Shown here one piece after another: positions 1 through 64,000 of a stretch of 64,000 nt of DNA. The notes under the pieces were generated by a model. That model was not told where the DNA came from. It worked only from the letters and a program-made list of their open reading frames with translations, and did no database searches. The stretch is from a virus. Location: positions 123,751 to 187,750 of IMG/VR virus record IMGVR_UViG_3300027793_000055. The stretch is one strand, 5' to 3'. Numbering within the stretch: the stretch's first letter is position 1; each line of letters begins with the position of its first letter. The position numbers were made by a program, and so were the translations under genes.

Positions 1-230
1 TTTTTATTTTTTTTAGATTTCTGCTCAACAACAATTTCTTCTGGCTTTCGTGATTTAACTACAAATTTACCAGTCGATGGTAGAAATTTTACTTTTGCTT
101 TTAGTCCATCTTTGCTATCAGTAAGCAAATTTTTTCTTACAGAATCCGCTGTTTCAAAACTGTCACAGACTTTTTCGACTTTCCACGGTTGACCTTGTTT
201 TTGTTCAACCACTTCTTTAAGATCGTTCAT
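1..230 (-). CDS. hypothetical protein, runs off window edge (MNDLKEVVEQKQGQPWKV...)
   Basis: manual translation from ATG at 230; no stop before position 1; not in ORF track. Confidence 0.6.
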   Translation of the reverse strand, partial: MNDLKEVVEQKQGQPWKVEKVCDSFETADSVRKNLLTDSKDGLKAKVKFLPSTGKFVVKSRKPEEIVVEQKSKKNK

Positions 231-306
231 ATTGTGCTCCAAAATATTTAACGGAATTACAGAGATTCAAAATCGTAATTTCAATTCTTCTGAACTATTT
301 ACTGTT

Positions 307-960
307 ATGAAGATGTATAACAGAACTTGTCTTGTTTGTAAATGTAATTTTCTTAGAAATTCAAGCGATGAAGCTAGCAGAAGAAATAAAAATATGATTT
401 TGGAATTTTGTTCTAAAAACTGTTATAAGCAGTATCAACAAAATTTAAAAACCAAAGTCAACTGTCGCAATTGTAATACTAGTTTTTTTAAAAAACAAAA
501 TCAAATTTTAAAAACAAAAAATAATTTTTGTTCCAAATCATGCGCGGCGACTTTCAATAATAAGAATAAAGTCTTTGGTATTCGACGCTCTAAATTAGAA
601 ATGTATATAGAAGAACAATTAAGAAATGATTTTCCATCTTTAAAATTTGTTTTTAATTCAAAAGAATTGATACAATCAGAATTAGATATTTTTATACCTG
701 AATTAAAATTAGCTTTTGAATTAAATGGAATATTTCATTATGAACCAATTTATGGTAATTCAAAACTTGATAAAATTCAAAATAACGATAAACAAAAAAT
801 TATCGCCTGTTTTGAACAAGGAATAGAACTTTGTATAATTGATACTTCATCTTGTAAGTATTTAAATAATAACAATAAAATTAAATATTATAAAATTGTT
901 AAGGACTTGGTCATTCAAAATATTGAACGTGCAGAAAAAACCAACGTGCAGGTGCCTTAA
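307..960 (+). CDS. putative free-standing homing endonuclease (Cys-rich repeats + PD-(D/E)XK/Vsr-like domain)
   Basis: CxxC...FCSKxC repeats, ELDIFIPELKLAFELNGIFHY motif; only convincing + strand gene; start set to ATG 307, 5 nt after ACTATTTA (294-301). Confidence 0.7.
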   Translation: MKMYNRTCLVCKCNFLRNSSDEASRRNKNMILEFCSKNCYKQYQQNLKTKVNCRNCNTSFFKKQNQILKTKNNFCSKSCAATFNNKNKVFGIRRSKLEMYIEEQLRNDFPSLKFVFNSKELIQSELDIFIPELKLAFELNGIFHYEPIYGNSKLDKIQNNDKQKIIACFEQGIELCIIDTSSCKYLNNNNKIKYYKIVKDLVIQNIERAEKTNVQVP

Positions 961-970
961 TTTTTTTCCT

Positions 971-1055
971 CGGGCAGAGTGAGATTCGAACTCACGATAC
1001 CTCTCGGTATGCCGGGTTAGTAATCCGGTGCCGTAAGCCACTTGGCTATCTGCCC
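971..1055 (-). tRNA. tRNA-Ser(ACT), long variable arm, CCA not encoded
   Basis: GGGCAGA/TCTGCCC acceptor, G73, loop TT-ACT-AA, ATACC-GAGA-GGTAT variable arm, GTGAG-TTCGAAT-CTCAC T arm. Confidence 0.9.
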
Positions 1056-1064
1056 ACTTTAAGT

Positions 1065-1093
1065 ATCATAAACCAAACTTGAAGGTTTGTAAA
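1065..1093 (-). promoter_or_regulatory. sigma70-type promoter for tRNA-Ser
   Basis: TTTACA-17 bp-TATGAT, 9 nt before tRNA 5' end. Confidence 0.6.
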
Positions 1094-1098
1094 GAGGT

Positions 1099-1695
1099 TT
1101 ATCGTTGTGTCTTATTGCCTTGTGCTGCTGCACGGCGGCGAGTAATTTCGCTATCTTCTGGACTGATTACGGTTGATTTTGGTTGTTGTCTTTTTGCTCT
1201 TCCAATTGCAGTTTGTTTTGCTGCTTGAACTTTAATTCTTTCTTCTTCGTCTTCATCAGAGTCTTCTTCAGAGTCTTCTTCACCAGCTTCTTTTTTTTGT
1301 AGATCTAATCTTGCTTGTGTAATTTCTTCTGGCTCTTCTACTTTCTGTTCTAGGAAAGCTTTAAACCCGGAAATATTTTCCTTATCTAGACCTATTTTAA
1401 ATAAAAGATTTTCTATGTAATCGTGCACATGTGTATTTGATATTTTTCTTCCTGCAATTACATCTTCTTCCGGCGTACCAGTTACAAGACCAGAAGATCT
1501 ATTTAATTGTGTTCCAAAGTTTTCTATTTCTTGTATTTGAGAAATAATTTTTGCTTCAGGAGTGTTTGGTTCTGGTTGGAACTCGGTTACAAAATATTTT
1601 AAAACATCAACAGCATCTTGATGAATTGTTGATTCGCTTCTTTCTTGCAACATATTTTTTTTAAATTCTTGTAATAGTTTTTTCATGTCATTCAT
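1099..1695 (-). CDS. hypothetical (probable virion) protein, acidic/basic C-terminus
   Basis: ORF track 1099-1725; start moved to ATG 1695 (MNDMKKLLQEF). Confidence 0.75.
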   Translation of the reverse strand: MNDMKKLLQEFKKNMLQERSESTIHQDAVDVLKYFVTEFQPEPNTPEAKIISQIQEIENFGTQLNRSSGLVTGTPEEDVIAGRKISNTHVHDYIENLLFKIGLDKENISGFKAFLEQKVEEPEEITQARLDLQKKEAGEEDSEEDSDEDEEERIKVQAAKQTAIGRAKRQQPKSTVISPEDSEITRRRAAAQGNKTQR

Positions 1696-1696
1696 T

Positions 1697-2647
1697 TTAA
1701 ACACCACCTGCACCGGGAGGAGCACTTTTTGCTCTATCTGTTGGTGCCTTATTTGGATAAGCTGAACCGGCCGGCTGTTTTCCTTTTGTTAACAAGCGAA
1801 CCTTCCAACCTTTGCCTTTCTTTTCCATTTCTTTCTGAAAATTGCTTTTTTCTTCAGCAACAGTTTCTGGTTTTGCTGCCATCTCTTTTGCGTCTTTTTG
1901 AGCTTTTCTAGCAGCTTTTTGAAATTCAATTGCAGATAATTTTTTATATTTTGCTGAATTAATTATCTCTGGATTATCCGAGTCTTTTGCCATTTTCTCT
2001 TGAGCCTCTGCAGCCTTTCTTTCAGAATCAGCATCTCTGATCATATTATTGGCATTACTAACTGCTTGTTGTGCAACAGCTTTTGGATCCTCTTCTTCAA
2101 AAAGTTTATGAAGTTCACTTAAAACAATATTTTTTATATATTGTCTATCTTCTTCCAATAAACCATCATTAATTTCTAACGATTCCGATTTCTTACCCCA
2201 TTCTTCACCTTTACCAGATGAATCACAATCACTTGGTTTTGGTCTACACGCAGGATATTTGGCTCTTTTTTCACCTTCTTGTCTACCACATGTTTTACAA
2301 GTTTTTTTACCTGTTTCTTTATCTGTTCGACAAGTATTACAATCTACCCAGCCTTTGCTTTTTCCTTTTCCACCTTGACGTGAAAACCATCCGCTCAAAC
2401 TACTTTCTTTTTCTTTTTTAAAATCTGGCTTCTTCTTTTTCTTCTCTAAGAAAAATTCTAATTCTTCTGAAATTATATTTAATATTTCTTCTGTTAATTG
2501 TTCTTCTGATAAGCCTTTCCAGATTTTACCTTGGCGACATTTTACAACAGCACCAGAAGCATAAGCAGATGGCCATACATCATATTTACGTTTTGCAATA
2601 CGTGTACAGCGGTCGCCTTTCTTCTTCTTCTCAAAAATAATTTTCAT
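1697..2647 (-). CDS. conserved large-phage (probable virion) protein
   Basis: WPSAYASG..VKC, L..WF, WVDC, YPACRP motifs recalled from large-phage proteins; ACTATTTA upstream. Confidence 0.75.
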   Translation of the reverse strand: MKIIFEKKKKGDRCTRIAKRKYDVWPSAYASGAVVKCRQGKIWKGLSEEQLTEEILNIISEELEFFLEKKKKKPDFKKEKESSLSGWFSRQGGKGKSKGWVDCNTCRTDKETGKKTCKTCGRQEGEKRAKYPACRPKPSDCDSSGKGEEWGKKSESLEINDGLLEEDRQYIKNIVLSELHKLFEEEDPKAVAQQAVSNANNMIRDADSERKAAEAQEKMAKDSDNPEIINSAKYKKLSAIEFQKAARKAQKDAKEMAAKPETVAEEKSNFQKEMEKKGKGWKVRLLTKGKQPAGSAYPNKAPTDRAKSAPPGAGGV

Positions 2648-2658
2648 AAAAATAAATA

Positions 2659-2690
2659 GTGCGTAACACGGTTAATACCACATTACGCAC
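2659..2690 (-). terminator. hairpin overlapping putative late-promoter motif
   Basis: GTGCGTAA/TTACGCAC stem in intergenic gap. Confidence 0.4.
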
Positions 2691-2698
2691 CACATTAA

Positions 2699-2905
2699 TC
2701 AATCTTGTTTGTTTTCTTGTTCGGCTTTTGCTGCAGCTTCATTTAATGATTTAATTACAAATTCTTGAAGTTGTTCCTCAGTTAATTCTTCTACTGTTAC
2801 TCCGTAACTTTTAGCAATTGCAGCCTCTGCTTCGTCATCTACTTCAAAGTCTAGAGTAACTGTACCATCACCATTTTCTTTAATACTATCAACTTTAATT
2901 TTCAT
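2699..2905 (-). CDS. hypothetical protein
   Basis: ORF track; ATGA overlap with upstream gene. Confidence 0.75.
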   Translation of the reverse strand: MKIKVDSIKENGDGTVTLDFEVDDEAEAAIAKSYGVTVEELTEEQLQEFVIKSLNEAAAKAEQENKQD

Positions 2906-3285
2906 TTTACTCTCCCAAAGTCATCTTCGTATCTGATAATATCATCTTCTCCAAAATAGGTACCGGTCTGAACTTCAATAAATTTAAGTGGTACTGTGCC
3001 AATATTTTCAATACGGTGTTTGGTACCAAACGGTATTTTTACTTTATCACCAGCCTTCATTGTGAATTTCATTACACCAAGTGTCATTAATCCTGTGCCT
3101 TCTGTTATTGTCCATATTTCTTCGCGTTTCTCATGTGATTGCAGACTTAAGCGTTTTTCTGGATTAACTTCAATTATTTTAACTTTGCAGTTATCGTCTT
3201 CATGAAGAATTTTATAATTTCCCCACGGTCTTACTGATGGATCGTTTTGTTTTTTACGTATTGCTGATATTAGTTTTTTAATCAT
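2902..3285 (-). CDS. cupin, mannose-6-phosphate isomerase type II (ManC C-terminal-like)
   Basis: RPWG, LSLQSHEKREEIW, HRIEN, FIEVQTG.YFGEDDI.RYEDDFGR; start moved to 3285 because track start overlaps tRNA-Ala. Confidence 0.85.
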   Translation of the reverse strand: MIKKLISAIRKKQNDPSVRPWGNYKILHEDDNCKVKIIEVNPEKRLSLQSHEKREEIWTITEGTGLMTLGVMKFTMKAGDKVKIPFGTKHRIENIGTVPLKFIEVQTGTYFGEDDIIRYEDDFGRVK

Positions 3286-3294
3286 AGGTTTATT

Positions 3295-3371
3295 TGGTGG
3301 ACCCGGAGACAAATCGAAGTCTCGATTCAAGCGTGCAAGGCTAGCGTTATCGCCACTTTAACTACAAGCCC
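3295..3371 (-). tRNA. tRNA-Ala(TGC), CCA encoded
   Basis: GGGCTTG/CGGGTCC acceptor with G3:U70, loop CT-TGC-AC, A73, CCA; atypical 8-nt T loop. Confidence 0.85.
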
Positions 3372-3392
3372 ATATTCCTTTATTTAACTAGT

Positions 3393-3764
3393 TTACTTTT
3401 CTGAATCATTAAAATAATTTTCTGTTTCATATTGTCTTAAATACGTATTAAAACTCTCTAAATTCATACCTAAAAATCTAGCAGCTTCTGTTTTTGTACG
3501 TGTTGCAGATATAGCAAATTTAAGCATAGCATCTCTTACTATATTAGTAATAGCTGACCACAGTGGAATTCCATATATATGGCCTCCTGAAGCTCTTGCA
3601 GAGAGTTCTAACTTAACTGCTATTACTTCTTCTAAAGAAAGTTTATTTAGAAAGATCTGACATTGCTCATTAATTCTTGATTCACTTTCTAATCTGGATA
3701 TTACAGAGTAATACTTTCTGGTACCATATGGTTTCTTTTTTCTTTGGTATGGTACTGTCTTCAT
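3393..3764 (-). CDS. protein with C-terminal Fis-type HTH
   Basis: TRTKTEAARFLGMN motif. Confidence 0.6.
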   Translation of the reverse strand: MKTVPYQRKKKPYGTRKYYSVISRLESESRINEQCQIFLNKLSLEEVIAVKLELSARASGGHIYGIPLWSAITNIVRDAMLKFAISATRTKTEAARFLGMNLESFNTYLRQYETENYFNDSEK

Positions 3765-4036
3765 TTCTCGTCCTTACTGACACCTAGGATAGCATAGCCG
3801 GCTATATCTTGCCAAGGGCTTTCTCCAAAAGAATCTTTCTTGGTAGCGATCCTGAATAACTTATCGATAAGTCTAGTAATAGCTAGTAGATCTGTATACT
3901 GTTCTGGTTGTACACCATTTGGATATAGGATCTTAATAATCTCAGCACTTTTTTCAAAAGAAGATCCATAAGCTTTATTTTTTTCTTCTACTAAAGATCC
4001 AATACTGGTACCAATTTCTAGAAAAGATCTGCTCAT
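3761..4036 (-). CDS. nucleotide-modification-associated (Nmad1/DUF1599-like) protein
   Basis: EKNKAYGSSF, RLIDKLFRI, E.PWQDIAGYAIL. Confidence 0.6.
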   Translation of the reverse strand: MSRSFLEIGTSIGSLVEEKNKAYGSSFEKSAEIIKILYPNGVQPEQYTDLLAITRLIDKLFRIATKKDSFGESPWQDIAGYAILGVSKDEK

Positions 4037-4235
4037 ACTATTTTCTTTCTTATAAGATCTATATTTTATTAATATAAGATCTTATTATTTATATTTTATT
4101 TTTTAAGATCTGGTAGATCTACTATAATCAGATCTTTTTGGATCTGTTAAGTGGTTGTGACGTCAAATGTGTGATCTGCACAGATCAGATCCGGATCTTC
4201 TGAACAAAGATCCGATCTTGTGCTACATTCTGATC
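4026..4235. other. GATC-dense island (14 GATC in 210 bp), candidate origin or regulatory hub
   Basis: GATC at 4026,4056,4078,4107,4116,4131,4141,4173,4183,4188,4194,4209,4214,4232. Confidence 0.85.
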
Positions 4236-4242
4236 GTTCAGT

Positions 4243-6966
4243 TTAAACTACTGGTGAATCTTTTTGATCTGGTGTTGGTTCACTAGTTGTTTGTTGAGCA
4301 CCTTCTGGTGGTGTTGTATCAACCGGTTTAGCTACATTACCAACTTCTGCTTCTGCTTGATCCATGATAGCAGCTATATTGCTCATATAATAATCTCTAA
4401 ACATTTGACGGTCAGTAGGATTATCAAGACCAGTATATATATCAGTCAATTCGCCAACATAGTTGTCGAAAAACTCAGAAGCTTCTCTTTCACCGGTTGG
4501 TTCTACTTTGAATTCTTGTTCAGTATCTTTCTTCTTTGGTTTCTTTTCTTGTTCCGGATCAAAAAGTCCTGGCAAGAGTTTATTATCAACCGGTTCATCA
4601 ATAGAAACATTAATTTCTTCTTCAAGTTCCGATTCAGAACTACTTTTGCCAGCTTGTAGTTTGGCTTCTAGTTCATCAAACAGTTCTTTAGAACTTTGTA
4701 GAAGACGAGCCTTGAATGCGTCACGCTGTGCTTTATCTGTCTGCAATTGTTTATATTCAGATGAAATAAGTGGCTTCTTAACTTGTAAGAAAGCGCCTAG
4801 TTTATTTAATCCAGTGTTACCATAATTAAAATCTTGTTTTGCTTCTTTTATAAGTTTACGAAGTTCTTTTCTTAGAAGTTGTTCCTGTTGCATTAATTGT
4901 TTTTTCTTTTTCTCACGAAGAAGAAGAGCTTTGCGGATTGTTTTTCTTAATTCTATTTCTTCCATGAATACTTTTCTATCAATCATTTTTTTCTTCCTCG
5001 TGACAATTGCAGGACTAATAGCGACATTTCCTCCTGCCATAGTAGATATTTCTTCTACTTTATCTTTATTTGCAAATATTTTAAAGACTTCTTCTTGTAT
5101 TTCTTCGGCTGTAGATTTCTCTTGCTGCCCTAAGAATGTATCTAGAATAAGTTGTGCAAAACCAGTCTTATTTGATATTTCATCTGGAATGAAATCAATT
5201 AATTGGTTCAGATTTGCATTTGAAATAATTTCACGCATTCTGCTGGCACTTAAAGGTGCTCCACCAAATGAGATTGGTTTTAAAACTTCAACATCAACTT
5301 TTATATTACTTCCTTGTGGAATATATTTAGCAATATTAGCAAATCTATTTGCATCATCTTCCTTATCACCAACACCTAAAAGAATCGATTCACCATAGCT
5401 GGTTTCTTTCTCTACATATTCAAAAATAGCTCTTAATGGTGCTGGTGTAATTTTTAGATCAACATTTGACAATCCAGCTACAGAAATCATTTGTTTTAAT
5501 AATTGATTTGACTTTGTGCCATCAATTATTTGACCTTTTAATTGGCCAGTATTAAATTTTCTATCTTTTGAAGACTTATCACTTGTTAAAATAATAACAT
5601 GATCGGCTTTTGAAGATAGTTGCTTGATAAGTTCAATATGACCTTTGTGCGGTGGTTTGAAGCCGCCGCCTAATAAAGCTATGTCATATTTCTTTGAAGT
5701 TAGAGCAGCTTCTGTTAAATCTTCACTTTCGCCTTTGCTTCCTCTACCATATTTTGATAAACCAAGAATCTGATTAACTGGAGCAAATTTGCCGGTAAAC
5801 TTATAGATGGTACCTTTATAACTAAAAGCAAAGCCTTCTACAGCTGATGAAATTGTATCAACACCTTTTAATTTTTCTAGTTGACGATTAAGAAAATCAA
5901 TATCTCCTTGGTTTCCAGAACTCTGTATGGCCTTAATAGCTACATCTACCTCTTTTGCTAATCTAACTGTTTCTTTTTTATTATCAAGTATGAAGATACT
6001 CTCTAATGTTTTTAACATTTCGGCAGCAAAATCGGTAACTGTTTTTTCAATTGGCTTGATTGCTTCTTTTTTTAGAGTTTTTAAAGATTCAATAACAGAA
6101 TCTACTTCACTGTGTAATTCTTTTGGTAGCTGTTTTTTTATTTCACGTTTACTAAGAGGTACCAATCCTATTGACCCATCAATAATTAATGATTTAATTT
6201 CTAATGGTAATTGCGTCTTTAAGCGCATATTTAAATCTTTTCTTAATAAATCATTAATTGTGTTGTTGTCTGATAAGCCATATTTACTCATAACATTTTC
6301 AACACTAATAAATGCATTTCTTAGAGGTTCTTTATTATCAAGAGCTTTTAAATTTTGAATTGGATTTACAAGAATAGCGTGTCTTTTATCTGATACTTTA
6401 TCTTGAACTTTTTCTAAGAAGTTCATAAACTTAGTTGCTTTTTTATCTGTTTCACCGGTTTCGTCGTCGATTACTTTGGCGGTTGCTTTATCATATAAAG
6501 CATGACCTGTGCGTTGTATAACAAGACCTCTTGTGTCATAATTAACAACATTTCGAGTCCTATCATCCATAACTTCAGCATTATACCAAATATCAGCGTT
6601 AGAACCAAAGAATTCTATTTGCTTATCTACATCTAATAATTTAATTGCTTTTTCAAATATATTGATTGCATCGCCAAAAGCTAGTTTCAAATTTGGATTT
6701 TTATGATCAGTAAAAAATGCTACCATTTCATCTTTTGATAGGCCACCTTCTTTAACTTGAGTTTTGTTTCTTGCGCCAAGTACTGCTTGTTTTTTAACTG
6801 AAAATGATAAATATATATTTTGACCGTCTGTTTTTTCAGTACCCCATAGTTCGCCTTTTGAAGCAAGCCTAAAAACATCTTTTAATTCAGAAAATGTTAA
6901 ATTCCCATTCTCGTATAAATGGGGCATATGCCCTCCAAGGCCACCTTCTAGAAGAATCTTAATCAT
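4243..6966 (-). CDS. multidomain protein: ligase-type nucleotidyltransferase-like N-domain + HIGH-family nucleotidyltransferase + coiled/acidic tail
   Basis: EKTDGQN (KxDG), VEGFAF..YKFTG; GGGFKPPHKGH, PLSASRMR. Confidence 0.75.
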   Translation of the reverse strand: MIKILLEGGLGGHMPHLYENGNLTFSELKDVFRLASKGELWGTEKTDGQNIYLSFSVKKQAVLGARNKTQVKEGGLSKDEMVAFFTDHKNPNLKLAFGDAINIFEKAIKLLDVDKQIEFFGSNADIWYNAEVMDDRTRNVVNYDTRGLVIQRTGHALYDKATAKVIDDETGETDKKATKFMNFLEKVQDKVSDKRHAILVNPIQNLKALDNKEPLRNAFISVENVMSKYGLSDNNTINDLLRKDLNMRLKTQLPLEIKSLIIDGSIGLVPLSKREIKKQLPKELHSEVDSVIESLKTLKKEAIKPIEKTVTDFAAEMLKTLESIFILDNKKETVRLAKEVDVAIKAIQSSGNQGDIDFLNRQLEKLKGVDTISSAVEGFAFSYKGTIYKFTGKFAPVNQILGLSKYGRGSKGESEDLTEAALTSKKYDIALLGGGFKPPHKGHIELIKQLSSKADHVIILTSDKSSKDRKFNTGQLKGQIIDGTKSNQLLKQMISVAGLSNVDLKITPAPLRAIFEYVEKETSYGESILLGVGDKEDDANRFANIAKYIPQGSNIKVDVEVLKPISFGGAPLSASRMREIISNANLNQLIDFIPDEISNKTGFAQLILDTFLGQQEKSTAEEIQEEVFKIFANKDKVEEISTMAGGNVAISPAIVTRKKKMIDRKVFMEEIELRKTIRKALLLREKKKKQLMQQEQLLRKELRKLIKEAKQDFNYGNTGLNKLGAFLQVKKPLISSEYKQLQTDKAQRDAFKARLLQSSKELFDELEAKLQAGKSSSESELEEEINVSIDEPVDNKLLPGLFDPEQEKKPKKKDTEQEFKVEPTGEREASEFFDNYVGELTDIYTGLDNPTDRQMFRDYYMSNIAAIMDQAEAEVGNVAKPVDTTPPEGAQQTTSEPTPDQKDSPVV

Positions 6967-7255
6967 TGATACTATCCTTTTTTTCTTGTAATATTTTAAC
7001 TTGCTCTTGAAGATTACCGTTTTCTTCCTGCAATATTGCTAGACGTTCTTCTAATCTACGTGAATTTCTTTTGATTTCTTTTATCTGTTCTTTCATTATT
7101 TCTAAACGTCTTGCATCTGTTTGAGAACGAGCTTCTACCTTTAAAAGATTTTCTTCAAGAGCCTGAATCCAAGCTTTAAGAGGTGCACTCCTTTTCTCGC
7201 CTTCGTTCAGTAAAAATTCTCTTGTTAAATCATTTAAAGTTTTTGTCATTATCAA
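6959..7255 (-). CDS. coiled-coil protein
   Basis: ORF track; heptad-like sequence; overlaps neighbours. Confidence 0.75.
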   Translation of the reverse strand: MIMTKTLNDLTREFLLNEGEKRSAPLKAWIQALEENLLKVEARSQTDARRLEIMKEQIKEIKRNSRRLEERLAILQEENGNLQEQVKILQEKKDSIND

Positions 7256-7500
7256 TCCTCTTGTTTTGCTGCAGCAACTTCGGCAGCTTTTTCTTTAGCT
7301 TCTTTTTCTGCCTTTGCTTTTGCAGCTTTTACAGCAGCTTCTTTTTCCGCCTTTGCTTTTGCTTCTTCTTTAGCAATTCTATCGGCTTCTGCAGCAGCAC
7401 GTTCGGCAGCTTCTTTATTAGCCTGTTCAATCGCACGCTCAGCTGCTTCTAGTTTTTCTTTTCTTAATTTTAAGATAGCTAGTTTTTTTGATTTTTTCAT
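7252..7500 (-). CDS. Lys/Ala/Glu-rich helical protein
   Basis: ORF track; AKAKAEKEA repeats. Confidence 0.7.
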   Translation of the reverse strand: MKKSKKLAILKLRKEKLEAAERAIEQANKEAAERAAAEADRIAKEEAKAKAEKEAAVKAAKAKAEKEAKEKAAEVAAAKQED

Positions 7501-8090
7501 TTTTGTTCACCACCTTCCTGATCATTATTTAAGTTAAAATCAAATTTAAAACCAAACCGGTTAGCTACGTGTTCAGCAACTTTATCGGCTCGTTTAACAT
7601 AGTATTCTTTAACAGTATCGTTCTCGGTAATATCACCAGAATATTCACCTTCATTTTTTTCGTTCATTTTGTTCTCCAATACTTTTTCAGTATCTTTTTT
7701 ACCAGCTTTATATTGATCTTCCCAGCTTCTAAAACAGCTGTTACCATCGCGATATGCTTCTTCTTCAATTTCTTTTAGATGAGAATCTTCTGTTATATTA
7801 TCTGTAGCTATATTAGTTAATCTACCATCACAATTTTGTTTATGGTGCACTAGCTCATGAGCAATTGATCGTACTATATCTTTTGGATGACGATCTACCG
7901 TATAAACAGTAATAGTCCAATTTTCTGGATCGTAATAGGCTGTTTTTCCTAAAGGGTCGATTGCATTCTGAGGATCGTGACGTAGAAATAAACGTACCGG
8001 CTTGTTAAAGCCAATATACTGTTTTGCAAAAGGATAAAAAGCCCTTACCATTTTTTTAATAAGGGCTGTTTTATTTTCAAACATTCTCAA
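7497..8090 (-). CDS. zincin-like metallopeptidase
   Basis: RSIAHELVHHKQ (HExxH) with downstream EEEAY. Confidence 0.7.
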   Translation of the reverse strand: MRMFENKTALIKKMVRAFYPFAKQYIGFNKPVRLFLRHDPQNAIDPLGKTAYYDPENWTITVYTVDRHPKDIVRSIAHELVHHKQNCDGRLTNIATDNITEDSHLKEIEEEAYRDGNSCFRSWEDQYKAGKKDTEKVLENKMNEKNEGEYSGDITENDTVKEYYVKRADKVAEHVANRFGFKFDFNLNNDQEGGEQK

Positions 8091-8216
8091 ACCTCAGAAA
8101 CAACATATTAAGTTTTTTAACTAACGAGAACAATTATAAATTTTTAGTTCTCTACGCCTTTTACCACTTCACTAGAAAGAAAATAAAAGGTTATTTTAAT
8201 TTAATTAGTTTGTAAA

Positions 8217-9113
8217 TTATTTCTTTCTTGAGAAGAATTTTTCAAGGTCAATTGATTTTTTAACTTGTTTTTGTTGAGCAGGTCTAACATCGATATTTTG
8301 CAATTGAGAAGCATATCTTAATGTATCTACTATTTTTTTATAAACATCCATCAACATTTTAGTATCAGCTAATGCACTGTGCCAATTTTCTGCACTAATA
8401 CCATAAGCAGTGGATACTTTACCTAATGATGAAGAACCTTTCAAGACAGATAGAATATCTCTAGCTCTTTTTTGTACTTTTTCATTAAATGGTTCAAATT
8501 CACCGGAAGCCAAAGTTTTCAATACTGGATTAACCTGATGATTAAGAAGTTGAAGAGTATCAATAACTTTTAACTTTGGTAACGGTTGTTCACTTAGTGT
8601 ATTTATAAATGACATATCAAATGTCGCATTTTGTGCCACAAGAACAGCATCTTTGAAACCGGAAATAAATTCTTTAAATTGATTTAGAGCCATTTGTTGT
8701 TCAACGGTTTGTAAACCTGGCTCACCATACTTAGTCATAGCCAATACATCCTGTGGCTGCTTTAAAGGCTTATTGGACTTCGAATTACGCCTCTCCCATT
8801 CCTTACGCTGGCTTGAATCCAAATCGCTCAGGCGGGCTTTTAAATCGTCTGTGAGTTTAATTTTAACGTGGAATGTATCCATTATTTCAGCTTTTGTAAG
8901 CCAATCATTTGGATCAACTGCAATTGCAGCAATTTCTAACAACTGTTCGTTTTTGGCTTTAAGACCGGTTGTCTCAGTATCAAAGAAGATCCAAATCTTA
9001 TCACCAAGATTATCTAACATATCGAGAACTTCTTCTGGTTTCTTACCAATATAGCTTTTGCCTTTTATATTAACAGCTTCTGTTAAAAATTGTTGCCATT
9101 TGATATCATTCAT
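8217..9113 (-). CDS. DEDDh 3'-5' exonuclease (DnaQ-like)
   Basis: FFDTETTGL, AQNATFD, IDTL, WHSALADT. Confidence 0.85.
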   Translation of the reverse strand: MNDIKWQQFLTEAVNIKGKSYIGKKPEEVLDMLDNLGDKIWIFFDTETTGLKAKNEQLLEIAAIAVDPNDWLTKAEIMDTFHVKIKLTDDLKARLSDLDSSQRKEWERRNSKSNKPLKQPQDVLAMTKYGEPGLQTVEQQMALNQFKEFISGFKDAVLVAQNATFDMSFINTLSEQPLPKLKVIDTLQLLNHQVNPVLKTLASGEFEPFNEKVQKRARDILSVLKGSSSLGKVSTAYGISAENWHSALADTKMLMDVYKKIVDTLRYASQLQNIDVRPAQQKQVKKSIDLEKFFSRKK

Positions 9114-9162
9114 AAATCACCGTTTGTAACTTTATTTTTAAAAACCATTAAAATAACTGCAA

Positions 9163-9747
9163 CTATGATCGCAATTTTACTATTAAATTTTTATGTTTTT
9201 TGTGTATTGGTTTTTGGTATAGTTTAATTTGTTTTAATATATTTTTATATTCTTCAAGAATTATTTTTTCAATTAATGCTTCATTTATAATACTATTGAT
9301 TTCTATTATTTTGTTTTTATCCCAAACTATATAAGCTTTCCCGCCAGACTCTCCTCTGTTTTCGTAAACAATAGAGTCATATCCTTTTTCTGTGAGATAC
9401 TTTGCTAATAATAAATTTTGTTCTATAGGCATAGCTGTGCCTTTTTCTTTGGCATTTTTAGAGGCAAGGGAAACTAAAGACTGTTCTTCTTCTTTGGTAG
9501 CTTTTCCAGTCCTTATCAGTTGACGAAAAATTTCCTTTAAATTCCAAATTCCAGGGTCTGATAGAGTAATTGGAGATGATATATTTAATATATATTTTTT
9601 TAGAAAGTATTTTTGCTTTCCTTGTCCACGATGCATCGCGCTTTCTTTTGTTCCAAAATGAAAACCAAAATCTGAGCCTGCCTTTGACATATCAAAAGCA
9701 CTGACTGGAATATCTTGATCCATCGAACGGTATACTTCTATTTCCAT
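9163..9747 (-). CDS. ADP-ribosyltransferase-like (ART-PolyVal-type) protein
   Basis: VYRS..F..S....GFHFGT, KGYDSIVY, YIVWD pattern. Confidence 0.6.
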   Translation of the reverse strand: MEIEVYRSMDQDIPVSAFDMSKAGSDFGFHFGTKESAMHRGQGKQKYFLKKYILNISSPITLSDPGIWNLKEIFRQLIRTGKATKEEEQSLVSLASKNAKEKGTAMPIEQNLLLAKYLTEKGYDSIVYENRGESGGKAYIVWDKNKIIEINSIINEALIEKIILEEYKNILKQIKLYQKPIHKKHKNLIVKLRS

Positions 9748-9788
9748 ATTTTTATTTCTTGCGGTAGAATCTTAAATAAATAGCTATA

Positions 9789-10070
9789 TTATTTTTTAGG
9801 AAAAACTATTAAAGCATCTTTTGGGTTAAAATAGTTGCAGCAACCATAATCAGCTGAGACATACGCTTGAACATCGTCGTTTTCACAAAAGCCTTTTGAA
9901 TTTAGGCCCTTGCAATCTCTACAGCAAAAGCCGGTTGCTTTTTTATCGATTTCCATATAGCCAACATGCTTATCTGCTATACGTTCAAGTGTTTGTTTAT
10001 CATTTTTATCAGCAGCACTTGTATTTTGCTTTTCGTTTTTCTTTTCTTCGTTTATTTTAATTTTAAGCAT
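9789..10070 (-). CDS. small Cys-rich protein (HiPIP-like spacing)
   Basis: CRDC-x8-C-x15-CCNYF. Confidence 0.65.
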   Translation of the reverse strand: MLKIKINEEKKNEKQNTSAADKNDKQTLERIADKHVGYMEIDKKATGFCCRDCKGLNSKGFCENDDVQAYVSADYGCCNYFNPKDALIVFPKK

Positions 10071-10073
10071 AAA

Positions 10074-10154
10074 TCACCAAGCTTTGCAGGACCAATATCT
10101 GGCTTTTATTTTAGTACCTTCTGCTAGAAACTGTTGCCACTTGATATCAATCAT
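10074..10154 (-). CDS. 26-aa chimeric micro-ORF (MIDIKWQQFLAEGTKIKARYWSCKAW)
   Basis: manual translation; N-half matches start of 8217-9113, C-half matches end of 10803-11225. Confidence 0.6.
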   Translation of the reverse strand: MIDIKWQQFLAEGTKIKARYWSCKAW

Positions 10155-10157
10155 AAA

Positions 10158-10757
10158 TCACTTATTTTTGATACCTGCTAATTTATTTATACGATTTAGT
10201 GATTCTTGGAGATCTTTATTTTTATATTTATAAATGTTAGATTTTTCCAGAATATTTCCAGCAATATTGTTTATTGGTTCTGTTCTTTGTGTAAGATATT
10301 GATTGATTTCCGTTGCAATTTTTGCAAAACCTTGATCTCCATAGAGATTCGATATAATTCTTTTTAATGATTGTACTTTTTGATCATTTGACTGTAACTG
10401 TTGTACTTTCTTACTTAAATCAGCCAATTCAGTAAGAAGTCTTTCCACATCAGAGCCTTGTCCAAATATTTGCTGGATTTTAGTTGCACCCATATTAATA
10501 ATTTTCTGAGGGTCTAGTAGGAGTCCAAAATCTTGGTGGAAATCGTCACCAACATAATTTGATTGTATTATCGAAGAACCTAAAATTTGATCAAATTCAT
10601 TAATTATACCTTTTATTTTAGGTGTTAATAGTGACTCATCTCCAACACCAAATTTACTTTTAACTGTTTGACCAACTTTTTGAAGAAAATTTTCTTCCAT
10701 TTGTTGGCTTAATTCTTCTGCAATGATCTGTTTTAATAACTTATTGCTAACTTTCAT
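10158..10757 (-). CDS. probable virion protein
   Basis: MKVSNKLLKQIIAEEL leader, LQESLNRINKLAGI tail; start moved to ATG 10757. Confidence 0.75.
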   Translation of the reverse strand: MKVSNKLLKQIIAEELSQQMEENFLQKVGQTVKSKFGVGDESLLTPKIKGIINEFDQILGSSIIQSNYVGDDFHQDFGLLLDPQKIINMGATKIQQIFGQGSDVERLLTELADLSKKVQQLQSNDQKVQSLKRIISNLYGDQGFAKIATEINQYLTQRTEPINNIAGNILEKSNIYKYKNKDLQESLNRINKLAGIKNK

Positions 10758-10802
10758 TTTAAATCTCCAAATATTGATAAATAGTTTTTTTAATGGCAAA
10801 AA

Positions 10803-11225
10803 TCACCATTTCTTACAAGACCAATATCTTGCTTTTGTTTTTGGTCCTGGATTTGCACAATTGTGTCTTGCACGAAATGATCTACGTCTAGCTGGATTAC
10901 TTTTCTTGATTCTCATATTTGGATCACCAAAATTAACTTTTTTAACGTTACCTGTTTTTGGATCACGAACAAATACTTTAAATTTTTTAACATCACCACG
11001 CATTGGTTTGTTAAGAGAAACTTTTCTACCCTGATATTCAGCTTCTTCTAATTGTTCTGGACAACCACATTCACGTTCTTCATAAAATAATTCTATTTCA
11101 TGCAGTTCGCCTTCATCACATGTACCTTCATACATTCCACAATCTTTTTCTTCAAAGTGAAAAGTCTGAACACCTTCAGGATTAACTTTTTCACTCATTT
11201 TTGGTTTCTTAATTTTTATTTTCAT
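10803..11225 (-). CDS. conserved large-phage protein (DUF6321-like)
   Basis: KKVNFGDPNM, RRRSFRARHNC, KARYWSCKKW. Confidence 0.75.
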   Translation of the reverse strand: MKIKIKKPKMSEKVNPEGVQTFHFEEKDCGMYEGTCDEGELHEIELFYEERECGCPEQLEEAEYQGRKVSLNKPMRGDVKKFKVFVRDPKTGNVKKVNFGDPNMRIKKSNPARRRSFRARHNCANPGPKTKARYWSCKKW

Positions 11226-11953
11226 TTTTTATCCTCTTTCTCATCTTTTTCGAGTTTCTTTTCCATCTTTTCTAATTCACTATAATAGTGTTCATATTGA
11301 GAAAGATGATTACGAGCAATATCGGCAGAAACTTGTGGATCTTTTGTATGTTCTAATTCATGTTCAATGCCTTTTCGCAATTCTTTTGGTTCAAAATCAC
11401 TTGGTTTGCTATTATCTCCAACACCGCCTTTTATTTTATTTATAAACGGTCGTTTTTCAAAATCTTTTGGTATTTTTACGTGTTTTTCTTCCTTCATCGA
11501 TGAAACAGAAGACAAAACTTGTATTAAATCTGGTACACAATCTCTTGGAACTAACTTATTTACATCGGCCCAGATAAACTCACTATTTTCACTATCAAGT
11601 TTGACTGTACCGATTGCTTTATTGGTTAAAAAAAATGCGTGGTCTTGTTTTTGACTAATATCTTCTAAAAATTGTAGATCTTCCGGCATTACATTTAAAC
11701 CGGTTTCTTCTTTTATCTCTCTTATCGCAGCCTGAATAAGAGTTTCTTCTTCTCTTCTCCCGCCACCCGGTAAACTCCATTTTCCGGGCATCCATTCATC
11801 ACTTTCTGAACGTTTGAGAAGTAAAACAGCTCCATTATTATTTTTAATAACTATATGTGCAGAATCAAATTTATTATCTAGGTCGGAAAGGCTTGCTTCT
11901 TCATTTTCTTTCAAAAATTTTCTCCAACTTTCAACCAACAGTTTATAGGACAT
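11222..11953 (-). CDS. NUDIX hydrolase fused to DUF5661-like domain
   Basis: PGG-x5-E-x7-REIKEETGL Nudix box; GIEHELEHT..IARNHL..YY. Confidence 0.85.
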   Translation of the reverse strand: MSYKLLVESWRKFLKENEEASLSDLDNKFDSAHIVIKNNNGAVLLLKRSESDEWMPGKWSLPGGGRREEETLIQAAIREIKEETGLNVMPEDLQFLEDISQKQDHAFFLTNKAIGTVKLDSENSEFIWADVNKLVPRDCVPDLIQVLSSVSSMKEEKHVKIPKDFEKRPFINKIKGGVGDNSKPSDFEPKELRKGIEHELEHTKDPQVSADIARNHLSQYEHYYSELEKMEKKLEKDEKEDKK

Positions 11954-11957
11954 AAAT

Positions 11958-11991
11958 AAAAAAACCTCGCCTGTATAAATAGGCGAGGTTT
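11958..11991 (-). terminator. intrinsic terminator hairpin containing putative late promoter and SD
   Basis: ACCTCGCCT/AGGCGAGGT stem + T-tract on minus strand. Confidence 0.65.
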
Positions 11992-11996
11992 ATTAG

Positions 11997-12242
11997 TTAT
12001 TCAACACGAATTAAGTATTTATATGATAATCTTGATACTTCTATTTCGCTTTCTTGAAAGTAAATGTCTGCAATTTTAAGAAAGTTATCACATAAAATTA
12101 CAATTCCTATATCATCCTGATTAATTAGGCCATTGTTATGAGATATGATTCGTCCCCAATCTCTTGGATTTAAAATTGGTGGCCCATGATAAAAAATTAA
12201 ATCACCAATTGACAGAATATCGGTTTGTATTAAAATAGACAC
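11997..12242 (-). CDS. small SH3/KOW-like protein
   Basis: LSIGDLI motif. Confidence 0.7.
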   Translation of the reverse strand: MSILIQTDILSIGDLIFYHGPPILNPRDWGRIISHNNGLINQDDIGIVILCDNFLKIADIYFQESEIEVSRLSYKYLIRVE

Positions 12243-12257
12243 ATATTTAAATATGCA

Positions 12258-12842
12258 TCAATCACCAGAATAGAAGTCTGGATCATTTGGATTTAAGAAA
12301 TCTAATAGATTAATATCGTATTCTTCTGGATCAATAGTATTTGAACGCGAATCCATAAGCCAACCAGTATAATCTGGTGTTTCTAGAACATCTGGAATAT
12401 CCTTTGGAGTTACTTCTTTAGTTGGAACTGGTTTTTCTGACTTTTTAGGTGGTGGATCTGGTGCAAAAATAGATTTTAATGCATCATTTGTACTTTTTTT
12501 CTTAAAATCTTCCCATTTCTGAAGTTCGTTGCCGGCTTTGTATAGGGATGTTTTTCTGTCTGCCTCAAATTTTGAACTTATTATAATATGATCAGATTTA
12601 AACCATTCATAATATGTTCCCGGTGCTAGCATAGAATAGCCATCTGATATACTTTCTTCGAATTCAACACCAATTTTATATAAAATCAAGGTATCGTCAC
12701 TGTGATCTGGTTGAATATCTTTGATAATTCCAAATTTTCCAGAAAAATTATCATAATAGTCGCGATTAAATGACCAGCGATTCCATTTGTGATCCGGGAT
12801 ACCGGTAATTTCTACCCAATTTCCTATTTTAAAATTAGACAT
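12258..12842 (-). CDS. hypothetical protein with N-terminal SH3/KOW-like motif
   Basis: FKIGNWVEI; Pro-rich tail. Confidence 0.75.
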   Translation of the reverse strand: MSNFKIGNWVEITGIPDHKWNRWSFNRDYYDNFSGKFGIIKDIQPDHSDDTLILYKIGVEFEESISDGYSMLAPGTYYEWFKSDHIIISSKFEADRKTSLYKAGNELQKWEDFKKKSTNDALKSIFAPDPPPKKSEKPVPTKEVTPKDIPDVLETPDYTGWLMDSRSNTIDPEEYDINLLDFLNPNDPDFYSGD

Positions 12843-12867
12843 ATTATTAATTCTTTTAAAATACTGT

Positions 12868-13146
12868 TTATTTATTGATACAATACTGTTTTACTTCATA
12901 AGTAAGACAATTTAAATTAAGAAGTTTTAAATATTCTGCCAATTCTTCTTCAGATTCTATCCAATAATATTCTATTTCAAATGTATCAAAACAAAAAACA
13001 GAAATTAACCAAATCGGTTTTTCTTGCTTATAGTTCGGAATAGCACAACTAGTACTTAAGGAACATTTATAAAAACAATTATCAACTTTAACCCGAATAA
13101 TCTCAGATTTTAATATGTTGTATAATTGTTTTATTTTTTTAATCAT
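12868..13146 (-). CDS. hypothetical protein
   Basis: ORF track; overlaps uvsE stop. Confidence 0.65.
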   Translation of the reverse strand: MIKKIKQLYNILKSEIIRVKVDNCFYKCSLSTSCAIPNYKQEKPIWLISVFCFDTFEIEYYWIESEEELAEYLKLLNLNCLTYEVKQYCINK

Positions 13147-14084
13147 ACTTTAATAGAGAAATCTTTCCTCATTTTAAATATTGCAAGATTTTTCATTTTT
13201 GCTTCGATATCTAAATCAATTAAATCTAGACGTGAAAGCTGTAATTGACAATCTGGTACATAGTGAATATAGTTGCTATGTTTCCTACGCTCTGGAAAAG
13301 AACCTTTTTCCATTCCCGGTTCTGTATTAGAGAGATGCTGTAGCGGCTTATAATCCACTCCATCGCGTTTCCAAGTAAGAGATGCGTATGAACACGCCTC
13401 ATCACAACTAAAGCCGTCCTGATTAAACTGGTGATGATGTGAATCAAAGACAATTGGTGTACCGGTTTCTTTATGCACGTGCAGTAGTTGCTTGACTGAA
13501 AAACAACGCTCATCGTTTTCGAGTGTTAGCCGGTTACGAATATTATCAGGTAGAATTTTGATTGTTTCAATTAGTTTAGAACTGTTGCCGCGCTTTCCAC
13601 CGTGGATATTAATAGCAGCCTCCGGAGTTTCAGGGAGTCCCATTTGATCAAAGACCCACGCATGATATGCGAGTTCATTGATTGAATTTTTAATAACGTG
13701 CTCTGCATCACTATTAATAATAGTGAATTGGCCGGGATGTGTTGTGACACGAATTCCGTTTTGTTTAAACAAGTCGCCAAGTTTTTTTAGTTTACGGCAT
13801 AAAATTTGGTCATTATGAATTGTTGAAATATTAAATTCATATAGTGGAAATAGACTACTAGAAAGTCGGAATGACTTAATATTATTTTCTACAAGTTTTT
13901 GTACAATTTTAATATGTTCATCAACATTATTATGATAGGTAGATGAAATACGTGTTAGTGGATATTTTCCACTTTTGAAAGAGCCAAGTTGTAGACTTTT
14001 TTCATTAATAATGTTTTTATATTCAATTAAACCATTTCTTTTATTTTTTGGTTCAATCCATTGACAGCACAAGCCCAAAGCCAT
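13143..14084 (-). CDS. uvsE: UV damage endonuclease
   Basis: LGLCC, FRLSS, THPGQF, NIHGG, LTLENDE, FDSHHH, DIEAKMK. Confidence 0.9.
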   Translation of the reverse strand: MALGLCCQWIEPKNKRNGLIEYKNIINEKSLQLGSFKSGKYPLTRISSTYHNNVDEHIKIVQKLVENNIKSFRLSSSLFPLYEFNISTIHNDQILCRKLKKLGDLFKQNGIRVTTHPGQFTIINSDAEHVIKNSINELAYHAWVFDQMGLPETPEAAINIHGGKRGNSSKLIETIKILPDNIRNRLTLENDERCFSVKQLLHVHKETGTPIVFDSHHHQFNQDGFSCDEACSYASLTWKRDGVDYKPLQHLSNTEPGMEKGSFPERRKHSNYIHYVPDCQLQLSRLDLIDLDIEAKMKNLAIFKMRKDFSIKV

Positions 14085-14121
14085 TATTAACTCCTATAAA
14101 TTTGGCAAACTTTATATAAAC

Positions 14122-14152
14122 AAATAAAGGGGACCACCTTTCGGTGGTCCCC
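14122..14152 (-). terminator. intrinsic terminator
   Basis: GGGGACCACC-GAAA-GGTGGTCCCC-TTTATTT on minus strand. Confidence 0.8.
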
Positions 14153-14241
14153 ATATTAAGTTTTGAATATATTATGTTGGTGTGTAGATGTGGTTACTTA
14201 TTACTTTTACAGACCTATTGTTGGTCCGTACTAATAATTAG

Positions 14242-14526
14242 TCACCGTGTTTCAGAAACACCAGTAACAGCTGATGAACTAGACTTGCCGGTATCAGCAG
14301 TTGTTACAGCACTATCAACATTAACAACCGGTGCTACGACGGTGGTTGATGTTGGTGTTGCAGCTGTAGATGTGTTTGAGCCTACTTCGGTTGAAGTAGT
14401 TGGAACTTCACCAGCTACAACATCTTGACTTACAGTTGAGGCATCTGGGGCTGCTTCGACTGTATCTTTCTGTTGGCAAGCTGCAGCAAGACCAACAAGA
14501 AGTGAGAAAGTTAGAATAAAACGCAT
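14242..14526 (-). CDS. putative lipoprotein, Ser/Thr-rich
   Basis: MR + hydrophobic stretch + LAAAC lipobox. Confidence 0.7.
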   Translation of the reverse strand: MRFILTFSLLVGLAAACQQKDTVEAAPDASTVSQDVVAGEVPTTSTEVGSNTSTAATPTSTTVVAPVVNVDSAVTTADTGKSSSSAVTGVSETR

Positions 14527-14604
14527 AATTAAATCCTTTTTATAAAAAGCGGGCCGCTAATTGCACCCGTTGTTCACCTATCTTAGCAGAGATCCATCGC
14601 TTTG

Positions 14605-14871
14605 TCAAGCAGTGTTCTCACGTGATCCAACTTTTTTTTCTTTCCGGAAATGATTAAATACAAAATCAAAAAATATCTCTAACTCATGAGTTGTATAGCC
14701 AATGCGACCTAACTTTGAAGAAAGCAGGCACATTTTTTCTAAATCATTGTTTTCTATAGCATCAAGTAATTCTTGTCCAATAGAACTTTTATTTTTTAAA
14801 AAAAGCAAGATATCTTCACCGGTACCAATTGCTGGATTATCAATATCTATTTCTTCATAATAACGGGTCAC
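14605..14871 (-). CDS. hypothetical protein
   Basis: ORF track; GTG start with GGAG upstream. Confidence 0.65.
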   Translation of the reverse strand: MTRYYEEIDIDNPAIGTGEDILLFLKNKSSIGQELLDAIENNDLEKMCLLSSKLGRIGYTTHELEIFFDFVFNHFRKEKKVGSRENTA

Positions 14872-14970
14872 AGGAGTACTCCAAGTTGGAGCAGCAGTTT
14901 ACCACGGCAGCTGCCAAAAGTAAAGCACCCTGTTAAGGGTGCCTTAATTTGTATCCGGATCAAATTAATT

Positions 14971-16092
14971 TCAGTCCTTTAATACAGCTTTTGGAAGTTT
15001 TGTAAATCTACGGAATGATTCACGAAGTTCTTCTACTTGAGCCTCTTCCATTTTTTTCTTATCTTTTTTCTTATCGTGTTCTTCTTTTTCTTTGGCAGCA
15101 CTTTCACCTTTTTCGTGCTTTGCTTTTTCAGCTGCGGTTTCACCTTTGTGTTCGCCTTTTTCTTCGGCTCCACCATGTGCTTTTACTTCATCAAGTTCTT
15201 CTTCTTTAAGACCACCTTGTCCAGCTGCACGAGACATTAAATATTTAAGCCCTTTGATGCTATCTTTACTGGCTTTGCCTTTTTGAGTTATATTGGCCGG
15301 CTTTCTTTGTGCTAATAGATCACCATGCATTTCACCAGAACCGCCGCGAAGAATATCAGCGACTTTTTCTGCATTTCTAACTGAATTTTCTTTTGCAGCT
15401 GCTTTTAAAGCACTTCTGAGATCGATAGCTAGTTTGCTTTGTGGATCGATTTCCAGATTAACCAACAAATCATCGATTATTTCATCTTTGGTTACTGTTG
15501 GCCCATATATATCGTCTTCTTCTTCATCACGCTCATCATTAGCCATTCTGATATTTTTAATAACACTACCAACGTCACCGGCACCTGTTGTATCTTGGTG
15601 ACCCAAAGTACGTGCCCAGCTGCCCTTGAATTTGGAAAGTGCGCGACCTTTCTCACCTTTTATTTCTTCAAGGCCACCTTCATATATTTTTTGTATTTGT
15701 TTGTTTTGAGCAGCTGCCTGATCTTGATAAAATTCTTGTTTACCGGCACTTAGTTGAGCTAAAAATTTATCTCCTTTATCATCGATTGCTTCAATTGAAA
15801 AGCGTGGTACTTTTGGTCCTTCAACATAAATTCCAGGTTTTGAACCAACATATTGTACAGTTGCGCCTTCATCACCACCTTTTAATATAAATTGCATGCC
15901 TGAAATATTAACTCTTGCGAAGTCTTCGCCACTTTGTTTTGCTTTATTCAGCTGCTGAATTGCTTGATCAAATAGACCTTTATGTCTACCACTCAAGTAA
16001 TCCATACCAAATACATGACCAACGCCTTCCTTCATAACCTTATCAAGTTCTTCCTTGATTATCCTTTTAAGCTTATCTTTACTTATTTTCAT
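14971..16092 (-). CDS. probable virion protein
   Basis: MKISKDKLKRIIKEEL leader; ACTAATTA upstream. Confidence 0.8.
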   Translation of the reverse strand: MKISKDKLKRIIKEELDKVMKEGVGHVFGMDYLSGRHKGLFDQAIQQLNKAKQSGEDFARVNISGMQFILKGGDEGATVQYVGSKPGIYVEGPKVPRFSIEAIDDKGDKFLAQLSAGKQEFYQDQAAAQNKQIQKIYEGGLEEIKGEKGRALSKFKGSWARTLGHQDTTGAGDVGSVIKNIRMANDERDEEEDDIYGPTVTKDEIIDDLLVNLEIDPQSKLAIDLRSALKAAAKENSVRNAEKVADILRGGSGEMHGDLLAQRKPANITQKGKASKDSIKGLKYLMSRAAGQGGLKEEELDEVKAHGGAEEKGEHKGETAAEKAKHEKGESAAKEKEEHDKKKDKKKMEEAQVEELRESFRRFTKLPKAVLKD

Positions 16093-16833
16093 TTATAAAT
16101 CCTCTTGTTAACGTTAACAGGCTGCTATAATTTGCAAATTTCAGCCATTATGTTATTATATAGTGGCACTAGTACCCATTTAATTAGTTTTTTACTTAAC
16201 CGGTTAATTTTTTTCTCTATTTTTATGCATTTTAAAGCAGATAGCCTGCCTAATATAAACTGCAGATAATCTGCCTTGCATATGCTAACTCTACCACACT
16301 ATCTATATAGCCCTGCAAAGCAACAGGATGCATTATAGGGGCTTATATCCTCCTAGGCCGATATACGGCTAACTTGTATGCCACAGCCCTTCCTATGCTG
16401 TTTAAATTAAGCATTCTATCTTAAGCTTACTAACCGGTTAATTTTTTATTTTTTATATAAGCCTATTATAGCCTATATTAGCCTTAATAAACTATTAAAA
16501 CTATTAAATGCCTATATTGGTGCTTAGTGCCTAAAATTTTTCCAGAAAATTTTCTGCCTACCCCTTTAACACAGTGTGTTAAAAAAATTTCCAAAAATTT
16601 GGCCGGTATTTCTTGCGCGTACTTAGCCGCCAGTATATACTATATCTACCACTGGTACTTAGATTCCGGTATATAGGGGGGAGGGGGGGCACCTACCACC
16701 ATTTTTATATATTTATTTTATTGGCTTTGCTTATTTTTAAATATAAAAAAACCCACCTTGTTAGGGTGGGGCATTATGCTATTGCTGATCTGCCGGCCAG
16801 ATAGGCCGACAGACTATGTATCAATCCTAACAG
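16093..16833. other. long non-coding junction with palindromes, AAAATTTT tracts and G-run
   Basis: TGTTAACGTTAACA, TTAACCGGTTAA, GGGGGGAGGGGGGG near 16676-16689; no credible ORF. Confidence 0.7.
16745..16770 (-). terminator. intrinsic terminator
   Basis: CCCACC/GGTGGG stem + T7 on minus strand. Confidence 0.7.
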
Positions 16834-17223
16834 TCAAGCGCGGACAACAGAGATAACACCATCGTCAAAGGTCACAGAAACCTTGTCACCCTTGACCAGA
16901 CCAAGCAGACCAACGGGCAGACGAACAAAAGCGCCAGTCTCGCCGACTTCCTGCACAGTGTATTCACGGGTTGCGCCAACAGTAGCAGGCTTACGGCCGC
17001 GAACGCCACTGTTAACAGTAGAGAAAAGTTCGCTACGCAGAGCAGCCAGAGTATTGCCATGCTCGGTACCGTCAAACAGTGCAATAGCACCGTCAAGGGT
17101 CTTTGCGGTGAAGCCGGTACCATTGTGCAGATCACGAACCTTGCTAGCGCCGCCAGTGACAACAGCGAGGGCAATATCCTTGGCAGAAACAATAGCCTTG
17201 CGAGCGGTGTTGACGTTGGTCAT
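16834..17223 (-). CDS. GC-rich early protein with C-terminal AbrB/SpoVT-like domain
   Basis: VQEVGETGAFVRLPVGLLGLVKGDKVSVTFDDG; GAGG SD. Confidence 0.7.
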   Translation of the reverse strand: MTNVNTARKAIVSAKDIALAVVTGGASKVRDLHNGTGFTAKTLDGAIALFDGTEHGNTLAALRSELFSTVNSGVRGRKPATVGATREYTVQEVGETGAFVRLPVGLLGLVKGDKVSVTFDDGVISVVRA

Positions 17224-17304
17224 AGTATATACCTCTTATCACGAACAAGACGGTTAGGTTAGGAAAGCAGCTAGCGGTTACCGTCACCCGCTCGCCACCA
17301 GCAC

Positions 17305-17333
17305 ATTATAGCACGGGCTGAAAAGGAAGTCAA
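17305..17333 (-). promoter_or_regulatory. sigma70 promoter P1
   Basis: TTGACT-17-TATAAT, TG extension. Confidence 0.85.
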
Positions 17334-17529
17334 GCCCTCCGATGCTGCCGGCGTAAGTGCCTGAAAAGAGGGTTAATTTTTTTAGTGTATGTGATCTGGG
17401 AGAGATCACCGGGAGATCACTATATCTGATCTGTAACAGTTAAGGAGAGATCACGTGATACCTCTAGCTATAGCTATCGATACTTTTTTTATATACTCTC
17501 GCTAACTGCTCTTGCAGGAATAGAATAAC

Positions 17530-17553
17530 AAAAAACCGGCCTATAGGCCGGTT
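17530..17553 (-). terminator. intrinsic terminator
   Basis: AACCGGCC-TATA-GGCCGGTT + T-tract. Confidence 0.75.
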
Positions 17554-17584
17554 GGTATATACTTAATCTTCTGCAGTAGCTTGA

Positions 17585-17821
17585 TCAAAAAGCGGTGGAA
17601 AGCTCGCACACATCGACTTCCACAATAGCATCATGCTGCTTGACCATTGCAATATTGCCACACGGTGAAACGCGCATCACATGTCCACTGTGCTCTTTAC
17701 GATAGATCTCGACAGTCCGGCCCAGCTTGATACGTTCAAGGGTCTGCCAGATAACCGGCTTACCATCGAGATAGTGTGGGCGCGTTGTCATCATATAACC
17801 GGGCAGCTTAGGCTTATTCAT
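17585..17821 (-). CDS. hypothetical early protein
   Basis: ORF track; AGGAG SD. Confidence 0.7.
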   Translation of the reverse strand: MNKPKLPGYMMTTRPHYLDGKPVIWQTLERIKLGRTVEIYRKEHSGHVMRVSPCGNIAMVKQHDAIVEVDVCELSTAF

Positions 17822-17859
17822 GATATATCTCCTAGGAAAGAGTTAACGTTAACGTTATA

Positions 17860-18027
17860 TCAAAGGCCCAGCATGCTGGCCTGAACATGTCTTTTTTCAC
17901 TGTGACGGATGCCACGCCGTGTTGCAATCTTAACATGTCGACGCCAAAGAGAACCGGGCGAAACACATCGGCGGCAGATACATTCAGAAGCGGCACCATT
18001 GGCAAGGGAGCGGGTTTCTTTCGTCAT
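17860..18027 (-). CDS. basic Cys-containing early peptide, probably leaderless
   Basis: ATG 7 nt from the -10 of P2; CICRRC. Confidence 0.55.
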   Translation of the reverse strand: MTKETRSLANGAASECICRRCVSPGSLWRRHVKIATRRGIRHSEKRHVQASMLGL

Positions 18028-18033
18028 AGGCAC

Positions 18034-18062
18034 ATTATGCCACAAGCCCGCCGGAAAGTCAA
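18034..18062 (-). promoter_or_regulatory. sigma70 promoter P2
   Basis: TTGACT-17-CATAAT. Confidence 0.75.
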
Positions 18063-18157
18063 GCGGGAATGTGTGCGGCTGTAACCGGTTGAAAAAAGGG
18101 CTTTTTCTTTCATTATATCTGATCTGCGCAGTTAACTGACGAGATCAGATATAAAAG

Positions 18158-18340
18158 TTAATATGGCAGATCATCATCACAGTATGGTGAAAGTGGTAGG
18201 ATAAGTACGGTACCAGATGATACTTTTTCTTGACCTTGCTTTTTTCCATCGATATCATAGTGCACTTCTGAAAAGTGATGATCGGGGATATCATAATAAC
18301 CATCCTGAACGTAGAGATATTCCATATCTTTAATCCTCAC
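18158..18340 (-). CDS. hypothetical protein
   Basis: ORF track. Confidence 0.5.
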   Translation of the reverse strand: MRIKDMEYLYVQDGYYDIPDHHFSEVHYDIDGKKQGQEKVSSGTVLILPLSPYCDDDLPY

Positions 18341-18405
18341 CGGTTGAATAATCTATATAGAAAACAGGCACCCACGCCCGTTCACCTTCTTTTTTATTCT
18401 TCCGG

Positions 18406-18618
18406 TTAACTGTTATTCTTTTGCAACCAGCATTCCACCAGTTCCCGTAAAGATACTGTGGCCAGAACATGTTCTGGTTCTACTGTATCAATCCTACCAG
18501 AATCAAAAACTTCACCCTCACCTTCCCAAGTAAGAAAAGAAACCTGCACACCAGAAACTACATCCCAAGTCTCACCATCCGAAAGTGTAACAAAAGGGGT
18601 TGCGTCTGCCAGATTCAT
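18406..18618 (-). CDS. hypothetical protein
   Basis: ORF track; GGGAGG SD. Confidence 0.7.
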   Translation of the reverse strand: MNLADATPFVTLSDGETWDVVSGVQVSFLTWEGEGEVFDSGRIDTVEPEHVLATVSLRELVECWLQKNNS

Positions 18619-18667
18619 ATATCTACCTCCCTTAAGGGAAAAAGTGGCGATTCTATATAGAAAGAAA

Positions 18668-19102
18668 CTAGCTAGCCATATTCACCAGATGGGCAATAAC
18701 ACGAGGATCATTAAGATCATGCTTTTCCAGCATATCTTCGATCTTATTCTGAAGTGCATAGAAGCCCATATCGTTTTTCTTTTTGGCATATGCCATAAGA
18801 CCGGCAAGGTTAACGAGCAAACCATATTCCTGCAGGGAGTGAACACGATTAACTGTATCGTTAATCGTCTGGCACATATTCCTGCGAGCCATCTCTCTAT
18901 CTTTAATAACCTGATCATCACGTTGCCGCTGACGAATAGCCTTCTCAGTCTTAGCAACAGAAACAATATAGTTAACCTGATCAGTCAGCATATCAAGATC
19001 ACTGTCACTCAAACCAGCAACCTCCCCACGGCTCATGCTACCAATGGTAGTGATTGCATCCTGAAGCATTGCGAGGGTTTCAGCGGTGAGTGCGTTCGTC
19101 AT
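18668..19102 (-). CDS. helical early protein, probably leaderless
   Basis: ATG 7 nt from the -10 of P3. Confidence 0.75.
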   Translation of the reverse strand: MTNALTAETLAMLQDAITTIGSMSRGEVAGLSDSDLDMLTDQVNYIVSVAKTEKAIRQRQRDDQVIKDREMARRNMCQTINDTVNRVHSLQEYGLLVNLAGLMAYAKKKNDMGFYALQNKIEDMLEKHDLNDPRVIAHLVNMAS

Positions 19103-19108
19103 AGGGGC

Positions 19109-19136
19109 ATTATAGCAGAACCGGCAGGAAAGTCAA
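19109..19136 (-). promoter_or_regulatory. sigma70 promoter P3
   Basis: TTGACT-16-TATAAT. Confidence 0.8.
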
Positions 19137-19224
19137 GCACAGACTGCCCGCGATGCTAAACCCGCGATATATGGGGGCTTTTCATTTATTATACGTGATC
19201 TCTAATCGATCCCGGAGAGATCAC

Positions 19225-19471
19225 TATCCTTTTTTATAAGGATCCTCTCCTATCCCAGCATGATTCCTGAACCGGCTTTTCTAGCCAATATTTATAAAAT
19301 GGCTTCCGGATGCGGAGCACCCTTTTTTATAGCCTTTTATTCGACTTTCTCCCTATCTCTGAATGATTTAAAAATACACTTTTCTAGCCAATATCTATAA
19401 AACGGCTTCCTACTGCGGAACACCTTTTTCTATACCGTTTTATACGGTTTCTCCCCTATCCCATGATGATT
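19225..19471. repeat. imperfect non-coding tandem repeat, 103-bp period
   Basis: CTTTTCTAGCCAATAT at 19276 and 19379; ATGATT at 19260, 19363, 19466. Confidence 0.85.
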
Positions 19472-19652
19472 CTAGTAATCTAGCTGCAGCATATATTCTA
19501 TATACAGGTTAAACCTATAGGGTACTAACAAGCTTGTATTTTAAAATATAAACTTTTTTATCTTTTTTTTATCTTTTTTCTCTTTTTCTATTCTTTTTCT
19601 AAAATGGTACACTATTTAATTTGTATTGATCTGTTTGTGGTATAGTGATTTA

Positions 19653-19713
19653 ATACCCACCCTCCACCACCACTTTTTAACTTTCCCACCAGCTACGGCT
19701 GGTGTTTTTTTTT
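19653..19713 (+). ncRNA. candidate ~60-nt antisense-strand sRNA with C-rich (CCUCC) 5' region
   Basis: TGTGG-TATAGT extended -10 at 19636-19646; CACCAGC-TACG-GCTGGTG-T9 terminator at 19687-19713. Confidence 0.5.
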
Positions 19714-19801
19714 ACTAGATTATATCTACCGTGTAGCCGGCTATTTACGGAAACAAAAAGGGAGAAGTGGACACTTTTTTAAGTGACTGTTTTGGGCAGG
19801 T

Positions 19802-20023
19802 TTAATCTTCTATTACATTCCCTTTATATAGGGTTAACTGATGATTGGATACATATACAGTATTACCAGACAATAGATCTAGAAAGGTGTACCCTTCTTT
19901 TCTGGAATCTTTTTTTAGGGTTTCTTTATAGCTTCCTGAAAAGAATAGTAAAAGTCTATCCTTTTTAGCGCCTGAGAAGATATGACCTTCTATAGAAACA
20001 TGTTCATCTAGTAGGATTAACAT
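19802..20023 (-). CDS. small hypothetical protein (paralog family 2)
   Basis: MLILLD...LDLLSGN. Confidence 0.65.
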   Translation of the reverse strand: MLILLDEHVSIEGHIFSGAKKDRLLLFFSGSYKETLKKDSRKEGYTFLDLLSGNTVYVSNHQLTLYKGNVIED

Positions 20024-20126
20024 ATTATATTCTTCTTGTCTCGGCAGGATTATAGGATGGTGCTATAGTTAACCTGTCCTTCAATAAAGGCTAGTTTTAT
20101 ATCTTTGTGTCCTTATCTCAGGGATA

Positions 20127-20351
20127 CTATTGAAGGATGATACCACTTAGTGTTACCAGTTTAACTTGCCATGCATATAGGAAATATGATCTATCTGTTA
20201 AACTATTGATTATCCGATATACTGCAACTGTTTTTTGTATATTGTTTTCAATATCTTCTTTGTCATTCTCTTTTATAAAAAAGATTGCTCTTTCTTGTGT
20301 TTTTAATGATAACTCACCTATTGAGACTGGTCCTTCAAGTAGAATAAACAT
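20127..20351 (-). CDS. small hypothetical protein (paralog family 2)
   Basis: MFILLEG...NSLTDRSY; start moved from track 20402. Confidence 0.6.
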   Translation of the reverse strand: MFILLEGPVSIGELSLKTQERAIFFIKENDKEDIENNIQKTVAVYRIINSLTDRSYFLYAWQVKLVTLSGIILQ

Positions 20352-20376
20352 ATTTAATTCTTGTGTTCTCGGGAAC

Positions 20377-20598
20377 TTAAAATAGGGTACCTTTGGTAGC
20401 AAGAGATTCTAACACTATTACACCTAGATTAATCTCTTTTCCAGAAAGTATATCTGTAAACTTGGTGCTATTAATCTTGTTTTTTGGATTTGTTATATAG
20501 TGATAGGATGCTGGATTATAAAGTATAACTCTTTCACCTTCTCTGCCATAAAGAATACCAGTTACACTTATATACATATCATTAACCAATAGATACAT
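20377..20598 (-). CDS. small hypothetical protein (paralog family 2)
   Basis: MYLLVND...TDILSGK. Confidence 0.65.
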   Translation of the reverse strand: MYLLVNDMYISVTGILYGREGERVILYNPASYHYITNPKNKINSTKFTDILSGKEINLGVIVLESLATKGTLF

Positions 20599-20613
20599 AT
20601 TTAACCTTGTTTT

Positions 20614-20937
20614 CTAGTCTAATATGGTACCATATTTGATTAGTTTTTCTAAACCATCTGTATATAGACCATAAGTCTTATCTATCAGTAGATCTGTTAC
20701 TATATAGTAGTGATCTAGATTTGGATACTGTTCTAGATACTTGTATTTTTCATCCCTCAGATAAAATATTCTTCTTTGAAGTTTATAATCATCATCACTA
20801 AAAAGGTGTTGTATGCTAGCATAATCTGAATATGGCATATCTAGTAATTCAAGATTGTTTATTTCAATTATTATAAACATCCTTTTCTTATCTCGCTTAC
20901 CACTCACCCTTAACAAAGATTCCAAAACCACCAACAT
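20614..20937 (-). CDS. hypothetical protein (paralog family 2)
   Basis: VTDLLIDKTY; start uncertain. Confidence 0.6.
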   Translation of the reverse strand: MLVVLESLLRVSGKRDKKRMFIIIEINNLELLDMPYSDYASIQHLFSDDDYKLQRRIFYLRDEKYKYLEQYPNLDHYYIVTDLLIDKTYGLYTDGLEKLIKYGTILD

Positions 20938-21079
20938 TTTCAGTTTCTTCAGTCAGAAGTTGCAAAGTATAAGCTGGACACATAGAAGAAAAATCAATAC
21001 CAACAAAGTTTTCACTGATAATCTCTTTTTGCATCTCGATGATAGCCATATTCTGTTCTTCACGCGACTTTGCAATCAT
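20897..21079 (-). CDS. hypothetical protein
   Basis: ORF track; GAGG SD. Confidence 0.6.
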   Translation of the reverse strand: MIAKSREEQNMAIIEMQKEIISENFVGIDFSSMCPAYTLQLLTEETENVGGFGIFVKGEW

Positions 21080-21114
21080 ATTTTATAACCTCTTGTTTGT
21101 TGTGTGTTTAAAAT

Positions 21115-21138
21115 ATAAGAAGCCCCATTAGATGGGGC
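21115..21138 (-). terminator. intrinsic terminator
   Basis: GCCCCAT/ATGGGGC stem. Confidence 0.6.
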
Positions 21139-21150
21139 ACTCTTTATATA

Positions 21151-21354
21151 TCAAAGAACTGGAATATTTCTATTGAGATGGGTATAAATAGCACAATATG
21201 TATCAAGGTATGCATTCCAGTTTTGTGCATCCTGCACAAGCTGTGCATTTGTGCTATTTTCATCTTCTTGAAGATTTAAGAAAGTTTGACGCATATGCAG
21301 ACAATCAAAACTATTAATCATAGAAATAACACCATTGATAACTTGCTTATCCAT
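21151..21354 (-). CDS. hypothetical protein
   Basis: ORF track; AGGAG SD. Confidence 0.7.
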   Translation of the reverse strand: MDKQVINGVISMINSFDCLHMRQTFLNLQEDENSTNAQLVQDAQNWNAYLDTYCAIYTHLNRNIPVL

Positions 21355-21375
21355 ATTATCTCCTATTTCTCTTAA

Positions 21376-21666
21376 TCAGAGGAAAAAGTTTGTATCTACC
21401 TTAGACCAGTTTCCATTCCAAGGAACACCATTAAGATGAAGAATGTGCTTCTTATGATATACTCTAACTCCAGGAAGTCCATTTAGTCTTTCTTTTGTAG
21501 TGCTCGTATTCCAGCCACCAGTCTGAATATAAACACCATCATCTCTTACTTCAATAATCGGTGTATCCCAAAGATAGAGCCTATCACCAATAACTTTTGT
21601 ATTTTTTGAGCTATAGTTTTTGCCAATAAAAAGACATTCAATCGAACGCTTGGTTACGAGTCTCAC
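21376..21666 (-). CDS. conserved phage hypothetical protein
   Basis: GGWNTSTTKERLNGL motif. Confidence 0.75.
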   Translation of the reverse strand: MRLVTKRSIECLFIGKNYSSKNTKVIGDRLYLWDTPIIEVRDDGVYIQTGGWNTSTTKERLNGLPGVRVYHKKHILHLNGVPWNGNWSKVDTNFFL

Positions 21667-21691
21667 ATATATCCTTTTTTAACTTTTGTTT

Positions 21692-21767
21692 TGGTGGATT
21701 GAGTGGGGATCGAACCCACGGCCAATAGATTAAAAGTCTACTGCTCTACCATCTGAGCTATCAATCC
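21692..21767 (-). tRNA. tRNA-Lys(TTT), CCA encoded
   Basis: GGATTGA/TCAATCC, loop CT-TTT-AA, canonical D and T arms. Confidence 0.95.
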
Positions 21768-21770
21768 AAA

Positions 21771-21793
21771 TATCCGTTTTTACAGAACGGATA
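21771..21793 (-). repeat. tRNA 5'-leader hairpin, copy 1
   Basis: TATCCGTT/AACGGATA stem, same as 37214-37238. Confidence 0.75.
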
Positions 21794-21806
21794 AACTGTT
21801 TTTTTG

Positions 21807-21879
21807 CTGCCTAGCTTGGGTTCGAACCAAGGACATTTTGATTAACAGTCAAACGCTCTACCGACTGAGCTACTAGGCA
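21807..21879 (-). tRNA. tRNA-Asn(GTT), CCA not encoded
   Basis: TGCCTAG/CTAGGCA, G73, loop CT-GTT-AA. Confidence 0.95.
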
Positions 21880-21947
21880 ATAACCAGAATGACTTTATCA
21901 TACTGGCTATATTCTGTTAACTATTTCTATTTTGTTTTTTTATATAT

Positions 21948-22304
21948 TCACGCTGAATCTGCGAGTGCAGCATTGATCTCGTCTACAGTCATTGTACGAA
22001 CCTCACCCACATCATTCATAGGTTCTGCAACAGCGTCAGCTTCATTGGTATCAACAATAGGCTGAACAGTCAAAGACATAGCAGCCATAAAACTATCGCG
22101 ATCATAAAGGGCAGACGGCCGGCCGCGACCACCAGAAACCTGCTTTCCAACAGGAGTAAGATTAGCTGCTGCCAGCTTCTTCATAAGTGTAGCCTTAGAC
22201 ACGCCGGAAAGTTCAAGCATATCATTAATAGTAAGAGTCTCACCAGAAAAGTCAGGGTTATTGAAAATACGAGAAACACTAGAAACAACAGCGGTCTGTA
22301 CCAT
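21948..22304 (-). CDS. GC-rich early HTH DNA-binding protein
   Basis: LTINDMLELSGVSKATLMKKL, GRGRPSALY. Confidence 0.7.
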   Translation of the reverse strand: MVQTAVVSSVSRIFNNPDFSGETLTINDMLELSGVSKATLMKKLAAANLTPVGKQVSGGRGRPSALYDRDSFMAAMSLTVQPIVDTNEADAVAEPMNDVGEVRTMTVDEINAALADSA

Positions 22305-22362
22305 AACTACTCCACTTTATAATACAAAGCATAACGGGCTTTGTTCCGTTTGGCCACCGTGG

Positions 22363-22432
22363 CCACCAGCACATTCTAACACGGATCGGGCAAAGCGTCA
22401 AGCACCATCACCGAGCGGGCCTAAGTGCCTGA
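22363..22432 (-). promoter_or_regulatory. sigma70 promoter P4 (duplicated cassette, copy 1)
   Basis: TTGACG-17-TAGAAT; near-identical to 26896-26965. Confidence 0.85.
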
Positions 22433-22495
22433 TCTTGCTCGTGTTTTTATTTGTTTACAGTGATCTGCTTATCTGCTGGAGAGATCAGCCTACAC

Positions 22496-22711
22496 TTAAT
22501 ACACTTCTGAGTTGTTTATTAGATATTCTAAAGCACTACCACCAAATACTATTTCTTCACCATCCAATAGGTTTGTCAATATGATACTTTTATTGGTTTT
22601 ACCTTCGATGACATTTTCATATACTTTTATTGGAATCTTATATATCTCTCTTTTATCTGTGGAAGGATTCTCAAATAATATAAATTTAAAAACATCTTTT
22701 TTTGTTATCAT
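22496..22711 (-). CDS. small hypothetical protein (family 2-like)
   Basis: LTNLLDGEEI. Confidence 0.65.
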   Translation of the reverse strand: MITKKDVFKFILFENPSTDKREIYKIPIKVYENVIEGKTNKSIILTNLLDGEEIVFGGSALEYLINNSEVY

Positions 22712-22998
22712 TCTAGTTTGGCTCCTTCTTTTAGGATTCTACGAATACCTTGAGTTCGCAAGAAAGTAGTAAAATTTTCATACACATCAAAAACGTGGAA
22801 AGTACGTTGCGTTTTACGAGGATTAATAACTTCCTCTTCATAATCACGAAATGTTTCATCTAAAATAAAATAAAGGTTTCTTACAATGTATTCTTCTCCT
22901 GTTTCAAAGTTCTCGTATCGAGTATCGATAAGATAGTAGCTGCCTTTGGTTAGATCTAGAATCATTAGCTTACTCGTGGTTATCGATTCTCTTACCAA
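22708..22998 (-). CDS. hypothetical protein
   Basis: ORF track. Confidence 0.65.
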   Translation of the reverse strand: MVRESITTSKLMILDLTKGSYYLIDTRYENFETGEEYIVRNLYFILDETFRDYEEEVINPRKTQRTFHVFDVYENFTTFLRTQGIRRILKEGAKLE

Positions 22999-23224
22999 AA
23001 CTGACTAGCTGTTTTATTTCTAATGCTGTTAAATACTTTAAAGTATCGAGCATTAAATCTTCAATCTCATACTCATTGTTTTCTATAAATGAAATACCAA
23101 AATCTTCTAAGTCTTCAAAATATGAAATTGGTATCTTGATAACGTGTCTGATATCATTAATATCATCATACATATACACTCTAAATCTAACCTCAACAAT
23201 TGTTTTATCATTTGCATCAGACAT
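22970..23224 (-). CDS. hypothetical protein
   Basis: start moved to ATG 23224 (MSDANDK). Confidence 0.6.
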   Translation of the reverse strand: MSDANDKTIVEVRFRVYMYDDINDIRHVIKIPISYFEDLEDFGISFIENNEYEIEDLMLDTLKYLTALEIKQLVSFGKRIDNHE

Positions 23225-23232
23225 ATTAGCTT

Positions 23233-23487
23233 TTAATCCTCGATGCCAGAAACAATATATAAAAAACTGGATACTACTGTTGTAGTATGACCATTTTGCC
23301 AGTATATTCTGGCATACCATTCTTGTTCAAAAGTAAAAACTTCTACAATAAGTCCTAATAGATTAGGATCAGACAGATATATATCAGCTCTAACTAAATC
23401 ACCAACAAAAATAGGTTGAGTTTTCCTAGAAAAATGGTTTCCTCTATGTACCTTTTTTAGAAGATTATCCTTTTTTGTTTTTGGCAT
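23233..23487 (-). CDS. small SH3/KOW-like protein
   Basis: IFVGDLVRA...GLIVE...IYWQNG. Confidence 0.7.
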   Translation of the reverse strand: MPKTKKDNLLKKVHRGNHFSRKTQPIFVGDLVRADIYLSDPNLLGLIVEVFTFEQEWYARIYWQNGHTTTVVSSFLYIVSGIED

Positions 23488-23764
23488 TTTTACTTATTAC
23501 AACAATATCTGCTATGCGCCTTATTCTGGCTTTATGTAGTGTCTCTTCTCTATCTAGATTCTGCCAATAAACTCGCACAAAAGAAAGATTATTTTCATTT
23601 AAATCACAATCTTCTATATCCCACGTTGGATACCATTCAGTTTGAGATATTTCTTCTAATACTACACCTATTCCTCTTTCTAAAGGATCTCGACCAACAT
23701 ATTCAACTAAATCACCTTTTTGAAAGGAGTTTCTTTTATGTCTTGTGTGCGTTTTTGGCATCAT
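23465..23764 (-). CDS. small SH3/KOW-like protein
   Basis: FQKGDLVEY...GIGVV...VYWQN. Confidence 0.7.
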   Translation of the reverse strand: MMPKTHTRHKRNSFQKGDLVEYVGRDPLERGIGVVLEEISQTEWYPTWDIEDCDLNENNLSFVRVYWQNLDREETLHKARIRRIADIVVISKNAKNKKG

Positions 23765-23774
23765 GTATAAATAC

Positions 23775-23805
23775 AAAGAAGGGTGGCGTAAAACCACCCT
23801 TCTTT
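23775..23805. terminator. bidirectional terminator hairpin
   Basis: AAAGAAGGGTGG/CCACCCTTCTTT. Confidence 0.7.
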
Positions 23806-23813
23806 ATAATAAA

Positions 23814-25082
23814 TCAACCGTCTGCACAGTCCTTATCAGGAATAGCAATAATCTTCTCATTCGTCTGGAAATATGGTGAACGAGCACACGCTTCCGTGGT
23901 CATCCACATACGCTGACACTTACTAGCCTTTGGCTTTGGTGCATACATATCAGTCAGAACAATGTGGCCATCAAAGCTATTCTTATTCACATAGTCAGTA
24001 GGTGCATCAAAGTTAGTACCACCAGAAAGAACGCGCTCACGCTTATGCTTTGCACCCTTCTTCCATTCATAGACCTTTTCTTCATAAACGGCATCATCGA
24101 ATGGTACAACAGTAAATGTTGCAATCTCGGCCAGCTTATTCAGTTCAGCAAAGAAAGCAGCAAGCATACCATCATGCACAGAACCAGATTGATCAATCGA
24201 AACTGCAATACGGGCAGTACGAGCAGTCTTTCGACCCGGATGAATATAGGGATAACGACGATTGATCTTCTTCATCGAGTTAGAACGATCAGCAGCTTGC
24301 GAAGTCTTTACAAAATAGCGAAGAATAGACTTCCAATCAAGTTGAGACTTAATAGAATCCATAATCTGCTTCTGCATTTTATGTGAAACAGAACCCCAAC
24401 CGCGACCCTCCTTTACTACTTCTTCAACAGCGTCCTGAATAGCTTCCTTCAATCGTTCAGAAGCAATCTGTCGAGTTACAGAATCAACCTTGTCGCCTCC
24501 TTCTGTAGCCCATCCATCATGACTATCAAGAGAGTCAGGCATACCATCACCAGATTGTGGTTGACCCTTTCCGCCATTCTTTTCTTGTTCTTCTTCCTTC
24601 TTCTCCTTGATAATCTTATAATATTGCTCTGCAGAAAGGTATGGCTCCATATCTGCAAACATATTATTAGTTTCGCCGGTCTTTGGATCAGTATAAGAAC
24701 GACCGGGAATAACTGCAAATGCAGGAAGTTCATCAGCAATAAAAGAATTAATCGCAAGATCGGTTGCGATATTCCAGTTTCTATTCATACCATCTTCAGG
24801 CAAACGACCAGTCACATGTTCGAAAAGCAAGTGATAAAACTCGTGCTTCAATACACCAAGAATCTCAACCTGTTGGCGTTCTGGATCACCATTGCCAAGA
24901 GAATCAAAAAACTCTGGATTATACATCATTTCGAAGTAGCCAGAATCAGGATTAACCCGCACACCGGCAGTAGGAACAGCAGTAGAAGGAATCTTACTAA
25001 TACAACGTGAGATTGCAGCAAAAAATGGTTCCTTCTTAAGCAAGCGGAACATGTGCATATTGAGATCAAAACCAGTGGTCAT
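23814..25082 (-). CDS. vWA domain-containing metallopeptidase (DUF2201-like), MoxR partner
   Basis: LKHEFYHL, NIATDLAIN; C-terminal IDQSGS MIDAS, GGT.F, LTD. Confidence 0.85.
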   Translation of the reverse strand: MTTGFDLNMHMFRLLKKEPFFAAISRCISKIPSTAVPTAGVRVNPDSGYFEMMYNPEFFDSLGNGDPERQQVEILGVLKHEFYHLLFEHVTGRLPEDGMNRNWNIATDLAINSFIADELPAFAVIPGRSYTDPKTGETNNMFADMEPYLSAEQYYKIIKEKKEEEQEKNGGKGQPQSGDGMPDSLDSHDGWATEGGDKVDSVTRQIASERLKEAIQDAVEEVVKEGRGWGSVSHKMQKQIMDSIKSQLDWKSILRYFVKTSQAADRSNSMKKINRRYPYIHPGRKTARTARIAVSIDQSGSVHDGMLAAFFAELNKLAEIATFTVVPFDDAVYEEKVYEWKKGAKHKRERVLSGGTNFDAPTDYVNKNSFDGHIVLTDMYAPKPKASKCQRMWMTTEACARSPYFQTNEKIIAIPDKDCADG

Positions 25083-25122
25083 GATTAACTTCCTTTTATA
25101 GTGTGATCTGCTGAATAGTCTC

Positions 25123-25161
25123 TGCCCATCGTCATTATAGCACGATGGGCACAGAAGTCAA
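25123..25161 (-). promoter_or_regulatory. sigma70 promoter P5 with -10 enclosed by a 10-bp inverted repeat
   Basis: TTGACT-16-TATAAT; TGCCCATCGT/ACGATGGGCA. Confidence 0.8.
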
Positions 25162-25203
25162 GTGTTGGCTGGAGTTTGTATATAATACTAAAAATGTTCT
25201 TGT

Positions 25204-25698
25204 TTACTGAATAAGATAACCTTTACCTTTTGCAGCAGTAACAACATATGTCATAAGAAATTTAGCGGCATAACTATAATACTGATCTGTATCAATATCG
25301 ATATTAAGTTTCTTGGCTAATGTTTCACCTCGACGCCACGCTTCTGTTTCTTCCTCTATTTCTTCAATAAGGAAGCGCATAGTTTTCAATTTACGTGGAT
25401 CTTTATCGGCAGCTTCAAGTGCTTTATACTTCTTATTGAAGTTCTTATCGCGATTTAGAATATGGCCACACTCATGAAGTATGCTGAAAAGCTGATTATG
25501 TGACTTAGATCTTTCTGAAAGAAAGACTAGTTTCATTTCAAAGTCTACACTATCAACTATATGCTTTGTTTTACCACGAATGACTTTATAGCCACGCTTG
25601 GCTAGCCATGATTCGATAATATTTATCTTATCTTGCCAAAAAGAGCTTGAAACGTCTTTCTCCTTGGTCATATTAGTATATAGTGTCTTTTTAAGCAT
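25204..25698 (-). CDS. HExxH (IrrE/ImmA-like) metallopeptidase
   Basis: LFSILHECGHI, EEETEAWRRG. Confidence 0.7.
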   Translation of the reverse strand: MLKKTLYTNMTKEKDVSSSFWQDKINIIESWLAKRGYKVIRGKTKHIVDSVDFEMKLVFLSERSKSHNQLFSILHECGHILNRDKNFNKKYKALEAADKDPRKLKTMRFLIEEIEEETEAWRRGETLAKKLNIDIDTDQYYSYAAKFLMTYVVTAAKGKGYLIQ

Positions 25699-25763
25699 AA
25701 TTTGACTTTATTTATAATAAGTGAAGGGTGATACACTAATAATGTATCACCCCTCACAGTTAA

Positions 25764-26849
25764 TCACTTCTTGGTAGCTACATCAGAAAGCAGCTTAGTG
25801 ATATAATCACCAACCTTAACACCATTAATCACAGCCTTGTGGAGTGCAATAGTGTTATCCTTTGGAGCGGGGGGACGACCAACATTCTTCCACAGCTTCA
25901 TTGTGGCTTCTGAAGGAAGCATAAACAAATAGGTAGCAAGATTAGTGATCTGTTCAGTAGTCAGCTTATCCTGCAAAACCTTGCAAGCATCCATCTTATC
26001 GATCAGCTGAATATGCTCATTGAGAGCAAACTTCTCAACAAGATTGAACTTACCATTATCAATAATATCAGCCGGTGTAACGATTCGCTGATAGTTCTGA
26101 ATAAAACTACCAAGTTCGATGGCTGCTTCATAACCAATAAATGCAGCAGAAAGAGGAATAATATCCTTGCTGTATTCGCCAGTCAACAGACCAGCATGCT
26201 GCATTACATCATTGCAACGCTTCCAAGAACGTCGTGAAGGATACTTCTTGTTTGGCTCAAAATCACCATTATTATGCTCAAGATGATTGCGATGATTATT
26301 GATAAAGTCCCAGATAACACTGTGGACATTATCCTTAGCCCAAGCAAGCCAATCTTCGATAGTAGGCTCAACGTCAAAGACAGACCAACGATCAAGTTCC
26401 GCCGGATCCATCTCACCAACCTGATACTGTGCAGCGTGCATACCGCCGTTAACAGCAGCAAAGATACGAGTGCCACGGTGAAGCACATGACCATTCAGCT
26501 TACGAGAATCAGTAAGCTCAAAGATACCCTGACGAACCTCGATGGTTGCACGATCAACCTCATCAAGAAACAAAACGACGGGATGCTCGCAAGCCTCCTT
26601 AAACCAATCCGGCGGATTGAAAGAGGTACGATTACCATTAATCGAAGGCAGACCAACAAGATCGCCCTCCGTCATCTGTGATGCACGACGTTCAACAACC
26701 GGCATGCCGAGTTCTCGTGCAACCTGATACACAAGTTCGGACTTACCAATACCATGACGACCACGAATAAGAATCGGCTTTGCTTCTGCAATAACCGAAG
26801 GAATAATGCGATTGAAAGTGGCAAAGTCAACAGAAAGACCAAAGGACAT
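25764..26849 (-). CDS. MoxR-like AAA+ ATPase
   Basis: GRHGIGKS, LFLDEVDR, MDPAELDRW, PSRRSW. Confidence 0.9.
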   Translation of the reverse strand: MSFGLSVDFATFNRIIPSVIAEAKPILIRGRHGIGKSELVYQVARELGMPVVERRASQMTEGDLVGLPSINGNRTSFNPPDWFKEACEHPVVLFLDEVDRATIEVRQGIFELTDSRKLNGHVLHRGTRIFAAVNGGMHAAQYQVGEMDPAELDRWSVFDVEPTIEDWLAWAKDNVHSVIWDFINNHRNHLEHNNGDFEPNKKYPSRRSWKRCNDVMQHAGLLTGEYSKDIIPLSAAFIGYEAAIELGSFIQNYQRIVTPADIIDNGKFNLVEKFALNEHIQLIDKMDACKVLQDKLTTEQITNLATYLFMLPSEATMKLWKNVGRPPAPKDNTIALHKAVINGVKVGDYITKLLSDVATKK

Positions 26850-26895
26850 GCGAACCTCTTACGTTATTGTTTGACCGTGAATCGCACCATGCGAG

Positions 26896-26965
26896 CCACC
26901 AGCACATTCTAACACGGATCGGGCAAAGCGTCAAGCACCATCGCCGAGCGCACCTAAGTGCTTGA
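26896..26965 (-). promoter_or_regulatory. sigma70 promoter P6 (duplicated cassette, copy 2)
   Basis: TTGACG-17-TAGAAT; near-identical to 22363-22432. Confidence 0.85.
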
Positions 26966-27044
26966 AACTACGGCAGTTTTATTTAGTTCAGGGTGATCTA
27001 TCACAGATCATCCGCTTCACTATGTAGACACTAAGCACATAAGC

Positions 27045-27290
27045 CTAATTTATTAGTACAAATTCCCAAACTCCCTCATCTAATAGTTTAACTATATCTT
27101 CTTTTTCTATCCAAGTTGTTTTACCTTGTGGCTTCCCATTTAAAAAAGTTAAACCATAAAACTCTGCATATCCATTATTTTCTTTTAGAGGTGAAGGACC
27201 GCACGAAAACCCAGAGACATATACAAGAACATCACCGCCAGACAGAAAAAAATCTCCTATCTTTATTTCTAAATCTTTTTTTTCTGTCAT
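27045..27290 (-). CDS. small SH3/KOW-like protein
   Basis: IKIGDFFL. Confidence 0.7.
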   Translation of the reverse strand: MTEKKDLEIKIGDFFLSGGDVLVYVSGFSCGPSPLKENNGYAEFYGLTFLNGKPQGKTTWIEKEDIVKLLDEGVWEFVLIN

Positions 27291-27497
27291 CTATATCACC
27301 GCTTTAAAATATCTATCTAAAGTACGGACTACCCAATAACTGCTATATAAAGTATTTTGATGAACAAGATAAGCATGATGTTTATCAGCTCTGATAACTA
27401 AAAATAAATCACCTTTTTGACATTTGACTTCTCTGAGTTCTTCTTGACTAATGAAAGAATCAATTTGATAGTGTAAGAGTGAACCAACATTATACAT
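27291..27497 (-). CDS. small SH3/KOW-like protein
   Basis: YNVGSLL, KGDLFLV. Confidence 0.7.
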   Translation of the reverse strand: MYNVGSLLHYQIDSFISQEELREVKCQKGDLFLVIRADKHHAYLVHQNTLYSSYWVVRTLDRYFKAVI

Positions 27498-27498
27498 T

Positions 27499-27705
27499 TT
27501 ACTTAATCTTTCTCATTTGATGAGACTTTACAATAGGATTACTCTCCGCTGAAGTAGAAAGAATCTCATAAACAGTTCTCTGTGTTGTATCATAAATACC
27601 ATCTGTAATATCGTGAATGGCATAAACAATACCAACACCGTTGATTTGTGTATTGTCGGGTAGCTTACGAGAATATTCGATAAGATCACCAACTTGATAT
27701 TTCAT
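27499..27705 (-). CDS. small SH3/KOW-like protein
   Basis: YQVGDLIEY. Confidence 0.75.
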   Translation of the reverse strand: MKYQVGDLIEYSRKLPDNTQINGVGIVYAIHDITDGIYDTTQRTVYEILSTSAESNPIVKSHQMRKIK

Positions 27706-27929
27706 TACTCCACCAAAGGATAATGGACATAAATGTGATAACGAACAAAATACTCTAAAATATTTCCAGAGAATACATCTTCTTTACCATCGGGAGAGAT
27801 ATAGAAAGTGTAATATATATCTTTATCATCCTCGTCTATGTCAATAAGAAGGAAACTTCTAGTTCCTTCTTTGTGGCGTGTATCAATAAACATATCACCG
27901 ATATTGTAGTTGGTCAAATGCCACTTCAT
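27705..27929 (-). CDS. small SH3/KOW-like protein
   Basis: YNIGDMFID. Confidence 0.7.
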   Translation of the reverse strand: MKWHLTNYNIGDMFIDTRHKEGTRSFLLIDIDEDDKDIYYTFYISPDGKEDVFSGNILEYFVRYHIYVHYPLVE

Positions 27930-28123
27930 TAAGTTTCCTTTGATATAGCCCATTTTCCTTTTTCAATCAGGCTTACAGCAACGTTAACTGAAAAAGGCAT
28001 AGTCTTTAAACTATCCTGCCAAAATAGAAACAGTTGTCCTTGAACAATATCAGTAACCAGTGCAATTCTATGGCTATTACGAACAACAATAAGATCGCCA
28101 ACTTGGAAATGCATATACACCAA
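27929..28123 (-). CDS. small SH3/KOW-like protein
   Basis: FQVGDLIVV. Confidence 0.7.
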   Translation of the reverse strand: MVYMHFQVGDLIVVRNSHRIALVTDIVQGQLFLFWQDSLKTMPFSVNVAVSLIEKGKWAISKET

Positions 28124-28160
28124 AACCCACTTATTAAGTGGGCTAAAAGTGATTTAAATT

Positions 28161-28751
28161 TTACTTCTTTGGAAAGAACCTTTCTTCTATGTGACTGCTC
28201 TTACCAGAGAACCAATCTTCTGGAATCTGGGTAATAACCATCTCTTCACTTACACCGGAAAGAAGTGTCATATAGTAATCATTATAACCGGCGGTGCTTT
28301 CTAGTTTAGAGAACTTTTCCAATTTAATGGGATAACGAGTGTATTGGCTAGCATCAAGCGTAATACTATCACTATTTTCGTGATAAGTGATTCTATCCCA
28401 ATTAATTTCTGTGATAATAGCCATATGGCTATCGTACCTAGGCTCAACAAGAGCACCGATACCAAATCCAGTTTTACACATTTTCTGGAAGAGGTTCTTT
28501 CGATATTCTGCATTTTTTGCAATAGCTTGTGAATAATCTACGATGAGCTTCTTGCAAGTCTTTCTATTGTGGCTAGTTTCACCACAATAACCACACCTTT
28601 TGGTAGTATTTGAAGAAGCATGATGAGCCACTTTTTGTGCTGCATAACTATTTGGATTTTGTCGTGCCTGTTCTTTTAGTTTAGGGCATCCTCGCTGATT
28701 ATGTCCAGTACCACCGCACCAACGACAGTGCACGCTTCTACGATAGACCAC
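28161..28751 (-). CDS. double CCHC zinc-knuckle protein
   Basis: CRWCGGTGHNQRGC and CGYCGETSHNRKTC. Confidence 0.8.
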   Translation of the reverse strand: MVYRRSVHCRWCGGTGHNQRGCPKLKEQARQNPNSYAAQKVAHHASSNTTKRCGYCGETSHNRKTCKKLIVDYSQAIAKNAEYRKNLFQKMCKTGFGIGALVEPRYDSHMAIITEINWDRITYHENSDSITLDASQYTRYPIKLEKFSKLESTAGYNDYYMTLLSGVSEEMVITQIPEDWFSGKSSHIEERFFPKK

Positions 28752-28780
28752 GGTGATCTCCTTTGTTTGCCGGGGAAGTC

Positions 28781-28809
28781 AGCATAGCATGGATCGATCC
28801 TATCGTCAA
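28781..28809 (-). promoter_or_regulatory. sigma70 promoter P7 (two GATC in spacer)
   Basis: TTGACG-17-TATGCT. Confidence 0.7.
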
Positions 28810-28843
28810 CAGATAAGAACGTTCTATGCCATAGATATAAAAA

Positions 28844-29047
28844 CTAAGATATTTTAATAACTTTAATTTTTATTGTTGAAACAACAGGTTTAATGTTATA
28901 GATTAATTCCTGCCCTATTTCTGCTGTTATGACAGCCATATGTTCACAAGCCGGAATATCTACAATTTGTATAAGCTCTTGAAATGAGGCTGACTCATAA
29001 AATACTCTGCCAGTCTCAATCGATAATACTCTATATTTTGGCGGCAT
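28844..29047 (-). CDS. hypothetical protein
   Basis: ORF track. Confidence 0.6.
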   Translation of the reverse strand: MPPKYRVLSIETGRVFYESASFQELIQIVDIPACEHMAVITAEIGQELIYNIKPVVSTIKIKVIKIS

Positions 29048-29052
29048 ATGTT

Positions 29053-29295
29053 TTATTCTACTATAGAAAATGCATCCTCTAGAACATCGGTATACATCTC
29101 AATATATGAACCACTGATAGATTGAATTGTATACTCATGAAGAAGTCTGTTCTTTGATTGTATATTTTTAGAAATGATAAGAAAAAGTTGACCTTTTGTA
29201 AAGGAAAAATATTCACTGTTAATATCAGCGAATGTTCTAGAGAAATTTAAGCATATAAGATCACCAATCTTAAACTTATTCTGGCTCATATTCAA
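29053..29295 (-). CDS. small SH3/KOW-like protein
   Basis: FKIGDLICL. Confidence 0.7.
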   Translation of the reverse strand: MNMSQNKFKIGDLICLNFSRTFADINSEYFSFTKGQLFLIISKNIQSKNRLLHEYTIQSISGSYIEMYTDVLEDAFSIVE

Positions 29296-29506
29296 TCTTC
29301 CAATAGCCGCGTTTAATATCCCTATCTAGATAAGTATCCAATATACAAAACTCCTGACTATCATCCATAAAATGAAATAAATAATAATATTTACCACTAT
29401 CGGTACTTATCCCTCCAGAAAGAAGTAAGGCAAGAGTATCATAAGTATCATCTGCAAAATCCTTGAAAGAAAAGATGGTACCAGTTTTAAAAGTTTTCCG
29501 ACTCAT
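29276..29506 (-). CDS. small SH3/KOW-like protein
   Basis: FKTGTIFSF; paralog of next gene. Confidence 0.7.
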   Translation of the reverse strand: MSRKTFKTGTIFSFKDFADDTYDTLALLLSGGISTDSGKYYYLFHFMDDSQEFCILDTYLDRDIKRGYWKIEYEPE

Positions 29507-29726
29507 GTTCTAGTATCCAATATCCTTGAACAAGCTTCCACTCTAAATCAGTAGCAGCTAAATTATAATAATTTTCTATAGCCGTATCATAGAATCTATA
29601 TCCAATATTATTTCCATCTTTGTGAGAAGAAACCAGTAAAACAAAAGTTGTATCTTTTTCTTCACCTTCGTAATAAGAACGAGGCTCTATAAAAGAAAAC
29701 AAGGTACCAGTTTTATACTGTTTCAT
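29487..29726 (-). CDS. small SH3/KOW-like protein
   Basis: YKTGTLFSF. Confidence 0.7.
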   Translation of the reverse strand: MKQYKTGTLFSFIEPRSYYEGEEKDTTFVLLVSSHKDGNNIGYRFYDTAIENYYNLAATDLEWKLVQGYWILEHESENF

Positions 29727-29895
29727 ATATTTCAAATCTATCGTCTTCAAGATCTATACAACTGAGCGTATGATCTACCGATTCACACCAAACAGTTTTA
29801 TACCAGGTTTGCTCTTTTGTTTCTCTTTCTATTTTTACAATTACTCCCCATTCTTCATCCCAATTATCATAAATAAGGGTACCAACTTTAAACAT
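29713..29895 (-). CDS. small SH3/KOW-like protein
   Basis: FKVGTLIYD. Confidence 0.7.
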   Translation of the reverse strand: MFKVGTLIYDNWDEEWGVIVKIERETKEQTWYKTVWCESVDHTLSCIDLEDDRFEIYETV

Positions 29896-29896
29896 T

Positions 29897-30133
29897 TTAT
29901 TGATTGCCGTGGTATTGAATTAGTGTAGACCAAGCAACAAGATTAATATCGTGGTCTTGAAAAACATTCAATCGCGTTGGCCAATATACTTTCATCATTT
30001 TAGTCATCTTACCTTTATATCTGGCTTCATAAAGATCAATTATAATACCAAACCCACCTTCATCGGGTAGATTTAGAAAAAGAAGATCCCCCACCTTTAC
30101 TGGTGGAGGATTACCAAGTGAATAACTATTCAT
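29897..30133 (-). CDS. small SH3/KOW-like protein
   Basis: VKVGDLLFL...VYWP. Confidence 0.7.
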   Translation of the reverse strand: MNSYSLGNPPPVKVGDLLFLNLPDEGGFGIIIDLYEARYKGKMTKMMKVYWPTRLNVFQDHDINLVAWSTLIQYHGNQ

Positions 30134-30834
30134 CGTGACAGCTTCAAGTATCGTTCTTCAATATTGATCAAAACATCATCACCAATAGGCAGCAATGAAT
30201 AAGAACGTGAACCAGCAGCAGCACGAACTTTATTGGTAACTTCAATAATAATAAAAGTATTATCGTTGTGCTTGCCAGCAACAAAAGAATTTTTTCCAAC
30301 ATTAGTCAACACAACAGCATCACCATTGTTAAACTTTGGTTTAGAAGCCAATTGTTCAAGATAACGCTGTGCATATTTATTATTCACGATCTTTTCATAA
30401 GTCTGCTCGGAAGGGATATAACTTTCTTCCGCGAGTACCTTTTCGCAGGTATCACGATAATAATAGGGCTGGCTTCCGGCTGCAGCCATATCCTTGTACC
30501 ACTTGGCAATGAGACGCATCTTTGTTCGCTTGTCCTCATCATACGATGCTTGCCATGCTTTGATAATGGCAGCATTCTCTTGCAAAGCATCATCGGAATA
30601 CCTCTTTTCGTTATCTTCGATGCATCTAACTTGATTAGTCGAAAGCGAACCCCGTGCATTAAATTGTTCAAGGAGAGAACGCATGAACTCTTCAGTCTTA
30701 GGATACTGACGAACAGCAGGATTAGTAAGTAGCTTTTCAAGCCTTTCTTTAAGGGATGGATCATTTACACGAGTATTGATAGAGTTAAATTGATTATTGG
30801 TTGGAGCCGGCTTAAAATGACGATAATAAGGCAC
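30130..30834 (-). CDS. early protein with C-terminal SH3/KOW-like domain
   Basis: PKFNNGDAVVL; follows P8. Confidence 0.8.
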   Translation of the reverse strand: MPYYRHFKPAPTNNQFNSINTRVNDPSLKERLEKLLTNPAVRQYPKTEEFMRSLLEQFNARGSLSTNQVRCIEDNEKRYSDDALQENAAIIKAWQASYDEDKRTKMRLIAKWYKDMAAAGSQPYYYRDTCEKVLAEESYIPSEQTYEKIVNNKYAQRYLEQLASKPKFNNGDAVVLTNVGKNSFVAGKHNDNTFIIIEVTNKVRAAAGSRSYSLLPIGDDVLINIEERYLKLSR

Positions 30835-30864
30835 TTTTAACCTCGTTTGTGCTGTCCGATAGCT

Positions 30865-30893
30865 ATCCTATCACACATTCCGCCTTCTGTCAA
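30865..30893 (-). promoter_or_regulatory. sigma70 promoter P8
   Basis: TTGACA-17-TAGGAT. Confidence 0.8.
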
Positions 30894-30912
30894 CAACAAG
30901 TAAAGTCGATTA

Positions 30913-31170
30913 TCAATTAATTGTTTTTGAGTTTTTATTTAATCTTTTTACTATAGCAAAAAGAAGGTGCGATACATATGTTTCTGCTGTTCTTTTTCCA
31001 GCTAAGTCAGAGTGTGATAAATATGCATCAATATAATCCTGAATTACTGTACCAATTTCACTTAAAATAAGTTTTTCTGGATCTTCTCTTGTTAATTCTT
31101 CTATAATGAGATTTTCCTGTTTTATAATTTCTTTTTCTTCGCTCGAAAGAGGAGTATTCTTTTTCTTCAT
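30913..31170 (-). CDS. hypothetical protein
   Basis: ORF track. Confidence 0.7.
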   Translation of the reverse strand: MKKKNTPLSSEEKEIIKQENLIIEELTREDPEKLILSEIGTVIQDYIDAYLSHSDLAGKRTAETYVSHLLFAIVKRLNKNSKTIN

Positions 31171-31407
31171 TTATACGACCTTTAAAGTAAGTGTAGCTGT
31201 AGCAACTGTGTAATCCATATATTTTTGAGCATCTTGCCAAAATACAATCAGTCTAGTATTATCTATAGATGTAATTACCCCAAAGCCATTACCATATGCT
31301 GCTTTGAATTTATAAATATCTTGAAGTTCGACCAGATCACCTAATTTAAAAGTGTGAGGATATGAAAGAGTACCATCCGGGTTTGTTATAAGTTTTTTTC
31401 TTGCCAT
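31171..31407 (-). CDS. small SH3/KOW-like protein
   Basis: FKLGDLVEL...VFWQD. Confidence 0.7.
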   Translation of the reverse strand: MARKKLITNPDGTLSYPHTFKLGDLVELQDIYKFKAAYGNGFGVITSIDNTRLIVFWQDAQKYMDYTVATATLTLKVV

Positions 31408-31408
31408 T

Positions 31409-31618
31409 TTAATCCTCAAAAATCAATAGTTTATTGATTTCAAAATAATAAGTTTTATCTGGTATTTGCTGAAATACGATTCCAACATCGCCATATCCAT
31501 CATCACCATCAACAACAATAGCTAATCTATATTCATCTGCTGAATCTTTAAGATATGCATGTGCTACTAACTGACCAATTTTGATATTTTCAATAGTTGC
31601 AGCTTTAATGTTAGGCAT
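31409..31618 (-). CDS. small SH3/KOW-like protein
   Basis: IKIGQLVAH. Confidence 0.7.
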   Translation of the reverse strand: MPNIKAATIENIKIGQLVAHAYLKDSADEYRLAIVVDGDDGYGDVGIVFQQIPDKTYYFEINKLLIFED

Positions 31619-31777
31619 TTAGAGTTTTTTAATTCGATTGTAATTTATAATATATTCTGTATCTCGTGAATGAATATAGATTTTAGCCATTTCTTTATGA
31701 GGCCAAATATCTAAAATTGTTGCAAGAAGATTGCCAATCTTTGTTTCGACAATATCGCCTACATTAAAATAGTTCAT
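31619..31777 (-). CDS. small SH3/KOW-like protein
   Basis: FNVGDIVET. Confidence 0.65.
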   Translation of the reverse strand: MNYFNVGDIVETKIGNLLATILDIWPHKEMAKIYIHSRDTEYIINYNRIKKL

Positions 31778-31797
31778 AAAACCCACTAAATAATTAT

Positions 31798-31986
31798 TTA
31801 AAAGGAAATTTTCTGATATAAGCACTCTATATTCGCAAGAGACTCATCAGAAACAAATCCATCAAAAAAATTTGGCCAATATACCTTAAATCCATATTGT
31901 TTTTCTGGATCTATTGCGAATATAATCCCAATTTGTTTGTCATTTGGATCAAAAATAAGAGTTCCAACAACTTCTTGATTATTCAT
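31798..31986 (-). CDS. small SH3/KOW-like protein
   Basis: VVGTLIFD...VYWP. Confidence 0.65.
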   Translation of the reverse strand: MNNQEVVGTLIFDPNDKQIGIIFAIDPEKQYGFKVYWPNFFDGFVSDESLANIECLYQKISF

Positions 31987-32179
31987 AACACACTCTTTTA
32001 ATGTCCTGAAAATATTCATCTATTGGCTTGTTTTTATTTGGCCAAAATACAGTTACCTTTGGATTCATAGAAGAACTATCAACTGCTATAACAATACCAT
32101 AACCATACTGTTGTGTTGAGTTAAAATTCGCCTCAACAAGATCACCAACCATAAACATTTGTGAACGAAATTTAGCCAT
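31979..32179 (-). CDS. small SH3/KOW-like protein
   Basis: FMVGDLVEA...VFWP. Confidence 0.7.
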   Translation of the reverse strand: MAKFRSQMFMVGDLVEANFNSTQQYGYGIVIAVDSSSMNPKVTVFWPNKNKPIDEYFQDIKRVCYE

Positions 32180-32180
32180 A

Positions 32181-32453
32181 TTATTCTTCACCATAGCTTG
32201 GTGACAAAGCACCTTCTAGAAGTGCAGAAGTACCATCTTTATTGAAGGTTCTTCTATCTTCAATAGGCTTACTAAAGTCATGCATGTTCTTATGCATAAG
32301 AAGATTGATTGGCTCACTCAAAGGAATATCCTGAATAATATGGCCTTTGTTTGGATCAAGTTGCACAAAATCAACCTTACTAATAGGAATTAGCCTACCA
32401 TATACACGAATAAACATAACATCATTATTACCAATATCAATATATTTATTCAT
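32181..32453 (-). CDS. hypothetical protein
   Basis: ORF track. Confidence 0.7.
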   Translation of the reverse strand: MNKYIDIGNNDVMFIRVYGRLIPISKVDFVQLDPNKGHIIQDIPLSEPINLLMHKNMHDFSKPIEDRRTFNKDGTSALLEGALSPSYGEE

Positions 32454-32461
32454 AATTTCCT

Positions 32462-32710
32462 TTAAATTTCGATCTTGGAAAAGTACGGACTTTTATAACT
32501 GTGAAGATCATTTTTATGCCAGTATAGAACACGATCTGTTTTTACAGAAAGAATTTCGTATTGTTGTTCGCCATCAATAATCAAATTATCTGAAATAATA
32601 AGAAAAAGATCTCCAACATTACATTGTATACTTTCTTCATAATCAAGACCAACAGAAAGATAAATATTTTTATTAATCTGAATAAGGTCGCCGGTTTTAA
32701 ACAGTTTCAT
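32462..32710 (-). CDS. small SH3/KOW-like protein
   Basis: FKTGDLIQI, VGDLFLI. Confidence 0.7.
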   Translation of the reverse strand: MKLFKTGDLIQINKNIYLSVGLDYEESIQCNVGDLFLIISDNLIIDGEQQYEILSVKTDRVLYWHKNDLHSYKSPYFSKIEI

Positions 32711-32934
32711 AACTTACGCATATACCTTTCTGTCAGGCAGATTTTATCTGAGATTAAAAAGTGATTTTCATACTCTCCCTGTAAAAATATGCTGTATATA
32801 TTTTCTTCCCAACCTGAATCTCGGCCACGATGCCGAGAATAGATAATACCAGTAAGTATCTGCGGCTCTCCAGATATAGATGGTATATGGCAAACTATTA
32901 ATTCACCAATCTTGTATTTATATCTGGCTTTCAT
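32707..32934 (-). CDS. small SH3/KOW-like protein
   Basis: YKIGELIVC. Confidence 0.7.
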   Translation of the reverse strand: MKARYKYKIGELIVCHIPSISGEPQILTGIIYSRHRGRDSGWEENIYSIFLQGEYENHFLISDKICLTERYMRKL

Positions 32935-33422
32935 GGGTTATTAAGCATTAGCTGTTCATTAGTCAAACCAAGTGAAACACATTTCTTATAAAAGCGATTC
33001 CAAGTAAGATGCTGCACAACCTTAAACTTATGATTTCGTACCTGCTTTTCTTCAATAACAAAGAGTTTATAATTTTTTGGATTAAATTTAAGGTTTCCCT
33101 TCATCGAATACGATTGATACCAAGTTTTTTCGCTAGAAGGAAGAACACAATGGACGGTAAAATAGTGAAAATTATTTTTAATTGCATTGATGAATGAAAC
33201 TGGTTTTGATGCAAGATTCATGACAACTGTTAACCTATCTTCTCCTTGCCAAGAATTAATATTTGCAGTAGCATCTGCAACTGATTCTTCAACAGTAAAA
33301 CGAAAAAATGAAATAACTTCTTCTTCATTATCAAAAAAGATAGCTCGATCTGTAGTGCCATAATGATAATCATAAAGAAAATCAAGAAGTGACCAACCCT
33401 TTGGCTTGAGCATATACTTCAT
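32931..33422 (-). CDS. hypothetical protein
   Basis: ORF track. Confidence 0.7.
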   Translation of the reverse strand: MKYMLKPKGWSLLDFLYDYHYGTTDRAIFFDNEEEVISFFRFTVEESVADATANINSWQGEDRLTVVMNLASKPVSFINAIKNNFHYFTVHCVLPSSEKTWYQSYSMKGNLKFNPKNYKLFVIEEKQVRNHKFKVVQHLTWNRFYKKCVSLGLTNEQLMLNNP

Positions 33423-33435
33423 AATGTTCTACCTT

Positions 33436-33618
33436 TCAGTTATAAGCAAGACGAATGATAAAAAGCTGTCTCAAAAAAAGTGTTTTATCTGAATGAATAA
33501 TGCTGTAGATTGTATCTCCTAGAAAGTCCTCGTCAATAAATTCAATAAGACCAATTTGTTCTTCATCACCATATTTAAAGACGACTAAGTCACCAACATT
33601 GTACTTATTCATAATCAA
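33436..33618 (-). CDS. small SH3/KOW-like protein
   Basis: YNVGDLVVF. Confidence 0.7.
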   Translation of the reverse strand: MIMNKYNVGDLVVFKYGDEEQIGLIEFIDEDFLGDTIYSIIHSDKTLFLRQLFIIRLAYN

Positions 33619-33968
33619 ATACCATCACGATTCTTGTAGTTGTAAGCATCAGCAGTATGCAAACAAGCACCTTCCGTCTTGATAAGACGACGATGCTTGG
33701 ACACTTGATTGATATTGTCACCCATATTGCTACCCTTGTTCTTCAACTTGGTAGTAGCATTAAGATAATCGGTGAGTGCAGGATCGGTATTGATCTGAAT
33801 AGAACAACCAGTCTTGTGCGAATAGATCATATTGCCCGTATATTTTACAGCTTCACACTCATCTTCGCCACACTCGTTGCAAACAATAGCACGACCGGGC
33901 TTACCCTTGCGAGAAGCCTTGTCATAATCAGCACCACAAGAAGCACAAACTGCATTGTAAATCGGCAT
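33615..33968 (-). CDS. zinc-finger early protein
   Basis: CASC...CNEC; follows P9. Confidence 0.75.
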   Translation of the reverse strand: MPIYNAVCASCGADYDKASRKGKPGRAIVCNECGEDECEAVKYTGNMIYSHKTGCSIQINTDPALTDYLNATTKLKNKGSNMGDNINQVSKHRRLIKTEGACLHTADAYNYKNRDGI

Positions 33969-33996
33969 AGATCACCTATCGCGGAAAAGGCTACAT

Positions 33997-34029
33997 CCCG
34001 ATCCTACCACGGGATCGGGTTCGCGTCAA
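33997..34029 (-). promoter_or_regulatory. sigma70 promoter P9 with GATC inverted repeat over the -10
   Basis: TTGACG-17-TAGGAT; CCCGATCC/GGATCGGG. Confidence 0.8.
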
Positions 34030-34044
34030 GGGGTTTCTGCGGGA

Positions 34045-34176
34045 TCATTCTTCGTCGGGCTTTACTTTATTACGACGACGATTCTTACTGTGCCATTTTT
34101 TATCTTTGTGTTGTCCAGCACCTTTTCGGTTCCAAGCATTTTGTGCAACACGATTACGAATGTTTAGCATAGTCAT
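34045..34176 (-). CDS. 43-aa basic peptide (RNRVAQNAWNRKGAGQHKDKK)
   Basis: manual translation, below track cutoff; ACTAATTA just upstream. Confidence 0.6.
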   Translation of the reverse strand: MTMLNIRNRVAQNAWNRKGAGQHKDKKWHSKNRRRNKVKPDEE

Positions 34177-34180
34177 ATAA

Positions 34181-34342
34181 TTAGTCCACAGGTTTAATCA
34201 TCATCGCAAGTTGAAAGTCCTCAAAATAATCTGGAGCATTGATCCAATCTAACTCTAACACATTTGGGTCTGGTGTGTCAACTACAATAGCAAGAAAACC
34301 TTGATATTCAACCATATCACCGATTTTAAATTTATACTTCAT
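34181..34342 (-). CDS. small SH3/KOW-like protein (53 aa)
   Basis: manual translation MKYKFKIGDMVEY... Confidence 0.65.
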   Translation of the reverse strand: MKYKFKIGDMVEYQGFLAIVVDTPDPNVLELDWINAPDYFEDFQLAMMIKPVD

Positions 34343-34524
34343 TCGTAAACCTCTAAACGATGAATTGAGATTAGTTCTTTTATTTCATTCTCGGAATACC
34401 AACTAGATGTTCCATTAGTCCAATAAATATCATAAATTCTATCTCTTACACGATAGATATAGCCACATGAGTCAATATGATTGTGATTATCCTGATGTAT
34501 GACTAAACTACCAACTTTACACAT
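34339..34524 (-). CDS. small SH3/KOW-like protein
   Basis: CKVGSLVIH; paralog of 34957-35145. Confidence 0.7.
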   Translation of the reverse strand: MCKVGSLVIHQDNHNHIDSCGYIYRVRDRIYDIYWTNGTSSWYSENEIKELISIHRLEVYE

Positions 34525-34525
34525 A

Positions 34526-34732
34526 TTATTCTACTGGAATATATTCTACATTATCTTTCAGCATTTCAGTTAGCTCTTGTTCTGTCCAATAAGTATCTTT
34601 ATAATTTGGCTTGTTAATATAAGTCAGCCAATGATATGTTACACCTTTTTCTTGGTCAATTTTATACAAATAGCATCGCACTTCTTCATCGAAGTTGTGA
34701 TCAATAAAAATGTCGCCAATATTATATTTCAT
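34526..34732 (-). CDS. small SH3/KOW-like protein
   Basis: MKYNIGDIF. Confidence 0.7.
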   Translation of the reverse strand: MKYNIGDIFIDHNFDEEVRCYLYKIDQEKGVTYHWLTYINKPNYKDTYWTEQELTEMLKDNVEYIPVE

Positions 34733-34949
34733 TTGGATAATATATGTAGTAGTGTTTTTCTTCTACTTGATACTGTAAGAACTGTTCAGTATATTCTTCG
34801 TAGTAATGATTATCATCTATTATATGGACAGCTAAATATAAATTTGGATCAAGCTTTTTATCTTTTGTTCGGCTTATGCGTTTATCAATTATATAAAGAA
34901 AGGTGTTATTACCTGTTATAAAAAACATATCACCTATATTGTATTTCAT
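34722..34949 (-). CDS. small SH3/KOW-like protein
   Basis: MKYNIGDMF. Confidence 0.7.
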   Translation of the reverse strand: MKYNIGDMFFITGNNTFLYIIDKRISRTKDKKLDPNLYLAVHIIDDNHYYEEYTEQFLQYQVEEKHYYIYYPNEI

Positions 34950-34956
34950 ATGAAAA

Positions 34957-35145
34957 CTACTCGTATACTTCAATAAGTTCAGCTGCAATTAATTCTATTA
35001 ATTCTCGATTAGTATACCACACACTTCTATCACGTACACTAGGCCAAGCTACATAAATTCTAAGTTTTTCTATTTTATAGATATAGCCAAAATCAATACT
35101 TTTATCAGGATTGTGATATATTAGTAGTGTATTGATTTTGAACAT
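34957..35145 (-). CDS. small SH3/KOW-like protein
   Basis: FKINTLL..GYIY..WY..EVYE. Confidence 0.7.
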   Translation of the reverse strand: MFKINTLLIYHNPDKSIDFGYIYKIEKLRIYVAWPSVRDRSVWYTNRELIELIAAELIEVYE

Positions 35146-35168
35146 TATTAAAATACCTATTCTATATC

Positions 35169-35381
35169 TTACTCTAAATCAACATACCAAGCCCAATTAA
35201 TATTAATAAAATCTTGCAAAGCATCTTGGTCGTTATTATAATAATGTCCTCTTGAGTTTGCAGTTTTATGTTGACGAAGTATTGCTTCGCGTTCTGTAAT
35301 ACCCATTATCTTATTTTTTATTTGTTCGCCAGTTTCTTCATCAAAAACTGGCTCATCATATGCAATAAATTTTACTGTCAT
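35169..35381 (-). CDS. conserved phage hypothetical protein
   Basis: ITEREAI..Q...D.DALQDFININWA. Confidence 0.7.
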   Translation of the reverse strand: MTVKFIAYDEPVFDEETGEQIKNKIMGITEREAILRQHKTANSRGHYYNNDQDALQDFININWAWYVDLE

Positions 35382-35569
35382 TTGTTTTCTTCAATATACC
35401 ACTTCTTGTGTTCTATCATCATATGCATTGAAGATTCACTACAACTAGTATTCTCACCAGTATTCCAACTTATTTTATAACTTTCTATATTAGAAATTAT
35501 AATACCAAATCTACCTGTAGATGAAATTATAAGAGTACCAACAGCAATTTTCATTTTTGGATAAACCAC
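35378..35569 (-). CDS. small SH3/KOW-like protein
   Basis: IAVGTLIISSTGR. Confidence 0.7.
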   Translation of the reverse strand: MVYPKMKIAVGTLIISSTGRFGIIISNIESYKISWNTGENTSCSESSMHMMIEHKKWYIEENK

Positions 35570-35751
35570 TTTTCATAACGAATCATGAAAAGCAGATGTT
35601 CTTCATTGATATGATCATCTCCTTGTTCATCTGACCAAGTAAGTTTCATTTCGACTGTTTGATCTTTCCTATGTTCTAGATTCTTGATTTCTGTAATAAG
35701 GGCAGTTCTTCCAGAATTGCTAATAATAAGATTACCAACTTTAAAACTCAT
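35551..35751 (-). CDS. small SH3/KOW-like protein
   Basis: FKVGNLIISNSGR; start moved to 35751. Confidence 0.7.
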   Translation of the reverse strand: MSFKVGNLIISNSGRTALITEIKNLEHRKDQTVEMKLTWSDEQGDDHINEEHLLFMIRYEKWFIQK

Positions 35752-35764
35752 AAATCCTCCATTA

Positions 35765-36115
35765 TCACAGATCAAACTCGATTTGACGCACAAGTCTAAT
35801 TCCAAAAGGTGTATCAAAAGCACCTTTTTGTGTATAGTCATCTTGATCTTCACCAAGAATAGTCAGACTATATCCTTCATTTTCTTCAGGATCTTCACTA
35901 TCTTCAAGATCAGCCAAGAATGTCATAATTCCATCAACAAGCTCATACCCATCGTACCATTTTACATCTGGCCAACGAAACAGTGTCCATCCGTTTTTTT
36001 CGTAACGATCACAGCCTTGCAAGAGTTCAAGTATGATTTCATCTGAAAGTACTTGTACCATTTTCTTTACATTCTTTTCAGTAAGAGCGATAAACACATC
36101 TGAACGATAGCCCAT
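35765..36115 (-). CDS. conserved phage hypothetical protein
   Basis: MGYRSDV, KWYDGY, LGED.DD motifs. Confidence 0.8.
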   Translation of the reverse strand: MGYRSDVFIALTEKNVKKMVQVLSDEIILELLQGCDRYEKNGWTLFRWPDVKWYDGYELVDGIMTFLADLEDSEDPEENEGYSLTILGEDQDDYTQKGAFDTPFGIRLVRQIEFDL

Positions 36116-36156
36116 ACTCGTCCTCCAATCGTATTAACAAGAACAGCCCTTTACCT

Positions 36157-36186
36157 ATCCTAGCACGGGATCGGTCGGGCTGTCAA
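36157..36186 (-). promoter_or_regulatory. sigma70 promoter P10 (GATC in spacer)
   Basis: TTGACA-18-TAGGAT. Confidence 0.75.
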
Positions 36187-36303
36187 GTATTATGTTACTG
36201 CTTATAATAGTGGTACTAACAAAACAGGAATGGAACCTGTTTCTCACATAAACAGCGTGAGGTTTATTAATAAGCTTATATCAGTATAGATAACTATTTT
36301 ATA

Positions 36304-36474
36304 TTATTTTTTAAACTCGTGTGAAAGAGAAACTTCAATAAAACCACCTGGTAATTCTAAAAAAGCTTCTGCTACACTTTCTGACCAACCTTCTATCAAC
36401 TCAATACGGTTTGTGATTTCTTCTTCGGAGAGCGTTTGATCAAACTGAAAATCAAAAGTCACACAAAGTTTCAT
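36304..36474 (-). CDS. small hypothetical protein (56 aa)
   Basis: manual translation MKLCVTFDFQFDQ... Confidence 0.5.
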   Translation of the reverse strand: MKLCVTFDFQFDQTLSEEEITNRIELIEGWSESVAEAFLELPGGFIEVSLSHEFKK

Positions 36475-36496
36475 GTTACTAAGTAGTTAGTAACTA

Positions 36497-36901
36497 TCAA
36501 ACAGCAGTCAGTTTATACTTCTTCCCGTCAATCTCCACAACCTTGCCTTCACAAGTATCTGACTTCAACTTTTCAAGCCCGTTATGCTGTAGGGCGAGGG
36601 CGAAGGCGAAGGCGAGGGAGAGGGTGAAGGGGAAGGCGAGGGGGAGGGCGAGGGCGAAGGCGAAGGCGAGATTGTGCTTTCCATCAAAGTCAAAAACAGA
36701 ACTATTATTTACAAAAATAATATCGCCTTTGCGGGTGAACTTGTATTCCTGCCTGTTCTTGACGGGCGAATAACCATGTACCTTACGAAGTCGGTTTGTT
36801 TCCTGAAACCAAAAATCATTCAACACATATTCAGTGCCTTCTTCCATATTGTAGAAGGTGTTGCGAATAGCAGCATCAGTTTGTTCAATAGTGAGTGACA
36901 T
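36497..36901 (-). CDS. hypothetical protein with CEGKVVEIDGKKYKL C-terminus and internal repeat insert
   Basis: ORF track; GGAG SD. Confidence 0.7.
   Translation of the reverse strand: MSLTIEQTDAAIRNTFYNMEEGTEYVLNDFWFQETNRLRKVHGYSPVKNRQEYKFTRKGDIIFVNNSSVFDFDGKHNLAFAFALALPLAFPFTLSLAFAFALALQHNGLEKLKSDTCEGKVVEIDGKKYKLTAV
36593..36670 (+). repeat. 13 x GGNGAR hexamer tandem repeat
   Basis: ggcgag ggcgaa ggcgaa ggcgag ggagag ggtgaa ggggaa ggcgag ggggag ggcgag ggcgaa ggcgaa ggcgag. Confidence 0.95.
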
Positions 36902-36934
36902 ATTATCTCCCGATGTGTTTGTTATAGTTATATT

Positions 36935-37093
36935 TCACTGAACAATATATTCTGCCGGAATATTCTCAATAATGATCTCGTCTTGAGGAACATGAACAAC
37001 AGGAATATTCTTCTTTACTGCAACAGTTTCAGTAGTTTCAGCATCGGGCTGAATAAAGATAGAAAAGATAAAAACAAAAACATTAGAAAGCAT
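36935..37093 (-). CDS. small secreted/membrane peptide
   Basis: start moved to ATG 37093 because track start overlaps tRNA-Ile. Confidence 0.5.
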   Translation of the reverse strand: MLSNVFVFIFSIFIQPDAETTETVAVKKNIPVVHVPQDEIIIENIPAEYIVQ

Positions 37094-37131
37094 ATGTAAT
37101 ATCCTCTTGGTTGATAATAACAGTTTGTATA

Positions 37132-37208
37132 TGGTAGACCCCTTGGGAATCGAACCCAATTCATAGAGACTTATAAGATCCCTTGTGATAACCAAACACC
37201 CGAGGTCC
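37132..37208 (-). tRNA. tRNA-Ile(TAT), atypical, CCA encoded
   Basis: GGACCTC/GGGGTCT acceptor, loop CT-TAT-AA, TTGGG-TTCGATT-CCCAA, A73-CCA. Confidence 0.8.
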
Positions 37209-37213
37209 ACAAA

Positions 37214-37238
37214 TATCCGTTTTGATGTAGAACGGATA
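37214..37238 (-). repeat. tRNA 5'-leader hairpin, copy 2
   Basis: TATCCGTT/AACGGATA stem. Confidence 0.75.
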
Positions 37239-37251
37239 AACTACCAGATAT

Positions 37252-37470
37252 TCACTCTGCCGGTGTAGACAAATCTGACAAATACTTATCATTCATCCTA
37301 TCAATGTCAATATCAAGACCGACAAGATGGACAATCCTAGTAAGACAATAAGCTACCTCGTCCATATCTTCGGATGCTAGCCAGCCAGCATTCTCAAGAG
37401 TATTGAGATGTTCCACAAGATCCTCAATATCATGAGCAGCCTTTTCCATGCTTGGGTTGTTATGAATCAC
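37252..37470 (-). CDS. hypothetical early protein
   Basis: GTG start after GGAGG; follows P11. Confidence 0.65.
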   Translation of the reverse strand: MIHNNPSMEKAAHDIEDLVEHLNTLENAGWLASEDMDEVAYCLTRIVHLVGLDIDIDRMNDKYLSDLSTPAE

Positions 37471-37510
37471 AGCATTCCTCCGTTTTGGTTCCGATCTGCA
37501 ACCGTGAGCC

Positions 37511-37539
37511 ATCATAGCACAGATCACTCGCCACGTCAA
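37511..37539 (-). promoter_or_regulatory. sigma70 promoter P11 (GATC in spacer)
   Basis: TTGACG-17-TATGAT. Confidence 0.8.
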
Positions 37540-37559
37540 GTGCTGTGCTACCGCAGTAT

Positions 37560-38162
37560 TTACTTTATGATTTTTTTGGAAGAAGTATAAAATTTACCAT
37601 CAGTAAAGCCTGGTGGTATTTTTTTTAAAGTTTCTTCTTTATCTCCAGCATCATGAACTACAAACTCACCAATAAGTGCTGTTTGGATATTAAAATTATC
37701 ATGTTTCAAGGCTTGTAACAGTTTATCGATGGTAACTGTCATAGAAAAACCATTTGGATAATCAGGACTACATACAATTACATTAGCATAATTTGTAGTT
37801 ATCGCACCTTTTAAAGAAAAATAGTTTCTTAATGGCTTAAGGCACTGATCGATTATAAAACTTTTATTAACTGACTCCCAACGAATTTGTTTAATATAAA
37901 AAAGACCAGTCTCTGCATCTTCTCTACTTCTAACAGGTGAACTGAAATCTTTATATTTTAATTCAATTAGTGAATTAATATAGAAACCGGTTTTATCTAG
38001 AAGCTCAAGAAACTCATTTCGACTCTTAGAATTAACTGCTTCAATATTTTTCAATTGATTTAATCTTAATACACAAGTTTTTGTTGTATGTCCCGGTGTC
38101 TGACAGAAGGAGCAACAATGTTTTTTCTCAGTCATCTTTTCGTTTTTCTTGTATAGCTTCAA
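37560..38162 (-). CDS. CCHC zinc-knuckle protein
   Basis: CSFCQTPGHTTKTC; resembles C-part of 28161-28751. Confidence 0.7.
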   Translation of the reverse strand: MKLYKKNEKMTEKKHCCSFCQTPGHTTKTCVLRLNQLKNIEAVNSKSRNEFLELLDKTGFYINSLIELKYKDFSSPVRSREDAETGLFYIKQIRWESVNKSFIIDQCLKPLRNYFSLKGAITTNYANVIVCSPDYPNGFSMTVTIDKLLQALKHDNFNIQTALIGEFVVHDAGDKEETLKKIPPGFTDGKFYTSSKKIIK

Positions 38163-38194
38163 TAATCATTGATATAAAAACATACCCGGTTGGT

Positions 38195-38252
38195 AAAAAA
38201 AAAGTAAATAATATGGAAAGTGTTAAAAACATATAACATATTCCATATTATT
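38195..38252 (-). terminator. long AT-rich hairpin + T-tract
   Basis: AATAATATGGAA/TTCCATATTATT 12-bp inverted repeat. Confidence 0.55.
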
Positions 38253-38256
38253 TATT

Positions 38257-38577
38257 TCAAGCAGCTTGCTGTGAACCGGCTTTTGTTTTCTTTTGTTTTG
38301 GAATAGTTTGGCCTTTTATTTTAAGTTCCTCTATTTCTTGTAATAATTTAACTCTTTCGGTTCTAAGATTTTCAATCATTATTTCAAGATTTTTATTAGC
38401 TGCTGTAATAGTATTGATATTTTTTTGTATTATTTCATTTTTATCTTCTAGATCCATTATTCTATTGCCTCTTTTGTGTATTTCTGTAGCTTGACTTTTT
38501 ATAATTTCAATTAATTGTTCTTTTAGGTGTTCATTATTTAAACTAGCAGCTACTTTTGACGCTATATCATTTTGCAT
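38257..38577 (-). CDS. coiled-coil protein
   Basis: ORF track. Confidence 0.75.
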   Translation of the reverse strand: MQNDIASKVAASLNNEHLKEQLIEIIKSQATEIHKRGNRIMDLEDKNEIIQKNINTITAANKNLEIMIENLRTERVKLLQEIEELKIKGQTIPKQKKTKAGSQQAA

Positions 38578-38597
38578 AATATTTTCCTTTTTGTTAA

Positions 38598-39878
38598 TTA
38601 ACAGTCAGTTCCAACCCAATAGTTTAGAGTATCAATCATTTGGTTTGGACTTGAAGAAAGATATTCTAAAAATCCACCACATCTTTGCGTTAGTTCAACC
38701 CAAAGAGTTTGATCAAATATATTATATTCAATAAAAGCTCCTATAATATAGTTTTGCTCGGTACATTGTGCCACAACCATTTCTATCGCTTCACGCACTG
38801 TTTGTGCTATATCTTGTTGCAACGTTTCATCGCTAAATATAACAACTTTTCTTTCATTGTCTTCTGACCATGATAATGAGTTTGGACTACCAGCTAAACT
38901 TGCTTCATAAACAGCACTTAGTTGATATTCAATGAAACCTTGATGACTTGCTGTATTTGCTTGTCTAACCACAGAACAAGCAGTTCTGGAATCAGTAAAA
39001 TCAGTTAGAACTTTTATTTGTCTTGAATTCGGCTGAATGTCTGTGTATCCTATACCTATTACAGCAAAACGACTTGTTTGTAACACACCTTGTGATGACC
39101 AGCTACAAAGAGCATTTGCAACTTGATCTATAGTGTAATCCATAGAACCAGAAAAGTCTATGATGAAAACAAAGTCATTTGCGATTCCGCCATTTTCGTT
39201 TTCATCTATTGCACCATCACAGTCATCATCATCGCCATTTCCACAGATTTCTGTGGTTGGAGTTCTCATATTTCTTATTGATTCTCTGCCGTCAACACAT
39301 TCTTTATATCCAGCACGACATTCACCAACATTGATTGTGTCGGGATCTCCTTCATAAACATATCTTTCTTCATTGTTGAAGAGTGGATCATCTATTGTGT
39401 CTTCATCTATCTCGCCATCGCAATCATTGTCTAAGTTATCGCAAACTTCTTCACCATATGAATCTGGATAAGAACATTGCCAAGAACCCTCAATACATTC
39501 TTGTATTGCATATTCACATACACCAAGACCAATACAAGTATTTTTTGAACTGTGTGCTGGTATAATGATTGGCAATCCGTTCCAGCGGTCATCAACAAAA
39601 CCATTGCAATCATCATCAATATTATTGCAGGTTTCTTGTTGTTTTTTTATTTCACCCAAACAAACAAGATTATCTTCGCTATCTCTTGCTGTCAAACCAG
39701 TTGAGCAAGAACCAATATTCAAATCTTCGTGCTTTGGATCGTCAACATTTATCTCTATCACATTACCACTAACATCAGTATAACAGGGATTTTGTAAAAC
39801 TTCTTTGAGAGGTTCTTGTTCGCAGTTACAAGAACTAAAAGCTAAAAAGAAAAGTATTACAAAACTACTGTTTCTCAT
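38598..39878 (-). CDS. lipoprotein with myxococcal-type Cys/Asp repeats and vWA domain
   Basis: LAFSSC lipobox; CNNIDDDCNG, CDNLDNDCDG, CGNGDDDDCDG; IDFSGS MIDAS. Confidence 0.8.
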   Translation of the reverse strand: MRNSSFVILFFLAFSSCNCEQEPLKEVLQNPCYTDVSGNVIEINVDDPKHEDLNIGSCSTGLTARDSEDNLVCLGEIKKQQETCNNIDDDCNGFVDDRWNGLPIIIPAHSSKNTCIGLGVCEYAIQECIEGSWQCSYPDSYGEEVCDNLDNDCDGEIDEDTIDDPLFNNEERYVYEGDPDTINVGECRAGYKECVDGRESIRNMRTPTTEICGNGDDDDCDGAIDENENGGIANDFVFIIDFSGSMDYTIDQVANALCSWSSQGVLQTSRFAVIGIGYTDIQPNSRQIKVLTDFTDSRTACSVVRQANTASHQGFIEYQLSAVYEASLAGSPNSLSWSEDNERKVVIFSDETLQQDIAQTVREAIEMVVAQCTEQNYIIGAFIEYNIFDQTLWVELTQRCGGFLEYLSSSPNQMIDTLNYWVGTDC

Positions 39879-40053
39879 TTTCCTCTCCGATTATATATTT
39901 TCTAATTTCTGGTGTTTGTGATTTTAGCCATTCCTTTATCAGTTTATCGGATGCTTCAATGTAAGTCAAACCCGCATCACAATAAAAACAAGAACTTTTT
40001 TTGCCAAGGCAAACCGAACATATTGATTTTATGTAAAGTTTGCCATCATTCAT
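39865..40053 (-). CDS. small zinc-finger protein
   Basis: CSVC...CFYC. Confidence 0.7.
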   Translation of the reverse strand: MNDGKLYIKSICSVCLGKKSSCFYCDAGLTYIEASDKLIKEWLKSQTPEIRKYIIGEENEKQ

Positions 40054-40054
40054 A

Positions 40055-40390
40055 TTAGATTTGAGGTAGTGATGTGTAAGTAAATCTAACTACACCCGGA
40101 ATAGAGAGTGCCTGACTCCTTACTTTTTCAAGTATGGCGTTAGTAGATCCTTCTGGCAAATATTCACCGTCTATCTTAAGAGACATACGTGTTGTATTGT
40201 GTAATTGTTTTTCTAAAGTCTCTTCAGCTTTTACGATTGTTACACCCTCGATACCACGTATACGAGAAAGATAATCAGTAACAGTCATATCTTGTTTTTT
40301 AGAAGTTACAACCACAGCCTCAACTTTGATAATTTTATCACCAACACGTTCTTGAATATTGTTTCTAAAATTTTCAAATAGTTTGTACAT
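40055..40390 (-). CDS. hypothetical (probable virion) protein, ferredoxin-like fold
   Basis: IRGIEGVTIV, IPGV; Glu-ended leader. Confidence 0.7.
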   Translation of the reverse strand: MYKLFENFRNNIQERVGDKIIKVEAVVVTSKKQDMTVTDYLSRIRGIEGVTIVKAEETLEKQLHNTTRMSLKIDGEYLPEGSTNAILEKVRSQALSIPGVVRFTYTSLPQI

Positions 40391-40415
40391 ATTAGTAATT
40401 ATAATGCTGAAAGGT

Positions 40416-40439
40416 AAAAGCAGCCAGTTGGCTGCTTTT
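40416..40439. terminator. bidirectional terminator
   Basis: AAAAGCAGCC-AGTT-GGCTGCTTTT. Confidence 0.8.
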
Positions 40440-40440
40440 C

Positions 40441-40800
40441 TTATTTTATTTCTATTAATCTTGTTTTGTCCTGTTTTGATTTTTCTTGGACTATTATACT
40501 AAGAATTCCATTTTTACATTCTGCTGTGATACTCTTAATATCGATACTGTCAGATAATCTCCATTTACGAGAAAACTTTTTGTCTTTTAGTTCAGATGTT
40601 AATGTCAAAACATTATTGCTGATATCTAATTTTAGATCTTCTTTTGAATATCCCGGTACAACAACTTCTATTTTTGTAGAGCCGTTATCTTGTTTTGTCA
40701 CAGAGTCATATACAAAGGCATCATCGATAATTCTTGCTTGATGAGCCAATATGTCATTTAAGAAACTTGATAAATTATTTGTATACAGCATACAATACAT
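40441..40800 (-). CDS. small heat shock protein (Hsp20)
   Basis: VPGYSKEDL, FSRKWRL, AECKNGILSI. Confidence 0.85.
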   Translation of the reverse strand: MYCMLYTNNLSSFLNDILAHQARIIDDAFVYDSVTKQDNGSTKIEVVVPGYSKEDLKLDISNNVLTLTSELKDKKFSRKWRLSDSIDIKSITAECKNGILSIIVQEKSKQDKTRLIEIK

Positions 40801-40842
40801 CTCCTATTTGGGAACAGTTGAGTCCCACTTTGGTTATGTTAA

Positions 40843-41310
40843 TCACATTTCTTTATTGTCAAGTGGTTCTTTTTCCTTTTTTTCTTTCTTTATTTTAACA
40901 CCGGATTGAATTGGTGCTTCACCCCAAAAATGTTCATTATCGTGTTGGTTTGTTAAAAACTGTGCTATAATAAAAGGTTTTCCATTTTTAATTTTAAAAT
41001 CAGCTTTATATGGCTCTAGTTTGCCATATTTTGGCGTAGGATCTTTTTTCTGGAACTTCTTTCTTTCTGGCGGTGTGTTAAGATGATTTAAGATACGTTG
41101 TAAAATATCTTTTTCATTTAGATAAGATTCTTTAATAAGAGTAGGCCAATCGATATCAATGTATCCAAGAACAACCCATTTAGAAGAACCAAAACCATCT
41201 ACTTCCCAATGCATCGACTGTGAATATCTACCAGATCTGGTTTCTTCTGTACAAGAATTATTAATTTGTCGAAAATCACACGTGATTGTTGTCATAGAAG
41301 TCTCAGTCAT
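40843..41310 (-). CDS. hypothetical protein
   Basis: ORF track. Confidence 0.75.
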   Translation of the reverse strand: MTETSMTTITCDFRQINNSCTEETRSGRYSQSMHWEVDGFGSSKWVVLGYIDIDWPTLIKESYLNEKDILQRILNHLNTPPERKKFQKKDPTPKYGKLEPYKADFKIKNGKPFIIAQFLTNQHDNEHFWGEAPIQSGVKIKKEKKEKEPLDNKEM

Positions 41311-41581
41311 TTAATAGAATCCTTCCTGTGTTACGACTAATTCTCTCGTTTAATTCTGTAAAACCACCAATAACGGTTTCATTATTGTTTTCATCAATAG
41401 CTATTACAATTGGTACAGTTGGCCAATTATAATTTGATTTCTGCTCTTGTAGAAACTGATCCCCTTTATCTGCGGCAACTACAATAAATGGAATCTTATT
41501 TTGTGTCAAAAGATTAACAGCCTTCTTACAAAAAGGGCAGTCAACTTTGATAATCAATTTATACATTTTTGGATTTATCAT
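41303..41581 (-). CDS. glutaredoxin
   Basis: CPFC, TVP, IGGFTEL. Confidence 0.9.
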   Translation of the reverse strand: MINPKMYKLIIKVDCPFCKKAVNLLTQNKIPFIVVAADKGDQFLQEQKSNYNWPTVPIVIAIDENNNETVIGGFTELNERISRNTGRILLND

Positions 41582-41922
41582 TTCTTGACCTTTGTTAGTG
41601 TTTTTTCTACTTCTTCAAAAGAGGAACAAACAAGAATCTGCGAACTTACATTACCATTATTAAAGATAAGTAAGGTTAATTCTTTATCTATCAGTTGTGT
41701 AGTATCTGTTGGATATGTAGTGTATTCTGGATCTGGATAGTATTCTTTAATGGAAGTCTTTTTAGCTACGGAAAGATTCGTTAGATTGATAATTTGTTTT
41801 TCTACAGAAGCTTTAAATCCTTGTACTTTTCTGTTTTTTTCATCTGTTAAGATAGTTGCTTCTCTATTGACAACGTCCATCGTTATAAACATCGGATACC
41901 TCGTATATGTGTTTTTTATCAA
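41578..41922 (-). CDS. hypothetical protein
   Basis: ORF track. Confidence 0.65.
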   Translation of the reverse strand: MIKNTYTRYPMFITMDVVNREATILTDEKNRKVQGFKASVEKQIINLTNLSVAKKTSIKEYYPDPEYTTYPTDTTQLIDKELTLLIFNNGNVSSQILVCSSFEEVEKTLTKVKK

Positions 41923-42103
41923 TTATCCAATAATCACCATCATAAAAAACTGTTGCAGTTTTATCATCAAACATATCAACTATAACAGCTAATTGTGGTA
42001 GGGCAGTTATTTTCTGCCTTTTAATTAATTTCTCTTCTTTAGAGGCCCAAAGAAGATGGGTACCAGCCGGTACCCATACAAGTTCACCCACCTTGCGATT
42101 CAT
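41864..42103 (-). CDS. small SH3/KOW-like protein
   Basis: RKVGELVWV. Confidence 0.65.
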   Translation of the reverse strand: MNRKVGELVWVPAGTHLLWASKEEKLIKRQKITALPQLAVIVDMFDDKTATVFYDGDYWIIDKKHIYEVSDVYNDGRCQ

Positions 42104-42368
42104 TTTTTTGTTCTGGGTTTAAAACTTTCTCATATCCATCAAGGATGGTTTCACAATCTGTGATTCTTACAAAGATTTTCTGCAGAATTTCTTTTGTTGA
42201 TGAGAGTTGTGTTTTTGAGACAGTGTTTTTTCCTGTAGAAAGAAATTGTTTAGCAGAAGTTAAAATTGACTCAACAATTTGAAGTTCATCACTAACTGTA
42301 TTAAGTACATTTGCAACTTCTTTAGGAACATCTTTAATATCGGCTGTATAACTAATTTTTACTTGCAT
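42084..42368 (-). CDS. hypothetical protein
   Basis: ORF track. Confidence 0.7.
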   Translation of the reverse strand: MQVKISYTADIKDVPKEVANVLNTVSDELQIVESILTSAKQFLSTGKNTVSKTQLSSTKEILQKIFVRITDCETILDGYEKVLNPEQKNESQGG

Positions 42369-42378
42369 ATATTTCCTT

Positions 42379-43965
42379 TCATATATCGATAACTGCGTGA
42401 TCGGTCGTTATTAGAGTACCGGCTGCTGACGCTGCATTTTGCAATGCACACCGTGTAACTTTCACGGGATCAATAATGCCGGCTTCGTAAGCATTAATAA
42501 AACGCTCGTTGACAACATCATAACATGCATCATCATCACTGTCAAGTGCTTGTTGTAATACAACGTCTGGTTTTCCACCAGCATTTTCTACTATTGTTCT
42601 GAGTGGTTGTTGACAGGCTTTCACAACAATATCAACACCATATCTTTCTGCTTGAAAATCTACTTTAACGTGCATCCTATTGTCTTTTGCTATCTTAGCT
42701 AGTGTTATACCCGAACCGGGTACTATTCCTTCATCTAGGGCCGATTTAACCGCTTCTAGAGCATCTTCAATACGGTGTTTCTTCTCAATCATTTCAATCT
42801 CTGTTGGTGCACCAACATTAATCACCGCAATACCAGAAGCAAGACGTGTAATACGCTCCATCGATGGTTTACAAGAATCAATATCATTTGAGTTTGATAT
42901 TTCTTCTTTCAAAGCAGAAATTCTTTCCTGAATCTTTGTCGAGTCGCCTTTACCGCCCATAATAATTGTTTGTGTCTTTGAACACTCGATTGATTTAGCT
43001 TTACCTAAATCTTTCAGTTTGGCAGAGCGAATATCACCACCACTTAATCTTGTAAAATATGTAGCTCCAAGTGAAAGTGCAAGATCACTTAGAATATTTC
43101 TACGTTCTTCACCATATCTTGGTGCTTTAATGGCAGCAACAGCCATAGTACCACGAAGTGAATTCATTATAAGTGCAGCAAGTGCTTGTCCTTCAATTTC
43201 TTCTGCAATAACAATCAATGGTTTGCTTTCACGAGCAGCAATTTCTAGTACCGGCAGTAGTTGTTCTACAGTATCGATACGCTCATCGGTGATCAAAAAA
43301 TAAGGTTCATTATAGCTTAAAATACCTTTTCTCTCGTTAGTAACAAATTGTGAAGATGCAAACCCAGAATCAAAACGAAAGCCTTCTACAATATCAAGGC
43401 TCGTTTGCATTGACTTTGCTTCTTGAATAAGAATTGAGCCATCCTTGCCAACAAGATCAACGGCTTTTGCAATTAGCTTACCAATGCTTTTATCACCATT
43501 TGCTGAAATGGTTGCTACACGCTCTAAATCCTGTTCATCTGAAACAGGCTTTGACCACGATGGCATTTCATTAATAAAGAATTCAACTGCTTTATCAATA
43601 CCGCGCTTTAAATCAATTGGTGAAATACCAGCAGCTAGAAATGGCTGTGCTTGCACAAGAATAGAATGTGCTAAAACTGTTGCTGTTGTTGTACCATCGC
43701 CAGCAGAAGCAGCAGATTGACGAGCAACTTGTTTAATAATTTGTGCTCCAACATTTTCAAATGGATCATCAAGTTCTATAAATTCACTTACCGTGACACC
43801 ATCTTTTGTAATAATTGGGTTCTTACCTTTTGCGTGTAGAATTACATTCTTGCCACGTGGACCCATAGTTGTTTTAACATTATTAGCTAACTTTGTAACA
43901 CCATCTAAAATCTTTTTGTTTAGTGATGAACCATTATCAAATACTTTTGACATTACAAACTCCAA
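42379..43965 (-). CDS. groEL: chaperonin GroEL
   Basis: TMGPRG, TKDGVTV, GDGTTTATVLA, DPVKVTR.ALQNAAS. Confidence 0.95.
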   Translation of the reverse strand: MEFVMSKVFDNGSSLNKKILDGVTKLANNVKTTMGPRGKNVILHAKGKNPIITKDGVTVSEFIELDDPFENVGAQIIKQVARQSAASAGDGTTTATVLAHSILVQAQPFLAAGISPIDLKRGIDKAVEFFINEMPSWSKPVSDEQDLERVATISANGDKSIGKLIAKAVDLVGKDGSILIQEAKSMQTSLDIVEGFRFDSGFASSQFVTNERKGILSYNEPYFLITDERIDTVEQLLPVLEIAARESKPLIVIAEEIEGQALAALIMNSLRGTMAVAAIKAPRYGEERRNILSDLALSLGATYFTRLSGGDIRSAKLKDLGKAKSIECSKTQTIIMGGKGDSTKIQERISALKEEISNSNDIDSCKPSMERITRLASGIAVINVGAPTEIEMIEKKHRIEDALEAVKSALDEGIVPGSGITLAKIAKDNRMHVKVDFQAERYGVDIVVKACQQPLRTIVENAGGKPDVVLQQALDSDDDACYDVVNERFINAYEAGIIDPVKVTRCALQNAASAAGTLITTDHAVIDI

Positions 43966-43976
43966 TCTGTCGGTCT

Positions 43977-44004
43977 ATTATACTCACATCGTAGAAGAAG
44001 TAAA
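43977..44004 (-). promoter_or_regulatory. sigma70-type promoter upstream of groEL
   Basis: TTTACT-16-TATAAT. Confidence 0.55.
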
Positions 44005-44025
44005 GAGGCTTTTCAGCCTCTTTCT

Positions 44026-45462
44026 TCAATCTTGATCTATTGCTGTATCTTTTACCACTTTTTCCGTTGAAGGTGTTAGCTTCTCCGCTAATTTAACTGC
44101 CCTTTCGCCCTCTTCACCACGTCCTTCTTGAGTCGAAGTTAAGTAATTTTGTAATGAAGAAGTGAAATCAGCTAGGTTATTAAAAATTTCTGTAATACTA
44201 GCATCTAACGATTTAACGGCATTTTCTATAATTGTTTTTATCTTTTCATCAGAAAATTCTATCACAATCTTTTCTTGTAAATAGTTATCTACGAATTTCA
44301 TCCAATGACCGTATGGAATACGAAATTCTGATTCAAGTGCCTTACTGGTGGGTTTTTCCTTGGAAATCTGTTCACCAGAAAAGTATTTTATTAATTCTAG
44401 AACTTTAGGCGAACGTGGTAATTGTTTTAAAGGTTCAATTATATAAAACAAAGATTTTGGATTTAAATTATTAACAAACTCACGGAATTGTCCAGATTTA
44501 GGTAATTTAAAATTGTTAGCTTCTAATACTTGAAATGCTAAAATACCCATTTCTTTATGAGAGGGAGTCTTATTGCCTTGTAACTTAGTGATACCATCTC
44601 TTAAAATACTAGCAGCTTCTTCTGAAAGTCCACTCTCAATATCGAGAACGTTCGGTTCTTCTGTTTCAGGCTGTTCTTTTAAGCCAACAAATCCTTCCTT
44701 TATTAAATTGTCTGGTAATTGTAGTTTGCCCGTCTGTGCATCCGTTGGTATTGTACCAGGACTTAATTGCAGAAATTGATTGATATTTTCAGCATTAACA
44801 ACAAATCTGTAAACTTCCATCTTACCAACAGCTGTTTTTGCTCCAGAAGAATTTTTTAAATATACATCAAAATATACACTATCATTCAAATTAATAGAAC
44901 TAATTAAATTGGCAACACTGCCTTTTATGATTGGCCCTTCTCCCTTTTCGCCATATGAAACTGTTTTAAGAGAAACAGGAATTCCACCATCAGTAATATC
45001 GCCAATATCACCTTCAGCATTTCCCTTGATGGCAGTTTTTTGTACGCTACCATAAATAACACTTAAGAACGCTTCATTAATAAAACCCGCTGGAGAAGGC
45101 TGGAAAGACTTAAACATTCTGTTTAAAGTCTCAAGAAGTATGATTTGTGAAATAATTCTTCTTGGATTTTTAACATCAGCACCAGATGCGATTTGTTCCA
45201 TCTGATTTCTAATCATCTTCAATCTTTCAAATGGATTTGAACCGCCACGTGTTGCAGAATCTACGATTCTTATCAACTCGTTTCTTTCAACTGTATCTAG
45301 TTTACCCCAATTTTCAGAAATTTGTAATTGTGGTAATTTTAAAACTCGTTCTTGAGTTTGTGGTTGTTCCTCTTGAACAAGCTTCTTAGCACCAACCTTA
45401 ATCTTTTGGGTTTCTTCCAAAAGATCGGCCATCTTCCATATTTCTTCCAGCGTAAGTTTCAT
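44026..45462 (-). CDS. large-phage (probable virion) protein, possible restriction-endonuclease-like domain
   Basis: AGFINEAFLS..GDITD...SLKT pattern. Confidence 0.65.
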   Translation of the reverse strand: MKLTLEEIWKMADLLEETQKIKVGAKKLVQEEQPQTQERVLKLPQLQISENWGKLDTVERNELIRIVDSATRGGSNPFERLKMIRNQMEQIASGADVKNPRRIISQIILLETLNRMFKSFQPSPAGFINEAFLSVIYGSVQKTAIKGNAEGDIGDITDGGIPVSLKTVSYGEKGEGPIIKGSVANLISSINLNDSVYFDVYLKNSSGAKTAVGKMEVYRFVVNAENINQFLQLSPGTIPTDAQTGKLQLPDNLIKEGFVGLKEQPETEEPNVLDIESGLSEEAASILRDGITKLQGNKTPSHKEMGILAFQVLEANNFKLPKSGQFREFVNNLNPKSLFYIIEPLKQLPRSPKVLELIKYFSGEQISKEKPTSKALESEFRIPYGHWMKFVDNYLQEKIVIEFSDEKIKTIIENAVKSLDASITEIFNNLADFTSSLQNYLTSTQEGRGEEGERAVKLAEKLTPSTEKVVKDTAIDQD

Positions 45463-45472
45463 TAACTAAGCC

Positions 45473-46156
45473 TCACTCAGCGATTTTATCGGCAATACCA
45501 TAACTGATTGCTTCTTCTGCGCTAATATAAATATTACGCTTTTCGTCAATTAACTTCTTAATTCGCGCTGTTTTCATTTTTGTTTCTTTTGCAAGAGCCT
45601 CAATATACATTTCTTGCATCATCGAAATCTCTTGAAACTCGTTTTCAATATCGTGAATACCGCCCATAGCACCAGCCTGAACAGGGTGAATCATAACACG
45701 ACAATTCTGTCCAATCTCACGCAAACCTTTTGTGCCCGTTGCCATCAATAGTACACCGGCACTCATAACCTTTCCCATTCCAAGAGTACGAATCTTAATA
45801 TCTTTCTTAACAAGATTCATCGTATCATAGATAGAAAACATATCACTAGCTGACCCACCGTGTGTTGAAACAAGAAAATCAAGTGGTTGATTGATCTTAT
45901 CAATTACTTCTGCGAGAAGAGCATCATTTTTACCTTTAAGTTTAGCAGTAAAATGCTGTGGTAGTCGAACTACCTGATCTCGAAAATGAAAAAGTGACAA
46001 AACAATCTCTTTACCACGCTTTTCATTAACATCACCATAAAGAGAAATAAGGTTCATCTCCTGAATGAAAACAGGATCCTCTTCAAGTTCCTCTAATTCT
46101 TCATTAACATGTTCTTCTTCTAGATTTTTCTTTTTACGAGTTACCATTTGTTTCAT
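45473..46156 (-). CDS. clpP: ClpP-family protease subunit
   Basis: STHGGS, GKVMSAG, RVMIHP, YISAEEAISYGIAD. Confidence 0.85.
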   Translation of the reverse strand: MKQMVTRKKKNLEEEHVNEELEELEEDPVFIQEMNLISLYGDVNEKRGKEIVLSLFHFRDQVVRLPQHFTAKLKGKNDALLAEVIDKINQPLDFLVSTHGGSASDMFSIYDTMNLVKKDIKIRTLGMGKVMSAGVLLMATGTKGLREIGQNCRVMIHPVQAGAMGGIHDIENEFQEISMMQEMYIEALAKETKMKTARIKKLIDEKRNIYISAEEAISYGIADKIAE

Positions 46157-46584
46157 CCTTTGTTTCTAAATTCGGTACTATTATGTGTCTTAGCACCAAG
46201 ACCATCTACAATTTTAATACCCAGTTTGTTGCATATTTCAACTTCTGGAATATTACTGACAAATCTATCTCCACCTTTAGCAAAGATAAATTCTACATCA
46301 TCACCTAAAACCAAAGTTTCATGTAAAACAACAGCTTCAATTGATTGACAGACACTAGAATCGGTATCTACCGATAACACTACATCATCAACAACACGAA
46401 GTGCTTTTATGATTTGCATACGAAAATCTTCATCCTGAAAGATTTTTCCAATCTTTAGTTTTTGTTGATGATCGTTATTAACGATGACAACTAACTTATC
46501 ACCTAACTTTTTTGCCATCTCTAAACATTCTATATGTCCCGGATGAATAGGGTTAGCATACATAGAAGTTATAACTATTTTCAT
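46153..46584 (-). CDS. cytidylyltransferase-family (HIGH) protein
   Basis: NPIHPGH, AKKLGDKLVV, FAKGGDR. Confidence 0.85.
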   Translation of the reverse strand: MKIVITSMYANPIHPGHIECLEMAKKLGDKLVVIVNNDHQQKLKIGKIFQDEDFRMQIIKALRVVDDVVLSVDTDSSVCQSIEAVVLHETLVLGDDVEFIFAKGGDRFVSNIPEVEICNKLGIKIVDGLGAKTHNSTEFRNKG

Positions 46585-46587
46585 TTT

Positions 46588-46971
46588 TTAGCCTTTACAG
46601 GTACGACTATTATGACCTGTTTTACCACACTTACCACAGGTACGACCAGATTGTTTAGCTGTTTTTACAGGTGTTTTCGCATCTTTACGAGTTTTACGTT
46701 GTTTCTTTTGAATAACAGCTGTTTTAATAGGTTTACCGCTATCATCGGTTAAGATAATTGGCAAGGTTTTTGCAAAATTAAACCAAAGTTTTGGATCTGT
46801 ATATTCTTTCCGAAAAATATTAAGAATATCACCAGCTTTAGAAAAACCAGTTGCAATTTGTCGCCAATCTTGTAGAAATTGGTCAAGTTGTTTAAATTCT
46901 GAATTATTCTTGAATTTAAGCTGAAGATTATAGGTTTTTGAATCTGTTTTCCAGATGCAGCCTTCGATCAT
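46588..46971 (-). CDS. basic protein with C-terminal CCHC zinc knuckle
   Basis: CGKCGKTGHNSRTC. Confidence 0.75.
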   Translation of the reverse strand: MIEGCIWKTDSKTYNLQLKFKNNSEFKQLDQFLQDWRQIATGFSKAGDILNIFRKEYTDPKLWFNFAKTLPIILTDDSGKPIKTAVIQKKQRKTRKDAKTPVKTAKQSGRTCGKCGKTGHNSRTCKG

Positions 46972-46986
46972 AAAGCCTCCGCTCCT

Positions 46987-47015
46987 ATCCTAACACGTCT
47001 CGACTTGTCTGTCAA
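46987..47015 (-). promoter_or_regulatory. sigma70 promoter P12
   Basis: TTGACA-17-TAGGAT. Confidence 0.8.
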
Positions 47016-47030
47016 GCTCTTTACAAAAGT

Positions 47031-47051
47031 AAAAGCCCCAAAAAGGGGCTT
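47031..47051 (-). terminator. intrinsic terminator
   Basis: AAGCCCC/GGGGCTT + T-tract. Confidence 0.7.
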
Positions 47052-47078
47052 CTACCGGAGTTTAGTCTCTAACTATAA

Positions 47079-47891
47079 TCAGGCTTTTTTAAGTTTTTCT
47101 GCTACTTTAGCAGCAACTTTCTTTACGAGATCTTGCTTAGTTAAGGCTGGTTTTTTTGATTCCATAAGACGACCTTTAACACGTTTTACGGTTTCAGCTA
47201 CGATTGCTTCAAGTGCAGCTTCATCAAGAGCACCCTCTTCATCTTCTGAATCCATTTCTGGTTCCATTTCTGGTTCCATTTCAACTTCAGTTTCTTCACC
47301 TTCATCTTCTACTGAAATAACGTCAGCAGCACCTGGAACTTTTTCAGTAATAACACGAATAAGTTCTTTTACAAGACCTTCAACATCAAGACCACCAGCA
47401 CCCATATCACCTTCTGGTGCAGCATCCATTTCTGGTGCTTCAACATCTTCTGAGCCTTCTTCTGGCATATCTTCTTCTTTTACAAGACCTTTGCCACTTG
47501 AACCATTTTTGGATGATTTACTGGCTGGTGACATTTTTGCACCACCCTTGGTCTTTACTTTGCCAACAAGTGCTTTTGCTTCATTTACACCTTCTGGTGC
47601 TCTTTCATCTGCTCTGCGATCTTGAGCATCAAATGGCATTTGACCGCCACCTTCTTCAAGTTCTTCTTTACCTTCTTCTAAATCTTCAACTTCTTCTTCT
47701 AGTCTTTCACCTTCTGAATCTGAAGATTCTTCCACCTTCTTTTTGCCATAGACTTCTTTTACATCTTTCTTGGCTTCTTCAAGATCTTTTTGTTCTTCAC
47801 TTTCTTTCAAAAATGAATTTGTTAATGGCTGCAATCCTGCAATTTTCATAAATTTGCGAACTGCTTGTTCTTCTAATAATTTCTTTGACAT
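47079..47891 (-). CDS. acidic probable head/scaffold-associated protein
   Basis: many L-x-E sites, VRKFMKIAG leader; ACTATTTA upstream. Confidence 0.7.
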   Translation of the reverse strand: MSKKLLEEQAVRKFMKIAGLQPLTNSFLKESEEQKDLEEAKKDVKEVYGKKKVEESSDSEGERLEEEVEDLEEGKEELEEGGGQMPFDAQDRRADERAPEGVNEAKALVGKVKTKGGAKMSPASKSSKNGSSGKGLVKEEDMPEEGSEDVEAPEMDAAPEGDMGAGGLDVEGLVKELIRVITEKVPGAADVISVEDEGEETEVEMEPEMEPEMDSEDEEGALDEAALEAIVAETVKRVKGRLMESKKPALTKQDLVKKVAAKVAEKLKKA

Positions 47892-47956
47892 TACTAAACT
47901 CCTTTTTTTAACAGTAAATCATAATTAAATAGTGTGCTTTTAGTGAAAATCCCTGT

Positions 47957-48421
47957 TTATTTGTCTTTTAGGTCAATTGAACGTTGAATTTCACGCATTT
48001 CTCTCATTAACTGAGATTGTTCACGAATAACAATTCGCTGACTTTCTAACATTTCTTCTAGTAAACGTGTTTGTAGTTCACTATTTTTTGCAATAGCTGC
48101 AACTGCTCTTGCATTGTCACGTAATACATTTTCAAGACTTTGACGAATATACCAAACTTTAACACCATCTTGATCGTCTTTATCGTGCCATTCATAAAGC
48201 GTATGAGTTTGTTTTGCAACACTATCGATCTTACTTTTAAGATCTTTTGTTTCTACAACAACCGTATTCATCTGCTCAGAAATACTTTTTAATTTTATTT
48301 CGCTGCTTTGTAGATTTTTATTGCTTAAAAAAGCAAATACTTCTCTTGCCACAACTAATACCAAAGCTGCCAAAAGACCAACAACTGTAAGTTCACTGCT
48401 ACCCATAACTGATGGTGTCAT
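47957..48421 (-). CDS. single-TM coiled-coil membrane protein (holin-like)
   Basis: N-terminal hydrophobic helix; ACTAATTA upstream. Confidence 0.65.
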   Translation of the reverse strand: MTPSVMGSSELTVVGLLAALVLVVAREVFAFLSNKNLQSSEIKLKSISEQMNTVVVETKDLKSKIDSVAKQTHTLYEWHDKDDQDGVKVWYIRQSLENVLRDNARAVAAIAKNSELQTRLLEEMLESQRIVIREQSQLMREMREIQRSIDLKDK

Positions 48422-48444
48422 AAAAAGTACCTCAAATACTATAA

Positions 48445-48684
48445 TTAGTCTTCAAGTACCTTCATTCCTTTTTTTATCTTACGTACTGCATTATCTTCAA
48501 TTTGCTTGATTCGCACAAAGGATACACCAAGACGATCAGCTATCTGACGTAAAGTCATTGGTCCATTCTTTTTTATTGCTATTAGATCACAATTATGATC
48601 TTCTGAATGTTCAATCCAATTCTTACATTCTTTAAAAGGACAATCAACACTAAGTTCTAAACATTTTTCTGAGCATTCTTTCAT
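48445..48684 (-). CDS. Cys-rich protein with sigma70 region-4-like HTH
   Basis: MTLRQIADRLGVSFVRIKQIEDNAVRKI. Confidence 0.75.
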   Translation of the reverse strand: MKECSEKCLELSVDCPFKECKNWIEHSEDHNCDLIAIKKNGPMTLRQIADRLGVSFVRIKQIEDNAVRKIKKGMKVLED

Positions 48685-49016
48685 TTGTCATCCTCAAATA
48701 AGTCATAGATATCTTCAATTTCATTTTGATTTAATTTAAACTGTCTACCAACAAGACGCATCTTTTCTCTCTCTTTTTTGATAATCTCTGTACGATACTT
48801 AAATCGTTCCTCTTTAACTGCCTCATCGATTATTTGTAGCAGCCTATCATCATCACGAAGAAAAGCATCAATTAAGATATGAAAAAATCTACGAAAAGAT
48901 ACGTTCTCATGTTTCGCTTTAAGCAAAAAATCTGCATACATTTTTTCCGGAAATCTTAAATGTACCTGTCGTAAATTCTTAATTTCCTGTTGAATTATTG
49001 ATGATTGCTCTGTCAT
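48681..49016 (-). CDS. hypothetical protein, possibly ribbon-helix-helix
   Basis: RQVHLRFPEKMYADF. Confidence 0.65.
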   Translation of the reverse strand: MTEQSSIIQQEIKNLRQVHLRFPEKMYADFLLKAKHENVSFRRFFHILIDAFLRDDDRLLQIIDEAVKEERFKYRTEIIKKEREKMRLVGRQFKLNQNEIEDIYDLFEDDK

Positions 49017-49024
49017 TATTTATA

Positions 49025-50062
49025 TTATTTCTTATTTAAGATATGTGTATAGCTCTCGGAAGCACCGGCACTTGTCTGTTGAATAAACTGTATTTTACCA
49101 GCAAGTTCATGGAAATTCCTTGCACCAGCATATGAATAGCCACTTTGAATATTTCCACGAATATCTTGAAGAATGTTTACAACTGAACCTTTGTGTTTGA
49201 TAAAGGTTGAAATACCTTCTGGTGCTGAACTTTTACCGCGCCAATCAGTTTGTGCTTCACGAGAAGCCATACCACGATAGTTCTTCATCTTTACACCATT
49301 ACCATCAGTAAAAGTTTCTCCTGGACTTTCATCTGTTCCAGCAAGCATACTTCCACACATTACAAAGTGAGCACCGGCAGCAAATGCTTTTACCATATCT
49401 CCACTATTCTTGATACCACCATCTACAATAAGTTTTGTTTTTCCACTCTTATATGCCTGTGTTTGGACACAATCAAAAATAGCAGAAAGATTAGGAACAC
49501 CAAAACCGGTTTGTAGGCGTGTTGAACAAATTGATCCCCCACCTATACCAACACGGATACTATCTGCACCCCAATCACTTAAATCTTGGAAAGCCTTTCC
49601 AGTTGCCACATTTCCAGCCATAAGATGAAATGCATTGCGACTTGGATGGTTTTTTATCTTTTCTATTGCTTCCTTGACATTTTGATGATGACCATGTGCA
49701 ACATCAATACAAATAATATCAACACCACATTTTACTAGTTCGTGAGTTCTTTCATAAAAGTCACCAGTTGAACCAACGGCAGCGCCAACAAACTTAACAC
49801 CTTTATTTTTTGCTTCCCATACAAGTTTTGCTTGCTGTTCAAGAGAGTTGTAACGATGAATAATACCAACACCTCCCGCTGCCGACATAGCAAGTGCCAT
49901 ATCAACTTCTGTAACAGTATCCATTGGTGATGAAATAACTGGAAGTGATAATTGAATACTTGGTCCTAAATTAAGTGATAGATCGACCTCACTTCGGCTC
50001 ACAATAGAACTAAATTTTGGAACCAACAATACGTCATCAAAGGTTAGAGATTTCTGGAACAT
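49025..50062 (-). CDS. IMPDH/GMP reductase family (no CBS), probably GMP reductase
   Basis: LTFDDVLLVP, SSPMDTV, DVAHGH, GIGGGSICST, YRGMAS. Confidence 0.9.
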   Translation of the reverse strand: MFQKSLTFDDVLLVPKFSSIVSRSEVDLSLNLGPSIQLSLPVISSPMDTVTEVDMALAMSAAGGVGIIHRYNSLEQQAKLVWEAKNKGVKFVGAAVGSTGDFYERTHELVKCGVDIICIDVAHGHHQNVKEAIEKIKNHPSRNAFHLMAGNVATGKAFQDLSDWGADSIRVGIGGGSICSTRLQTGFGVPNLSAIFDCVQTQAYKSGKTKLIVDGGIKNSGDMVKAFAAGAHFVMCGSMLAGTDESPGETFTDGNGVKMKNYRGMASREAQTDWRGKSSAPEGISTFIKHKGSVVNILQDIRGNIQSGYSYAGARNFHELAGKIQFIQQTSAGASESYTHILNKK

Positions 50063-50327
50063 TTTCTTTCCTTTCGTTAAAATTAGTAATCATTTTCTGT
50101 AATGATTTCTGTGCCTTATCCCAGCACTCTGGACAATAAACTTTTACACTCTGTTCGGCATTTTTTACAACGACAAACCAGCTTTGTACCTGTTGTTTAT
50201 TCTTTCTGTCAAAGGCTGTTTCACAAGTATAACACTGATCGGGAAGCCTGTCAAACATATTCAGCTTTTGATTTAAATCTTTTTTTTGTTCTTTATGGGT
50301 TTGTTTATTTGGTTCTATTTTTTTCAT
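50037..50327 (-). CDS. conserved large-phage zinc-binding protein
   Basis: CYTC...YCPECW. Confidence 0.75.
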   Translation of the reverse strand: MKKIEPNKQTHKEQKKDLNQKLNMFDRLPDQCYTCETAFDRKNKQQVQSWFVVVKNAEQSVKVYCPECWDKAQKSLQKMITNFNERKENVPEISNL

Positions 50328-51021
50328 TGTTTATTCTTTCTAGAGATTTCTGATAATATTCCTCACTTATCTCCGTACCAATAAAACTTCTTTCGTTTCT
50401 TATGCAGGAAATAGCGGTTGTTGATGAACCGGCAAAAGGATCACAAACAATATCACCAATATTTGAATGTTTTTTAACAAGATCAGAGAATAGATCTACA
50501 GATTTTTGAGTTGGATGAAATCTATCTTTACCGTGGTAAATGGGATAAGAATAAATTCCATTATCATACTCGCTATTAAAAGTTGGTTTTGATTTTTTGA
50601 TTGCCAAAACAGCTACTTCTCTTGCGTTTGTTAAATAATTAATTTTAGAATTAATAGGTACCGGATTTGTCTTAACCCATTCAAGAAATCTTATTTGTTT
50701 AAATTTATTTGCTTCATATTCTTCTTTTAGTTCCTGAATTTTCCAAAGATCATAAAAGATAATACTGGTGCCTGTTGGTTTTAGAATTCTGTGAATTTCT
50801 GATAGAATTGATTTAAGATCTAATTGTTTTTCATCCCATTCACCAAATTCATAACTCATCTTAAATCTTTCAATTGTTTTCTCGCCTTTACTAGCAAGAA
50901 AACCAGTCTTTCTAGATATAAGATATGGTGGATCTGTCAATACTAAATCAACACTGTTATCTGGAATCTTTTTAAGAAACTCTAGACAGTCTAAATTATA
51001 TAAGTCACACTTTTGTGGCAT
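50305..51021 (-). CDS. DNA N6/N4 methyltransferase (beta class)
   Basis: DPPY, HPTQKS, DPFAGS; start moved to ATG 51021. Confidence 0.9.
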   Translation of the reverse strand: MPQKCDLYNLDCLEFLKKIPDNSVDLVLTDPPYLISRKTGFLASKGEKTIERFKMSYEFGEWDEKQLDLKSILSEIHRILKPTGTSIIFYDLWKIQELKEEYEANKFKQIRFLEWVKTNPVPINSKINYLTNAREVAVLAIKKSKPTFNSEYDNGIYSYPIYHGKDRFHPTQKSVDLFSDLVKKHSNIGDIVCDPFAGSSTTAISCIRNERSFIGTEISEEYYQKSLERINNEKNRTK

Positions 51022-51520
51022 ATTTGTAAATTTCTCCAGTGGATATTGTAGCACCAAGACGTGGATCTTTCAACGGCTTATTTGAAGTTTTCATTTTCAT
51101 AAACTTCTTTTTTAGTTTTGGCAACAATATTTCATAAACCTGAGTACCGCTCATCTTCCACGTTTCAACAATATTACCATTTTTATCAAAGCGAGAATAA
51201 AAGTGTTCCTCGTAACACAGGATTTTTTCTTCTTTCAGATATTTTTCTTGCTCTTCCCAAGTTTCTAGAACAGAAATACCATTATATGTTGCATTTATTT
51301 TATCACTAATTGTTGATTTATATTCAACTTTTTTACCTTCAGAATTAAAGGCATCTGCACCAGAATACGTTTGTGCTACTGTATGACCAAATTTAAATGC
51401 TTGATATATCTCTTTTCCACGAGCATAAGAAAAAGGATCACCAACACCATTTTCATAACATATTTTAGTTAATTTTTCAAAAAGTTCAACATACTGTTCT
51501 TTAAACGAACTCGTTGTCAT
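51005..51520 (-). CDS. putative restriction endonuclease (PD-(D/E)XK)
   Basis: GADA..VEYKS; overlaps the MTase gene. Confidence 0.5.
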   Translation of the reverse strand: MTTSSFKEQYVELFEKLTKICYENGVGDPFSYARGKEIYQAFKFGHTVAQTYSGADAFNSEGKKVEYKSTISDKINATYNGISVLETWEEQEKYLKEEKILCYEEHFYSRFDKNGNIVETWKMSGTQVYEILLPKLKKKFMKMKTSNKPLKDPRLGATISTGEIYKYATKV

Positions 51521-51818
51521 TTTGTATCTCTTTCTCTATTGTTCTTAAGTTATCAATAAATTTTTTAATATGACCTGCTGAATATCTAGATATTGGTTCT
51601 TCATAGTCACACCACAAAATGGTATATGATGTACTATCGATAAAGGTTTCTTTATAGAGTTGATAGTACTTATCTTCCAAATTTATTGGCTCAGTATTTA
51701 TTATTAGACCAAAAGTATATATTTTTTCGAAATCTTCCGGTTTCGCATCAAATATATTTATATTATTTTTTGGCCTTGTATGAATATCTACAACTAGTTG
51801 TCCTATTTGATACAACAC
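51501..51818 (-). CDS. SH3/KOW-like protein
   Basis: YQIGQLVVD. Confidence 0.7.
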   Translation of the reverse strand: MLYQIGQLVVDIHTRPKNNINIFDAKPEDFEKIYTFGLIINTEPINLEDKYYQLYKETFIDSTSYTILWCDYEEPISRYSAGHIKKFIDNLRTIEKEIQNDNEFV

Positions 51819-51883
51819 TCTACTTTAATTAGAGTGATATCTACTCAAACTCAAGAGTAGGATAGCGTACCTATCTCAAAAAG

Positions 51884-52378
51884 TCAAGTCATTTTGTTGG
51901 TCATGCTTTTCATTTGTGGTTGAACTGGAGTTTTACTTGGACCGCTAAACTCTATAATGATTGATGGAAATGGAGCACTATTTTTACTACCACCAAACTT
52001 CAATCTTCCACGAATAAATGTTATACTTTTACAAACAAATGGATCAAAACAAAACTCATGTATCCACTTACTATCCATTCTTGCTGGGACAAGAAGAATA
52101 CTTGTTGTGCCGTTGCTAAATGCTTCGTGATATGCTTTGCTTACCCATTCATATGTGCTACTGTATGGTGGATTGATAAAGACTGTTTCTCCACTCCAAC
52201 TTTGTGATAAGCCATTTTGTGCTTGTGTATAGTGTTTGGCACATTTATTATTTGTTCCATCACTTGCAGGATCAAGTGTAAAATTGTAGGTTTTATTTAG
52301 CTTATCAAATAACCATTGTGGTGTAGCCCACTCATCACTTTTGCTACTAAAAAGCACATTCATATCATTTTTGTTCAT
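51884..52378 (-). CDS. dam: phage N6-adenine DNA methyltransferase (T1/HP1 Dam family)
   Basis: DEWATPQ, LDPAS, NPPYS, RGRLKFG. Confidence 0.85.
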   Translation of the reverse strand: MNKNDMNVLFSSKSDEWATPQWLFDKLNKTYNFTLDPASDGTNNKCAKHYTQAQNGLSQSWSGETVFINPPYSSTYEWVSKAYHEAFSNGTTSILLVPARMDSKWIHEFCFDPFVCKSITFIRGRLKFGGSKNSAPFPSIIIEFSGPSKTPVQPQMKSMTNKMT

Positions 52379-52424
52379 ATAATATCCTATTAAAAATATT
52401 ATATTACTTAAAAAAACAAAAATT

Positions 52425-53123
52425 TTAAGCTATTTTTTTTAATAATTCTCTTGTTTGTTGCCAACCTTCTACATGTACAATAATAGAACCGGGTATTTCA
52501 AGACTGGCTATAGCTATATTTCTATCATTACCTCCGGTTGCCACGCGATCACCAAAAAAAGCTACTGGTCCTGTTATGTGTTTTAAAACTTGCTCTTTTC
52601 CTGTTCCTCTTGGATATATATCAATTGATATCTGGCCACCGGTATCAAATTGTAATTCTTTATAAACTGGTGCTAAAACTGTTTCAATGAGTTTATTTCT
52701 TTCATTTGATGTTTTTTCCCACTCTACATAATCCAAACGCTGTTGAAGTGTGCAGTTTCTACCAATAGTAGAAAAATTTACCATACCATTACGTATTTCT
52801 ATGTGCTGGCCGGCTTTATGTGGTACTTTAGATGCTGCCACAAGAGCTTCTAACGAATCTAACAGATTTTGTGGTGGCTGCCAAACATTATTAGCAACCA
52901 TCTCTCCATCAATATAAGTTTCATTACCAGAACAAGAAAATACGGCTTGACAAGCTTTTAGTATTTTTTCTGGTAATTGTTCTTGTAGCTTCTTGTAATC
53001 TGAACCAGATACAAGATAAACCTTATTTTTCAAAGTAAACTGGAAGAATTCTTCTATAAATTCAGCCTTCATTGGAAGCCGATTTGGAGTTAAAGTACCA
53101 TCAACATCAAATAAAAAATTCAT
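52425..53123 (-). CDS. HAD phosphomannomutase-like
   Basis: FDVDGTLT, GGQISIDIYP, FFGD, GGND. Confidence 0.85.
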   Translation of the reverse strand: MNFLFDVDGTLTPNRLPMKAEFIEEFFQFTLKNKVYLVSGSDYKKLQEQLPEKILKACQAVFSCSGNETYIDGEMVANNVWQPPQNLLDSLEALVAASKVPHKAGQHIEIRNGMVNFSTIGRNCTLQQRLDYVEWEKTSNERNKLIETVLAPVYKELQFDTGGQISIDIYPRGTGKEQVLKHITGPVAFFGDRVATGGNDRNIAIASLEIPGSIIVHVEGWQQTRELLKKIA

Positions 53124-53160
53124 ACTATTTTTTCCTATGCAAATAACCTATTATTTGCTC

Positions 53161-53191
53161 AAACAAAGAAACCGCTATATAAATAGCGGTT
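53161..53191 (-). terminator. terminator hairpin containing GCTATTTA
   Basis: AACCGCTAT/ATAGCGGTT + T-rich tail. Confidence 0.65.
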
Positions 53192-53225
53192 AATAAGTAA
53201 AGAGGAATCTCTTTAAAAAACTGTA

Positions 53226-53699
53226 TCATTTTTTATCTGTACTACCTAAAGCACCTGTACCACGATTTGAAATGGTAATTGGGTAATAATCATACAAGTC
53301 TGGCTTATCGCCTGTTTGTTCAAATGCTTTAAAATGAACAACAGGAATTAGTACAGCTTGTGCAATTTTATCACCCTTCTTCAAGGTTTGTGGACCGACA
53401 CCAACATTATGTAGATTCACAAATACCTCACCATCATATCCACTATCTACAACACAAGCACCAACAAGCAGTGAACGCTTTGCAGCAACACCAGAACGGT
53501 TTTTGATTTCTAGCATATAACCGTGTGGTACACCAAAACGACAACCTGTTTGTAATAGAGCACAGCGACCTGGATCAATTACAACCTCTTCACCATTTGG
53601 TGGATTGAAGAACAGATCCAAACCAGCATCACTTGGATTGGCACGTTCTGGTACAATTACATCTGGACGTGTTTTAGCAAATTCAATAATAAGACCCAT
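53226..53699 (-). CDS. dut: trimeric dUTPase
   Basis: AGLDL, RSG, GVVDSGYDGE, AQAV, RGTGALGST. Confidence 0.95.
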   Translation of the reverse strand: MGLIIEFAKTRPDVIVPERANPSDAGLDLFFNPPNGEEVVIDPGRCALLQTGCRFGVPHGYMLEIKNRSGVAAKRSLLVGACVVDSGYDGEVFVNLHNVGVGPQTLKKGDKIAQAVLIPVVHFKAFEQTGDKPDLYDYYPITISNRGTGALGSTDKK

Positions 53700-53723
53700 T
53701 ATAATCCTCTTCTTTCTTAGAAA

Positions 53724-54722
53724 TCAAATATCGTTTGGTGTAAAAGAAAATTTAACATCTGCGATAGTCTTGCAGTTTTTCTCTACTGTATCTTTTACTA
53801 CAGTCATAAATGTTTGTTTATTGCCAAGATTTACTGTTTTATTATCAATTATAATATTCCAGCAATCAAGTTGTTCTAAAATATCTACCTTGTTAATTAT
53901 TAGATCAGTGGCACCATTGATTCTAACGGCTTTTATTAATTTAGTAATATCTAGAAAATTAACTTGTCGTGGTCTTCCAGTTGTTGCACCAAATTCCTGA
54001 CCAATCTTCCGAATATCTCTTAATACTTGCAAATCAGGTTCAAACTGTTTTGCACCAACATATGTATCATATGCTTTTGCAACACCAATTACTTTTCGTA
54101 CACTCTGTGGTGGAATACCATTTAACATAGCACCAGCCGTCGTACAATGTGAGGATGTAACATAAGGATAATCGCCCCAATCAATATCTAGATGAAATCC
54201 TTGTGCTCCTTCAAAAAGTACTTTAGCATCTGGATGGGTATTAAAGAATTCTTCGTAGATATCAATTGATTTAATACCTCTCAGTCCATCTTCAAAACGT
54301 AAGCCCTTGCGATCATATTTATCACGATATGCAGGACCATTACCACGTTTTGTGGTACCAATTTTTGTATCTAAACTATCTTCATGAAGATGCATACCAG
54401 TAATTAAATTGGTACGCTTATCAACAAACAGCAATTCTCGTACTTTAATACCAGCAGCTTCCAGTTCTTTCATTTCTTCTTCTAAAAGACCTGTATTTAC
54501 AACACAACCTGGTCCAATAATAGATTTAACACCTTGTACAACACCTGTTGGAATAGCGTGTGTTACAAGTTTTTTACCATCCTTATAAATGGTGTGGCCG
54601 GCATTATGTGAGCCGTTAAACCGCACACAATGTGTGTATCCACCATTCTTTAGTAGTGTGTTAGTAACTTTACCTTTACCTTCATCACCGAAACTCAAAC
54701 CTAAAATAATATCAGCAATCAT
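53724..54722 (-). CDS. purA: adenylosuccinate synthetase (short form)
   Basis: GDEGKGK, NAGH, EGAQG, GATTGRPR. Confidence 0.95.
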   Translation of the reverse strand: MIADIILGLSFGDEGKGKVTNTLLKNGGYTHCVRFNGSHNAGHTIYKDGKKLVTHAIPTGVVQGVKSIIGPGCVVNTGLLEEEMKELEAAGIKVRELLFVDKRTNLITGMHLHEDSLDTKIGTTKRGNGPAYRDKYDRKGLRFEDGLRGIKSIDIYEEFFNTHPDAKVLFEGAQGFHLDIDWGDYPYVTSSHCTTAGAMLNGIPPQSVRKVIGVAKAYDTYVGAKQFEPDLQVLRDIRKIGQEFGATTGRPRQVNFLDITKLIKAVRINGATDLIINKVDILEQLDCWNIIIDNKTVNLGNKQTFMTVVKDTVEKNCKTIADVKFSFTPNDI

Positions 54723-54725
54723 TAA

Positions 54726-57700
54726 TCACCCTAAAAGTCGGAAAGACTTACGAATCGAACGTGTCGAGAAACCAAATTGTTCATTATAATCAATCCTACT
54801 CATATATGGCTTATTAATATGAATAACATCGTTTTCTTGAATTCCCCAACAACGAATTTTTGTAACTTTACTTGTTGAATCAACAACATCAAGAACCCAA
54901 AACTCTTTACCATTCTTTGTTTTCTTTACTTCCTTCTTACGGGGAATAAACCAAACAAATTGTAGTTCTGGATCATATTCACCAATTGGTTTGATACCAT
55001 TATCCTCCAGTTTGTTCATTGTGTCAAGCGACATTACACGATTTAGTGGGAAGAAGCCTGTTAGTTCTGTCAAGAATACAATCTTCTCTTCTTCACTAAA
55101 ATCACCTTCTGGACGATATAGTTCAAGATTTTCCTCAAACTTCTTTAAATTACGAGGACGATCAACAGCAACAACAGACCAGAAATGCTTTGCACCAGAG
55201 AATCGTTGATCAATCAAGCCATTCAAGGCACCAGCACGACAAAGAACATCAAGAGCCTTCTTATTCAGTTTTGAATAAGACATATACTCGTTGAATAGGA
55301 ACTCTTCTACTGTTTTGAATGGACGATAGTTAACAATTTCTTTAAATGCAGCTGCACCAAGACCTTTAATAGCCATCAAAGGCTGAATCAGTGTTTCACC
55401 ATCTTCACTAATCTCCCATACTTCACCAGAAGTGTTAATATCCAATTGCTTGATTTTGAAACCAAGACCCTTTGCAATATTAACAGCCTTTTCTTTACGA
55501 TCTTCTGGTTCTTTATCGAGGAATGCAGCCATCCATTCAGCAGCAAAATAGGTCAACAACCAAGCACACTGATACGAGATAATAGAATACGAAACAGCGT
55601 GTGACTTGTTGAAACCGTAACCAGAGAAGAATTCAAACATCTTCCATTGTTCTTCTGCTGCTTTCTTATGAATGCCTTTCTCTACACAACCGTTAATAAA
55701 CTTATCGTAAAGAGCGGTTTTTACTTTATCTTCCTTACCAGTACCCTTCTTTGTAAGAACCTTACGAAGCTGATTACCTTCTTCTAGAGAAAGATCCTTA
55801 CCAAGTTTATGAGCCATAGAAGCAATCTGTTCTTGGAAGATAAGGAATCCATAAGTATCTTCTGTCACCTGACGAGCAAGTGGATGAATATACTTAATTC
55901 GTGTTGGCGATTCACGAGCCTCTACATAATTCTTATCAACGTCGGCGTTCAATGGACCGGGACGATAGATAGAAGTAATAGCAGAAATGTCGATAATACT
56001 TGTTGGTTTTGCACGCTGGCAGAACCGTTGAGCACCATTTTCTGTGAATTGGAAAATACCAGCCCACTTTCCATCATGGAATACATTCTTGTATACTTTC
56101 TGATCTTCTAGATCAAGAACATCAGGATGCAATACTTCATCATAATAAGCCTTAATATCATCGAACGTAGGATTCTTGATACCTTTGTGACGCTTAAGAA
56201 TATGAGAAATAGCAGTTTCAATCATCTTCAGCGTAGCAAGACCAAGAACGTCAAACTTAATAAAACCAAGTGGCTCAAGGTGGCGAACGTTTTGACCTTC
56301 TGCCCACGGTGTTTGAATTACACCACCACTATTAATCAATGGCATTGATTGATCAATCTTTTCGGCAACAACAACACCACCAGCATGACGTGAAGCTGAA
56401 CGGATTTGACCGTGCAGAGCATTAACGTGATGCTTGATTTGCGGATACTTTTCAAGGAAATTAATCAGTGATTCACTAAACTCCATTACCTCTTCGAAGG
56501 TTGGAACATAAAGACCAGCCTTAATACCATTCTTCTGTTTGGCAAGTGGTGTAGCTTCAAGCATCATCTTGCTTGTTACATCATTTACCTCAGAGAATTC
56601 AATATCATAGAATTTACTAATATCCTTGATTAGTGATTTAAGTTGCAAGGTATTCCAGTTTGTAATTGGTGCAACCTTATCCATACCCCATTCTTTAATA
56701 AGAGTTTCTTTGAGAGTCATTGGTTCTGCAACATCAAAGTCAATATCTGGATAATCCTTCTGATTTGAACGCATGAAACGCTCAAACTGAAGATCCCACT
56801 TAATCGGGTCAATTTGTGTAATACCAAGAAGATAGGATACAAGAGCACCTGCACCTGAACCGCGACCAGGACCACTAATCATAGACTGATTAGCCTTATC
56901 TGCAATCGCCCTCATTGTAAGAAAATATTGTGAGAAGTTATTTTGCTTAATAACTTCCAATTCGCGTTCTAGACGGGCAGTATATTCTTCCTTCTTTTTG
57001 TGTCCACGAATTTTCATATTCGCTAGACCTTCATTGGTTAGACGAGACAGTTCTTCATCTGCTGTTGATCCATCTGGAACAACAAAGGTGGGCAGCTTAA
57101 CTGTTGTATCTGGTCTAAAATTTTCAATACGTTCAAAAGCAATATGATGAGTTTCTTCGATTGAACGAAGTACGACCTGTTGATCAAATTCCATTTCATG
57201 AATAGCAGAATAGTGCTGGAATGATGCTAGCATCTGATCACCATTCTTTGGATACAATTCATAACCAACTTCATCAACAGAAGCTGGAAGTGACTTATCG
57301 GCATCCTTCTTGTTCAGCCAACCAATCTTCTTATAAAGAATACGATCCTTCCACATATCAGGACGTGGATAGTGAGAATCGGCAGTAGAAATTGTCTTGA
57401 AACCAAATTCTTGTGAAAGCTGAATAATATACTTATTCAGCAGCATTTGGTCTTTAGAATCGTTCCATTGAAGCTCACCATACCAACGATCACCAAAGAT
57501 TTCCATCATCCTCTTTGTGGTATCGCGCATAGCGTCTAGAATGGCTTTTGGGCCACTTTCATAGTTTTCCCAATAGTCACCAGCATAAACACCACCAAGA
57601 CAAGCAGAAGCCGCAATAACGCCTTCATTATGTGCCTTAAGCATTTGGTAATCAATACGTGGAAAACGATAATAGTTATCACCCTGATATGACTTTGAGA

Positions 57701-58154
57701 TCAGGGTGAAAATATTATTTAGACCGGTCTGATTCTGTGCAAGAAGAATAAGATGCCGGCGCTTATTTAGAACGTTCTTTGTAGAAGTCTTTGATTCCTC
57801 TTCATTTTCAATTGTTAGAGTTACTTCTTCATCTTCTGATTTTGCAGAGGTTTTCTTAGCAGACTTTTGATTTTCTTTGAGTTTCTTCCACTCTTCAATA
57901 GAATGATGAAAATATGCTTCAACACCATAAATTGGCTTGAAGTTCCTCCCTTCGGAAGTCATCTTCTCAGAATGAAGAAGCTGATATGGCAAAGAATTCA
58001 TGTTACCATGATTTGTGATTGCCATAGCATCCATACCATTTGAATAAGCAAAATCATAGTGTTCAGATGGTAGGCCGATGGCATCGAAAATACTGAAGCC
58101 GTCGTGAGCGTGAAGGTTAATGAATTTAATTTTTGAAGAGACACGATCAGACAT
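54726..58154 (-). CDS. dnaE: DNA polymerase III alpha subunit (family C)
   Basis: PHP HAH/DSHY, GPGRGSGAG, PDIDFD, GFNKSHA. Confidence 0.95.
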   Translation of the reverse strand: MSDRVSSKIKFINLHAHDGFSIFDAIGLPSEHYDFAYSNGMDAMAITNHGNMNSLPYQLLHSEKMTSEGRNFKPIYGVEAYFHHSIEEWKKLKENQKSAKKTSAKSEDEEVTLTIENEEESKTSTKNVLNKRRHLILLAQNQTGLNNIFTLISKSYQGDNYYRFPRIDYQMLKAHNEGVIAASACLGGVYAGDYWENYESGPKAILDAMRDTTKRMMEIFGDRWYGELQWNDSKDQMLLNKYIIQLSQEFGFKTISTADSHYPRPDMWKDRILYKKIGWLNKKDADKSLPASVDEVGYELYPKNGDQMLASFQHYSAIHEMEFDQQVVLRSIEETHHIAFERIENFRPDTTVKLPTFVVPDGSTADEELSRLTNEGLANMKIRGHKKKEEYTARLERELEVIKQNNFSQYFLTMRAIADKANQSMISGPGRGSGAGALVSYLLGITQIDPIKWDLQFERFMRSNQKDYPDIDFDVAEPMTLKETLIKEWGMDKVAPITNWNTLQLKSLIKDISKFYDIEFSEVNDVTSKMMLEATPLAKQKNGIKAGLYVPTFEEVMEFSESLINFLEKYPQIKHHVNALHGQIRSASRHAGGVVVAEKIDQSMPLINSGGVIQTPWAEGQNVRHLEPLGFIKFDVLGLATLKMIETAISHILKRHKGIKNPTFDDIKAYYDEVLHPDVLDLEDQKVYKNVFHDGKWAGIFQFTENGAQRFCQRAKPTSIIDISAITSIYRPGPLNADVDKNYVEARESPTRIKYIHPLARQVTEDTYGFLIFQEQIASMAHKLGKDLSLEEGNQLRKVLTKKGTGKEDKVKTALYDKFINGCVEKGIHKKAAEEQWKMFEFFSGYGFNKSHAVSYSIISYQCAWLLTYFAAEWMAAFLDKEPEDRKEKAVNIAKGLGFKIKQLDINTSGEVWEISEDGETLIQPLMAIKGLGAAAFKEIVNYRPFKTVEEFLFNEYMSYSKLNKKALDVLCRAGALNGLIDQRFSGAKHFWSVVAVDRPRNLKKFEENLELYRPEGDFSEEEKIVFLTELTGFFPLNRVMSLDTMNKLEDNGIKPIGEYDPELQFVWFIPRKKEVKKTKNGKEFWVLDVVDSTSKVTKIRCWGIQENDVIHINKPYMSRIDYNEQFGFSTRSIRKSFRLLG

Positions 58155-58164
58155 TTTTTTTCTC

Positions 58165-58371
58165 CTAATAAGCTTTCTTAAATTCTCGATGATTAAACAG
58201 TCTTAATACAGAATCATCCATAAGAAGCTGATATGTATGCAGAATGTGATTCTCTGGAACACTGGTATCAAAATCAACAATTAGACCAATCCTATGTTGG
58301 TATTTTGTAAAAGGTAGTATTTCTACCAAATCACCAATTTGGTAGCTATAGTTATAGAATTCTTTGTTCAT
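58165..58371 (-). CDS. small SH3/KOW-like protein
   Basis: YQIGDLVEI. Confidence 0.65.
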   Translation of the reverse strand: MNKEFYNYSYQIGDLVEILPFTKYQHRIGLIVDFDTSVPENHILHTYQLLMDDSVLRLFNHREFKKAY

Positions 58372-58465
58372 GAAAGCACCTGAAATTCGCTTTCTTTATA
58401 AGCCAATTTTTTGTTCTGAATTATTCAGAGGTATCGATACAAGATCGCCAACTTTTGGTATTATA

Positions 58466-58807
58466 TTACTTGTTTTTTGCTCTTCCAAGCGGCGAGACAA
58501 AAGAGATCGCATAGGAACCCATCTTAGCATGCTCCTCTTCATTTGTCAACTCGCACTCAAACACAAGCCAAGTTTTGCCGGTTTGTTGTGAATGCCAAAC
58601 ATATGTATTGAAATTTTTATTTTTTTTTGTAAAAAGACTATTTGAGCTATAACTTCCTATTATAACACCAACATTATTGGCTTCTTCCATATAGAAAGGT
58701 CTATTCCACTTCTTTCTTAATGATATATATGGACCAAATTCAACTGGTGTCGGATCTTTTTCAGACATACCGGTATAAAAAGCTAATTGACCTACTTTAA
58801 ACTTCAT
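58466..58807 (-). CDS. SH3/KOW-like protein
   Basis: FKVGQLAFY. Confidence 0.7.
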   Translation of the reverse strand: MKFKVGQLAFYTGMSEKDPTPVEFGPYISLRKKWNRPFYMEEANNVGVIIGSYSSNSLFTKKNKNFNTYVWHSQQTGKTWLVFECELTNEEEHAKMGSYAISFVSPLGRAKNK

Positions 58808-59108
58808 TCGTTTCTGCCCACTTAACGGTTAACATCTGAATTCCATAATCCTGCGCCACAAAGAAAAGTGGATTTTTATTCTTAAACTGTACAGCTAATT
58901 CTATAAACACTTTTTTAGAAAGTTTTGAACAATCATAAAGAAATTTATTTTTACCAGTTTTAGCCATTTCTGCTATACGAGTTTCTATGTCTTCAATATA
59001 AAAAGAAATTCTATCTTTTTCTTTGTCTGTTAATGGAACATCTTCATTTTTTAAAACGTTGACTGCTTTTTTTGTAACTTGACAAATTTCTTTGTAGTCT
59101 AAACTCAT
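58797..59108 (-). CDS. hypothetical protein
   Basis: ORF track. Confidence 0.7.
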   Translation of the reverse strand: MSLDYKEICQVTKKAVNVLKNEDVPLTDKEKDRISFYIEDIETRIAEMAKTGKNKFLYDCSKLSKKVFIELAVQFKNKNPLFFVAQDYGIQMLTVKWAETNEV

Positions 59109-59135
59109 ATATTACTCCTTTTATAATAGGCTGAC

Positions 59136-60086
59136 CTATGGTTCATCTATTTCTACTTCAAAGTCTCTATCTTCACCAATTGGATTAAATTCATGATATT
59201 CAAAACCAAAACGCGGTCTTTTAACACGTTTACTGTTGGCAGAACCCATAAATTTTTGATAACCTTCCCAAGAGTCTATTTGATGGTACCAAGATAATTT
59301 AAGAGTATTATCCTCATTGACATTAGCTATATCAAATATTTCTTCTGGCTTAAAAAATCTACCTGTATATCTCTGCTCTTTGGCCAACAACTCGCCATAA
59401 AATTTTCCATCTTTCCATTTACCATTTTTCCATAAAAGTTTTTCATTATCACGAAACCTTTTTAGGTATTGCGAATATTCCTCTGGAGATATTGTAAAGC
59501 CTGTTAAGGCACCATCTTTTATTGTTTTTCCATCCGGTGTTTGAAGAAAAAATTGTTTCTCGCTTGAAATTTCTAATCGCTTATTTTTTATAAGTGAATT
59601 AGGATACACGGCATATGGAAATGATACATAATATCTATTTGGCGTTACCCATCTACTAAAATAACGAGATATATGGTGTGCTCTCTGGATTCCAAAAAAG
59701 ATAGACCATACAAGACCGTCTCTTACATCCCTATCTTTTGGGTTAATAGGCACATAGTATATTGGTATTTGTTTTAGATATTGGGATGGATATTTAACAT
59801 ATCTTGCTTTTAATTTTGGATTATTTACTGGATCATAAATCCAATCTCCCAATCTATGCCGTAATAAAGGTGTTGTTTCACGGTGGGAAACAACCCAAAT
59901 TGTTTCACAACCTGCAACAGCACATTCGTATATGGCACGCTCAAAAGAAAGATAGTTTGGCGCTATTGGCATTAAACTTTCATGCCAAGGTAAATTAAAG
60001 CCCAATGGTTGACAAGCTATTGGTACTATGCCGGCTAAATGAAATTTCTTTCTATAGCCTGTATTTGATTCTAATTCTTCTTCCAT
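59136..60086 (-). CDS. sugar-nucleotidyltransferase-like protein
   Basis: LAGIVP..GF..LMPI; divergent active site. Confidence 0.55.
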   Translation of the reverse strand: MEEELESNTGYRKKFHLAGIVPIACQPLGFNLPWHESLMPIAPNYLSFERAIYECAVAGCETIWVVSHRETTPLLRHRLGDWIYDPVNNPKLKARYVKYPSQYLKQIPIYYVPINPKDRDVRDGLVWSIFFGIQRAHHISRYFSRWVTPNRYYVSFPYAVYPNSLIKNKRLEISSEKQFFLQTPDGKTIKDGALTGFTISPEEYSQYLKRFRDNEKLLWKNGKWKDGKFYGELLAKEQRYTGRFFKPEEIFDIANVNEDNTLKLSWYHQIDSWEGYQKFMGSANSKRVKRPRFGFEYHEFNPIGEDRDFEVEIDEP

Positions 60087-60856
60087 CGTGTAAAATGCCT
60101 TAATACCTTTCTAACATAAGCATTTTCACTTGTTAAATCTGCGAAAATAGGCGTAGAATCGAAAAAAAATATCTCGCGCTTTTCAAATTCTATTTTGATA
60201 GGGGCCGTGCTCGGTTTCCCTGTTGCAGAGAAACCTACTTTTTTTCCTTTCAAGCCATTCTTTTTTAGCATCTCTAATGTCTTTAGTCTGGAATAAACCG
60301 GACCATAAGACTCATCGCCCAATTGCTGTTTTGTAAGAAAAGATAATGAAACTAAATCTTTTGGTACCTTTTCATAATCTGTATTAGATTTGTAAAATAG
60401 TTTTGATTTATTCTGTCTTTGTGATGGATAAAAAATAACTTTTTTAACAAAATCATCTTTACAATCATCAATAAATCTAACTGAATGTAATCCACAGCTT
60501 CTTATGTTAATCCAATCAGCAACCTGAAATATGCCTTCATATGTTTCAAGATCTATCCTGAAGTCAAAAATGTTTTTACAGTTAAATTCTTGTACCCAAG
60601 CTCTTTTACCAGTTACTTTAACCTTTTTATCCTGAACTGTAATGTTTTCTATTTTATCTCCAAAATAGTTTAATCCTGCCATTGAAAGTAGGAAAGCAAT
60701 ATATTCTTGGTAATCACGTTTTGAAAAATTGTCGTCGAGGTAATCAAATTCAAATGGTAGTTCCAAATCCTTATATACAATTGGAAAACCATTCTTCAAA
60801 GCAAATTGAAGTGCTTTTAGATTACCGCCTATTACAAGATTGTCGAGTTCAGCCAT
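60071..60856 (-). CDS. hypothetical protein, Rossmann-like N-terminus
   Basis: LVIGGNLKAL. Confidence 0.65.
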   Translation of the reverse strand: MAELDNLVIGGNLKALQFALKNGFPIVYKDLELPFEFDYLDDNFSKRDYQEYIAFLLSMAGLNYFGDKIENITVQDKKVKVTGKRAWVQEFNCKNIFDFRIDLETYEGIFQVADWINIRSCGLHSVRFIDDCKDDFVKKVIFYPSQRQNKSKLFYKSNTDYEKVPKDLVSLSFLTKQQLGDESYGPVYSRLKTLEMLKKNGLKGKKVGFSATGKPSTAPIKIEFEKREIFFFDSTPIFADLTSENAYVRKVLRHFTRWKKN

Positions 60857-61559
60857 TTCTTACTTCATTATATGCCGCTAGTGTCTCTGGATATAAATCT
60901 GCAAGAATTGTTCTCATAGCGTTTGCAACTTGTACGATTTCCCATTGTGCTCCTTCATGTGAACGCAAATCAATGAACTTGAGAATATTATTTAAATTAG
61001 CAGAAGCATAGTATTCGGTATAAAGATTTTGTGGTAATACACCACGAGCCTGTTCACGACAGACACCGGACTCCATCAAATTATTATATAATTTTACCGA
61101 GTTCATATGCCAGTTTTTAACTAGCGTTGAAGCTGACATAATTGCTGACATTCCGGCACCACCAACGTCAATTTGAGGATCAATCAAATCTTGAGCATTA
61201 CTTGCTTGACGATTGCTTTCATGTTGTGTGCGAAATTCTTTTGGTTCATAGAATTCTAATTTCTCGGCTGTATAACGACGTGAAATCTCATTATAACTCC
61301 AAGTGCGGTGTCTATGGTGTTGTGAACGAATGAAAAGTGGCACTTTTACACGAAACGTAACAAAGCAGTGTTCTAGTGTTGAAGTATGTTTATGTTTAAT
61401 CAAATAACGAATAAGTTTCTTATCTTTATTATCTAAATCTTGTTTGTGAACACCAAAAGATACACGCGCAGAATTAACAATTGTTAGATCACTACCTACA
61501 CTGTCAACTAATTCAACTTTACCAATACCATCGCCATAAAGTTCAACACTTTTCATCAT
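60849..61559 (-). CDS. thyX: flavin-dependent thymidylate synthase
   Basis: HTSTLEH, RHRTWSYNEISRRY, EQARGVLP, AQWEI. Confidence 0.95.
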   Translation of the reverse strand: MMKSVELYGDGIGKVELVDSVGSDLTIVNSARVSFGVHKQDLDNKDKKLIRYLIKHKHTSTLEHCFVTFRVKVPLFIRSQHHRHRTWSYNEISRRYTAEKLEFYEPKEFRTQHESNRQASNAQDLIDPQIDVGGAGMSAIMSASTLVKNWHMNSVKLYNNLMESGVCREQARGVLPQNLYTEYYASANLNNILKFIDLRSHEGAQWEIVQVANAMRTILADLYPETLAAYNEVRNG

Positions 61560-62064
61560 TTTTCTCCATTTTATTAATAAGTTCTTTCATCCAAGTATAT
61601 AATTTCTCTATCTCTTGTAAAGAAGCATCATTTTTTATTCTATTTGCTTTATATGAAATAAAAACTACATTATCTTTTGTATATCCCTTTTTAGGATCAA
61701 TTCTATCAATAGAAGGCGAATTATCAGCAGCAATTCCACAGGATTTTTCCAAAATAATTCCAAGAACTGGACATATTTCTGGTATTTTTATATCTTCAAT
61801 AGTTAAATTGAATTGTAAATTTAGATTTTTAGCACGACTTCTTGCTCTTGACAAAATTGCTTTTTGTATATTATTGTTGCGCCATTTTGCTGTTTTATCG
61901 CTATGATATTTTTTAAATTCTTCGCTTTGTCTTGATTTATAAGTTTGTCTGGCTGATTCATTATAACATTCTATACACAAAGAGCGTTTATGATTCTTGC
62001 TATCACCTCTAGAATAAAATTGTTGTAATTCCTTCTCTTTTTTACAGAGCCTGCACTTTTTCAT
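61543..62064 (-). CDS. putative free-standing His-Me finger homing endonuclease
   Basis: CRLC..CIEC; ICPVLG, SPSIDRIDPKKGYTKDNV..N. Confidence 0.75.
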   Translation of the reverse strand: MKKCRLCKKEKELQQFYSRGDSKNHKRSLCIECYNESARQTYKSRQSEEFKKYHSDKTAKWRNNNIQKAILSRARSRAKNLNLQFNLTIEDIKIPEICPVLGIILEKSCGIAADNSPSIDRIDPKKGYTKDNVVFISYKANRIKNDASLQEIEKLYTWMKELINKMEKNDEKC

Positions 62065-62375
62065 TTCTTCCTCTTTGATTTCTGTAAAGCCATTTCTCTA
62101 ACTTCTTCTAAAGTATAAACCCATTTCATTCTATAATGGGCTTCACCCATAGCAATAGTATATGCAAGTCTAAACTCACCTTCAGCAAATTTACTTTTAA
62201 AGCGAATCTTCAAAACATCGTATGGCACACGAATATACCATCTATAACGCCAAAGTTTAATATACCAAGGCTGTTCTTGAAAGCGATTGCTCATTCTTGA
62301 AGCAAGAGCGCCGTGTGGTGGATCTTTAACTTTATCAAGGAGTTGTAGAAATTTATTCTTTTGATTTTCGTTCAT
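62061..62375 (-). CDS. hypothetical protein
   Basis: ORF track. Confidence 0.7.
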   Translation of the reverse strand: MNENQKNKFLQLLDKVKDPPHGALASRMSNRFQEQPWYIKLWRYRWYIRVPYDVLKIRFKSKFAEGEFRLAYTIAMGEAHYRMKWVYTLEEVREMALQKSKRKK

Positions 62376-62701
62376 TTTCTATCTGTCTCCCAAATCATTT
62401 TTACTTCTTGTTGTCGCATTAACTTTTCATTAACACAATAAGCACGAACATCATATCTGCCGGTGCTAATAGAACCAATACAGAAACCATCAGGCAAATC
62501 AAATTCTATATCAGTATATCCTGGAACAGTTCCTTTATGTAGTGTGTTTTCATCGGCACATAAAGCAAAAGAGTTTTGACTATAACCACAAACTTGTGCG
62601 TATTTTGATTTACAATCAATTTCAATAACTATAACTGAATCAGTTTGTAATGAAATCCAAGCACTATTTACAAGAATTTCTCTTTCTTCTATTTTGATCA
62701 T
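62372..62701 (-). CDS. hypothetical protein
   Basis: ORF track. Confidence 0.7.
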   Translation of the reverse strand: MIKIEEREILVNSAWISLQTDSVIVIEIDCKSKYAQVCGYSQNSFALCADENTLHKGTVPGYTDIEFDLPDGFCIGSISTGRYDVRAYCVNEKLMRQQEVKMIWETDRK

Positions 62702-62715
62702 CTTTATCCTTTTAG

Positions 62716-62832
62716 CGTTGGAGGTAGGGAGTTGAACCCTACTAAGGAATGTTACTCAGTATCTACTCGGAGATTTGCACTCCAATTATCTACACTAATT
62801 CACCAGACCCGCGATACTCATACGGCTCCAAC
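62716..62832 (-). ncRNA. 117-nt elongated tRNA-like element
   Basis: GTTGGAG/CTCCAAC acceptor, GTAGGG-TTCAACT-CCCTAC T arm, TTGGAG-TGCAAAT-CTCCGA hairpin, extra AGTATC/GATACT helix. Confidence 0.6.
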
Positions 62833-62838
62833 ATATCC

Positions 62839-63081
62839 TCAACAATATTTATTAGGTGTTTTTTTAAACCACTTATTATTTTGCTGTTCTGTTTCCGCTG
62901 GCTTGTCAGGACTAATATGTGTTTCACTGGTAACAGCAGTAACTTCATAAGATGGCGTTACTTTATTTAATACCAAAGCAATATGATCTTTTACTACTTT
63001 TACTTGTTGTTCGTTTAAGGTTGTTGTTCCCGACAACTCAAAAAAACCTTGTAGCCAATATGTAAATTGTTCAGCTGTCAT
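62839..63081 (-). CDS. conserved phage hypothetical protein
   Basis: MTAEQFTYWLQGFFE...IKDH.LV..KVTP family motif. Confidence 0.8.
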   Translation of the reverse strand: MTAEQFTYWLQGFFELSGTTTLNEQQVKVVKDHIALVLNKVTPSYEVTAVTSETHISPDKPAETEQQNNKWFKKTPNKYC

Positions 63082-63329
63082 TTTAAAACCTCAAAATCTT
63101 CTTCTTCAATAGAAGTTGTAAATACTCCGCGTTCATCTAATAAAACAACATTATGAACAGCCGGATTTGTAATCCAAGCAACAAAAAGATAAAGCTTATT
63201 TTTCTTTATATTACTATATAACATATTTTCGCGTTTACACTTTATCCAAGTATATGGTTGAAGATTTTGCATCTCTGATTTTTCTGAAATCGTTTTAATT
63301 GTTTTTTCAATTTTTGTTTTACGAGGCAT
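63078..63329 (-). CDS. hypothetical protein
   Basis: ORF track. Confidence 0.65.
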   Translation of the reverse strand: MPRKTKIEKTIKTISEKSEMQNLQPYTWIKCKRENMLYSNIKKNKLYLFVAWITNPAVHNVVLLDERGVFTTSIEEEDFEVLK

Positions 63330-63343
63330 TATTTATCTCCTTT

Positions 63344-63526
63344 TCAATCAATATGCGATACAAAAGCAAACCACCATAAACACAATCTTTTCACCGGGAA
63401 ACCATCATATAAATGATTTTCATATCCAAACATACGAATATCTTTTGGATAATATGCAAGATAATATGCAACATCGTTATGTGAAAAACCAATATATTTA
63501 TCTTTCCAAGAACCTATAAGTTTCAT
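63344..63526 (-). CDS. hypothetical protein
   Basis: ORF track. Confidence 0.6.
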   Translation of the reverse strand: MKLIGSWKDKYIGFSHNDVAYYLAYYPKDIRMFGYENHLYDGFPVKRLCLWWFAFVSHID

Positions 63527-63852
63527 TTATCACCAAACTTTTTCTTTAATCTTTCATATTCTTTCTTATCACGCTCTTCTTTATCTTCTTTCATTTTCTT
63601 TTTGAACTTTGCTGCTTTTTCTTCTTCTTTCATTCTTTTATTATATTCTTTATCAGTTTCCAATCTATAACCTTTGATGTGCCATTCTACTGATGCGTAA
63701 TCATCATCACTATACGAACTAACTAATAGACCGGTCCATTCACCACTCTTTTCTGCTTCTTTTGCAGCTTGTAAAGAGTTGATAAGATTATCTATTCCAT
63801 CATCAGGATCAATGGTTGAATGAGTATCAAAGACACGAACTTTATTTATCAT
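63523..63852 (-). CDS. conserved phage hypothetical protein
   Basis: RLETDKEY..R...KKEYERLKKKFG. Confidence 0.75.
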   Translation of the reverse strand: MINKVRVFDTHSTIDPDDGIDNLINSLQAAKEAEKSGEWTGLLVSSYSDDDYASVEWHIKGYRLETDKEYNKRMKEEEKAAKFKKKMKEDKEERDKKEYERLKKKFGDK

Positions 63853-64000
63853 TTATCACCAAGTTAAAATACGAGGACCGTAGTTTATTAGTTTATCAAA
63901 GTTTGCTTTATCAGTCAAGATCAAACTTTCCATATCATCATAGAATATAATATGGTTTTCTTTTGTTTCCATAACCCAACTTTCGGGAAATAGAGAACGA

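Follow-up and report, generated by a model that had tools for sequence, protein, structure and literature searches.

Probable phased operators and bend-type sites at phage early promoters

Several temperate phages pair phased operator arrays with IHF (186 Apl, P2 Cox, Mu Pe and lambda PL), and at Mu Pe an IHF site lies beside the operators and upstream DNA or protein is brought to RNA polymerase. Proteins of the AbrB superfamily carry a swapped-hairpin-type domain and bind as oligomers to repeats one turn apart upstream of their own promoter in autoregulation, MraZ recognizing TGGGN repeats with a 10-bp period; the small repressor omega of pSM19035 acts on several promoters through upstream WATCACW arrays in direct and inverted orientation; and phage P1 pac combines GATC hexamers (TGATCA/G) with an IHF site. 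The 186 Apl and P2 Cox proteins, of the recombination-directionality wHTH type, bind cooperatively to sites one helical turn apart, bend the DNA and repress early promoters, and IHF takes part in their att complexes (PMC7498355; PMC3936717). An IHF site upstream of the strong early promoter lambda PL brings a distant UP element to RNA polymerase (Giladi 1998, as cited in PMC1784095). In T4-type phages, repeated strong sigma70-type early promoters beside terminator hairpins (PeSLs) partition and shuffle small early genes (PMC2839356).

Here, we describe an upstream module shared by five promoters of a 187.7-kb uncultivated T4-like phage (34% GC), the terminal part of whose genome forms the window (the whole 64,000-nt stretch that was analyzed). 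A sequence-only reading of this DNA had claimed that no such architecture is described for phage early promoters; given the temperate-phage examples above, this is overstated, but for T4-like phages we found no such description in the literature. As with 186 Apl and P2 Cox, several short sites lie 10–11 bp apart, and the P4 gene here yields a Cox/HTH_17-like lead; however, the sites of Apl and Cox are uniformly direct repeats that lie between or over the promoters of temperate phages, whereas here the sites are of mixed orientation, fixed by slot, in arrays 62–120 bp upstream of the −35 in a lytic-type T4-like virus. Lambda PL and Mu Pe likewise combine a strong phage early promoter with a host bending-protein site at a set distance upstream, but each is a lone promoter of a temperate coliphage where IHF binding has been proven experimentally, whereas here there are five promoters with an additional phased array, an imperfect box (1–3 mismatches) and IHF binding predicted from sequence. 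The omega system resembles ours in its short-repeat arrays upstream of several promoters and in the ATCAC core, but its heptads run without gaps at a 7-bp period and adjoin the −35, and omega is a plasmid-encoded ribbon-helix-helix protein.

Anatomy of the five modules

All five are strong, near-consensus sigma70 promoters of host type on the minus strand, with −35 hexamers beginning at 17333, 18062, 19136, 22401 and 26934 (P1, P2, P3, P4 and P6), and have the common form TTGAC-N16/17-TGnTAnAAT, with variants comprising TTGACT or TTGACG, a 16–17 bp spacer, TG, and then TATAAT, CATAAT or TAGAAT. Each module follows the same order of two to five GATC-centred sites, an A-tract, a 13-bp IHF-like box, a GC-rich spacer of ~20 bp and the −35. 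The sequences and coordinates given in the sequence-only reading for these promoters were all verified, its layout is confirmed, and the pattern is stronger than it had described: the repeats at 19195–19224 and 18114–18153 are both present, but what had been taken for one inverted pair is a phased array of 2–5 GATC-centred sites with ~11-bp phasing (p about 7e-4, Rayleigh-type test on the window sites alone). At all five promoters, the GATC of the proximal AGATCA lies 62–64 bp upstream of the −35 start. Over the whole genome, GATC occurs at an ordinary frequency (683 per 187,750 bp vs 585 expected), and we calculate from its density that the chance of a GATC within a 4-nt slot at all five promoters is roughly 6e-10. 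The 8-mers GAGATCAC and GTGATCTC occur six times in the genome, five of them within the P1 and P3 modules, and no further module was found in the 187.7-kb genome outside the five promoters.

The P1 array (17391..17455; all features on the minus strand) comprises five GATC sites (17393–96, 17404–07, 17415–18, 17428–31 and 17449–52, at −63, −74, −85, −98 and −119 from the −35 start), followed by an A-tract (A7) and the box TTTCAGGCACTTA (17366–17354; together 17354..17385), which ends 20 bp before the −35, and by the core TTGACT-N17-(TG)TATAAT, then GCTGGTGG (core 17305..17333). At P2, the array (18114..18172) consists of a perfect 12-bp inverted repeat with GATC at 18121–24 and 18143–46 and a third GATC at 18169–72 (−62, −84 and −110), upstream of an A-rich tract with box TTTCAACCGGTTA (18094–18082; together 18082..18110) and the core TTGACT-N17-(TG)CATAAT (18034..18062). 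Four sites make up the P3 array (19195..19244; GATC at 19197–200, 19208–11, 19219–22 and 19241–44; −64, −75, −86 and −108), with an A-rich tract and box TATCGCGGGTTTA (19169–19157; together 19157..19190) and the core TTGACT-N16-(TG)TATAAT (19109..19136). P4 has an inverted pair two turns apart (array 22460..22488; GATC at 22462–65 and 22483–86; −64 and −85), an A-tract with box GATCAGGCACTTA (22434–22422; together 22422..22455) and the core TTGACG-N17-(TG)TAGAAT (22373..22401). The P6 array (26993..27011) also has two sites (26995–98 and 27006–09; −64 and −75), with an A-tract and box TTTCAAGCACTTA (26967–26955; together 26955..26988) and a core of the same form as at P4 (26906..26934). P4 and P6 lie in a 105-nt direct repeat (83% identity) flanking 4.5 kb, yet their arrays fall mostly beyond its near-identical stretch and differ in sequence. 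The arrays are located between terminators and promoters and match no Rfam family, which makes a DNA-level role likely.

The boxes begin at −33/−32 and end 19–20 bp before the −35, a fixed position as previously claimed, although the earlier count was 20–21 bp. In promoter order, they differ from the IHF consensus WATCARNNNNTTR at 1, 1, 2, 1 and 1 positions; genome-wide, 0.22% of 13-mers have at most one mismatch to it and 1.65% at most two. Broadly as in IHF sites, a WATCAR-N4-TTR-like core follows 9–10 bp downstream of the A-tract. However, the P1-class box of most relatives is TTTCGCGGACTTG, with three mismatches that include the CAR positions, and the distant relative L092 keeps the array but has neither the A-tract nor the box's 5′ half. 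Assignment of the box to IHF, as the sequence-only reading proposed, is only partly supported.

Positional conservation within one phage clade

Our comparative set comprised 30 true modules of six paralog classes on 10 related contigs, in which GATC starts are confined to four slots and loose distal sites at −108 to −121. Slot 1 (−62 to −65) is occupied in 30/30 modules, slot 2 (−72 to −75) in 24/30, slot 3 (−84 to −86) in 26/30 and slot 4 (−97 to −99) in 15/30. The orientation of a site is set by its slot, with AGATCA(C) proximal and TGATCT in the third: slot 1 reads A-GATC-A in all 30 modules (the next base being C in 23), slot 3 T-GATC-T in 23–24 of 26 and slot 4 A-GATC-A in 12–14 of 15. 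Such slot-specific flanks suggest that the recognized site is more than bare GATC, being asymmetric and sequence-specific. Between orthologous modules, the array, A-tract, box and core are kept while the 20-bp spacer and inter-site bases have diverged, and the downstream proteins share merely 42–80% identity. That positions are conserved amid diverging sequence, in 10 related contigs and six paralogous classes of promoter, supports the view that the fixed layout is functional rather than due to chance.

The module is restricted to one clade of uncultivated T4-like phages. It is absent from 79 more distant loci, which encode VWA in 76 cases but have no homologues of the P1, P3 or P4 genes, and module and cassette genes occur together across relatives. 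With the strict pattern, matches across 596 Gb of bacterial genomes were all chance-like, and the sister contig was the sole match in IMG/VR. In L087, the orthologue of the P4 gene is preceded by a plain promoter, so this gene can do without the module.

Candidate regulators and mode of control

The module probably serves as the operator for a regulator that the phage itself makes, for which two of the three factors named by the sequence-only reading are plausible leads. The P1 gene (16834..17223, minus strand) encodes 129 aa, with an N-terminal helical domain and a probable AbrB/MazE-like C-terminal domain (residues about 81–129) that matches MazE, AbrB and SymE clusters by structure and is DNA-binding-like and nearly invariant among homologues. 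Although Foldseek matches to AbrB-N, MazE and Sso7c4 recur, they are weak (22–28% identity) and below significance, the AF2 model is of low confidence (pLDDT 63), and Pfam, NCBIfam and PHROG gave no family at threshold; we consider an AbrB/MazE fold probable. An array of four to five sites precedes the P1-gene homologue in 11/11 contigs encoding one (45–99% identity), including the most distant, L092, and the largest array always precedes this gene; such co-occurrence is weak evidence, since many genes are clade-specific. The P1 product is the best candidate for an array-binding autoregulator and resembles AbrB and MazE in its C-terminus, but in AbrB, MazE and MraZ the domain is N-terminal, and both the motif (here AGATCAC) and the promoter distance differ. 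The P4 product (21948..22304, minus strand; 118 aa), a HTH_17/Cox-Xis-like lead whose orthologue matches HTH_17 (E = 2.8e-4) and for which the Atlas lists P2 Cox, is a second candidate for binding the array or box. The putatively Fis-like product at 3393 matched no family in our searches, and no link to the module was established.

We hypothesize, with a probability of about 0.5, that an oligomerizing phage DNA-binding protein loads the array cooperatively on one helix face and controls a small early-gene regulon of five sites specific to this clade. This protein would itself be produced from these promoters, leading to autoregulation if it is the P1 product; the A-tract and box may be where host IHF or an equivalent protein bends the DNA, an architectural role that would fold the loaded array back onto RNA polymerase and explain the fixed distances. 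The output would most likely be feedback shut-off or tuning of immediate-early transcription, the near-consensus cores making feedback control likelier than obligatory activation. Lying about 95–150 bp upstream of the predicted start site, the operator is clear of RNA polymerase, so repression would need the unproven bend or spreading of protein along the DNA. This feedback regulon also sits less easily with the GATC at every site centre, which would equally suit a methylation-reading host factor, and with the box, which in many relatives deviates at key positions from the IHF consensus. If true, this would be a mode of early-gene control not described for T4-like phages.

The rigid, helically phased geometry and the IHF-like spacing of A-tract and box core would also fit an enhancer-like arrangement that raises promoter output, in which an IHF U-turn delivers an activator at the array to RNA polymerase, as the sequence-only reading proposed, or in which the A-rich tract acts as a distant UP element that IHF carries to the alpha C-terminal domain, on the model of lambda PL. 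Indeed, the stretch where an UP element normally lies (−40 to −57) is too GC-rich here to be usable, whereas in distant relatives it holds an AT-rich UP element. However, activator-dependent promoters normally lack a consensus −35 or extended −10, and every core here has both with a 16–17 bp spacer, which makes obligatory activation unlikely; the array is retained without the bend site in L092, and the box fits IHF poorly in most P1-class modules. The fixed layout itself is upheld, but activation in either form is, taken together, unlikely. A host GATC-reading system, in which a SeqA-like protein or a Dam-competing regulator in the manner of OxyR, Lrp or HdfR ties early promoter activity to phage DNA methylation or replication state, is favored by the invariance of GATC in 95/95 slot sites, by sites that retain GATC but have lost their flanks (GGATCC and GGATCG in P3, for example), by the one N6-adenine methyltransferase encoded by the phage (GATC specificity not implied), and by spacings of about 10–11 and 21–22 bp, SeqA preferring a 10- or 20-bp GATC spacing in vivo (PMC2912659). 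The clusters at oriC, lambda pR and Mu mom (with OxyR) similarly place GATC on one helical face near control regions, and P1 pac pairs GATC with an IHF site; here, instead, five promoter-linked copies have conserved flanks and orientation that bare-GATC readers do not need, genome-wide GATC is ordinary, neither SeqA nor Dam (PF02086) was found among the phage genes, and bacterial genomes yielded no such architecture. SeqA is also not known outside some Gammaproteobacteria. Taken together, we regard host GATC reading as distinctly improbable.

Least probable is that the modules matter mainly as patches of homology through which GC-rich cassettes of early genes are shuffled in the manner of PeSLs, which are documented in T4-type phages (PMC2839356), with the GATC sites as inherited baggage. 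Cassettes do shuffle in these phages: G000 and G001 differ in cassette order, the P4/P6 repeat brackets 4.5 kb, close relatives gain, lose or internally delete modules (P4 and P2 in L087; L090 at 2549), and terminator hairpins lie upstream of P1- and P3-class modules. However, PeSLs comprise a promoter and stem-loop only, with no 100-bp upstream protein-site module or phased operators described; paralogous modules share little beyond short functional motifs and, P4/P6 excepted, would be poor recombination substrates; and shuffling leaves the positional conservation, 11-bp phasing and slot orientation unexplained. It is better seen as an additional consequence of the modules than as an alternative to a phage-encoded regulator.

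Downstream, P6 drives an AAA_5 (CobS/MoxR-like) gene (25764–26849). At P2 and P3, an ATG lies 7 nt past the −10, that of a possible leaderless 55-aa ORF (17860–18027) and of the gene at 18668–19102, whose mRNA may likewise be leaderless.

Five promoters with a common upstream module

Checked against the sequence, the five minus-strand early promoters P1, P2, P3, P4 and P6 (−35 starts at 17333, 18062, 19136, 22401 and 26934) are present as the sequence-only reading had described them. Their cores combine TTGACT or TTGACG, a 16–17 bp spacer and a TG followed by TATAAT, CATAAT or TAGAAT, which places them in the −35/−10 sigma70 class with an extended −10, not in the −24 GG/−12 GC class. When the five are aligned, AGATCA, T.TC...TTA, GC-TTGAC and the −10 are invariant, as is an A-rich block after AGATCA, and the proximal GATC starts 62–64 bp upstream of the −35 at all five. 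In a whole-genome scan the layout appears at these five places only; GAGATCAC and GTGATCTC have six occurrences in 187.7 kb, five of them within the P1 and P3 modules, and a sixth strong promoter, P5 (25161–25134), lacks the module.

The genes around the modules lie on the minus strand of a 187,750-bp record (GC 34.3%) whose final 64 kb make up the window. The products of the genome include a DnaE-type polymerase, GroEL, a CobS/MoxR-like AAA_5 ATPase and a DUF2201/VWA protein; it has no close relatives among GenBank phages and matches them only distantly at the protein level. A cyanobacterial host was rejected, psbA not being found in the phage genome, and the style of the promoters and Shine–Dalgarno sequences may point to a proteobacterial-type host.

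Using the gene of this ATPase behind P6 (AAA gene, 25764–26849), we retrieved 224 IMG/VR relatives and kept 80 loci, of which only the closest, IMGVR_UViG_3300027747_003046 (herein G001; AAA identity 79%), carries the module. It holds five syntenic copies, whose downstream genes are 42–80% identical to those of the window and whose cassette order is partly rearranged. The module is absent from the other 79 loci (AAA identity 57–64%, 1.08 Mb), where the AAA promoter is of the ordinary AT-rich UP type and homologues of the P1, P3 and P4 genes are missing; 76 of them have the VWA gene. The P1 protein found no relatives as a single query against IMG/VR, and only 28 homologue clusters represent it among 5.8 billion proteins. 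Nine contigs fetched from these clusters, together with the phage of the window and G001, yielded 30 canonical modules of six paralog classes on 10 contigs, the eleventh contig (L092) carrying a variant. A strict pattern (GATC-N6/7-GATCA-N27/28-TC-N6-TTR-N20-TTGAC) matched only G001 and two chance sites in IMG/VR; against 596 Gb of bacterial genomes, the same pattern gave 23 scattered coding-sequence matches, approximately the number estimated from its specificity. The module is a real and conserved cis-regulatory element restricted to this clade.

A phased GATC array and an IHF-like box

Counted from the −35 start, GATC begins at −63, −74, −85, −98 and −119 in P1, at −62, −84 and −110 in P2, at −64, −75, −86 and −108 in P3, at −64 and −85 in P4, and at −64 and −75 in P6. 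When all 30 canonical modules are placed relative to the −35, these sites resolve into four slots. Slot 1 (−62 to −65) is occupied in 30/30 modules, always as A-GATC-A and with a following C in 23/30; slot 2 (−72 to −75) in 24/30, in either orientation; slot 3 (−84 to −86) in 26/30, with T-GATC-T in 23–24 of the 26; and slot 4 (−97 to −99) in 15/30, with A-GATC-A in 12–14 of the 15. No GATC falls outside the slots between −55 and −100 in any of the 30; farther out, at −108 to −121, there are some loosely placed ones. Spacings within arrays are 10–13 and 20–24 bp, and the best-fitting period is 11–11.5 bp (p ~7e-4 in a test on the window only). The inverted repeat of the sequence-only reading is present at these promoters, but it does not account for the whole, since anchoring on the −35 shows it to be part of a phased array; its two spacing classes, with half-sites 5 versus 15–16 bp apart, differ by one helical turn. 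The same reading had named conservation of the spacing in relatives as a check, and the spacing is indeed kept: the slots are fixed over the 30 modules and 10 contigs, with a shift in L092 and no module in the 79 distant loci.

The unit of the array is roughly rGAGATCAC, an asymmetric site with its orientation fixed by position, which favors a sequence-specific protein over a reader of bare GATC. Among such proteins, recombination directionality factors of the Cox/Apl/Xis type bind direct repeats, and the ~11-bp spacing fits them; the orientation here is mixed, however, with forward sites in slots 1 and 4, inverted ones in slot 3 and both kinds in slot 2. GTGATCT and AGATCAC correspond to the two halves of an ideal CRP palindrome, but GTGA lies 10–11 or 21 bp from TCAC, not 6, and a CRP-type site was rejected. 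Five promoter-linked copies disfavor a replication origin or pac site, and an intrinsic terminator or RNA element fails as a general explanation, the repeats being followed by no T-run on either strand and matching no Rfam family. As for known promoter systems, the sigma54 enhancer architecture joins upstream activator sites and IHF to a −24/−12 promoter served by an AAA+ enhancer-binding protein, and it fails here on the sigma70-type cores. The T4 middle promoter with its MotA box would find a counterpart in the TGCTTGA overlapping the −35, yet the distance to the −10 is 16–17 bp versus 11–13 bp, and MotA and AsiA had no match in the phage in searches run without a positive control; this reading was rejected as well.

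Between array and core lie an A-tract and a 13-bp box starting at −33/−32, which the sequence-only reading took for an IHF-like site. The five boxes of the window have 1, 1, 2, 1 and 1 mismatches to WATCARNNNNTTR, and at most one mismatch is seen in 0.22% of genomic 13-mers; against the IHF core (13-bp WATCAR-N4-TTR), the boxes of three related contigs (L087, L090 and L097) have none. Within the box, TC and TTR hardly vary, and in almost all modules an A4–A7 tract ends 9–10 bp upstream of it, in agreement with the A/T-rich tract that IHF sites carry roughly one turn before their core; in lambda H' the A-tract lies 8 bp from the core. Other features, however, fit IHF less well: most relatives have TTTCGCGGACTTG as their P1-class box, its 3 mismatches falling on CAR; the N4 stretch is rich in G/C and alike within each genome; in the X-class, a paralog class of the relatives, the box supplies one half of a GCGGGG/CCCCGC hairpin that has T-rich sequence after it; and L092 has neither the A-tract nor the 5' half of the box. 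In this most distant contig (P1-protein identity 45%) a 4-site array nevertheless persists, 31 bp (three turns) nearer the −35, so conservation reaches deeper for the array than for the box, which may have been added later. No phage-encoded HU/IHF (Bac_DNA_binding) gene was found, nor was literature linking IHF to T4-like early promoters.

Candidate binding proteins and sign of regulation

The P1 gene (16834–17223) sits behind the largest array, of 4–5 sites, in 11/11 contigs, the pattern expected of an autoregulator. Its product begins with a part made of four helices and ends in VQEVGETGAFVRLPVGLLGL.KGD, a C-terminus that hardly varies; it matches no Pfam family at threshold, nor anything in the other profile libraries searched; its profile met nothing meaningful among PDB sequences. 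The AF2 model is weak (pLDDT 63). All Atlas structural neighbors of residues 81–129 belong to MazE, AbrB or SymE clusters, and Foldseek repeatedly returned AbrB-N, MazE and Sso7c4 at non-significant E values of 0.8–4. The P4 gene product (21948–22304) looks like an HTH_17/Cox/Xis-type protein, to judge from its G001 orthologue, which matches HTH_17 (E = 2.8e-4), and from the Atlas, which lists P2 Cox; the L087 orthologue has a plain promoter. In phages 186 and P2, early promoters are repressed by proteins of this type, which occupy sites spaced by one helical turn (PMC7498355, PMC3936717).

Because the −35 is at consensus, the spacer optimal and the −10 extended in all five cores, we consider feedback repression or tuning likelier than obligatory activation of the kind given by a true enhancer. 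Of the enhancer-like architecture that had been proposed, the fixed layout stands, but obligatory activation is the less likely part. The usual UP-element region is GC-rich in the modules, which leaves room for a distant UP element with IHF, as known from lambda PL (cited in PMC1784095). SeqA targets hold two or more GATC within about three turns on one helical face; the arrays have this geometry, and their spacing fits the in-vivo preference of SeqA (PMC2912659). The arrays may have a methylation-sensing role; neither SeqA nor Dam (PF02086) was found among the phage's genes. The sole DNA methyltransferase found (50305–51057, minus strand; PF01555) is CcrM/PRK13699-like.

The module is a variant of known phage control architectures in which phased operator arrays are combined with an architectural bend. 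We tentatively hypothesize, at a probability of about one in four, that in this clade without detectable AsiA or MotA an AbrB-fold "repressosome" on phased AGATCAC operators works together with an IHF-type U-turn and methylation sensing. The autoregulator would polymerize on helically phased operators, set ~100 bp ahead of the five promoters of consensus type, and reach RNA polymerase via the U-turn, the output being control of immediate-early genes. Because every operator is GATC-centered, adenine methylation could be sensed too, which, if true, would couple early-gene shut-off to phage DNA replication. In T4, the timing and shut-off of early transcription are understood through AsiA, MotA and Alt/Mod, whereas they are not understood in the large environmental T4-like groups that lack these genes. 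The module offers a concrete cis-element there (a defined 7-bp site, fixed slots and a fixed promoter distance), and two candidate trans-factors identified by gene, for a clade whose phages come from freshwater and engineered environments. It also illustrates that ordinary sigma70 promoters can acquire an upstream operator array together with a bend-type site.

Cassettes and neighboring elements

Each module promoter and its first gene form an island of 47–56% GC in a 34% GC genome (16700–17490, 17570–18220, 18800–19330, 21950–22420 and 26280–27020). Together with their absence from distant relatives, this suggests that the cassettes were taken up from a GC-richer source. The module illustrates that GC-rich regulatory cassettes spread inside an AT-rich genome; a core gene, that of the CobS/MoxR-like ATPase, exchanged a plain AT-rich promoter for the module type. 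P4 and P6 form a 105-nt repeat (83% identity) bracketing 4.5 kb, and among close relatives modules are lost, replaced or internally deleted. At L090:2549-2640, an internal deletion joins the box of an X-class module to the promoter spacer, leaving array and A-tract without a −35; at L087:8806-8900, a P2-like GATC array persists, but in place of the promoter behind it there are now a terminator and genes facing the opposite way. PeSL (promoter-early stem-loop) cassettes join a strong sigma70-like early promoter to a terminator stem-loop, are repeated in hyperplastic regions and recombine between copies. In the window a terminator precedes P1 (17553–17534), as terminators do the P3-class modules of relatives, and P2, P4 and P6 have no adjoining stem-loop. 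The cassette dynamics resemble those of PeSL (PMC2839356) and are best read as following from the repetition of the promoters.

At P2 (18027) and P3 (19102), both on the minus strand, an ATG lies exactly 7 nt past the −10 hexamer, which predicts leaderless mRNAs for a 55-aa Arg/Cys-rich ORF (17860–18027) and a 144-aa gene (18668–19102). The E. coli Chi octamer GCTGGTGG directly follows the −10 of P1, P4 and P6 (17295–17302, 22363–22370 and 26896–26903, minus strand) and is not kept at the orthologous G001 promoters; genome-wide it has 18 copies where ~0.8 would be expected, and the minus strand carries 15; several are in Gly-rich coding sequence. Outside the window, GATCAC recurs about seven times at ~180-bp intervals, some 85.7–86.8 kb before the window start, which indicates a tandem repeat of ~180 bp. 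The ORF-free stretch upstream of P3 contains two tandem 103-bp units (19249–19454), 74% identical, each of which has on the minus strand a motif of the TATAAATA type, resembling a late promoter, and a hairpin of the GCTTCCGGATGCGGAGC type, and similar GATCGGTATAAA units recur in L087, L090 and G001.
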